This document shows, in pieces, positions 1 through 64,000 of a stretch of DNA of 64,000 bases (its first letter is position 1; every line of letters starts with the position of its first letter). This DNA comes from the human T2T-CHM13v2.0 reference genome, Homo sapiens. The notes beneath the pieces are model-generated. The model made no database searches and was not told the DNA's origin. It worked only from the letters and a program-made list of their open reading frames with translations. The stretch lies in NCBI RefSeq assembly GCF_009914755.1, contig NC_060943.1; one strand, 5' to 3'. Both the position numbers and the translations under genes were made by a program.

Positions 1-1215
1 CCCCTCCCTCCCTTTATCTCTCTCTCCCTCTCTCCATCTCTCTGTCTCTCATTCTGTCTCCCTCCCTCCCTCCATCTCTCCCTCCCTCCCTCCCTCCCTC
101 CCTCTCTCCATCTCTCCTTCCCTCTCTCCCTCCCTCTCTCCATCTCTCTCTCCCTCTTTCCATCTCTCTTTCCATCTCTCTCTCTCCATTTCTCCATCTC
201 TCTCTCCATCACTCTCTCTCCATTTCTCCATCTCTCTCTCCATCACTCTCTCATTCTCTCTCCCCCTTCTCCCTCCCTCCTTTCATCTCTCTCTCCCCTT
301 CCCTCCCTCCCTCTCTCTCCCCCTCCCTCTCTTTATCTCTCTCTCCCTCTCTCCATCTCCCTCTCTTTCTCTCTCCCTCCCTCCCTCCATCTCTCTCTAC
401 CTCTTTCCATCTCTCTCTCCATCTCTGTCTCATCTCTCTCCATCTCTCCATCTCTCCATTTCTCCATCTATCTCTCCATCTCTCTATCTCCATCTCTCTC
501 TTCATCTCTCTCTCCATCTCTCTATCTGCCTCTGCATCTCTCCATCTATCTCCGTCTCTCTCTTCTTCTCTCTCTCCATCTCTCCATCTCTCTCTCCATC
601 TCTCCATCTCTCTATCTCCGTCTCTGTCTTCATCTCTCCATCTCTCTCCATCTCTGTCAATCTCTCTCTCCATCTCTCTCCATCTCTCTCTCATTCTCTT
701 TCCCCCTTCTCCCTCCCTCCTTTCATCTCTCTCTCCCCTTCCCTCCCTCCCTCTCTCTTCCCCTCCCTCCCTTTATCTCTCTCTCCCTCTCTCCATCTCT
801 CTGTCTCTCATTCTGTCTCCCTCCCTCCCTCCATCTCTCCCTCCCTCCCTCCCTCCCTCCCTCTCTCCATCTCTCCTTCCCTCTCTCCCTCCCTCTCTCC
901 ATCTCTCTCTCCCTCTTTCCATCTCTCTTTCCATCTCTCTCTCTCCATTTCTCCATCTCTCTCTCCATCACTCTCTCTCCATTTCTCCATCTCTCTCTCC
1001 ATCACTCTCTCATTCTCTCTCCCCCTTCTCCCTCCCTCCTTTCATCTCTCTCTCCCCTTCCCTCCCTCCCTCTCTCCCCCTTCCTCCCTTTATCTCTGTC
1101 TCTCCCTCTCTGTCATTCTCTCTCCCTCCCTCTCTCCATCTCTCTCTCTCCCTCTCTCCATCTCTCTCTCCATCTCTCCATCTCTCCCTCTATCTCCCTG
1201 TCTCCATCTCTCCAT

Positions 1216-1262
<47 letters not shown>
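1..1262. repeat. CT-rich complex tandem repeat ((TCTCCA)n/(CCCT)n/(TC)n) with a 759-bp-offset internal duplication
   Basis: Near-pure pyrimidine sequence; 1-316 recurs at 760-1075 (identical ORFs 49..246 and 808..1005). Confidence 0.95.
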
Positions 1263-1265
<3 letters not shown>

Positions 1266-1851
1266 TCCCGTTTGAAGGTTGCCTCCCACATCTGCCTTCC
1301 GCCAAGGCCCGGGCTCTGACCCGCCGTCTGAATGCCTGACTCCAACCGCACATCTGTGGGGTAATTGTCTCCTACGACCACAAGGTACTGAGGCAAATTA
1401 TAGTTACGGGGCGGGGGCCTCCATGTGGGCGAACTGCGTCCGCTGGGCCGGGCTCTGCCGGCCTCAGCTGGGCAGGATGACCGAGGCATGGCCCCACTAG
1501 GGTCAGGAAAGCTCACGCCCAGCCCTTCCCCTCGCCCCTCCCCACACACCAGCCAGTCCTTTGCCAGGCCTCCATCTTTAGTGCCAGGATGAAAATGCCT
1601 TTTGCAAAAATCAGCAGGAAACTCCAATATTTGCAAAACCCTGACTTTCTATTCATGCATACATTCCTGCATTCAACAGATCTGTTACGGAGCGCCTACT
1701 CTGAGCCAGGCACTGTTCCAGGCACTGAGGCCAAAGCAGTGAATGAGACCAACACAATTCTCAGCCCTCCTGAAATCAACACCCCACTGGGGGAGACAGG
1801 CAAGAAATAGGGAATAGTCATCAGTGCTTTGAAGAAAAAGCAGGAAAGTGA

Positions 1852-2945
<1,094 letters not shown>

Positions 2946-3682
2946 TGACGGATGCATAGGAGTTGCTCAGCGGTGCAAAGAGGAAAGGCATCCCAGGCAG
3001 AAGCAAAGGCCCGGAGCTGTAGAAGAACGTGGTGTCATCAGGAAGTGGGACGGTGACATGCATTAGTGAGAGAAGGGGGATGAGTGGGAAGCCGGGTCCA
3101 GTCGCCGTCGGGTTCTTATGTTGGAGACCATGAAGGGAGGCCAAGAGAGGAGGGAACCAGCCACAGCTGCACTTTAGGAAGATTCCTCCACGGTGCCGGG
3201 GACTGAGCAGAGGAGACGAGACTGGGGTGGCCACGTTCCCCAGCACGCCACCCCGTCCTCAGCCCCAATGACACAGCGAGGCGCCTGGTCCCCATTCATG
3301 TCCTGCGCCAGCTGCTCAGCCTCCACTTCCCTCCGAGCACTCGGAGAGGACACAGAAAAGCAGAGGCCAGAGGAGTTCCGGGTGGGCCCTGTCATTGCCA
3401 TGTCAGAGCTAAGGGGCAGTCCCTCCCCAGGGAAGTTCTTCCTGCAGTCTATCTGCAGTCCCTCCTGCTACCTGCGGGCCAGGACATCCAGCCCCCACAT
3501 ACACACCAGTGACCAGCCCCTTCTCGCCTCACCCGGGCATACACTTCATGCTCCATAAATGCACAGCGACTGTTACATTATGAAACAAAAGGAACCCCCC
3601 CACCCCCTACCACCCAAGCCCCCCAACTTGTCTCTGCTTGGAGGCCAGGAGAAGGAAGGAGAAGATAAAATAGTGACAGTCA

Positions 3683-3982
<300 letters not shown>

Positions 3983-4309
3983 GACTTACCCCTCCAGGGT
4001 CCCATGAAGACAGCCGAGCCCTGCCCGGAGCTAACGGAGGCCTTGGAGCACGCTCACAGGGGCACCCTCCCGGCTGGCATCTGGGAAGCGGAGGTGGGTG
4101 GGTGTTGCGGGGGGGGGGGGTCGGTGGGGGGGGGCGTTCCCCCTCCCGCCCCAGGCTGCCGGGTCCTGCGCATCCGTCTGTCCCTGATGGAGGTGGTGGG
4201 CAGGCGGGAGAAGCCACGCTCCTTCCGGGGGGCGGGAGGGGGGATTTTCCAATCAGAGTTTGAGCTTCATTCACAAATCCATGGCCCCGTCTGATTGCAC
4301 CAACGGCTG

Positions 4310-4345
<36 letters not shown>

Positions 4346-4467
4346 CCTGTGACAGCCTCGCCGGGCTGTGGGTGGTCACTTAGTTGAGAGTGGCCTGGTG
4401 TGTCTCACATTAACGCATCCCAAGCCCTCCTGCCTCTCTCTCTTCTCTCTTCTCTCCTCTCTCTCTG

Positions 4468-4507
<40 letters not shown>

Positions 4508-4587
4508 TCGTCTATGCTCTCCAGCTCCCAGTGTCCCCGGCACCCTCCTCCGACTCCCCAGAGAAAAGCTGCTTGTGTGACGGCATC

Positions 4588-4653
4588 ATGGAAGCCGGGT
4601 GCCCGGACCTGCCTCCCAGGCGGCCGGCCCAGCCCGCACTCCGGTCCCCATAA
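4588..4653 (+). other. Upstream ORF (21 aa, MEAGCPDLPPRRPAQPALRSP*) in the putative exon-1a leader
   Basis: atcATGg (A at -3, G at +4) to TAA at 4651-4653, ending 35 nt before the exon-1a ATG and in a different frame. Confidence 0.55.
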
Positions 4654-4688
4654 GGCGATTCGGGGCCGCCCTCGCCGTCCGCCCCAGC

Positions 4689-4784
4689 ATGGAGGTGCCC
4701 GGGCCCCCCGTGTCCAGCAAGCCGGGAGAGACCTCGGTCAAATGGCAACTGTGCTACGACACGACGGCTAAAATGTGGTGGATG
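4689..4784 (+). CDS. NFIC: NFIC distal alternative first coding exon (1a), 32 aa MEVPGPPVSSKPGETSVKWQLCYDTTAKMWWM
   Basis: ATG in strong Kozak context (agcATGg), 32 open codons, phase-0 donor ATG|GTGAGT at 4785. Gap-free similarity to the recalled long NFIA N-terminus MKLADSVMAGKASDGSIKWQLCYDISARTWWM (14/32 identical). Same strand as, and upstream of, the NFIC exons; lies in a CpG-rich patch. Confidence 0.85.
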
Positions 4785-6004
4785 GTGAGTGGAGCGGGGC
4801 CCGCCGTGGCCCGGGGCCGGGGGCAGGAGGGGGCGGCCGGCCGAGGAGGCTTCTCCAGCCAGGCGTGGTTGGGGGGCGGCGGTGACCCCCCCACTGGGGA
4901 GCTGTGAAGTCGGGGAAGGTGGTCAGAGGTGGTGAAACCGAGCCCAGATCATGGAGAGCAGAATAATTCTTGCATCTTCCACCTGGAGACGAGTCCGCGG
5001 CTGCCCAGGCACCGCTAAGGGCCCGAAAGTGCCTGTTTCTGTGGCCCACGAGGGCACCAGGGTGGCCGTTCCCTTGGACGGTTTTGCAGAGGATCAGTGG
5101 TCCTGGAGATGCTTGTGCTGGGCCCAGGGCCTGTGATGGGATGTTCTGAGGGTGGGGAGGTCTCAGCGGGCTGGGGAGTGTGAGGCCCAGGGACTGGGCT
5201 GCTGTGTGACCCCGGCCAAGCCCTCGCCTGCCTCTGTGCCCTGTGGTCCCAGAAAACGGGGTGGACACCCTCCTCGCTCTGGCTGGATGATGGCCAAGGG
5301 CCGAGGGAAGGTGAGGTGGGGCTGTCGCCTGCTTTGGCCCAGAGGAGGACTATGGCATCACCCCTAAGATTGGGCACCCTTCCGGAAGCTTCCAGTGGTG
5401 GTGGTGGGGGGTGGTTAAGGCCACGTCCCTTGAAACTGGGACCCACCGGATGGGGTAAGAAGCAATTCCGGGGCAGCTCTGTGTGTAAGACAGGGCACAG
5501 TTATGGAGCCTGGCTGGGGGCCATTGTCCACGGCCCTTGGGGTCCGCGCGAGACCGTCACTCTGTCCGCCTCTCAGTCCGTCGGTCCATCCAGCTGTCTG
5601 GGAGCTGGCCGGTGATCCATGGGGAACTTGAAAACCCGTCAACACAGTTCTGCATCATGCAGATGTGTGTTTCAACCTGGGCTTACTGTGTGACCTTGGG
5701 ACAGTGGCTCACCCTCTCTGGCCCGCAGGTTCTCCCATCAGGGAAATGATGAGCGGCCTAGACTTCTCGGGTTTCATGGCAGGTGCTCTGTGGGTCGCCA
5801 AGGAAAGTTGGGCCTCGAGGTGGGACATGGCACCTCATGACCTGCTGTGACCTCTCATAGCTGCTGTCTCTGGGGTGTGTCTGCTTCAGGTGGGGTCAGA
5901 GCCTCTGGGGTCATTTCCTTAGTCTCTGAGCACCAAAGTCTTGGGGTTTACAAGGACAGAGAGACCTTTCCCACAGCCCTGGGGAGTGTCCTGCATTGGT
6001 TTCA

Positions 6005-6730
6005 CTTTTCATTCTTCATACAACCAACATTTGAGTACTCGCTGTACCCCAGGCCCCATTTCTCCATACGGGGGACACAGCAGTGACCCAGACAGGAAAA
6101 AAAAAGTCCCTGCCTTCTTGGGGCAAATGTCCCAGAGCGGGAGACAGAGGATAAAAATATCTGTGCACAAAGTAGGAGTGAACTACGATTGTAGGAGGAA
6201 GCAGTGAGAAGGCGCTGGGGGCCTGAGTGAGCCCAGGCAATCTGGGAGGGCTTTCCTGAGGAGGTGACATCTGACCTGAGACCTGGTGGATGACAGAATT
6301 CATTCAGATAAGAGAAATGGGAATAGAGTTCCAGGCATGGGGCGTGGCATGTGGAAAGGCCCTGGGGCAGGACCACATCTGGCCTGTTGGAGGAACAGCG
6401 AGGAGGCCTGTGTGGCTGGACCAGAGTGAGGAGGGGGAGAAAGGGAGGAGGAGAGGGCAGGGAAGGGACGGGGCAGGTCACGCAGACCTGATGGCCTCTG
6501 GGAGGACTTGGGCTGTGACACCGAGGAAGGTGGGAGCCATGGAGGGCTGCGGGCAGAGGAGGGACGGGACCTATTTTATATTTTTAAAGCTTCCTTGGGC
6601 TTCTGTGGGGAGAAAGGGTGGCTGGGGCTGATGTGGCAGCCAGAGACCAGGGGAGGCTGAGGCGGCTTCTAGGCGAGGGATGATGGGGACTTGGAGGTGC
6701 AGGGAAGGGAGCAGGTTTCAGATGAAAAAA
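6005..6730 (-). mobile_element. L2-derived repeat, copy A
   Basis: L2 3'-end on the minus strand plus the GGAGGAACAGCGAGGAGGCC...GGAGCCATGGAGGG block. Confidence 0.75.
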
Positions 6731-6939
6731 GGCTGGGACTTGGCAATTAAACTGAAGGCCCAGAGAAGCTGAGTGATTTGCTCAAAGTCACCCAGCAAGT
6801 GAAGAACAGAGCTGGGAGTGGGAGAAGGGCCTGAGGTCAGAGGTCAGAGGTGGGGGAGGTGGGGAGCCCTTCCTCATCTCCATCTCCTGGGTCCTTAGCG
6901 AGCCAAGCAGAACTGGCAGTTTGAGAAAAGGAGAACATT

Positions 6940-9523
<2,584 letters not shown>

Positions 9524-9769
9524 TCACGTCAGCTCTCTGTGCCTCAGTTTCCTCATCTGTAAAGCAGGCGGAGGTATGCACAGCAGAGCCCCCCTTCCCC
9601 CCAGTAGGGTCTTTGTGGGAAATCCAATATGCTGATGACCACGGAGGTATCTTGCAAACTGTTAAGGGCCCTGCCCAGGTCAGGAACTGAGTAATAGTCA
9701 CAAAGATAAAGTGAGAGAGATTGTGGTTAGATTCCAGAAGGACTTCCGTGGTGGCTCCACATGCGCCAT

Positions 9770-10220
9770 GAGTGCCTATTACGAGTCCGCGGTGAACCAG
9801 AGAGACCCAGCCCTGCCCTTCCTGGGCTCCTGGCCCGGCATGGAGAACAGTAAAAGAGAAAATGAATAATGCATGAGATAATTTTAAATTGAGAGGAGGA
9901 CGGTGAAGAAATTAGAAGAGGCAGCCAGTGGGCCGGGAAGGTGACGTTGCGGCCTGAGCCATCTCAAGGGACCTAAAGTCTTGGTGGGGGCAGAGGGCAT
10001 GGCCCGTGCAAAGGCCCCGAGGCAGGACTGGGCTGGTGCGTTAGAGGAATGGCCAGGAGGCCCATGTGGCTGGAGCAGAGTGAGGAGGGAGAGAGAGGGA
10101 GAAGGGGAGGGTAGGGAGGGGATGGGCAGGTTGTGCAGGGCACTGTGGCCTCCGGGGTGGATGTGGTGTTTGGGACCAGAAACCCTAGGGAGCCATGGAG
10201 GGTTGTGGGCAGAGAGGGCC
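9770..10220 (-). mobile_element. L2-derived repeat, copy B
   Basis: GCAAAGGCCCCGAGGCAGGAC...GGAGCCATGGAGGG block. Confidence 0.7.
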
Positions 10221-12189
10221 TCCCCCATCCACTGAGTGGTTCCCTGTGCCCATCCGTGAGTGCCACCCGCCACCTCCCCCTCTGTGTGCCCGGCGCTGGT
10301 GGGGGGCCTCGAGATGCTTCGTCTCCCCAGCCCCCTGGCCCGCGCCCGCCCGGCCGCCGCCCACTCTGCCCACATCTGAGGCGCCTAGGAGCCGGACAGT
10401 CTGCCGCAAACCACGGAATGTTTCCCGGAGCGCCGGGCCGGGAATGTCGGCGGTGAGGAGGGGAAGGGTGGGGAGACCCAGAGAGATGGGCCGGGGCGGT
10501 GGGCACCGCCACGCGAGGGACGCAGAATCATTGTCACCCTCAACCCCAGAGAGGGGCCACCACGATGCCGCCGCTTTACAGATGGGGAAACTGAGGCACG
10601 GAGTGGCGAAGCGACTTTCTATGTCCACAGGGCTTGGGAGAGGCAGCGCTGGGATTCGAACCCAGACTTCCTGGCCACAGACCTCAGGGGCTTGCCCACT
10701 AACCCACAGCAAAGAGGTCAGCGGGAACTCAGTGAATGAATAAATGAATGAATGAATGGGTTTTGTAAGTGAGTGAATGAAGGCTCATTCACTCCGCCCA
10801 GCCAGGCCTCCCACCCCAGCCACAGACCAAGCAGAACATGCTGAAACACACCAGCCCCCATCCTCCAGTTCCCACCACTCCCACTACCATCTGGAAGTCC
10901 CTCCTTGTATCCGACCTAGGTCTTTCCTCACTCTTTTCTTCTCCAGGGCAGATAAATGGCAAGGCGTTCACACCCTCCCCTGCAAGCCGCTGAGTCTGTC
11001 CCTCCAGGAGAAGGGCAGAGCCCAGCCACTGCTCACCCTGGAAGTCACTGGGGAAGGGACAGTTGAGGCTCAGAGAGGGGCAGTACTTTCCCCAAGGTCA
11101 CACAGCAAATTCTTGTAACGTCAGAGCCCTGAACGATTCCTGAGATGACGCCCAATTAGAGTCATGGCCGGCTGAGCCTCCCATGTTGTATCTCCTTCAA
11201 TCCTCCCAACAAGTCGATAGGGAAGGAACCATTATTATCACCATTTTATAGATGGGGAAACTGAGGCTTGGCAAGGGGCAGCCGCTGCAGGAGGTGGCCG
11301 GGAAGCGACCAGGGTAATGTGGCCACTCTCTGGATCAGCTGAGCAGAGGGACCAACTTGTTACTCTGCCACCTGTGATGGGGGTGATATGAAGCCATGGC
11401 TGCCAGGGGTCATATCACCCAGGTGTCGTGTGTCTACCCCAGCCACACGCTAAGTCCTCATAGCTGCCTGGCCACGTGGTTTCGCCCACCTTTGCAGCTG
11501 GTGGCTTTGCAAGGTTCCATGAAACCCCTAGCAGGGCGGAGGCACCTTGTCCTTTGATAGAAACCCACTGGGCAGGGAGAAGCCACTGGCTAGGGGCTCC
11601 CTGGAGATGGTGACATTTGAGCCAGGCCCAGAGGGATGCTAAAGCTTTCAACACAAGAAGGTAGCAGGGAGGGCATTCCTGGCAGAAGGAACTGCTCAGA
11701 CAAAGGTGTGGTGGTGCGAATGTGCCCCCGTGTGACAGAGCTAAAATGGGGCCTGAGGCGGGGGCAGGTAAGAGAGACATGTAAAGCCAGGCTGTGATGG
11801 GTGGGTCTCAAATGCGAGGCTGCGGAGGTGGGGCTTTCTCTCCAGGGTAATGGGGAGCCATGGGAGGTGTCTGAGCGAACAGGACCAGAGGGACAGATGG
11901 GAGAGAGGATCTAAGGGGAGAGTGAGCAGATGTTGGGATGGACAGACTATGGGGAGCCAGGAGGAGGGAGAAGATGGGGCTGATGCCAGAGATCCCTACC
12001 TCAGGGATGGGGAGTGATGGTGGAATTGTCCCTGACATGGGGACATGGAAGGAGGAGGGGGTTTGAGGAAGACGCTGAGTCTGGAGACCTTGAGGAAAGT
12101 CCTGGAAGAAGCTGAATAAGGGAGAGAGATCGCTGGAGTCTAAGATAATGACTAGAACATCTGTGATCAGTAACTGCTTGTGAATTGGA

Positions 12190-13090
12190 TGGAGGGAGGG
12201 AGGGAGGAGTCGATAGGTGGGTGGGTTGATGGGTGGACAGATGGATGAGTGGATGGCTAGATGAGGGGATAGATGGGTGGGCAGGTGGGTGGGTGGATGG
12301 ATAGATGAGTAGAGTGATGGATGGATGGATGGATGGATGGATGGGAGGGAGGTGGATGGATGGATGGATTGATAAGTGGTTGGATGGTTGGATGGATGGA
12401 TGAGTGGATGGATGGATGAGTGGATGAGTGGATGGATGAGTGGAGAGATGAATCAATGGCTGGATGGATGGACGGATGGATGGATGAATGGGCAAACGGA
12501 TGGGTAGGTGGATGGTTGCATGGATGAATGGATGGATGAATGCATGGATGGATGGGTGGGTGGATGGATGGATGGATGGATGGATGGATGGATGGGTGGA
12601 TGAATGGAAGGATGGTTGAGTGTATGGCTGAGTGAGTGAATGGATGAGTGGAGAGATGAATGGATGGGCTGATGGATGGATGCAGGCATGGGTGGATGGA
12701 CAGACGAATGGGCAAATGGATGGGTACATGGATGCATGGATGAACGAATGCATGGATGGATGGGTGGATGGATGGATGAGTAGAGGGATGGATGGGTGGA
12801 TGGGTGAATGGATGGGAAGGTGGATGGATAGATGGATAAAGGGATGAAGGGAGTGGTGGATAGATGGATGGATGGATGGATGGATGAATAGAGGGAAGGA
12901 TGGGTGAATGGATGGGAAGGTGGATGGATAGATGGACAAAGGGATGAAGGGAGTGGTGGACAGATGGATGGATGGATGGATAGAGGGATGGATGGGTGGA
13001 TGGATGAATGGATGGGAAGGTGGATAGATAGATGGATAAAGGGCTGAAGGGAGTGGTTGATAGATGGATGGATGGTTGGTTGGCTGCATG
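12190..13090. repeat. (GGAT)n degenerate tetranucleotide repeat
   Basis: ~900 bp of ggat/gggt/gaat units. Confidence 0.95.
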
Positions 13091-14479
13091 TGTGGGTGGA
13101 TCAATGGGTAGGTGGAGCCTGAAGACAGAAGTGGCTGCCCTGAGTGTGAAGGCAAAGGCACAGCCCTGGGAAGCCCCCACATCAGGGCCAGGAAGAGGAG
13201 ATTTGGGGAGGAAGCAGGAACTGTGCCAGTTGCCCCTGTAACTGCCTCTCTGTGAGGCCTCCCCACCCAAGTCCTTTCCTCTACCCCTCTTCCCCAGAAA
13301 TGGCTTTGGGACTTGAAATCCCCGCCCCCCGCCCCACACCCCACCACACACACACACATGGCTCAGCTCTGGGGGGCCTACCGCAGACAAATCAGTGGAA
13401 AATTAAAATAGTGCCTGTGCACTGGTGATCGGCGGCTTCAGCCGGGCACTTAATGATCCCTTTCTGGGGATTGTTACCAGCTGGAGGTGGCGGGGGGGTG
13501 GGGGGTCTTCACCAGCCACCCAATCTGAGCAGTAGGGGGTGGTCCCTGGGAGAGGGGGTGCAGCCCACAAAGCCAGAAGTTGGCAGTGATGGCAAAGCTG
13601 GGAAGGGCTTAGGCAGGGAAAGGGATGACCTTGAGCTCCGGGGATGAACCCACTTGGACCCCTGCACCCCTGTGGCCCCTGCTGGGACGTCCTTTCTCTC
13701 TCAGTTTGGCTAGATGGCTCCAGCTCATCTTGTAGTTCTCAGGTCCAATGTCACCACCTCCAGGAAGCCCTCCTGGACTAGGTCAAATCCCCTCAGAAGT
13801 ATCTAACCATCCTTATCTATAATCCTATTTGCCTGGAGGCCTTGAGAGCAAAACCTCACTTTGCCACATTAGCTGTGTGTCCTTGGGGAAGTCACTTTCC
13901 CCCTCTGTGGCTTGTTTTCCTCATTTGTAAAATAAGGCTGTTAGGAGAATTTTTTTTCTTTTTTAGAGACAGGATGTGACTCTGTCATCCAGGCTGGAGT
14001 GCGGTGGCACGATCACAGTTCACTGCAGCCTCAAATTCCCTGGGTTCAAGCGATCCTCCCACCTCAGCCTCCCAAGTAGCTGAGACTACAAGTGTATGCC
14101 ACCATGCTTGGCTAATTTTTTAGTAGAGATGGGAGGTCTCAGTATGTTGCCCAGGCTGGTCTCGAACTCCTGACCTCAAGTGATCCTCCCGCCTCGGCCT
14201 CCCAAAGGGCGGAATTACAGGCATGAGCCATCTCGCTGGGCCCCTGTTGGGAGGATTAAATGAACAATTGTGGGTAAACTGGTATTTACTGAGCCTTTAT
14301 TATGTACTGGGCACAGGGTTGAATCTGGTCCTCAAATTCTCAAAATAAGCCAATCAATGCCAGCAAGATGTTCATCCCCATTTTAGGGAGAGAGTCACTG
14401 AGGCCCCTAGGAATGAGATAAATTCACTTAATACCGTCACTGTGTGCCCGGACCAGTTCAGTTCCCTCTGCTCTCACCC

Positions 14480-14919
14480 CTCACAGTCTGTCCTCCCCAC
14501 AGCAGCCACCAGAGGGCGCCTGTGAGCACCTGGATCAGGTCCTGTCCCTCCTCTACCTACAACCCTCCATGGCTCCTACCTCCCTCAGGGTCAAAGCCCA
14601 AGTCCTCCCCATGGTCCACATGACCTGCCCCATCCTCTCCCTGCCCTCCCTTCTTCCCTCTCTTCCCACTAACTCTCTCTGCTGCAGCCACACGGGCCTC
14701 CTTGCTGTTCCTCCAACATGCCAGGCGTGGTCCTGCCCCAGGGCCTTTGCACAGGCTGTGCCTTCTGCTCAAGATGCCCTTCCACCTCCCCTTAGACAAA
14801 CTGGCTGTGCCTCCTCCATCTGGCCTCAACTCAAATGGCATCCAGAACACCCCTCCCCCAACTAAAGGAGGTCCTCCTGCTGTAGTGTCTGACCCAGCCC
14901 CATTCTTGTGAATGTAACA

Positions 14920-14962
<43 letters not shown>

Positions 14963-15080
14963 GTCATGCTGTATGTGACTTGGCAGGCGTCTCTGTTCCT
15001 CACTCAACTGCAGGGAGGGAGATACTTCTGTCCTAGCCTTCTCAGGGCCTCTAGCACCCCACATCAGAGAGCATGGCTCA
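14480..15080 (+). mobile_element. L2-derived repeat, copy C
   Basis: CTTGCTGTTCCTCCAACA...CAGGGCCTTTGCAC L2 signature. Confidence 0.75.
14506..14519 (+). promoter_or_regulatory. CTCF core motif
   Basis: CCACCAGAGGGCGC matches the CTCF core consensus CCRCYAGRKGGCRS at all positions. Confidence 0.7.
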
Positions 15081-15231
15081 TAATTGGCACTGAAGGACCA
15101 GGCGCAGTAGCTCACACCTGTAGTCCCAGCAGTTTGGGAGGCCGAGGCAGGTGGATCACCTGAGGTCAGGAGTTTGAGAGCAGCCTGACCAACATGGTGA
15201 AACCCCATCTCTACTAAAAATACAAAAATTA

Positions 15232-15396
<165 letters not shown>

Positions 15397-15519
15397 CTAA
15401 AAAAAAAAAATCTCTATCAGTATGGATTTGTACAGATTAATGTTATACTTTGGTTTCTAATCCAATTATGTGTACACACACACACATTATATATATATCC
15501 TCAACAACAGCAAACATTA

Positions 15520-16078
<559 letters not shown>

Positions 16079-16195
16079 GCTAGGTGTAGTGGCTCACACC
16101 GATAATCCCAACACTTTGGAAGACTGACACAGGAAGACTGCTTGAGGCGAGGAGCTCAAGACCAGCCGGGGCAACATAGGGAGATCGTGGCTCTA

Positions 16196-16480
<285 letters not shown>

Positions 16481-16519
16481 TCAAAATAAAATAAATAAAT
16501 AAATATATATATGTATATG

Positions 16520-16578
<59 letters not shown>

Positions 16579-16580
16579 TA

Positions 16581-17117
<537 letters not shown>

Positions 17118-17124
17118 TTATTGA

Positions 17125-17668
<544 letters not shown>

Positions 17669-17746
17669 TAGCCAGGATGGTCTCGATCTCCTGACCTCGT
17701 GATCCGCATGCCTCGGCCTCCCAAAGTGCTGGGATTACAGGTGTGA

Positions 17747-18208
<462 letters not shown>

Positions 18209-18714
18209 TGATAGATATTCAACCTACAAATAGGAAAGTATATCTAGTATAAAGGTACAGCTCAAAAATTGTCCCAAACCAAACACATTTATGATTTGTG
18301 TAATCAGGTCCCTGAACTCATCAAGAAAAATAATATTTCTGCTTCCCCCACCACCCACAAAGTCACCCTGATCCTCCCCCTTGGTCTCTAACTTTCCCAT
18401 GGTTAAGCACTGGCCCGATTTCTGTCTTCATAAATTAGTACAGGGCACAGTGGCTGACATCTGTAACCCCAGCACTTTCGGAGGCTGAAGCAGAAGGATC
18501 ACTTGAGGCCAGGAGTTAAAGATCCGCCTGGGCAACACAGTGAGACCCAAAACGTGAACATATGTTTATCTCAAACATAAATAACAAAGTAAATTAATCA
18601 ATCAGTACTGCCCACTGTGAACTACATTACACTAAATCCCATAATGACAGGCTTTTTGTCCTCAACATAAAGCTTGTAAGATTCATCTGTGTTGTTAAAT
18701 GTTTTTGTAGGTTG

Positions 18715-20384
<1,670 letters not shown>

Positions 20385-20388
20385 TGTT

Positions 20389-20793
<405 letters not shown>

Positions 20794-21213
20794 TCATACC
20801 TATATTCCCAGCATTTTGGGAAGCTGAGGTGGGAGGATCACTTGAGGCCAGGAGTTCAAGAGCAACCTGAATAACATCATAAAACCCCATCTTGGCCGGG
20901 CACAGTGGCTCATGTCTGTAATTGCAGCACTTTGGGAGGCCAAGGCAGGTGAATCACCTGAGGTCAGGAGTTTGAGACCAGCCTGGCCAACATGATGAAA
21001 CCCCGACTCTACTAAAAATACAAAAATTAGCCAGGTGTGGTGGTGCACACCTGTTATCCTGGCTACTCAGGCGGCTGAAGCAGGAGAATCACTTGAACCC
21101 CAGAGGCAGAAGCTGCAGTGAGCCAGGATCACCCTGCTGCACTCCAGCCTGGGCAACTGAGTGAGACTCTATCTTTAAAAAAAAGAAAAAGAAAAAAACG
21201 TATGTTGGAATCA

Positions 21214-21942
<729 letters not shown>

Positions 21943-22056
21943 CCCTGTTGTCCATGTAGGTTTTCTTTTTTTTCATTCCTGTTTCCACCCATTCTAGTGT
22001 GGATGTTCATTTCAATTAGTTCCAGTTCTGGGCTCTTACAAATAAAACCGATATGA

Positions 22057-27370
<5,314 letters not shown>

Positions 27371-30009
27371 TGGAGGGAGTTGTGTGTTGCCTGGCAGGTC
27401 CACGGGGGACAGAGATCCCTCCTACCCACCTGTTTCCCCCCAGTTCTGTGCCAGTGGGGTCAGCGGGGAGATCAGGAGAAGGAGCTGCTGGTGGGTTCAG
27501 TTGCTTTCGAGGTGCTGGGGACAGGTGGCTGCAGGGAGAGTGAGTGAACTGTGGGGTGGACCAATACAAGGGCCACCCTGTGGGGTAGTTTGGGGGCCTA
27601 TCTGGGTTCAGGGAACCTCCACAGCCCCGTCCCTGCCTCCCAGAGCAGCAGGTACCTGCCTGGGGACAGCAGGCAGCCAGGCGGGAGCTGGGGGGTTGGG
27701 GAATCCAGCTACTCTCTCATCCAGTCCCAGCTACTGCTGCTGGCCAAGGCTGTGACCTTTCTCCCAGATCCTGGAGCTGAGTAACAGTTACTGGAAAAAT
27801 AAGTTGGCCATCTGGGGGTGGCCACAGCCCCATCCTCTTGGGTCCCCAGCCTGGCTGCTAGAAGTGAGGGTACCAGGGCTGGGCTGTCTGTCCCATACAA
27901 CAGTACCATAGCCACCGGTGTGACCAGACCAGGTACCTCCTCCCCGTCACACTCTATCCCCACCATGCCACACTTCCCCCACTGCAGGGGCCTGAAATGA
28001 CAGCCCCACTCCCATACCCGGACACCAAGGAAGGCGTGATGGGTGGGTGGAGAAAGAGTCCCGGGCATCCCTGGCAGCCCTGAATGTTTCCTCTGGCCCC
28101 AGTCTCAGAGACGCCCATGCCTGGGAAGAGCAAGTCAGCAACTTGGCCCAGAAGGAGACTTTGACAGCGAGGAGGGCTGCATTTGAATTTCAGCTCTGTC
28201 ACTTTTTTTGCAGGGTGACTGAGCAGGTCACTCCTTTTCTCTGGGCCTCAGTTTCCCCCTCTGGAAAAATGGGAATAATGAAGCACCCTCCTGGCCGGTT
28301 TCGCAATGCTCAAATGCAATATGGTTGTGCTGAGTGCAAAGCGTGGTCCTGAGAGGGCACTCAATACACATGAACGATTCAGCCCTAAGTTCTCGAAATA
28401 TGTTCAAGGTACCCGCTGCGGGTCTAGCTCTGTCCTAGACACAGGAGATCCAGCAGCAAACAAAAGTGACACTGACACCTGTCCTTCTCGAGGGTTTGGG
28501 ACTCCAGGGAGAGACACAAACCGTGAATTAAAATGTTAACGTTCAAGAAGGATGAATGCTATAAAGAGAAATGAAACTATCGTTAGATCTTATTATTGTT
28601 GTGACTGTTACTGTTGATACCCAATTGATCGTGATTATAGCCCTGATTCCAGCTTCCACAGTTATTGGAGGCATGCAATTATTTAGCACCAACTGTGTAC
28701 CAGGCTCCAAATACCTATAGCCCCACAAAATCATTTCCCAGAAGAGAAACCAAGGTCTCAGGTCTGTCCAAGATTGTGAGCTGGTTGTGCAGGGCAGGCC
28801 TGGGAGTGGATCTGCCAGATGGCATGATTCCCGGACCTGCCCCCACCTCCCAGGGGGAGCTGGCATCCTCCCAGCTGGACCTGGCCCCCCCTTGGAGCTT
28901 CCCCAACCTGGGGATACAGAAGGGCCCCCACGGGGAGGGAGGCAGCCAGGGCAGGCAGTGGCACAGAGCAAGGAGGGAGCAGGGCGTCTGCCACCCGCCC
29001 CCACGGCTGCCTGGGAAACGCCACGGCCTAATCCTGGCTCAAGAGGACACGTTGTACCAGAGATTATATAAACCGACCTCTCCCTTTGTTTGTTTAATTC
29101 TTTCAGGCTTTTTCCCTCATCCTTCTCTCTTTAATCGCTCTGCCAACAGGGCTGGGGGTGGGGTGCTCCGGGCTAGGCCTCTTCCAGGAGGGAGGGGGCT
29201 GCATACCCAGCACCCCCCACTCTGGTCATACCCCTACCTGGTTTCCCAGCCACCCAGGCCCGCTCCTCCCCCAGTCACACACACCAAGTCCTGCCGGTGG
29301 CAGGGGTGTGGGGCTGGACAGGCTTGGCCAGTGGAGTGAGTCTGAGAGGCCAAGGCCAAGGGCACTGAGTCAGGCTCGGACTCTGCTGGGCCCCTAGGAT
29401 GTGGCCTCTCCACTTGGCACTCAGCTTCCTCTTCCAAAAAAATGGGATCCCTGTGGTCCCAACCCCCAGGTTGTTGAGAACACGCCCATGCAAGGAGTGA
29501 GCATGGCCCATGGTGGATGCCGGGTGAGAGCCGCTGCCTGCTCCCAGCCCACACTACAGACACCCAGGGAACAGTTTCGCCCTCAGACTGGCCCTGGAGC
29601 ACCGTGACTGTGGTGGCCAATTGGGCCTCCGAGATGTCCACGATGCCTGGTGGGTGCTCTGATGTGGAACACTGGGCACCATCACCCAGAGAGGGCAACC
29701 AGGGGTGTCTGGCTTTGTGCTCACCCACCGCTGACCCCGAGCCTGGCCCTGGCCCTCACCAAGACCCAGTATTTCCATCTGTGTCCTGGGGAGGCCAACA
29801 TGAACCTCCCCACCATCAGGGCAGTCCACCCACAGAGGGGCCTGGGTTCCCATCCTGACCCCCTCCTTTACCACCTCTGCCACCCTGTGCTGCTTGGTTG
29901 CTCTGTGCCTCAGTTTCTCCATCTGTAAAGTGGGGATCATCATAGCAGTCAGACCCCCCAAGAGGATTAATCGTGTTAATCCTTATAATGCATTTATTCT
30001 TAATTTATA

Positions 30010-35815
<5,806 letters not shown>

Positions 35816-35826
35816 CTAGATTTCTG

Positions 35827-36058
35827 CAGCTGGCTTCTCAGCACTGTGGACATCCGGGCCAGATCGGCATGTGTGTGTTGGGGAATGTGCTGTGCATGGC
35901 GGGAGGTTTCGCAACATCCCTGCCTCCACCTACTGCATGCTAGCAGCAACTCCCCCCACCCACCCACCCACCCCTGTCCCAGTCATAACAACCAAAAATG
36001 TCCCCAGACATTGCCAAGTGTCCCCTGGGGGGCAGAATTACCCCGTTGAGAACCACTG
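35827..36058. mobile_element. MER20 (hAT-Charlie)
   Basis: ACAACCAAAAATGTCCCCAGACATTGCCAAGTGTCCCCTGGGGGGC...GAGAACCACTG. Confidence 0.85.
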
Positions 36059-36903
36059 CCCGGCATCGCGGTTACTGTTCAAAGTTCCCTTTTAGCAGAA
36101 GAGAATAAAGGCTCAGAGAGGGGCAGGTCTAGCGCAGGGTCACACAGCACAGTGGGGTGGAGCCACCTTCTGTGCTGGGCATGACTCCGGGCACAGCCGA
36201 GCCGAGGTGGGGGCCAACAACCCCTACCATGCCAGGGTTCCAGGAACTGCCAGCAGGGGCCCAGGCCATGCCACTGTTGCAAAATCTGAGGGCGGCATAC
36301 CGGCAAGCCTGAGCAGTTGCCACGGCCTCAGCCCCACGGGCACCGCCAGGAAAGAAAAATGCAACTTACTCCTGGGCACCGGGACAACCGGTGGAACCTC
36401 AGGCGTGGGACGGCTGCCGGAAAGCAGGGCCCAATCAGAGACAGCTGCCTTGCTGTGTGGCCTATCAGAAGATGGCTGCATATGTCCTGGCCAATGAGAA
36501 TGCCCCAGTGAGGAAGGCCACGCCCCCCCAAGTGAAGCCCATTGGCCCCATGAAAGGGCTTGAGGTGGGTCCCTTTGGTCCTAAAATTTCTTCTTCACTC
36601 TGTTGGTTGCAGACACAGGTCAGCTGAGGCTTCCTGATGTGTGGGCACTGAGGGTCGATCTGGGAGAGCAACCTTCTCAGAGGTGTAACCCCCAGACTGT
36701 TACCACTTAACCAGAGCCAGGATTCTCCTTAACATTTCAATGTCACTTATTAAACCTTTATACATTTATTTATTAAATAGAGACAGGGGTCTCGCTATGT
36801 TGCCCAGGCTGGCCTCGAACTCCTGGCCTCAGGTGGAATTCCCACCTTGGCCTCAAATTCCCAAAGTGCTGGAATTATGGGTGCGAGCCACCACGACCGG
36901 CCT

Positions 36904-37230
36904 CATTAAACATTTATTGAGCACCTGCTATGTGCTGGTCACTGAGGATGTGAAGATGAACAAGGTGGCTGTAGAGAAACAGCCACATTGGAGGAAGGGC
37001 ATTCCAAGCAGAGGGAACAGCCCATGCAAACAGCCTGGGGCAGGACGGCACCTGATGTGCTGGAGGAACAGCGAGGAGGCCCGTGTGGCTGCAGCGGAGG
37101 GAGGAGAGGGAGAGAGGGAGGAGGCGAGGGCAGGGAGGGACAGGGTGGGTCAGGCAGGGCTTTGTAGCCCTCGGGGAGGACTCTGTCGCCTGGAGGGCAG
37201 TGAGGAGCCATGGAGGGCTTTAGGCAGTGG
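36904..37230 (-). mobile_element. L2-derived repeat, copy D
   Basis: CATTTATTGAGCACCTGCTATGTGC L2 3' end plus the shared block. Confidence 0.75.
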
Positions 37231-37399
37231 AGAGATGTGATGTGGGACTAGAGCCAGGTCCTTTCCCTCTCTGAGCCTCAGTCTCCTCATCCGTCAAATG
37301 GGGGAATGAGAATGCCTACCTGGGGGCCGGATGCAGGGGGGAGGGAAGGACCCTGCACAGTGGCCGGCACATGGCAGGTACACAGCTCCCACCAAGGTC

Positions 37400-38195
37400 C
37401 AGCCCTGTCATAGCCCGCCTGGACCTGTGCCGTCCCCTCCGCCTGGATGCTCCCACTCCCACCCTCGCCCCTCCACGGCCTGTCCTCCCTGAAGCAGCCA
37501 GAGGGTGCCTGTGAGCACCCAAGTCAGGGCCCATCCCTCCTCTGCCCGCAGCCTTCCATGGCTCCCACCTCCCTCAGGATCAAAGCCCAAGTCCTCCTTG
37601 CAGCCTACGAGGCCCTGCACAACCTGTTCTGTCCCCTCCCTGCCCTCCCCTCCCCGCTTACTCCTTGTCGCTCACTCTGCTCCAGCCACACAGGCCTCCT
37701 TGCTGTTCCTCCAACACGCCAGGTGCCATCCTGCCCCAGGGCCTTTGCACAGACCTGAAACGCTCTTCCCCCCCCCCGCCCCCCCCTCCCGCCGCCCGGC
37801 TCCCCATGGCTCCTCCCTTGCCTCCTTCAATTCTCAGCTTCTTAAAATTGCACCCTTGGCCAGGCGTAGTAGCTCACGCCTGTAATCTCAACAGTTTGGG
37901 AGGCCAAGGGGGACGGATCACCTGAGGTCAGGAGTTCGAGGCCAGCCTGGCCAACATGGCGAAACCCCATGTCTACTAAAAATACAAAAAATTAGCTGGG
38001 CATGGTGGTGGGTGCCTAAAATCCAGCTACTGGGAAGCTGAGGCAGAATTGCTTGAACCCAGGAGGCGGAGGTTGCAGTGAACTGACATTGTACCATTGC
38101 ACTCCAGCCTGGGTGACAGTACGAGACTCTGTCTCAAAAAAAAGAACAGGGCCTGGCACACAGCAGGTGCTCAATAAATGCGGGTGCATGAATTG
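37400..38195 (+). mobile_element. L2-derived repeat, copy E (interrupted by the Alu at 37858-38146)
   Basis: Shared block at 37500-37752 and L2 3' end CCTGGCACACAGCAGGTGCTCAATAAATG. Confidence 0.75.
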
Positions 38196-40696
38196 CTGAA
38201 AGGCGGCTGCCATTATCCTTACCCCTCCATGTTCCAGATCAGTCCCTGTCCCCCTTTTTGCCCTCCTTCTCCCACTCCAGCCACCCTCCCCAGCCCTGGG
38301 GGAACCCCAGAGGTCCTTTGGGTGGGAGAGGGAGGAGCAGGTAGGACCAGCCACCTCCAGCAGCCTTCAGCCCCTCGTCACACCGACGGCCAAGCAGGAG
38401 TCCTGGTGCTTTTCTTCTTGAATCAGAGGAGGGGGCATAAGCCCGGCAGTGGCCACGCTTGTGTAGGGGGAACTTCATGCCACACGGTTGCCTGAGCTCA
38501 GTTCTGGCCAGGGGCTGTCCTGTGGGATGGCTTCCCTGGAGGTGGTGGGGATGGTTCTACGTGGGTGGGTGCAGAAATGCCGTGGGGTCCCGACCCCACA
38601 CTCAACCTGTAAGCCCAGCTCAGACCATCTTGGTGGGGGTGGTAGGCAAGGCCCTGGCGAGCCCCCTCTTTCCCTATTTCTGGCCCAGGGTCCCCGCCTT
38701 TAGCTCTGGACTCCACCAGCAAAACCCCAACGCCACGAGGTTTTCAACGATGAACAGATGGTCACAGGCGGTGGGGGTGGGGGCTGAGCTGAGTCTGAGG
38801 GGACCCAGGGTCTCTGGAGCAGTCCTGCTGCCCTCCCAGTGGGGAAACTGAGACAGGGAGCCCCCTCCGTGCCCCTGTGCCTGGGGCTGGGAAACCGGTG
38901 CCATCCTCGGAAGATCCCCAGAGCGGCCACGTCATAGTTGGCGAGGGCAGCTCCGGGGAGGGCGAGGACCGGGCCCACTGCCATGTCCAATTCCTCCCGG
39001 GAGCGGTGGGGGAAGGAGAGGCAGTGCTTTTTTTTGTCTCCCCTGCATCCTCACCCCCACCAACTCCGCGACAGAATCAAAAAGAGGAGAGAGAGAGCTG
39101 TTGGCAGGAAGAAGGAATTGGAGCCAAGCCGAGGCTGGGCTCACCCTGAAAAATCACACTCTGGGCGGGAAGAGAGGACAGAGGCTCTTCCACCCCCTTT
39201 CCAGCATTTTGCAAAGGCGGAAAGGGGGTGGCCCACTCAAAGGGCATCAGACGTGGCCTTCACGGCCCGCAGCTGGCAGCTGCCACCTCTCCCACGAGTG
39301 GCTTGACAGGCTTTCTACCTCCAGACCTCAGCTTGGGCCGTCCTCTCCTCCTGGAATGCCTTCCTCATCCACCTCAGTCTCCTCCCAGGCACCACCTGGG
39401 ATCTGGACTTCAAGTCCCATGGACCTACAAGGCCAAGAAGGGTCGCGTTGCATCCTAAGGCCAAAATAAACCCCAAAAGCAGTAATATGTAATCGATCTT
39501 TATTTAAATATTGGTACTTCATTCATTCTGGATCTTCTGCAATCACTTTTATTCTTAGAAAGTTTGTGTTAAAACATGAGTTATCAGTTGGGTACGGTGG
39601 CCCCACCCACCCAGCACCCAGTGTCAACCCAGCACTTTGGGAGGCCAAGGCAGGAGGATCACTTGAGGCCAGGAGTTCAAGACTAGCCTGGGAAACATAG
39701 CAAGACCCCATCTCTACAAAAATTTAAAAATTAGGCAGGGCGCAGTGACTCATGACTGTAATCCCACCATTTTGGGAGGCCGAGGCAGGCGGATCACTTG
39801 AGTTCAGGAGTTCGAGACCAGCCTGGCCAACATGGCGAAACCCCGTCTCTACTAAAAATACAAAAATTAACCGGGTGTGGTGGCGGGCGCCTGTAATCCC
39901 AGCTACTCAGGGGGCAGGAGAATAGCTTGAACCCAGAGGCGGAGGTTGCAGTGAGCCAAGATCGCACCACTGCATTCCAGCCTGGGAGACAGAGCTAGAC
40001 TCCATCTCAAAAAAACAACAAAACAAAAAAAGAGAGAGAGAAAATAAAATAAAATAACTCCAGGGAGGGGCAAGGGCTATGCGTATCTGAACTCTGTCCC
40101 AGCCCATGGAGCTGCGCAGGGACGGAGGGGCCCCAGGCACAGTGGGGCCGGCTGCACTAACCTGGTCATCAGTCTTTGCTCCGGGAGCTTCAGCACTGAG
40201 TTTTCAGGGAAGGCATGGCTGCCTGGGTTCCTTCCTAGTGCCGGAGCCCGCTCTCAGGGGCATGACCCCAGCAGATCCAGCCACGCCAGCGGTCCCATTG
40301 TGTGACCTTGGATAACCCCTTTCCTTCATCTGACGCCTCCTCTATCAAACGAGGTAATAAGGGCTCCCCTGCCTGGCCTGGGGCTGTCTGTGCATGAAAT
40401 GGGATAATTGCCGGAACCCGGCCTGGCTACCGGAGCTGTTATTAAGGCTGCAGAGCTACCTGTGGGCCTCAATTTCCTCATCCATAAAATGGGCTTAATC
40501 ATACCTGCTGCTGTTAACCTCTCAGGGCTCTGGAGGATCAAGGGGCACTGAGGATGCCTTGCAGAGGAAACGTCTGAAGGCCGAGCAAATTCTGCAAAAG
40601 TGGCCTCAGTGGCTTTTCTTGTGAGGTTGCCTTCCCCCCACCCTCAATTTGTATAACGTCCCCTGCAGAAGTGTGGAGAAAGAGGAAAAAATATAA

Positions 40697-41397
<701 letters not shown>

Positions 41398-41614
41398 TGA
41401 GCCACTGTGCCTGGCCATCCCTCACTTTCTTTTCCTGCTCTTTTTTGCTGCTAAGATATAGAAGGTAGAGCCATTGGGGCTTAAGGAGATGGGCTTTATG
41501 AGTCAACTTGCCCAAATTCAAATCCCAGACTTAACGCTGGCTGTGTGGCATTGAGGAAGTGCCTCAAGTTCTCTGTGCCTCAGCTTCCTCATCTGTAGAC
41601 TGGGAATGATACTG

Positions 41615-41646
41615 TTAGGTTGGTGCCAAAGTAATTGCAGTTTTTG
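41615..41646. mobile_element. MADE1 (mariner) half element
   Basis: TTAGGTTGGTGCCAAAGTAATTGCAGTTTTTG, close to one arm of MADE1. Confidence 0.7.
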
Positions 41647-41723
41647 GTCAGGCACGGTGGCTCACGCCTGTAATCCCAGCACTTTGAGAGGCCGAGGTGG
41701 TGAATCACAAGGTCAGGAGTTCA

Positions 41724-41942
<219 letters not shown>

Positions 41943-42429
41943 TTATTATTTGGTAGAGATGGGGTTTTCCCATGTTGGCCAGGCTGGTCTCAAACTCCTG
42001 GCCTCAAGTCATCTGAACGCCTTGGCCTAGTTTTGGTATTTTTATTAGAGACGAGGTTTCACCATGTTGGCCAGGCTGGTCGCGAACTCCTGACCTCAAG
42101 TGATCTGCCCGCCTTGGCCTCTTAAAATTTTTACTTTTTTTTAGTGATGAGGTCTGCCTCTGTTGCCCAGGCTGGAGTGCAGTGGTGTCATCAGCTCACT
42201 GGAGGCTCAGCCTCCCTGGGCTCAAGTGATCCTCCCTCCTCAGCCTTCTGAGTAGCTGGGACTAGGGGTGCGCTCCACACACACAGCTAATTTTGAAATT
42301 TTTTGTAAAGATGGGATCTCTCTAGGTTGCCCAGGCTGATCTCAAACTCCTGGGCTCTAGCGATCCTCCTGCTTCAGCCTCCCAAAGTGCTAAAATTACA
42401 ACTATGAGCCACCCTGCTCGGTTTTGTTT

Positions 42430-42679
42430 TTTTACATTGTTTAGTGGTAGAAAGAAGTCAAAAGAATACTTTGTGACACGTGAAAAGTACATGTGATTCA
42501 CATTTCAGTGTGTGTAAAGTTTGATTGGCACACAGCCACGTTTATTCATGACCATGCCGTCTATGGCAGCTTTTGTGCACTAGGGCACAGCCAAGCAGGT
42601 GCAATGGGGATGATATGTCCTGCAAAGATGAAAATATTTACTCTCTGGCTCTTTACAGAAAAAGTTTGCCCACCCCTGA
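42430..42679. mobile_element. MER58B-like DNA transposon end
   Basis: AAAATATTTACTCTCTGGCTCTTTACAGAAAAAGTTTGCCCACCCCTG terminus. Confidence 0.75.
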
Positions 42680-42931
42680 GTTAATGTATCATGAGCACTT
42701 TGAACAATGCTGGGCACAAAATGTGCTTGGGATTGTTATTCAAAATGTGTTTCAGGTCGGGCGTGGTGGTTCACGCCTGTAATCCCAGCACTTTGGGAGA
42801 CTGAAGAGGGCAGATCACCTGAGGTCAGGAGTTCAAGACCAGCCTGGCTGACACGGTGAAACCCATTTTAATCTCTACTAAAAATACAAAAATTAGCCAG
42901 GTGTGGTGGTGCGTGCCTGTAATCCCAGCTA

Positions 42932-43039
<108 letters not shown>

Positions 43040-43509
43040 TCAAAAAAAAAAAAAAATGTGTTTCAGGCTGGGCGAGGTGGCTCATGACTGTAAACCCAAC
43101 ACTTTGGGAAGCCAAGATGAGAGGATCGTTTGAGCCCTGGAGTTCAAGACCACCTTGGGCCACAGAGCAGATACCACCTCCACAAAAAAATTTTAAAAAA
43201 TTAGCCAGTTGTGGTGGTGCACTCCTGTGTAGCCCCAGCTGCTCAGGAGGCTGAGGTAGGAGATCCCTTGAGCCCAGGAGGACAAGGCTGCAGTGAACTA
43301 TTATTGCACCACTGCACTCCAGCCTGGGTGACAGAGCAAGACCCTGTGTCAAAAAAGAAATGTACAAAGGTTAAAAAAATATATATGGTTGGCCGGGCGC
43401 GGTGGCTCACGCCTATAATCCCAACACTTTGGGAGGCCGAGGCAGGCGGATAATGAGATCAGGAGATCGAGACCATCCTGGCTAACACGGTGAAACCCCA
43501 TTTCTACTA

Positions 43510-43653
<144 letters not shown>

Positions 43654-44249
43654 CTACAGAGCTAGACTCTGTCTCCAAAAAAAAAAAAATATATATGGTT
43701 CACACAAAAATTATATCCTATGTTGTTCTCTATAAACATCCCATCATATTATGTCTCCCAGACCACTGACAATTTTTGGAAGCCTCACTCTGCCATCTCG
43801 TGAAATGTCCTCCACAGTCCCCTACTGTTGGACACTTAAGCTGTTCCCAGTTGCTAAGACGGAGCTGCAGGGACAGCCTCGCGTTTTAAGCTAGATTTGC
43901 TTTTATGTAACAATTACTTCTACATCATTCACTATGTGTTAAGTCCTATCTCTGGGCACTTTGCAAATATCAACTTATTTCATGCTCACTCCAACTCCCA
44001 TAAACTCCCCATTTTGCAGATGGGAAAACGGAGGTTCTGTAGGTTGAAGTGACTTGCCCAGGGTCACACTACCAGGATATGAACTCAGGCTGGACAGGTC
44101 CTGTCAGTGCCCTGAGACGCCCTTTTCCTTCCCTACGGTAGAGACCCAGGAGCTAAATCACTCTGTCAAAGGGGAACAAAAATTCTTGCCAGACATGGTG
44201 GCTCACACCTGTCATCCCAGCACTTTGGGAGGCCAAGACGGGTGAGTTA

Positions 44250-44612
<363 letters not shown>

Positions 44613-44747
44613 TTAATTAATTAGTTAATTAATTTTTTGAGACAGAGTTTTGCCTCGTCGCCCAGGCTAGAGCGCAATGGCATGATCTCGGCTCACTGAA
44701 ACCTCTGCCTCCCAGGTTCAAGCGATTCTCCTGTCTCAGCCCCCTGA

Positions 44748-45221
<474 letters not shown>

Positions 45222-46435
45222 TAGCCAGAAGCAAATATTCATATAAAAGTTCCTCCATGAGGCCGGATGTGGTGGCTCACACCTGTGATCCCAGCACTTT
45301 GGGAGGCTGAGGCGGGCAGATCACCTGAGGTCAGGAGTTTGAAACCAGCTTGACCAACATGGCGAAATCCCATCTCGACTAAAAATACAAAAATTAGCCG
45401 GGTGTGATGGCGGGTGCCTGTAATCCCAGCTACTCAGGACGCTGAGGCAGGAGAATCGCTTGAACCTGGGAGGCAGAGGTTGCAGTGAGCCTAGATCGGG
45501 CCATTGCACTCCAGCCTGGGCGACAGAGTGAGACTCTGTCCCAAAAAAATACATAAAAGCTCCTCCAGGAAGGTTCCCAGCAACTTTGTGAGAGTCCAGG
45601 ACAGCATAACACCCCCTCTGCCATATCTAATCGTAGGTCAATGGGCAAGCAAAGCATCATACATCCATACAGTTCAATCCCCATCCCCAGTAAAAGAATG
45701 CACAGTCATACACAGAATCACATGAACAAATCTCAGATAATGATGCCGAGTGAAAGACACCGGACACTAAGAATGCTGCTGGCCCCAGCTATGCTCATCT
45801 GCTTCCTTATTGCCTGTGGCTGCTTTTGAGCTGCAGTGGCAGAGTTGACGAGTGAGTTGCTTTGGATAGTTAGTAACTCTCCAGGCCTCAGTTTCTGCAT
45901 CTGCAAAATGGGGGTGACTGCTGGGCATGGTAGCTCATGCCTGTGTTTCCAGTGCTTTGGGAAGCTGAGGCAGGAGGGTTGCTGGAGCCCAGGAGTTCTT
46001 TTGAGACCATCCTGGGCAACACAGGGAGACCCTATGTCTACAATTTTTTCGAGACAGAGTCTTGCTCTGTTGCCCAGGCTGGAGTGTAGTGGGGTGATCT
46101 CAGCTCTCTGTAACCTCCGCCTCCTGGGTTCAAGCAATTCTCCTGCCTTAGCCTCCCAAGTAGCTGTGATTACAGGCGCCTGCCACCACCACCACGCCTG
46201 GCTAATTTTTGTATTTTTAGTAGAGATGGGGTTTCACCATGTTGGCCAGGCTGGTCTTGAACTCCTGACCTCAGGTGATCCACCTGCCTCAGCCTCCCAA
46301 AGTACTGAGATTACAGGTGTGAGCCACCATGCCTGGCCTACAAATCTTTTTTTTTTTTTTTTTTTTTTTTTTTTAGCCAGGAGTGGTGACACACCTGTGG
46401 TCCCAATGGCTCAGGAGTCTGAAGTGGGAGGATCA

Positions 46436-46537
<102 letters not shown>

Positions 46538-46749
46538 TTATTATATATGTACATATAATATATAATACATATATGAGATTTTTGAAAATTATGTTGTTTT
46601 AGAGATGGAGTCTCACTGAGTTGCCTAGGCTGGAGTGCAGTAGCATTCATAGCCATGATCACAGCACACTACAGCCTGGAACTCCCGGGCTCAGGTGATC
46701 CTCCTGCCTCAGCCTCCTGAATAGCTGGGACTACAGGCCTCGCCGCTGA

Positions 46750-46914
<165 letters not shown>

Positions 46915-47207
46915 TGACCTCAAGTGATCTGCCCGCCTCAGCCTCCCAAGGTGCTAGTATTATAGGCATGAGCCACTGTGCCCGGCCGTTTTTGCCTTTT
47001 GCATAGCACAGTCATAAATATCCTGGGTCATGTTTCCTGTGGATATTTATCTAGGAGAGCAAAGGCTATGTTACTTGGTGCATGCATGTTCAGCATTGTG
47101 GCTGATGTCAGTCTGTCTTCCAGAGAGACTGCAGTGTGGAAGAGCTTTGTGTATCCATGGCTTCTGACACTTGCTATTACTGGACATTTTAAACTAGGGG
47201 GCAGTGA

Positions 47208-47575
<368 letters not shown>

Positions 47576-47854
47576 TGATCCGCCTGCCTCGGCCTCCCAA
47601 AGTGCTGGGATTACAGGCCTGAGCCACTGCACCTGGCCTGCACATTTTTCTTTTGAGTGGTTGTCATTTTCTTATTGGAACTTCATTCTTTTTTTTTTTT
47701 TAAGAGATGGGGGGGCGGTCTCACTATATTGCCCAGGCTGGTTTCGAACTGCTGGCCTCAAATGATCCTCTTGCCTCACCCTTCTGAGTAAGGAACTTGA
47801 TTCTTCTTAAAAGACTGTATGAGATTCCATTGGAAGGTTTTCCTATTCTTTACG

Positions 47855-48323
<469 letters not shown>

Positions 48324-48326
48324 TGA

Positions 48327-48698
<372 letters not shown>

Positions 48699-49314
48699 TG
48701 AGACAGGATCTCACTCTGGAGTGATCTGCCCAGGCTGGAGTACAGTGTCGTGATCACAGCTCACTGCAGCTTCAATCTCAAGGCTCAAGCAATCCACCCA
48801 CCTCAGTCTCCCACCTAACTGGGACTACAGGTGTGTGCCACCATGCCCAGCTAATTTAAAAAATTTTTTTGTAGAGGTGAGTTCTCACTCTGTTGCCCAG
48901 GCTGGTCTCAAACTCCTGGCCTCAAGCAACCCTCCCACCTCTGCCTTCCAAAGCACTGGGATTACAGGTGAGCCACTGAGCCTGGCCCCATATATATATG
49001 TTTTCTCAAGTTTAGAATAAGCTCCCAAAATTTAGACCATAAAATCTGAGCCTGTCTTAGGCCTGTGCCACACAAGCCAAACTGCTTTTACAATTCATAC
49101 ACCCATTCAAGCAATGATGAAAATGCCTGTTTCACTACATCCTCACCAGTACCGGGTTTTATCCATTTACAAATCTGCAGTGACTTCGAGGAGTGCCAAA
49201 CCATGGCAGATTCTTATTGTTTTTCCACCTTTCTTTGGTCTCTGTAAGGCTGAACCTTTTAAATATGTTTGCTCATCAGGCTGTCCCTGGGGAATGTTCT
49301 AGAGCAGAACATCA

Positions 49315-49610
49315 AGTTGACCCCTATGGAAAAAGGGGTCCCTTCATGTAGAGGGGCAGAAATTTAGTTGTGTTGTAGCCTACAGTTATGCAGAAAGCAG
49401 AATTTGCAAGCAGTGCACTTGGATATGTAGCCTAGGGGAATTTCCAGCAAAGTGTTGAAAGCGCAGCCTGGTTTCTTCTCTCTGCTTGTTATAAAATGTG
49501 AGAGGAAATAGACAGATTGAGGGAAGAAGTGTGAAGTAAAAAGGAACCAGGACTTGATGATCTGGGAAATTCTAAGCCCATTCAGATCACAAAAGATGCT
49601 AAAATTAGAT
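49315..49610 (+). mobile_element. MLT1-int (MaLR internal) fragment
   Basis: CTTGGATATGTAGC...CAAAGTGTTGAAAGCGCAGCCTGGTTTC...AAAAAGGAACCAGGACTTGA. Confidence 0.7.
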
Positions 49611-50599
49611 GCTCCCGACCATCACCACTTCTCAGCTCCGTGACCTCAGGCAAGTGTCTAAACCTCTCTGAGATTCAGTTTCCTCATCTGTGAAATGGGC
49701 TCGATGGTAATAGCAGCCACTTCAGAGGGCTGCGGTGAGGGGTGAGTAGCTTCATGTCAAGCACTTCACGCAATGCCAGGCAGTTGCAGGGTTCGTAGGG
49801 AAAGTAATGGGTGAGAGGCGCTACACCAGTGCTCCACTGTCTCTACGCCCCTCATTACTTCCTGGCTGCTATCAACCCATCCCTCCCCTCCCCTCCTCAC
49901 CCCCAGGTACCTAATTCCCCGAGGCAGGGGAGCGGGTGAGGATTCAAGCTGCGGATTAGCAGAGGCCGATTAGAGACGGGTGGGAGGGGGGAGGGGGGGG
50001 GTCTCTAACCCACTAACCCTTCCCTTGCCGGTCCTGCCTCAGGTTTGCGGGAGGGGTGGGGGCCTGCAAAACCTCGGTGCCTGCCACACCCTTGGAGAAA
50101 GCATTAGTGTCCCTGCTGGTTGACCCCAGGTTGACCCCTCTCTGGGCCTCATTGGTTCCTTCTGAACTATGGGGCGAAGACTGCAGAAATGAAATGGGAA
50201 AGCCTCAGCGTCTGAAGATGAGGGCACAGGGTAAATGCCTCAGGGCTGGCTGAGACATCCTTCGCGTAGACAACACTTACTGAGCACCTACCATGTGGGC
50301 AGAGCTGCTGGCATCAACGTCGCCTAGAACTGCTCAGCTCCCAGAGTGCCAGACTCAACTTCCAGAACCCCCAGACTCAGCCATCGCTCCGAAGGGGCGC
50401 TCCGGGAACTGATTCTCCTCCCGGGGTGCCACCTGCTCTCACCCTCACCCTGGCGTCCTCCCTGGGGGAGCAGGGAACCACTCCTCCAAAGGGGTCCCTG
50501 AAATCCTGGATCCTCAGTGTGTGTGGAGGGGGGTGGAACTGGGGAAAGACAGAAGGACCATAGCAGAACCCCTTTCACCCGTCAGGTCGGAGCAACACT

Positions 50600-53500
50600 C
50601 CCCCCACACCCCCTGCAACCTCCCCCAGCTGCGCCAGACGCAGAGCCGGTGGGGGCGAGGGGGCGGCGCCTACTCTGCGGCTGTCAGAGGAGGGGGACTG
50701 CGGGAGAGCGCTTGGGGGGGCGCTGCGGCAGCCGGTCCCAACCCGCAGCGGCTCGCGCGGCAGGGGCGGGGGCGCTGACCCACCTCGGCCCGGCCCCTCC
50801 TCCGCTGCGGAGGCCTCGCCATTAATCCTGACCGGGGGAGGGGGCGCCCGCTGCCCCCCACTTCCTACGGGGGCCGCTGCGAGCGCTCCCCCGCCGCCCC
50901 CTGCCTGGAGCCCCTGCGGGACCCCCAGGGGACCCCCGCCCCAGGTCTGTCGCCCTCGGTGTCGGAGTCTCTGTCTGTGTCCCCGTCTGTCCCGTCTCCC
51001 TGCTGTGCGTGTGTGTAGCCGCGTGTCCCCCGGACACCTGCAGTCACCGGCCAGGGCTGCTCGGGGAGGGGTCCCGGGGGTCGGCGCGTGAGTCCCTCTG
51101 AGGTCTGGGTGTCTTTCTGGGACTGTGCGTCTGTGAGATCTCGGGGTGCCAGCCCCACAGGCTGCGAGTGTGCGTCTGTGTTGACCTCCTGCAGAAGGTG
51201 TGTGTCCCAGATGCCCCACCGGCTTCGAGCATGGGTCCCCGTGTGCCCGGCGGACACCCACGGGCCGTGTGTCCGTCACACGCTGTAGGCGCCGCGCGTG
51301 GGGATCTCTGCGCGTGTCCGTGTGCGGTGTGTGTGTGTCCGTGGCTGAGTCGAGGAGGCCCGGCCCGCCGGTGTCCCCGAGTCGCCTGCGCGTGAGTGTG
51401 TGTGTGCGCGTGTGTGTGCGCGCGCGCCGCGGCGAAGGTGGATCCGCTCGCTCCGCAGCGAGCCCAGCCGGGGCCCCGCGACCTGCAGCCGCCGCCGCCA
51501 CCGCCTCCGCCGCTCCCCGGGCCTCCCCTTGCGCGGGCCGGGCCGGGGATGGAGCCGCAGCCGGAGCCGCCGCAGCCGGGGCCGCGGCGCGGAGCAGCCT
51601 GAGGCGCGGGCGGTGCGCGGGACCGGGGGGAGGGCGGGCCGAGGGGAGGGTCCTGCGGGCCGGGGGGGCGGGCGCGGCGCGCCCCCTCCCTGGCGCGCTC
51701 GCTCCCTCCCCCGCGCGCCCTCCCTCGCCGCCTCCTCCCGCCGCCTGCGGCCCCCCCCTCGCCGGGGACCGAGCGCGCTCGCTCCGGCGCCGGCCTCGCC
51801 TCCTCGCAGCAGCGCCATGGTACGTCGCCGCACCCACTTTCGTTTTCGCCCGGGGACTTTTTGGGGTGGTGCGTGGGCTCCGGGCGAAAGTTGCAAGATC
51901 TGGGGGGACAGGGGGCGGGGGCCGCCCGGAGGAGGGGCTCGAGGCGGGGACCCCCACTCGCCAGTCGCCACGGGACCCCTACCCACGATCCCCCCCCGCA
52001 CCCCGGCTGGGGGCGGAGCTGGCGCGCGGGGCGCCGCGGGAGACCCCAAGTGGGGGGCCCCTCGCGGGCGCCGCGAGTTGGCGAGGAGGGCGGGGCTCCC
52101 CGGAGAAGGCCCCCGCAACCCCAGGCCGGGCCCCCGCCCCCTCCCCGGGCCAGACCCCAGGCGGGAGGGCGCGGCCCTGGGCGCACGACCCCCGAGCGCG
52201 CAGTCCGTGGGGGAGCCCGGGCCAGGGAGGGGGCGCACGGCGGGACGGCGCGTGGGGCGGGGGTCGCGGCGGCCCCCGCGGGGTGCCCCGGCCCGGGCGA
52301 GCGCGGCGCGCCAGCTAGCGGAAAATGGCCGCTGCGGAGAGGGGCGGAGAGCGCGCCGCGGCCGCCGCCGGGCGCCTTGAACTTGGAGCCGGGCGGGCGG
52401 CCGCGCTCGGCGCCGCGCAGGAGCAGCCGCCCCGCCTGCCCTCGCACCGCCCCCGCCCCGCCCCTCGGCAGACCCCCGGCCCCGCTGCCGCGCGCGCGGG
52501 GTCCCCAGCTGGGAGGGAACCCCGGGTCTCGGCCCGGCGCGCCCCAGGCCCTGGAGCGGCGGTGGCTGCACTTGGGGTTCCGGTGTCCGGTCGACTGGCG
52601 TCGGTGTCGTGCGCACCTCGAGGGGTGCGTGGGAGCCCCTGCGCTCCGTAACGGGCCGGCATTGGCATCTGGGGGAGCGTCTGGGGTGTGCGCGGCGGGG
52701 TGGTAGTGTACCTGCCTTGGGGCCGCGGGTCCCGGCGCGTCGGCTCCGCCGCTTTCTGTGTCCGCGTGTGTCTGCACATCCACGTGCTGGCGCGTGTTGT
52801 GTTGTGAGCGCCGCCCGCATTGTGCGGCTGCGGGACACTTGTGTCTTTGGATAACTGGGCGACTGTGCGCGCGTCCCTGCGGGACGGTGTTGTGAAACTA
52901 TGGCTGGGCTGCGTGTCCGCGGAGCCGCGTGTCCCTGGGTGACCGTGGGGTGTCCCCGTGTGGGTGTGTGGCGGTTGGGGGGGGTCGCCAGGGAGTGGAG
53001 AACTGTCGAGTGGCCGCGTTCCAGGGGACAGTTGGGTGCCGCTTGCTGTGTGCGAGTGACTGGCGCTGAGCCTCCCCCTAGGGAAGGGTCTGCCTTCCAC
53101 TCCCGGCCTCGCCTCCCCCAGTTCCTTTTTTCCTGTAACTGGGGACTGCCTGGGCGGCGGAGGAAGAGCGCTCCCTCCACCTTTTCAAAACTCTGTCCCT
53201 TTATCTTTCCCCTACGTCCCCTCCACTTCCCCCAGCCTTCGGGGTCCCCCATCCGCTTGGCCCGAGGGGGTCCTGGCTGGAGGTTCGGGCGCGAGGTGGC
53301 GCCGGGACGCGATCACTCGGCACGCAGACGTCGCTCGCCAGGGGTTGCGCTTGCGCGGGGACCTGCCCCGAGAGGGGCGGGGCGGCAGGGGTTCCCCCTC
53401 CCTGAGAGGCCGTGGAAGTCCCGAGGGGTGGGTGGTTACAGCAGCACAGGGGTTAGGACGGGCCCGGGAGGTGGCTAAGGAGACCCCTATTATCCTATGC
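50600..53500. promoter_or_regulatory. CpG island / promoter of NFIC exon 1b
   Basis: Very high GC and CpG density, many GC boxes, Alu-free, surrounds the ATG|GT exon. Confidence 0.92.
51817..51819 (+). CDS. NFIC: NFIC alternative first exon (1b), contributing only the initiator Met (M|DEFHPF...)
   Basis: gcgccATG|GTACGT: Kozak ATG followed immediately by a donor, in the centre of a large CpG island. Matches the known NFI isoforms that begin MDEFHPF. Confidence 0.85.
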
Positions 53501-53959
53501 TGGGGAGAGCGTAGGGGCACCGGGACTGGTCCCGCAGTCCCGCCTCCAGCACTTGCCCCCAATGGACCAGAGGCCGTGGGCACAGAGAGCTGTTTTGTCA
53601 CCTCCAGGGAAATCCCCGCCGCTCCCCACCCCCACCCCACCCCCAGTGCGTTTGATATAATTTTCTAAATATAAAAAGCCCAAGGCCAGGCTGGTCTCTC
53701 TCGCTTTCTTCTTGACATCCCATCATGGGGGGCTGTTTGGGATGTCAAGAAGGAGAGAAAACCCTCCCACAATGACACAGAGGCCTCCCCCAACAACACT
53801 CAAGGTCATTCTCGGGTTGTCACCATCCCTCACACCCACTCCCAGCCTCAGACTCACAGCTATCTCCCTCCGCACTCCCGGAGGGACGGTTGGATGCCCT
53901 GGCCTTCAGCACACGGCATGGCCCTCTGTCCCCATTTTGGGTTCTGTGCACAGTGGGAC

Positions 53960-54780
53960 ACACGTGCATGCAGTCATAGTTACACACACACACACACGAC
54001 ACTCCCTCACGGTGCCTGTGTCTGCATGACTCTGCACACACAACCACACAGAGACTCACATAGACACACACAGGCCTGTCTAGAGACAGACGTCACACAC
54101 ACAGGCGTGCACAGACACACATGGGCAGACGCACTCACGGACACAAACACCGCACTTGCGGGGGGATAGACAACCACATCTCACCCTCCTGCCCTTCCCT
54201 GTCCCCACCGCGTTTCTGCAGGGCCGAGAGCCCAGCTCCAGGCAGAGCTGGTGCAGGAGGAGCAGGGAGGTGGCGTGCTGTGTGTCATTGTGATGGTGCG
54301 TATGTGACTCTGTGTGTGCCTGTATGGGAATACCGGGGGGTTCCACTTGTGGGTGTGTGTGTGCTTGTAAGAGTGTGTGCTTTTGTGTGGAGTGTGTCTG
54401 TGATTGTGGACAAGTGCCCACGTGTTTGTGGTTGTGTCTGCACTTGTGTGGGGGCAGCTATATCCATGCGTTGTGCTTGTCAAGAAGCGTCCTGTGGGGA
54501 GTTGGGAGGGTGTGTTTGTGGCTGTGTGTGTGCCATGTGGGTCTGTGTGTGTGTGTGTGTGTCTCTGCTCGCCCCTCTTTGAGGAGGTATCTGAGGTCAG
54601 GTGTGGGGGGAAGGCTGTGATGATATATGGGTCTGTTTTTATGTGAGTCTGTGCGTGTATTTGTGTCTTTGTGTATGTAGCTGTGTGTCGTGTGGAGTCT
54701 GTGTCTGCAGCTGCTTGAGTCTGCACGATGTGTGTCTGTGTGTCTCTGTAGGTCGTAGTGTGTGGTGTGTGTGTCTATCT
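53960..54780. repeat. CA-rich then TG-rich low-complexity region
   Basis: CA-rich ~53960-54160 and TG-rich ~54270-54780. Confidence 0.75.
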
Positions 54781-55304
54781 GTACCAGCCTCAACGGCCTA
54801 TCTGACCTTTAACTCACTTGACTTTAACATCCCTTCTTACAGCCTCAGTTTCTCATCTGTAAAATGGGACCACATGGGACCCTTGCAAGGTTCCTGGGGA
54901 GCTGACATTGTGAGCCCCTTGCTGAGCAGGTGCGGGGCTAGGGGAGGCTGACTGCACACTGCACTGCTGTGTAATCATTTGCCTGCAAGATTATGTCCTT
55001 TATTCTCTGGGTGTGGTGGCTGTGGGGTTACCATGGGGGGCTGGGGGTTCCTGTCTACCCTGCCTGAGCTGCTCTGTGAATTGCATTCAACTTTTTAAGT
55101 TTTCCTTTAATTACTGAAGCCATTAGTGATCATATGAAGAGGATACAACTGTATCCAGAGGAAAAAAAATCCAATCTTTCTGATCACCCCCATTCCTGGG
55201 TGGAACCCCGCTCCAGAATGTTACCATCTATAGTTGGAGCATTTGCAGGACTGAGAAATACACACTTATAGAGGATACATGTGCATATGTGTATATTTCC
55301 ATAA

Positions 55305-55748
<444 letters not shown>

Positions 55749-55835
55749 TAAAGGATACTATGTATATTTGTATAAATACATGTGTACTCTTTAAAACCCT
55801 AAATGAGATCTTGAATTTCCTTGCTGGGTCTACAG

Positions 55836-56040
55836 CAGTGGGGTCTCAGCCAGGGTTGATTCTGTTCCCATGGGACACTTAGCCATGTCTAAGGACATTT
55901 GTGGTTGTCACGACTGGGGGGTGCCCCTGGCATGGAGTGGGTGGAGGCCATGGACTCTGCTCAGCACCCTGCAGGGCCCAGGACGGCCCCAACCCAGAGA
56001 GCGATCCAGCCCCAGTGTCCACAGTGCCAAGGGGGAGAGC
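55836..56040. mobile_element. GC-shifted MER20-like element
   Basis: CAGTGGGGTCTCAGCC...GACATTTGTGGTTGTCACGACTGGGGG...GAGGCCATGGACTCTGCT...GTCCACAGTGCCAAGG. Confidence 0.7.
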
Positions 56041-58099
56041 TCTCCAGCTTTCTGTCCCCCCACTTGTCTCTTGGGGACATAACCAGTTGGGAGCCACTGG
56101 TTTTACTCAGCTGCATAGTGTCCCAGCCTGTGTTGGGATTACTAAACCGGTCCCCCACAGATGGACAGCATGGCTGCCTCCAAATTGTGGGCATTAGTTT
56201 TATAGGTGGCAGTCAACTCTTTTGTGCTCCTGTATCTGGGACAGTTACAGAGATGCCGAAGAGTGAAATAACTGTAGAGAGAGTGCTTTGAAAAAAAAAA
56301 AAAATGAGCCAGATTGTGCTGGAAAGTGCCAGGAGCTAAATCATGCACCCATCTTCCGGGCCCTCCACATGCAGGTCCCAATCTACCAATTGCCTTTTTA
56401 AAGAAACTATGACGTACAGTTCCCTGTTGTAACCACGGGCAGGTATTTGCTGACTTGCCTACAACCTGGAGGGTTATGAGCTGGCGTCGCCCCATTTCAC
56501 AGAGGGAGAGCCGAGGTGCAGAGAGACGAAGCTGCTGACTGGAGGAGACATAGACCCAAGCAGCGAGCCCGCGCGGCAATTTAGGGAACCAACTGTGTGT
56601 GCTGCGGGGGTCCCTTGCCACCCAAACTGGGATATAGGCTGCTGTTCGTACACTTGCAGAAGTTTCTCCCTGCAGCTACCGCCACCAATAATATTCACAC
56701 AGCCTTCCCACATGCTATGTAAAGACTCCAACCTTCCCCACCTCCCAAGATGCATCCTGTTACTATAGCCATTTTACAGATGAGGAAACCGAGGTTCCAA
56801 GAGGGGCAGTCTCTGCTCTCTAAACTTCACCTTCCAAAGGATTCTAAGCTGCTGAATGAAGGCTGCAGGCAGGGTGGTCTGTACAGGGGAGGGAGGGTGG
56901 AAGGCACGGGGTCTGGAAGTCTAGGAGGAGTGTCTGAAGTCAACTGCAACTTTTAAATATCTGTGAATTTTAGATTTCACCCTGTATGTGTCCCTAGCGT
57001 GTTTTAATAAAATAAATTGCTTCACGTTATATTGGTATGTGGATTTCCAGATACACTTCTCACCATTTAATTCAAATGCTCCCCACAGCTGCACAGTGGG
57101 TTTAAAATACACAGACACACACATTTATGGACCGTTCGTGATGTACTAAGCACTGTTTGAATAATGTCACCGTCATGCAGAGGGGAGCCTGTGGGGGGCC
57201 TAGGGAACCTACGCTGCAGGAATTCTGCTCCCTCCTAGTTTACCTGTCAGACCCTGGGCAAGTGGCTTCCGTTCTCTGGGCCTCAGTTTCCTCTCCTGTA
57301 ATGCCTGAGGATAATGGGTGCTGGTATCTTCTGCGCCCCTGGGCCTGGGGCACCTGCCCCAGCTTGGTGAGAGGGTATCATTTGTCCTTGGGAAGCTCAG
57401 AGAGATGAGGTGAAATGGCCAAGCTTTCTAAGAATGTGTCTTTAGTGAACATTTGACCCAAGGTCAAGGCTCTGCTAAGGTCATTGTCCTTATCCCCAGC
57501 AATCCCACAGGATGGGCATCTTTAAGCCACTTTATAGGGGAGAACCCTTGGGATGGGAATGAGAGACACAGCAGCCTCTGAGCTAGCCTGGGAGGATCCA
57601 GGGAGTGAACCGGGGGAGGGTTGGGGCCCTGTCATCAGATGCCCTGGGGGCTCAGACGGAGGCAGGCCAGGTCTCTGCCCTGTTACGTCTAGAAGGAGAA
57701 CAGAATGTGGGCTCCGGGTCCAGATGGCCTGGCTCCAAGCCACACTTGCCATACCTCAGTCTTGAGATCTGTGAAAAGGGCACACCCCTGAGGCAGGTGG
57801 AAATTATTGGATACCCAGGGGGAGGCTGCAAGGGTTTATCTGGCCAGCTGGAGATCCCGCCTGGACACCGTCCTCCTGGGGTGCTGGAGAGACACACAGG
57901 CGAGGCCACCCCTCCCCTGCCCCTTGGGTGCTGGGTGAAGAGAGCAAATTCTGGAGCCTCCCGTGTTAGCCTGGGCCCTTCTGGCCAAGGAAGGGACAGC
58001 TGCACACAAGCCCCTCTAGCTGGGGACCCGCAGCCCCTGCCCGGCTCTGGGGGGAGAAGGGAGCCAGGGTGCTGTGGGACCAGCTCACCGTGCACCCAG

Positions 58100-59800
58100 G
58101 GTCGTACATCTTTAAGGGGAAAGAGGCGCGCTGGCCGGCCTCTGCGCACGTCACTTCTTCATTCCTTCCCTCCCCCCTGGCTCTTTCCTCCAACTTCCCG
58201 GCCAGCTCGGGGGTGATGGGGGGGTGGGGAGGGGGGGCCTTAAAAATCCACCCCTGGCCCCTCAATGTCCAGAAACAACCCTGTCCCCCCTCTCCGCTTG
58301 ATCCGAATTGGGGTCGCCCTGCAGTCCTGGGGTCCTGGTCTAGTGCCCTGGGGCATTGCGTAAATACGGGAGGAGCGGGGGGGTCCTGAGACGTCGGGGG
58401 AGGCTCTCCTTTCTCGCTCGCGCCCTTTTTTCCCTCGTTTCTTTGAAAGTTGGGTGTTGAGAAGTGGGAGGTTCGGGGTGGGAGGGGGAGGGTGTCAGAG
58501 GGTAGAGAGAGAGACAGAGAGACAGAGACGGGGGAGAGAGGAAGAGAGAGACGGAGGGAGAGAGGGACAGAGAGCGAGGCGGGCGGCGCGAGAGAGGGAG
58601 AGCAGGAGGGAGGAGGAGGGAGACCGAGGGAGGAGGCGGCGAGGAGAGCGCGCCGGCCGCGGGGCGGGGGGGGGGGTTTGGGGGGGGCGGGGGGGTGGTT
58701 TGGAAAAATGACTCAGTAAGTTCAGCGCGCCCGCTCCGGCCGGCCCTGCGCCTCCCGCCGCGCCCGGGATGTATTCGTCCCCGCTCTGCCTCACCCAGGT
58801 ACGGTCCTCGCCCGGCCCCCCGCCGGCGCCCCCGCGCCCCCCGCATCCCAGCCCCGGAGTTTTGAAGCAGGAGGAGGCGGGACGAAAAAGGCGCGCGTCC
58901 CTCCCGCCATCCCTGCCCGGGATGCCCCCCGCGCCGAGGGCTGGGGTCCGGTGGGGGGATGGGTCAGGCTGGGGTACCCCCCCCACACCCTTACCTACCG
59001 CGGACCCCCTACGCGGGACTCCCGCCCAGCACCCCCAACCCCGACTCTCGGGACCTCTCCCGGATGTGGGGCTTGGTCTGCAGATTTGCGTCCCCCCCCA
59101 CACACACCGACGCACTCCGCACCCCCGCCCCGACACTCGGAAAGGTCGGGGTGGGGGCTGGCCCCCCTCCAGCAAGGGCTCTGCGGGAAGCCCCCCGCCT
59201 GCCTCTGAGAGGAATCTAGGGGGTCGTGATTGGACCCTGGGTCTCCCCAGCTGGAGAGAAAGGGACCTCTCATGTGTTTTCCCCGTGTCCCCCCACCAAG
59301 GTTGTGCGGGCCGCCCTGGCCCTCGGTCGCCTTTCCCTCGTTATTGGCCCACGTGTGCATGGAGGGGGAGGGGGCAGGAGAAGTTGGAGGCCCAGGAGGG
59401 GGAAGGGTGCTCCGGCGGCCCGGCTGGGTCCCCCCTCCTTTGCAAGCCCCCCAGCACCGTCCCGGTATTTTCGCTGCATCGATTCTGGATTCTGGATTCT
59501 GGATTCTGGAGCCGCCGCCGGGAGGAGCGGGAGGCCCGGCGCTCCGGGTCTGGCCCGGGCACTGCGGCGCTGCGGACGCCCTCGCCAGCCCGGCACCTGC
59601 CCCGTCCCCTCCCCCTCCCCCTCCCCCTCCCGTAGCCTCTCACCCCTGGCCGCACTCCCAGACTGCCCCGGGGCCGAGCCTTGTGCAATGGCCGAGGGGG
59701 TGTGTGGGGAGGGGGCGGCTCCCCCCGGGGACTCCTTCCAGCCCAGGCTCCCGGGGACCCCGAGGTCTGCAAGTTCCGTTTTCTAGACCGCTGCTTTCCT
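58100..59800. promoter_or_regulatory. CpG island / promoter of NFIC exon 1c
   Basis: CpG-dense; GA-rich tract 58495-58650, G-runs 58661-58695, TGACTCA 58709-58715 and Inr-like CTCAGT just upstream of the [13 protein letters not shown]. Confidence 0.9.
58769..58798 (+). CDS. NFIC: NFIC canonical first coding exon (1c), [10 protein letters not shown]
   Basis: ATG TAT TCG TCC CCG CTC TGC CTC ACC CAG|GTACGG. The peptide is the recognised N-terminus of human NFIC/CTF; phase-0 donor at 58799. Confidence 0.97.
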
Positions 59801-60974
59801 CCTTACGCAGTGTGTCTTTAGGCTGGAGAGGTTCTGGCCTCAGTTTCCCCTGAAGTGAGGTGCGGCTAAGGCCGGTTCTGGAGAGGGGACAGTATGGCGG
59901 GCAAACTGTAAAGTCCCGGCACGTGGGGGGTGCGATTCCAGCGAGGGCCAGGCCCGTCTTAAGAAGCACTGTGTGGGGAGTATATGAGTCCCCGGCTTCC
60001 GCTCCAGGGCATGGTGCAGTGAGGGACCCCCCACGCCAGGCATGCTCCTTGGTAGGGTCTTTCTCACCGGCCCCCTGCAGCCGACAGGGAATGTGGGAGC
60101 TGGTGCTGAGGGGGTCTGAGGTCTGTCCTACCTGTGATCCCCTGAGTGACCTTGGGTAAGTCCCTGTCCCAGCCTCAGTTTCCCTTTCTGAGCAGCTTTG
60201 GGGGGGGGTTCCCGAAGAAGGCATCTCTTTGAAGTTCTCCAAGAACAACTAGGGTTCGAGTGGGCACGCTGTGTGACCTCGGGCAGCCTTTGAAGTCTCT
60301 GGGCTTGTGGGGTGACTGAGGTGTCCCCGCTCTGTCCTCACCAGCTGGAAGGAGCCATTTGGGAGGGCTGAGCGGAGGGGAGGCTGTTCCAGGCTGGGGA
60401 GGTTGGAAGGCTGCCTGTGCACCCTGGAATTCCCCCATCAGGGCTGGTTGGGAGACATCCTGGTTGCTGGGGTGGGTTGGGGGTTAGTAAGAACCCCAGT
60501 CCAGGCTTTGCCTCAGAGAATTGCTAACTCGGCCTCAGTTTCTCCAGGAACAGGGCAAGGACCAGCCAGGAGGGCTGTCTGTGGAAACCAAAAAACGGAG
60601 AGGCTAAAAACTAAAAACTATCCAGGGGTGCTGCGTGCAAGAGACAGAGATGAGAAGACAGAGACAGGCAGAGAGACAGAGGCAGAGAGCTCCCAGGCCA
60701 GAGTGGGGACAGCGAGTCCCAAGTGCAGGGGGCTCCCTCCTCCCCTGCGATTCTCCTCTCTGCCCCGCCCTCCACCCCAGCCCTGTAGTGGAGCTGGGGA
60801 CCCCCTTTCCAGTTTGTCTTCAGCCTGAATGTAATCCCCACTGTTCCCCCAAGGCCCAGCCTGGTCTGGGGTAGCCAGTGGGGTGGGCTGGGGGACTCAG
60901 AAGGACCCTGAGTGCCCCATGCAGGAGCCTCCCACCCAAGTCCTGGCTGCCTGACTCAGTTTCCCGAATCACGT

Positions 60975-61041
60975 CCCCTCCGTTTCTCTCATCTTGGTCT
61001 CTTTTTGTCTGTCTTTCTCTCTTTCTCTCTGTCTTGCTCTG

Positions 61042-61081
<40 letters not shown>

Positions 61082-61560
61082 TGTTTCTCCCTGTCTCTCC
61101 ATCTCTGTCTCTCCCCGCCTCTGTTTCACTCCCAGTCACTGTTGGTCTCTTTGTGTCTCTCTTTCTCATCCTCTGTCTCTCTGATGTCTCAGTCTCTCCC
61201 ACTGTCTCTGTCTCTTCATGTCTATCTCACCATCCCTTTCTCCTCTTTGTCTCTGCATGTCTCTTTGATGTGTCTCTGTCTCTCTGTCTCTCCCTCCCTT
61301 TGCCTTCTTTGTGTGTCTGTCCGATGTGTCTCTGTCTGTTTCTCTGTCTCTGTCTCTCTGCCCCCTTCCTCTCTGTCTCTGTTTCTCTCCAATATGTCTG
61401 TCTGTCTCTTCATCTCTGTCTCACCTTCCCTTTCTCCTCTGTCTCTGCGTGTCTCCCCTTGCCCCCTCTCTCCCTGTCTCTCTCTATCTCTGCATGTGTC
61501 TCCTTACTCCTCTCTCTCTGTCTCTCTCTGTCTCTGGGCCTCCCTCTCCCCCTTTTCCCA
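60975..61560. repeat. CT/TCTG low-complexity tract with (TG)n
   Basis: tctgtctc units; (TG)n at ~61046-61080. Confidence 0.9.
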
Positions 61561-61599
61561 GCTAATTTTACAACCTGAGCCCAACCGAAAATAGCTCCC

Positions 61600-62000
61600 T
61601 TTTAGCTGATCCGACCCGGATCCTTCTCGGGAGCCGAGGCTGGCGGGGGGTGGGGGGCATCTCGGTGCCAGCCCGCTCTGTGCCACCCGGGCCCGGCCCG
61701 CCGAGTGGGGAGTGGGTGCTGGCGGCCCTGGGGCATTCTGGGAGCCCCGGGCCGGGCTCAGCGGTGACTCAAGCGCTTTTTCACTTTTACTCTTAAGAGG
61801 AACTGTGTGGAGCCCATGGCTCCCATAAATCCTGCCGGCGGGAAGGCCGGCCTCCCCGCGCCTGCTCTGGGCCTCCCTCCCTGCCTCCCTCCCGCTGGCG
61901 CCACCGCCACGTTAGTTATTCCGGGTTTGGGGCCAAGTCCCTCTTGGCCGCAGCGTGGCGGATTCCCCGAGCCACCTCCATCCCGCCACCGGGTCCCTGT
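61600..62000. promoter_or_regulatory. Small intronic CpG-rich enhancer-like patch
   Basis: CpG enrichment, AP-1 TGACTCA at 61765-61771 (another at 60952-60958), repeat-free. Confidence 0.45.
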
Positions 62001-62609
62001 CTCATTCGTTCATTGTTTCCTTCATTCGTTCGTCCCATGCCCTCTCGGAGCACAATGTGCTTTGCTGCCATTTCTCCAGCAGGGTAACCGAGGCTGGGAG
62101 AGGCTGTCCTCCCACCCCAGACCCCCGACCTTTGTTGGATTTTCTAGATCTTCCTTAAGCATCTCCTGGGCCCTGGGGATAGGTGGGGGTGGGGGAGGCA
62201 GCAGGGCCCAGGCCCAGTGTAGGTTCTTAGAGGGAGCTTGGGGGGTGCCTACCAGGAGCAGGGGGCCTGCAGCCCCTCAGTCCCGGGAGAGGGGCTAAGA
62301 GTCAGAGAGGGCCAGGGCCTGCCCGAGGTGGCACAGTGGGGCTGGCAGAGCTGGGGTTCAGGCCATTTTCCATCTGGCGGCTTGGGCAGGTGGGCGCTCT
62401 CTCCCCGTGTGCCCCCCACCCGGGGCCTGGTGGCCTCTGATTCACTCTCTACAAGGCTCCACCACTCTCCCGCTGTATCTCCCTCTGGGTCTCTCTGTGC
62501 ATCTCTCTCTGTTTCTCCCCCTCCCCTCTCTGCGGCGGAGGTGCCTCTGCGCGCCAGGGCCAAGCGCCCTGTAAATCACCAAAGCTGGGATTCTGGCAGA
62601 GTCAGCGTT

Positions 62610-62900
62610 CTCCTCTCTCTCTCTCTCTCTCTCTGTCTCCCTCCCTTTCTCCCCCCATCTCGCTCTCTCCTCCTCTCTCCCTCTCTCCTTCTCTGTCTCC
62701 CTTTCCGTCTTTCCCTCTTCCTTTCTCTCTCTCTCCCCGTCTCCCTTCTCTCCCTCTCTCCTTCTCTCTTCTCTCTCTCTTTCTCCCTCCCTACCTCCCT
62801 CTCTGTTCCTCTTCTTTCTCTCTGTCTGTCTCTCTCTTTCTTTCTCCCTCCCTTCCTCTCTCTCTGTTCCTCCTCTTCTTTCTCTCTCTCTGTCTCTCTG
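62610..62900. repeat. CT-rich low-complexity tract
   Basis: Pyrimidine tract of (CT)n/(CCCT)n. Confidence 0.9.
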
Positions 62901-64000
62901 AGCTGGCCTCCCTCCCTGTCTCACACCAAATGGATGGGAAATGCTGCCTGGGCCTCCTGCCCCGGACACGGCCCGCCCCCCACTCTCCTGCCTGTGTCCA
63001 CGCCGACCTCACCTGGGTGCCCATCTGCCCTGAGCACACAGCGTGCGGGCACCCAAGTCCTGACCAGTTCACATCCATGAGCACACGCTGGGCGCACACG
63101 CGTGCACACTCCCTGACACCCATACGGACGAGGACACAGCTCTGCCTGCCTCGGATCTGCCTTGATGGGGGTCACCAACACACAGACCTAGAGTGCCCCT
63201 CACATCTGCCTGAAAATCTTGCTCAGGAGGTGCCAAACCCAATATAGTACCTGGTATAGAGAAGGTGCCAAATAACTGCTATAGAGTGGTGCCAAATAAG
63301 TGTTGCTGTGCTTGTGATTGTTGCTAAACTAATTCTCCTCTTTCCTGACTCTGGTGGGTGACCTGCCCCCACCCCCGGACCGTTTCTTGCCCTGAAATGA
63401 AGTCAGCAGAAACCCCCACTTCCTCAGGGCTGCTGCAGATTCAGGGAGGCAGCACAATTTTTTTTTTTTTTTTTTTTTGAGGTAGAGTCTCGCTCTGTCG
63501 CCCAGGCTGGAGTGCAGCGGTGCGATCTTGGCTCACTGCAGCCTCCGGGGAGGCAGGACATTTCTGAGGTCCACAGTGCAGGGCTTGGTACTCAGTAGGT
63601 GCCCAATAAATACCTGTTGCATGAATGAATGAATGAATGAATGAATGAATGAATGTTTTTGGTTGAGAGGCGGGACTTTGGTCTTCCCGAGCCTCCATTT
63701 CTCCGCCAACATAAAATAAAAAACATAATGGCACTTTCCTCAGAGACATCGATGTACCTTAGTCCGACACCTGGTATACAGTAGGTGCCAAATAAGTGCT
63801 GCTGTGCTTATGGTTGTTGCTAAACTAGTAATTGCATTGAACACCCCAGAGGCATTTTCCAGTTTCCCTCCCTTCCCTCTGTGTGTATTTGCGCAGCGTA
63901 AGCCCAGCTTTGGGCTGGGTGACAAGGACAGTGGTGACCTGGAAAGGCCCAGGCTCAGACCCCTCTCTACTGTGGCATTTCTGTTAGTTTTTCTTTTCTT

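What the first reader, a model, noticed from the sequence alone, without database searches (positions are those of the whole stretch)
4689..4790. Distal NFIC first exon encoding an NFIA-paralogous 32-aa N-terminal extension
Seen: a strong-Kozak ATG, 32 codons (MEVPGPPVSSKPGETSVKWQLCYDTTAKMWWM) and a phase-0 GTGAGT donor, ~47 kb upstream of the main NFIC promoter. Knowledge (recalled): the long mouse NFIA isoform starts MKLADSVMAGKASDGSIKWQLCYDISARTWWM|DEFHPF. It has the same length, needs no gaps, and shares 14/32 residues including KWQLCYD and WWM. Inference: the exon predates the vertebrate NFI duplications and gives NFIC a little-studied isoform with a conserved Trp/Cys-rich motif just before the DNA-binding domain, which could be a protein-interaction or autoregulatory module. 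The ORF track hides it inside a 102-aa ORF. It may already be annotated in GENCODE, but it is not one of the classical CTF isoforms.
Basis: partly seen in the sequence, partly recalled or inferred. Interest (0 to 1): 0.82.

Follow-up and report, generated by a model that had tools for sequence, protein, structure and literature searches.

The report
Ancient alternative first exon upstream of NFIC
About 47 kb upstream of the annotated NFIC gene lies an intact 32-codon exon, a diverged copy of the distal first coding exon of its sister genes NFIA and NFIB, so it is very probably an old, little-studied alternative start of NFIC rather than a new kind of element.

Summary
ATG 4689, 32 codons to 4784, and GTGAGT at 4785-4790 are all present.

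A six-frame search of the whole human reference finds only three such sequences. One is this one. One lies on chr9 at the 5' end of the RefSeq NFIB gene. One lies on chr1, 212 kb upstream of the RefSeq NFIA gene.

All three are 96-nt ORFs running from an ATG to ...WWM, each followed at once by a GTRAGT donor in phase 0. They share 14 invariant residues. In the KWQLCYD core the differences are synonymous. Similarity stops at the donor. NFIX has no copy.

In 89 public protein records from fish to mammals, the NFIA or NFIB version is joined directly to DEFHPF, the start of exon 2. NFIC exon 2 also starts with DEFHPF in phase 0.

Use in NFIC itself is not shown. RefSeq lacks the exon. No named protein of 59-490 aa carries the NFIC version. 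None of 22 NFIC-type records has it. I could reach no transcript data.

Verdict: a real, ancient paralogous exon, probably a rarely used alternative NFIC first exon. It is a new member of a known kind, of modest interest.

The parts
4689..4784 (+). Coding part of the distal exon: ATG plus 31 codons, MEVPGPPVSSKPGETSVKWQLCYDTTAKMWWM
   Evidence: sequence and translation; only three such sequences in the genome; 14 invariant residues shared with the NFIA and NFIB copies; differences in the core are mostly at third codon positions.
4785..4790 (+). 5' splice donor GTGAGT in phase 0
   Evidence: The same position carries GTAAGT in the NFIB copy and GTGAGT in the NFIA copy. Nucleotide similarity to NFIA ends at this hexamer (aligned block 1550-1602 of the 3-kb loci).
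4686..4692 (+). Start-codon context AgcATGG (A at -3, G at +4)
   Evidence: No in-frame ATG upstream within the open frame.
4401..5100 (.). Weak CpG-rich stretch centred on the exon (GC up to 0.71, CpG observed/expected up to 0.71); possible promoter
   Evidence: It is much weaker than the annotated NFIC promoter island at 50501-53700 (GC up to 0.85, o/e up to 1.05). No transcription-start data were available.
4588..4653 (+). Out-of-frame 21-codon upstream ORF (ATG 4588, stop 4651-4653). It matters only if transcription starts upstream of 4588
   Evidence: it is part of the ORF 4531..4653.
51764..51819 (+). Annotated NFIC first exon (codes for M only); context
   Evidence: RefSeq rows in the finding.
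58715..58798 (+). Annotated NFIC first exon with 10 codons, used by the MANE-select transcript; context
   Evidence: RefSeq rows in the finding. The shared exon 2 (chr19:3359841-3360372, begins DEFHPF, phase 0) lies outside the window.

Best explanation
This is a genuine, ancient alternative 5' coding exon of NFIC. It is the NFIC copy of a distal 32-codon exon that was already present in the single NFI gene before the vertebrate genome duplications. NFIA, NFIB and NFIC keep it; human NFIX does not.

Inferred mechanism: transcription from a weak CpG-rich promoter around 4400-4700 gives an mRNA in which the donor at 4784/4785 is spliced across a 69-kb intron, which contains the two annotated NFIC promoters, to the common exon 2. 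This would replace the usual 1- or 10-residue N-terminus by 32 residues placed directly before DEFHPF, the start of the DNA-binding domain.

Shown: the sequence features, the paralogy, the coding-type conservation, the frame compatibility, and direct joining to DEFHPF in NFIA and NFIB proteins.

Inferred: that NFIC transcripts actually do this, in which tissues, and what the extension does. My best guess for the function is a conserved aromatic and Cys-containing segment that modulates the adjacent N-terminal 'antenna' of the DNA-binding domain or recruits a partner.
For: (1): intact ATG with good context, 32 codons, consensus donor.

(2): genome-wide, only three matches. The other two lie upstream of NFIB and NFIA, on the strand of those genes. 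The RefSeq NFIB gene range begins 35 nt upstream of the chr9 ATG.

(3): all three are 96-nt ORFs followed by GTRAGT. There are 14 invariant residues: M1, K11, S16, K18, W19, Q20, L21, C22, Y23, D24, A27, W30, W31, M32.

(4): in codons 16-32, NFIA versus NFIB differ at 0/0/8 first/second/third codon positions, and NFIC versus NFIA at 2/3/6. Ungapped identity in the 60 nt upstream and downstream of the NFIC coding part is only 13-22%, against 78% (to NFIA) and 71% (to NFIB) in the last 51 coding nt.

(5): blastn of the 3-kb loci aligns NFIC to NFIA over only 53 nt (codons 17-32 plus the donor; 83%, E 2e-10).

(6): 89 of 209 stored public proteins carry the extension directly before DEFHPF. They come from fish, reptiles, birds and mammals and include a cluster of 304 members.

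(7): NFIC exon 2 begins with DEFHPF in phase 0 behind a good acceptor.

(8): the order distal exon, then proximal short first exon(s), then exon 2 is the same in NFIA (RefSeq gene start 10.9 kb before exon 2) and NFIC. For NFIB only the distal exon and exon 2 were placed; I could not see its proximal first exon. Distal exon to exon 2 is 223 kb in NFIA, 224 kb in NFIB and 69 kb in NFIC.

(9): a local CpG-rich peak sits on the exon.

(10) Passages of the review PMC13637464 state that additional alternative promoters with alternate first exons have been found for all four mammalian NFI genes.
Against: No transcript or protein evidence for NFIC was obtained.

RefSeq RS_2025_08 lists no gene, transcript or functional element between window position 1 and 51386.

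One search used words from an NFIA-type extension plus DEFHPFIE and could see proteins of 154-490 aa. It returned 92 proteins, all with NFIA- or NFIB-type extensions. One search used the NFIC extension itself and could see 59-189 aa. No named protein shared three 5-residue words; 30 candidates of unnamed source were withheld.

None of 22 NFIC-type records among the stored proteins has the extension; these came from the 120 listed of 377 hits. Proteins longer than 490 aa, where a full-length NFIC with the extension would fall, were never examined.

The first 15 codons are strongly diverged from NFIA and NFIB (2-3 identities). The CpG stretch is weak. A pyrimidine run ending in AG just before the ATG would also allow use as an internal exon.
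Confidence: 0.68

Rival explanations
1. It is a relic. The exon was functional in the NFIC ancestor for most of vertebrate history, is no longer used in humans (promoter silenced), and simply has not yet decayed.
For: It is absent from RefSeq. No NFIC-type extension appears in any named protein of 59-490 aa, nor in any of 22 NFIC-type records. The N-terminal half is diverged. The CpG stretch is only weak. NFIX shows that the exon can be lost.
Against: The start codon, frame, core motif and consensus donor are all intact. The 51-nt core differs from NFIA at only 11 positions, 6 of them third codon positions. The flanks have lost all similarity, which leaves little room for a long neutral phase. 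CpG dinucleotides inside the exon are retained.
Confidence: 0.2
2. The exon is transcribed and spliced, but mainly as part of non-productive or regulatory RNAs: an upstream non-coding transcript, or an internal exon of a longer 5' UTR whose ATG is pre-empted by upstream ORFs. Little or no extended NFIC protein would be made.
For: If transcription starts upstream of 4588, an out-of-frame 21-codon uORF precedes the ATG, and a second ATG at 4514 opens the long overlapping frame of ORF 4400..4771. A pyrimidine run plus AG directly before the ATG could act as an acceptor. No protein record was found.
Against: Conservation is of the coding type and stops at the donor. The NFIA and NFIB copies are annotated as coding in many species. 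The ATG context is good.
Confidence: 0.1
3. It is a chance ORF in GC-rich DNA that happens to resemble NFIA.
For: Short ORFs are common in GC-rich DNA. Nineteen ORFs of at least 20 aa overlap 4400-5100.
Against: There are only three matches genome-wide at E below 1e-18 with the profile, and the next is E 3.2. All three lie upstream of NFI genes on the strand of those genes, with identical length and donor phase.
Confidence: 0.01

Closest known systems
Distal first coding exon of NFIA (chr1:60744133-60744228 in T2T), encoding MKLADSVMAGKASDGSIKWQLCYDISARTWWM
   Same: It has 32 codons from ATG to WWM and a GTGAGT donor in phase 0. It lies far upstream on the strand of the gene and is joined directly to DEFHPF in protein records. 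Fourteen of 32 residues are identical to the NFIC exon.
   Different: Residues 16-32 hardly vary in the 84 full-length extensions examined from fish to mammals (eight of those positions were fixed by my selection pattern). The NFIC copy differs at 5 of these 17 positions and at almost all of positions 2-15. The NFIA exon is 223 kb from exon 2, against 69 kb. NFIA shares about 100 nt of conserved sequence upstream of the ATG with NFIB, which NFIC lacks. Like the NFIC exon, it lies outside the RefSeq gene range in this annotation.
Distal first coding exon of NFIB (chr9:14541614-14541709, minus strand), encoding MKVADSIMAGKTSDSSIKWQLCYDMSARTWWM
   Same: Same length, donor phase (GTAAGT) and position relative to the gene. 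Fifteen of 32 residues are identical to NFIC.
   Different: It is annotated: the RefSeq NFIB gene range begins 35 nt upstream of its ATG. The NFIC exon has no RefSeq annotation.
Annotated NFIC first exons (window 51764-51819 and 58715-58798)
   Same: They are alternative first exons spliced in phase 0 to the same exon 2.
   Different: They encode 1 and 10 residues, sit in strong CpG islands and are unrelated in sequence to the 32-residue extension.

Membership tests
NFI distal 'KWQLCYD...WWM' alternative first exon (as in NFIA and NFIB) | ORF of 32 codons from ATG to ...WWM | tested here: met
NFI distal 'KWQLCYD...WWM' alternative first exon (as in NFIA and NFIB) | GTRAGT donor immediately after the WWM codons, phase 0 | tested here: met
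NFI distal 'KWQLCYD...WWM' alternative first exon (as in NFIA and NFIB) | Core S-[IV]-K-W-Q-L-C-Y-D-x-x-A-[RK]-x-W-W-M conserved, with synonymous-type differences | tested here: met
   14 invariant columns; codon-position counts; table of 84 extensions. The pattern is my own summary of those calls.
NFI distal 'KWQLCYD...WWM' alternative first exon (as in NFIA and NFIB) | Lies upstream of, and on the same strand as, an NFI gene, distal to the short proximal first exon(s) | tested here: met
   No other annotated gene lies between it and NFIC.
NFI distal 'KWQLCYD...WWM' alternative first exon (as in NFIA and NFIB) | Spliced directly to exon 2 (DEFHPF...) in transcripts or protein records | tested here: inconclusive
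   Met for NFIA and NFIB types: 89 of 209 stored proteins. For NFIC the frame fits, but no record was found in 59-490 aa (0 of 22 NFIC-type records).
NFI distal 'KWQLCYD...WWM' alternative first exon (as in NFIA and NFIB) | Orthologous exon conserved in other vertebrates | not testable with these tools
   No vertebrate genomes other than this reference were available. The NFIA type is conserved from fish to mammals.
CpG-island promoter | GC at least 0.55 and CpG o/e at least 0.6 over several hundred nt | tested here: met
   4401-5100 meets it. It is marginal next to 50501-53700.
CpG-island promoter | Mapped transcription start (CAGE, 5' ends of cDNAs) | not testable with these tools
   No expression data. 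RefSeq lists no functional element here.
Pfam NFI DNA-binding domain (PF10524 + PF03165) | Match to the domain models | tested here: not met
   the open frame around the exon matches no Pfam family. In an NFIA protein with the extension, PF10524 begins at residue 33, just after the extension. The extension is therefore an appendage, not part of the domain.

The most novel reading that the evidence does not exclude
The 32-residue extension is a distinct functional module of the NFI family that predates the vertebrate genome duplications and that nobody has characterised. No searchable paper prints its core motif. None of the nine solved NFI DNA-binding-domain sequences contains it. It sits directly before the NFI-specific alpha-loop-alpha 'antenna' that helps form the DNA-binding cleft (passages of PMC12630593). 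Its invariant Trp, Cys and Tyr cluster could gate DNA binding, for example by autoinhibition or redox sensing, or recruit a specific partner. Distal-promoter isoforms of NFIA, NFIB and NFIC would then share a mode of regulation that NFIX lacks.
Probability: 0.3. Interest if true: 0.55.

Novelty: new member of a known kind. Interest (0 to 1): 0.35.

Why it matters
NFI factors are major developmental regulators, and their N-termini adjoin the DNA-binding domain. A third paralogue carrying the same ancient distal exon shows that this extension has been kept for hundreds of millions of years, so it probably has a function. Yet the solved structures matched all begin at or after exon 2. The constructs described in the three structural papers I read in passages begin at residue 13 or 14 of the short isoforms.

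For NFIC the practical points are these. The gene's 5' boundary may lie about 47 kb further upstream than RefSeq shows. The 47 kb treated as intergenic would then be intronic. An extra protein isoform may also exist. This is an annotation and isoform point of modest weight, not a new principle.

Tried and rejected
Protein database. One search (NFIC exon 2 as query, candidates 97-310 aa) listed 120 of 377 hits. Three of the 120 had an NFIA-type extension and none an NFIC-type one. One search (P0045, residues 1-40; 154-490 aa) gave 92 hits, all NFIA or NFIB type. One search (the 108-aa open frame, residues 37-76; 59-189 aa) gave no named candidate, and 30 unnamed ones were withheld. All three searches are now used, so proteins above 490 aa were never examined.

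NFIX. The profile search of the genome found no fourth copy. RefSeq NFIX first exons are all short and unrelated. Matches in closed regions are not shown, so absence is not absolute.

Structure. AlphaFold2 on P0073 with a 54-row alignment was poor: mean pLDDT 47.9, and 26-30 over the extension. It says nothing about the extension, so I did not run fold search on it or spend the second job.

Atlas search of the 32-mer returned only short bacterial hypothetical and transposase-like clusters at 0.85-0.92. I treat this as noise.

Papers.
- 'WQLCYD' anywhere in a word: 0 papers.
- 'NFIC' + 'alternative first exon': 3 papers, 2 listed, irrelevant by title and abstract.
- 'NFIC' + 'alternative promoter' + 'isoform' + 'N-terminal': 4 papers. 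I read passages of three: PMC13637464, PMC13513291 and PMC4263293. Only the first bears on the question, and only in one general sentence.
- NFIA, distal promoter and first exon terms, and passages of PMC10719113: nothing relevant.
- 'NFIB' + 'NM_001190737': clinical papers, listing only, not used.
- '3314403' + 'NFIC': 0 papers.
- One search was a broad listing only.

Recalled, not tested: I remember the Ensembl/GeneCards NFIC gene range starting about 45 kb upstream of the RefSeq start. That would fit this exon, so GENCODE may already hold a transcript from here. No call supports this.

Rejected: the chance-ORF reading. Also rejected: the CpG observed/expected value of 1.8 at 22701-24700, which is an artefact of a (CCTT)n array.

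Full report
1. Observation.

The window has an ATG at 4689 in the context cccAgcATGG. Thirty-two codons follow (MEVPGPPVSSKPGETSVKWQLCYDTTAKMWWM), ending at 4784, and then GTGAGT at 4785-4790. The ORF list shows it inside a 102-aa ORF, 4599..4907. The open frame has no earlier in-frame ATG. The first RefSeq NFIC exon starts at 51764, which is 47,075 nt downstream. RefSeq lists no gene, transcript or functional element between window position 1 and 51386. The stretch is not a masked repeat.

2. Is it more than chance?

A six-frame search of the whole T2T genome with the 32-mer gave three places. They are the exon itself, chr9:14541614-14541697 (minus strand, E 3.0e-4) and chr1:60744151-60744228 (plus strand, E 9.1e-4). 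A profile of the three scores them at E 1.3e-19 to 2.4e-19. The next best place in the genome scores E 3.2.

The chr9 place is the 5' end of NFIB. The RefSeq NFIB range ends at 14541744, 35 nt upstream of the ATG at 14541709. The chr1 place lies 211.8 kb upstream of the RefSeq NFIA start, on the NFIA strand.

Reading the loci shows that all three are 96-nt ORFs from an ATG to ...WWM, each followed at once by GTGAGT or GTAAGT. There are 14 invariant residues, with 14 of 32 identities to NFIA and 15 of 32 to NFIB.

3. Coding-type conservation.

In the KWQLCYD core the three genes differ only at synonymous third positions. Differences by first, second and third codon position over codons 16-32:
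- NFIA versus NFIB: 0/0/8.
- NFIC versus NFIA: 2/3/6 (4 synonymous and 5 replacement codon differences).

The last 51 coding nt of NFIC are 78% identical to NFIA and 71% to NFIB. The 60 nt upstream of the ATG and the 60 nt beyond the donor are only 13-22% identical.

blastn of the 3-kb loci aligns NFIC with NFIA over just 53 nt, which are codons 17-32 plus the donor (83%, E 2e-10). NFIA and NFIB align over 205 nt, including about 100 nt upstream of the ATG. Similarity that survives only inside the frame and stops at the splice donor is what a protein-coding exon under long purifying selection looks like. Codons 2-15 of NFIC are almost entirely diverged and rich in Pro and Gly.

4. What the paralogous exons do.

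With NFIC exon 2 as query, 3 of the 120 listed proteins (of 377 hits) carried an NFIA-type extension. A search with residues 1-40 of one of them returned 92 proteins. Among all 209 stored proteins, 89 have the extension directly before DEFHPF. By DNA-binding-domain identity to the four human exon 2 translations, 86 are NFIA type and 3 are NFIB type.

They come from teleosts, gar, turtle, alligator, birds, rat and a 304-member mammalian cluster. In the 84 full-length extensions, positions 16-32 hardly vary. One caveat applies: eight of these positions were fixed by the pattern I used to select the 84.

So in NFIA and NFIB this exon is a first coding exon spliced directly to exon 2.

5. Fit to NFIC.

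NFIC exon 2 (chr19:3359841-3360372) begins with DEFHPF in phase 0 behind a pyrimidine-rich acceptor. Both annotated first exons join it in phase 0. Splicing 4784 to exon 2 would therefore give an in-frame protein with the same junction as in NFIA and NFIB.

The gene layout is parallel. The distance from the distal exon to exon 2 is 69 kb in NFIC, 223 kb in NFIA and 224 kb in NFIB, and the short annotated first exons of NFIA and NFIC lie in between. I could not see the proximal first exon of NFIB.

The exon sits on a local CpG-rich peak at 4401-5100 (GC up to 0.71, o/e up to 0.71). This is much weaker than the main NFIC island at 50501-53700 (0.85 and 1.05).

6. What argues against current use, or is missing.

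RefSeq does not annotate the exon. The same annotation also leaves the NFIA copy outside its gene range, so this omission carries little weight.

No named protein of 154-490 aa or 59-189 aa has an NFIC-type extension. In one search, 30 candidates of unnamed source were withheld. None of 22 NFIC-type and none of 22 NFIX-type stored records has an extension. A full-length human NFIC with the extension would be longer than 490 aa, outside what I could search.

I had no RNA, CAGE or other vertebrate genomes. If transcription starts upstream of 4588, an out-of-frame uORF precedes the ATG. A pyrimidine run ending in AG directly before the ATG would also allow use as an internal exon.

7. Origin.

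The human genome has no fourth copy, and the RefSeq NFIX first exons are unrelated. Presence in three of four paralogues, with the same length and phase, is most simply explained by one exon in the pre-duplication NFI gene that was later lost in NFIX. This is an inference. Invertebrate and jawless-vertebrate genes were not examined. One arachnid record has an unrelated N-terminus.

8. Function.

The extension matches no Pfam family. In an NFIA protein with the extension, PF10524 begins at residue 33, immediately after it. All nine solved NFI DNA-binding-domain sequences in the PDB begin at or after DEFHPF.

Passages of three structural papers show that constructs start at residue 13 or 14 of the short isoforms. 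They also show that an NFI-specific alpha-loop-alpha 'antenna' at the N-terminus of the domain helps form the DNA-binding cleft (PMC12630593; PMC12721326; PMC12830966).

The extension would be attached directly to that antenna. A role in tuning DNA binding or in partner recruitment is therefore plausible but untested. My AlphaFold2 run was too poor to use (mean pLDDT 47.9).

9. What is known.

Passages of a 2025 review of the family (PMC13637464) say that additional alternative promoters with alternate first exons have been found for all four mammalian NFI genes since 2000, without details. No searchable paper prints the core motif.

From memory only, Ensembl places the NFIC gene start about 45 kb upstream of RefSeq's, which would fit this exon. 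I could not check this (one search found nothing).

10. Verdict.

Its use as an NFIC first exon is probable (about 0.7) but not demonstrated. It is a new member of a known kind, and possibly already in GENCODE. Interest is modest, at 0.35. The more interesting open point is the unstudied, deeply conserved extension shared by three NFI paralogues.

Noticed in passing
L004:1400-1500 and L005 (minus strand) 1597-1697; chr1:60744032-60744132 and the matching chr9 stretch: NFIA and NFIB keep about 100 nt of conserved sequence (80% over 205 nt in total) directly upstream of the ATG of their distal exons, so the 5' UTR or core promoter is conserved between ancient paralogues. NFIC has nothing similar there. 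NFIA has an in-frame 12-codon uORF in this stretch, which in NFIB is cut to 3 codons.
   Followed up: partly
human genome, NFIX locus chr19:13120686-13150768: NFIX has no copy of the 32-codon exon. Its most distal RefSeq first exon encodes 9 residues, 29 kb before exon 2, and only about 21 kb separate NFIX from the upstream gene DAND5.
   Followed up: partly
window 4312-4343 and 4436-4510: A (CA)n and a long (CT)n-type microsatellite lie 180-380 nt upstream of the ATG, inside the putative promoter or 5' UTR of the distal exon.
   Followed up: no
window 2-1265: A 1.26-kb pyrimidine-only tandem array (units CCCTCTCT and related, GC skew about -0.95) lies at the start of the window.
   Followed up: no
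window 22093-25112: A 3-kb (CCTT)n array of about 743 copies. It produces a spurious CpG observed/expected value of 1.8.
   Followed up: partly
window 12186-13101: A (TGGA)n array of about 0.9 kb.
   Followed up: no
window 10201-10800: A second weak CpG-rich stretch (GC 0.70, o/e 0.70) with no annotation. Its ORFs look like GC-rich noise.
   Followed up: partly
(protein search with window 4581-4904, residues 37-76): Thirty candidate proteins of 59-189 aa from unnamed sources were left out before scoring. Some may carry the NFIC-type extension, but they could not be seen.
   Followed up: no
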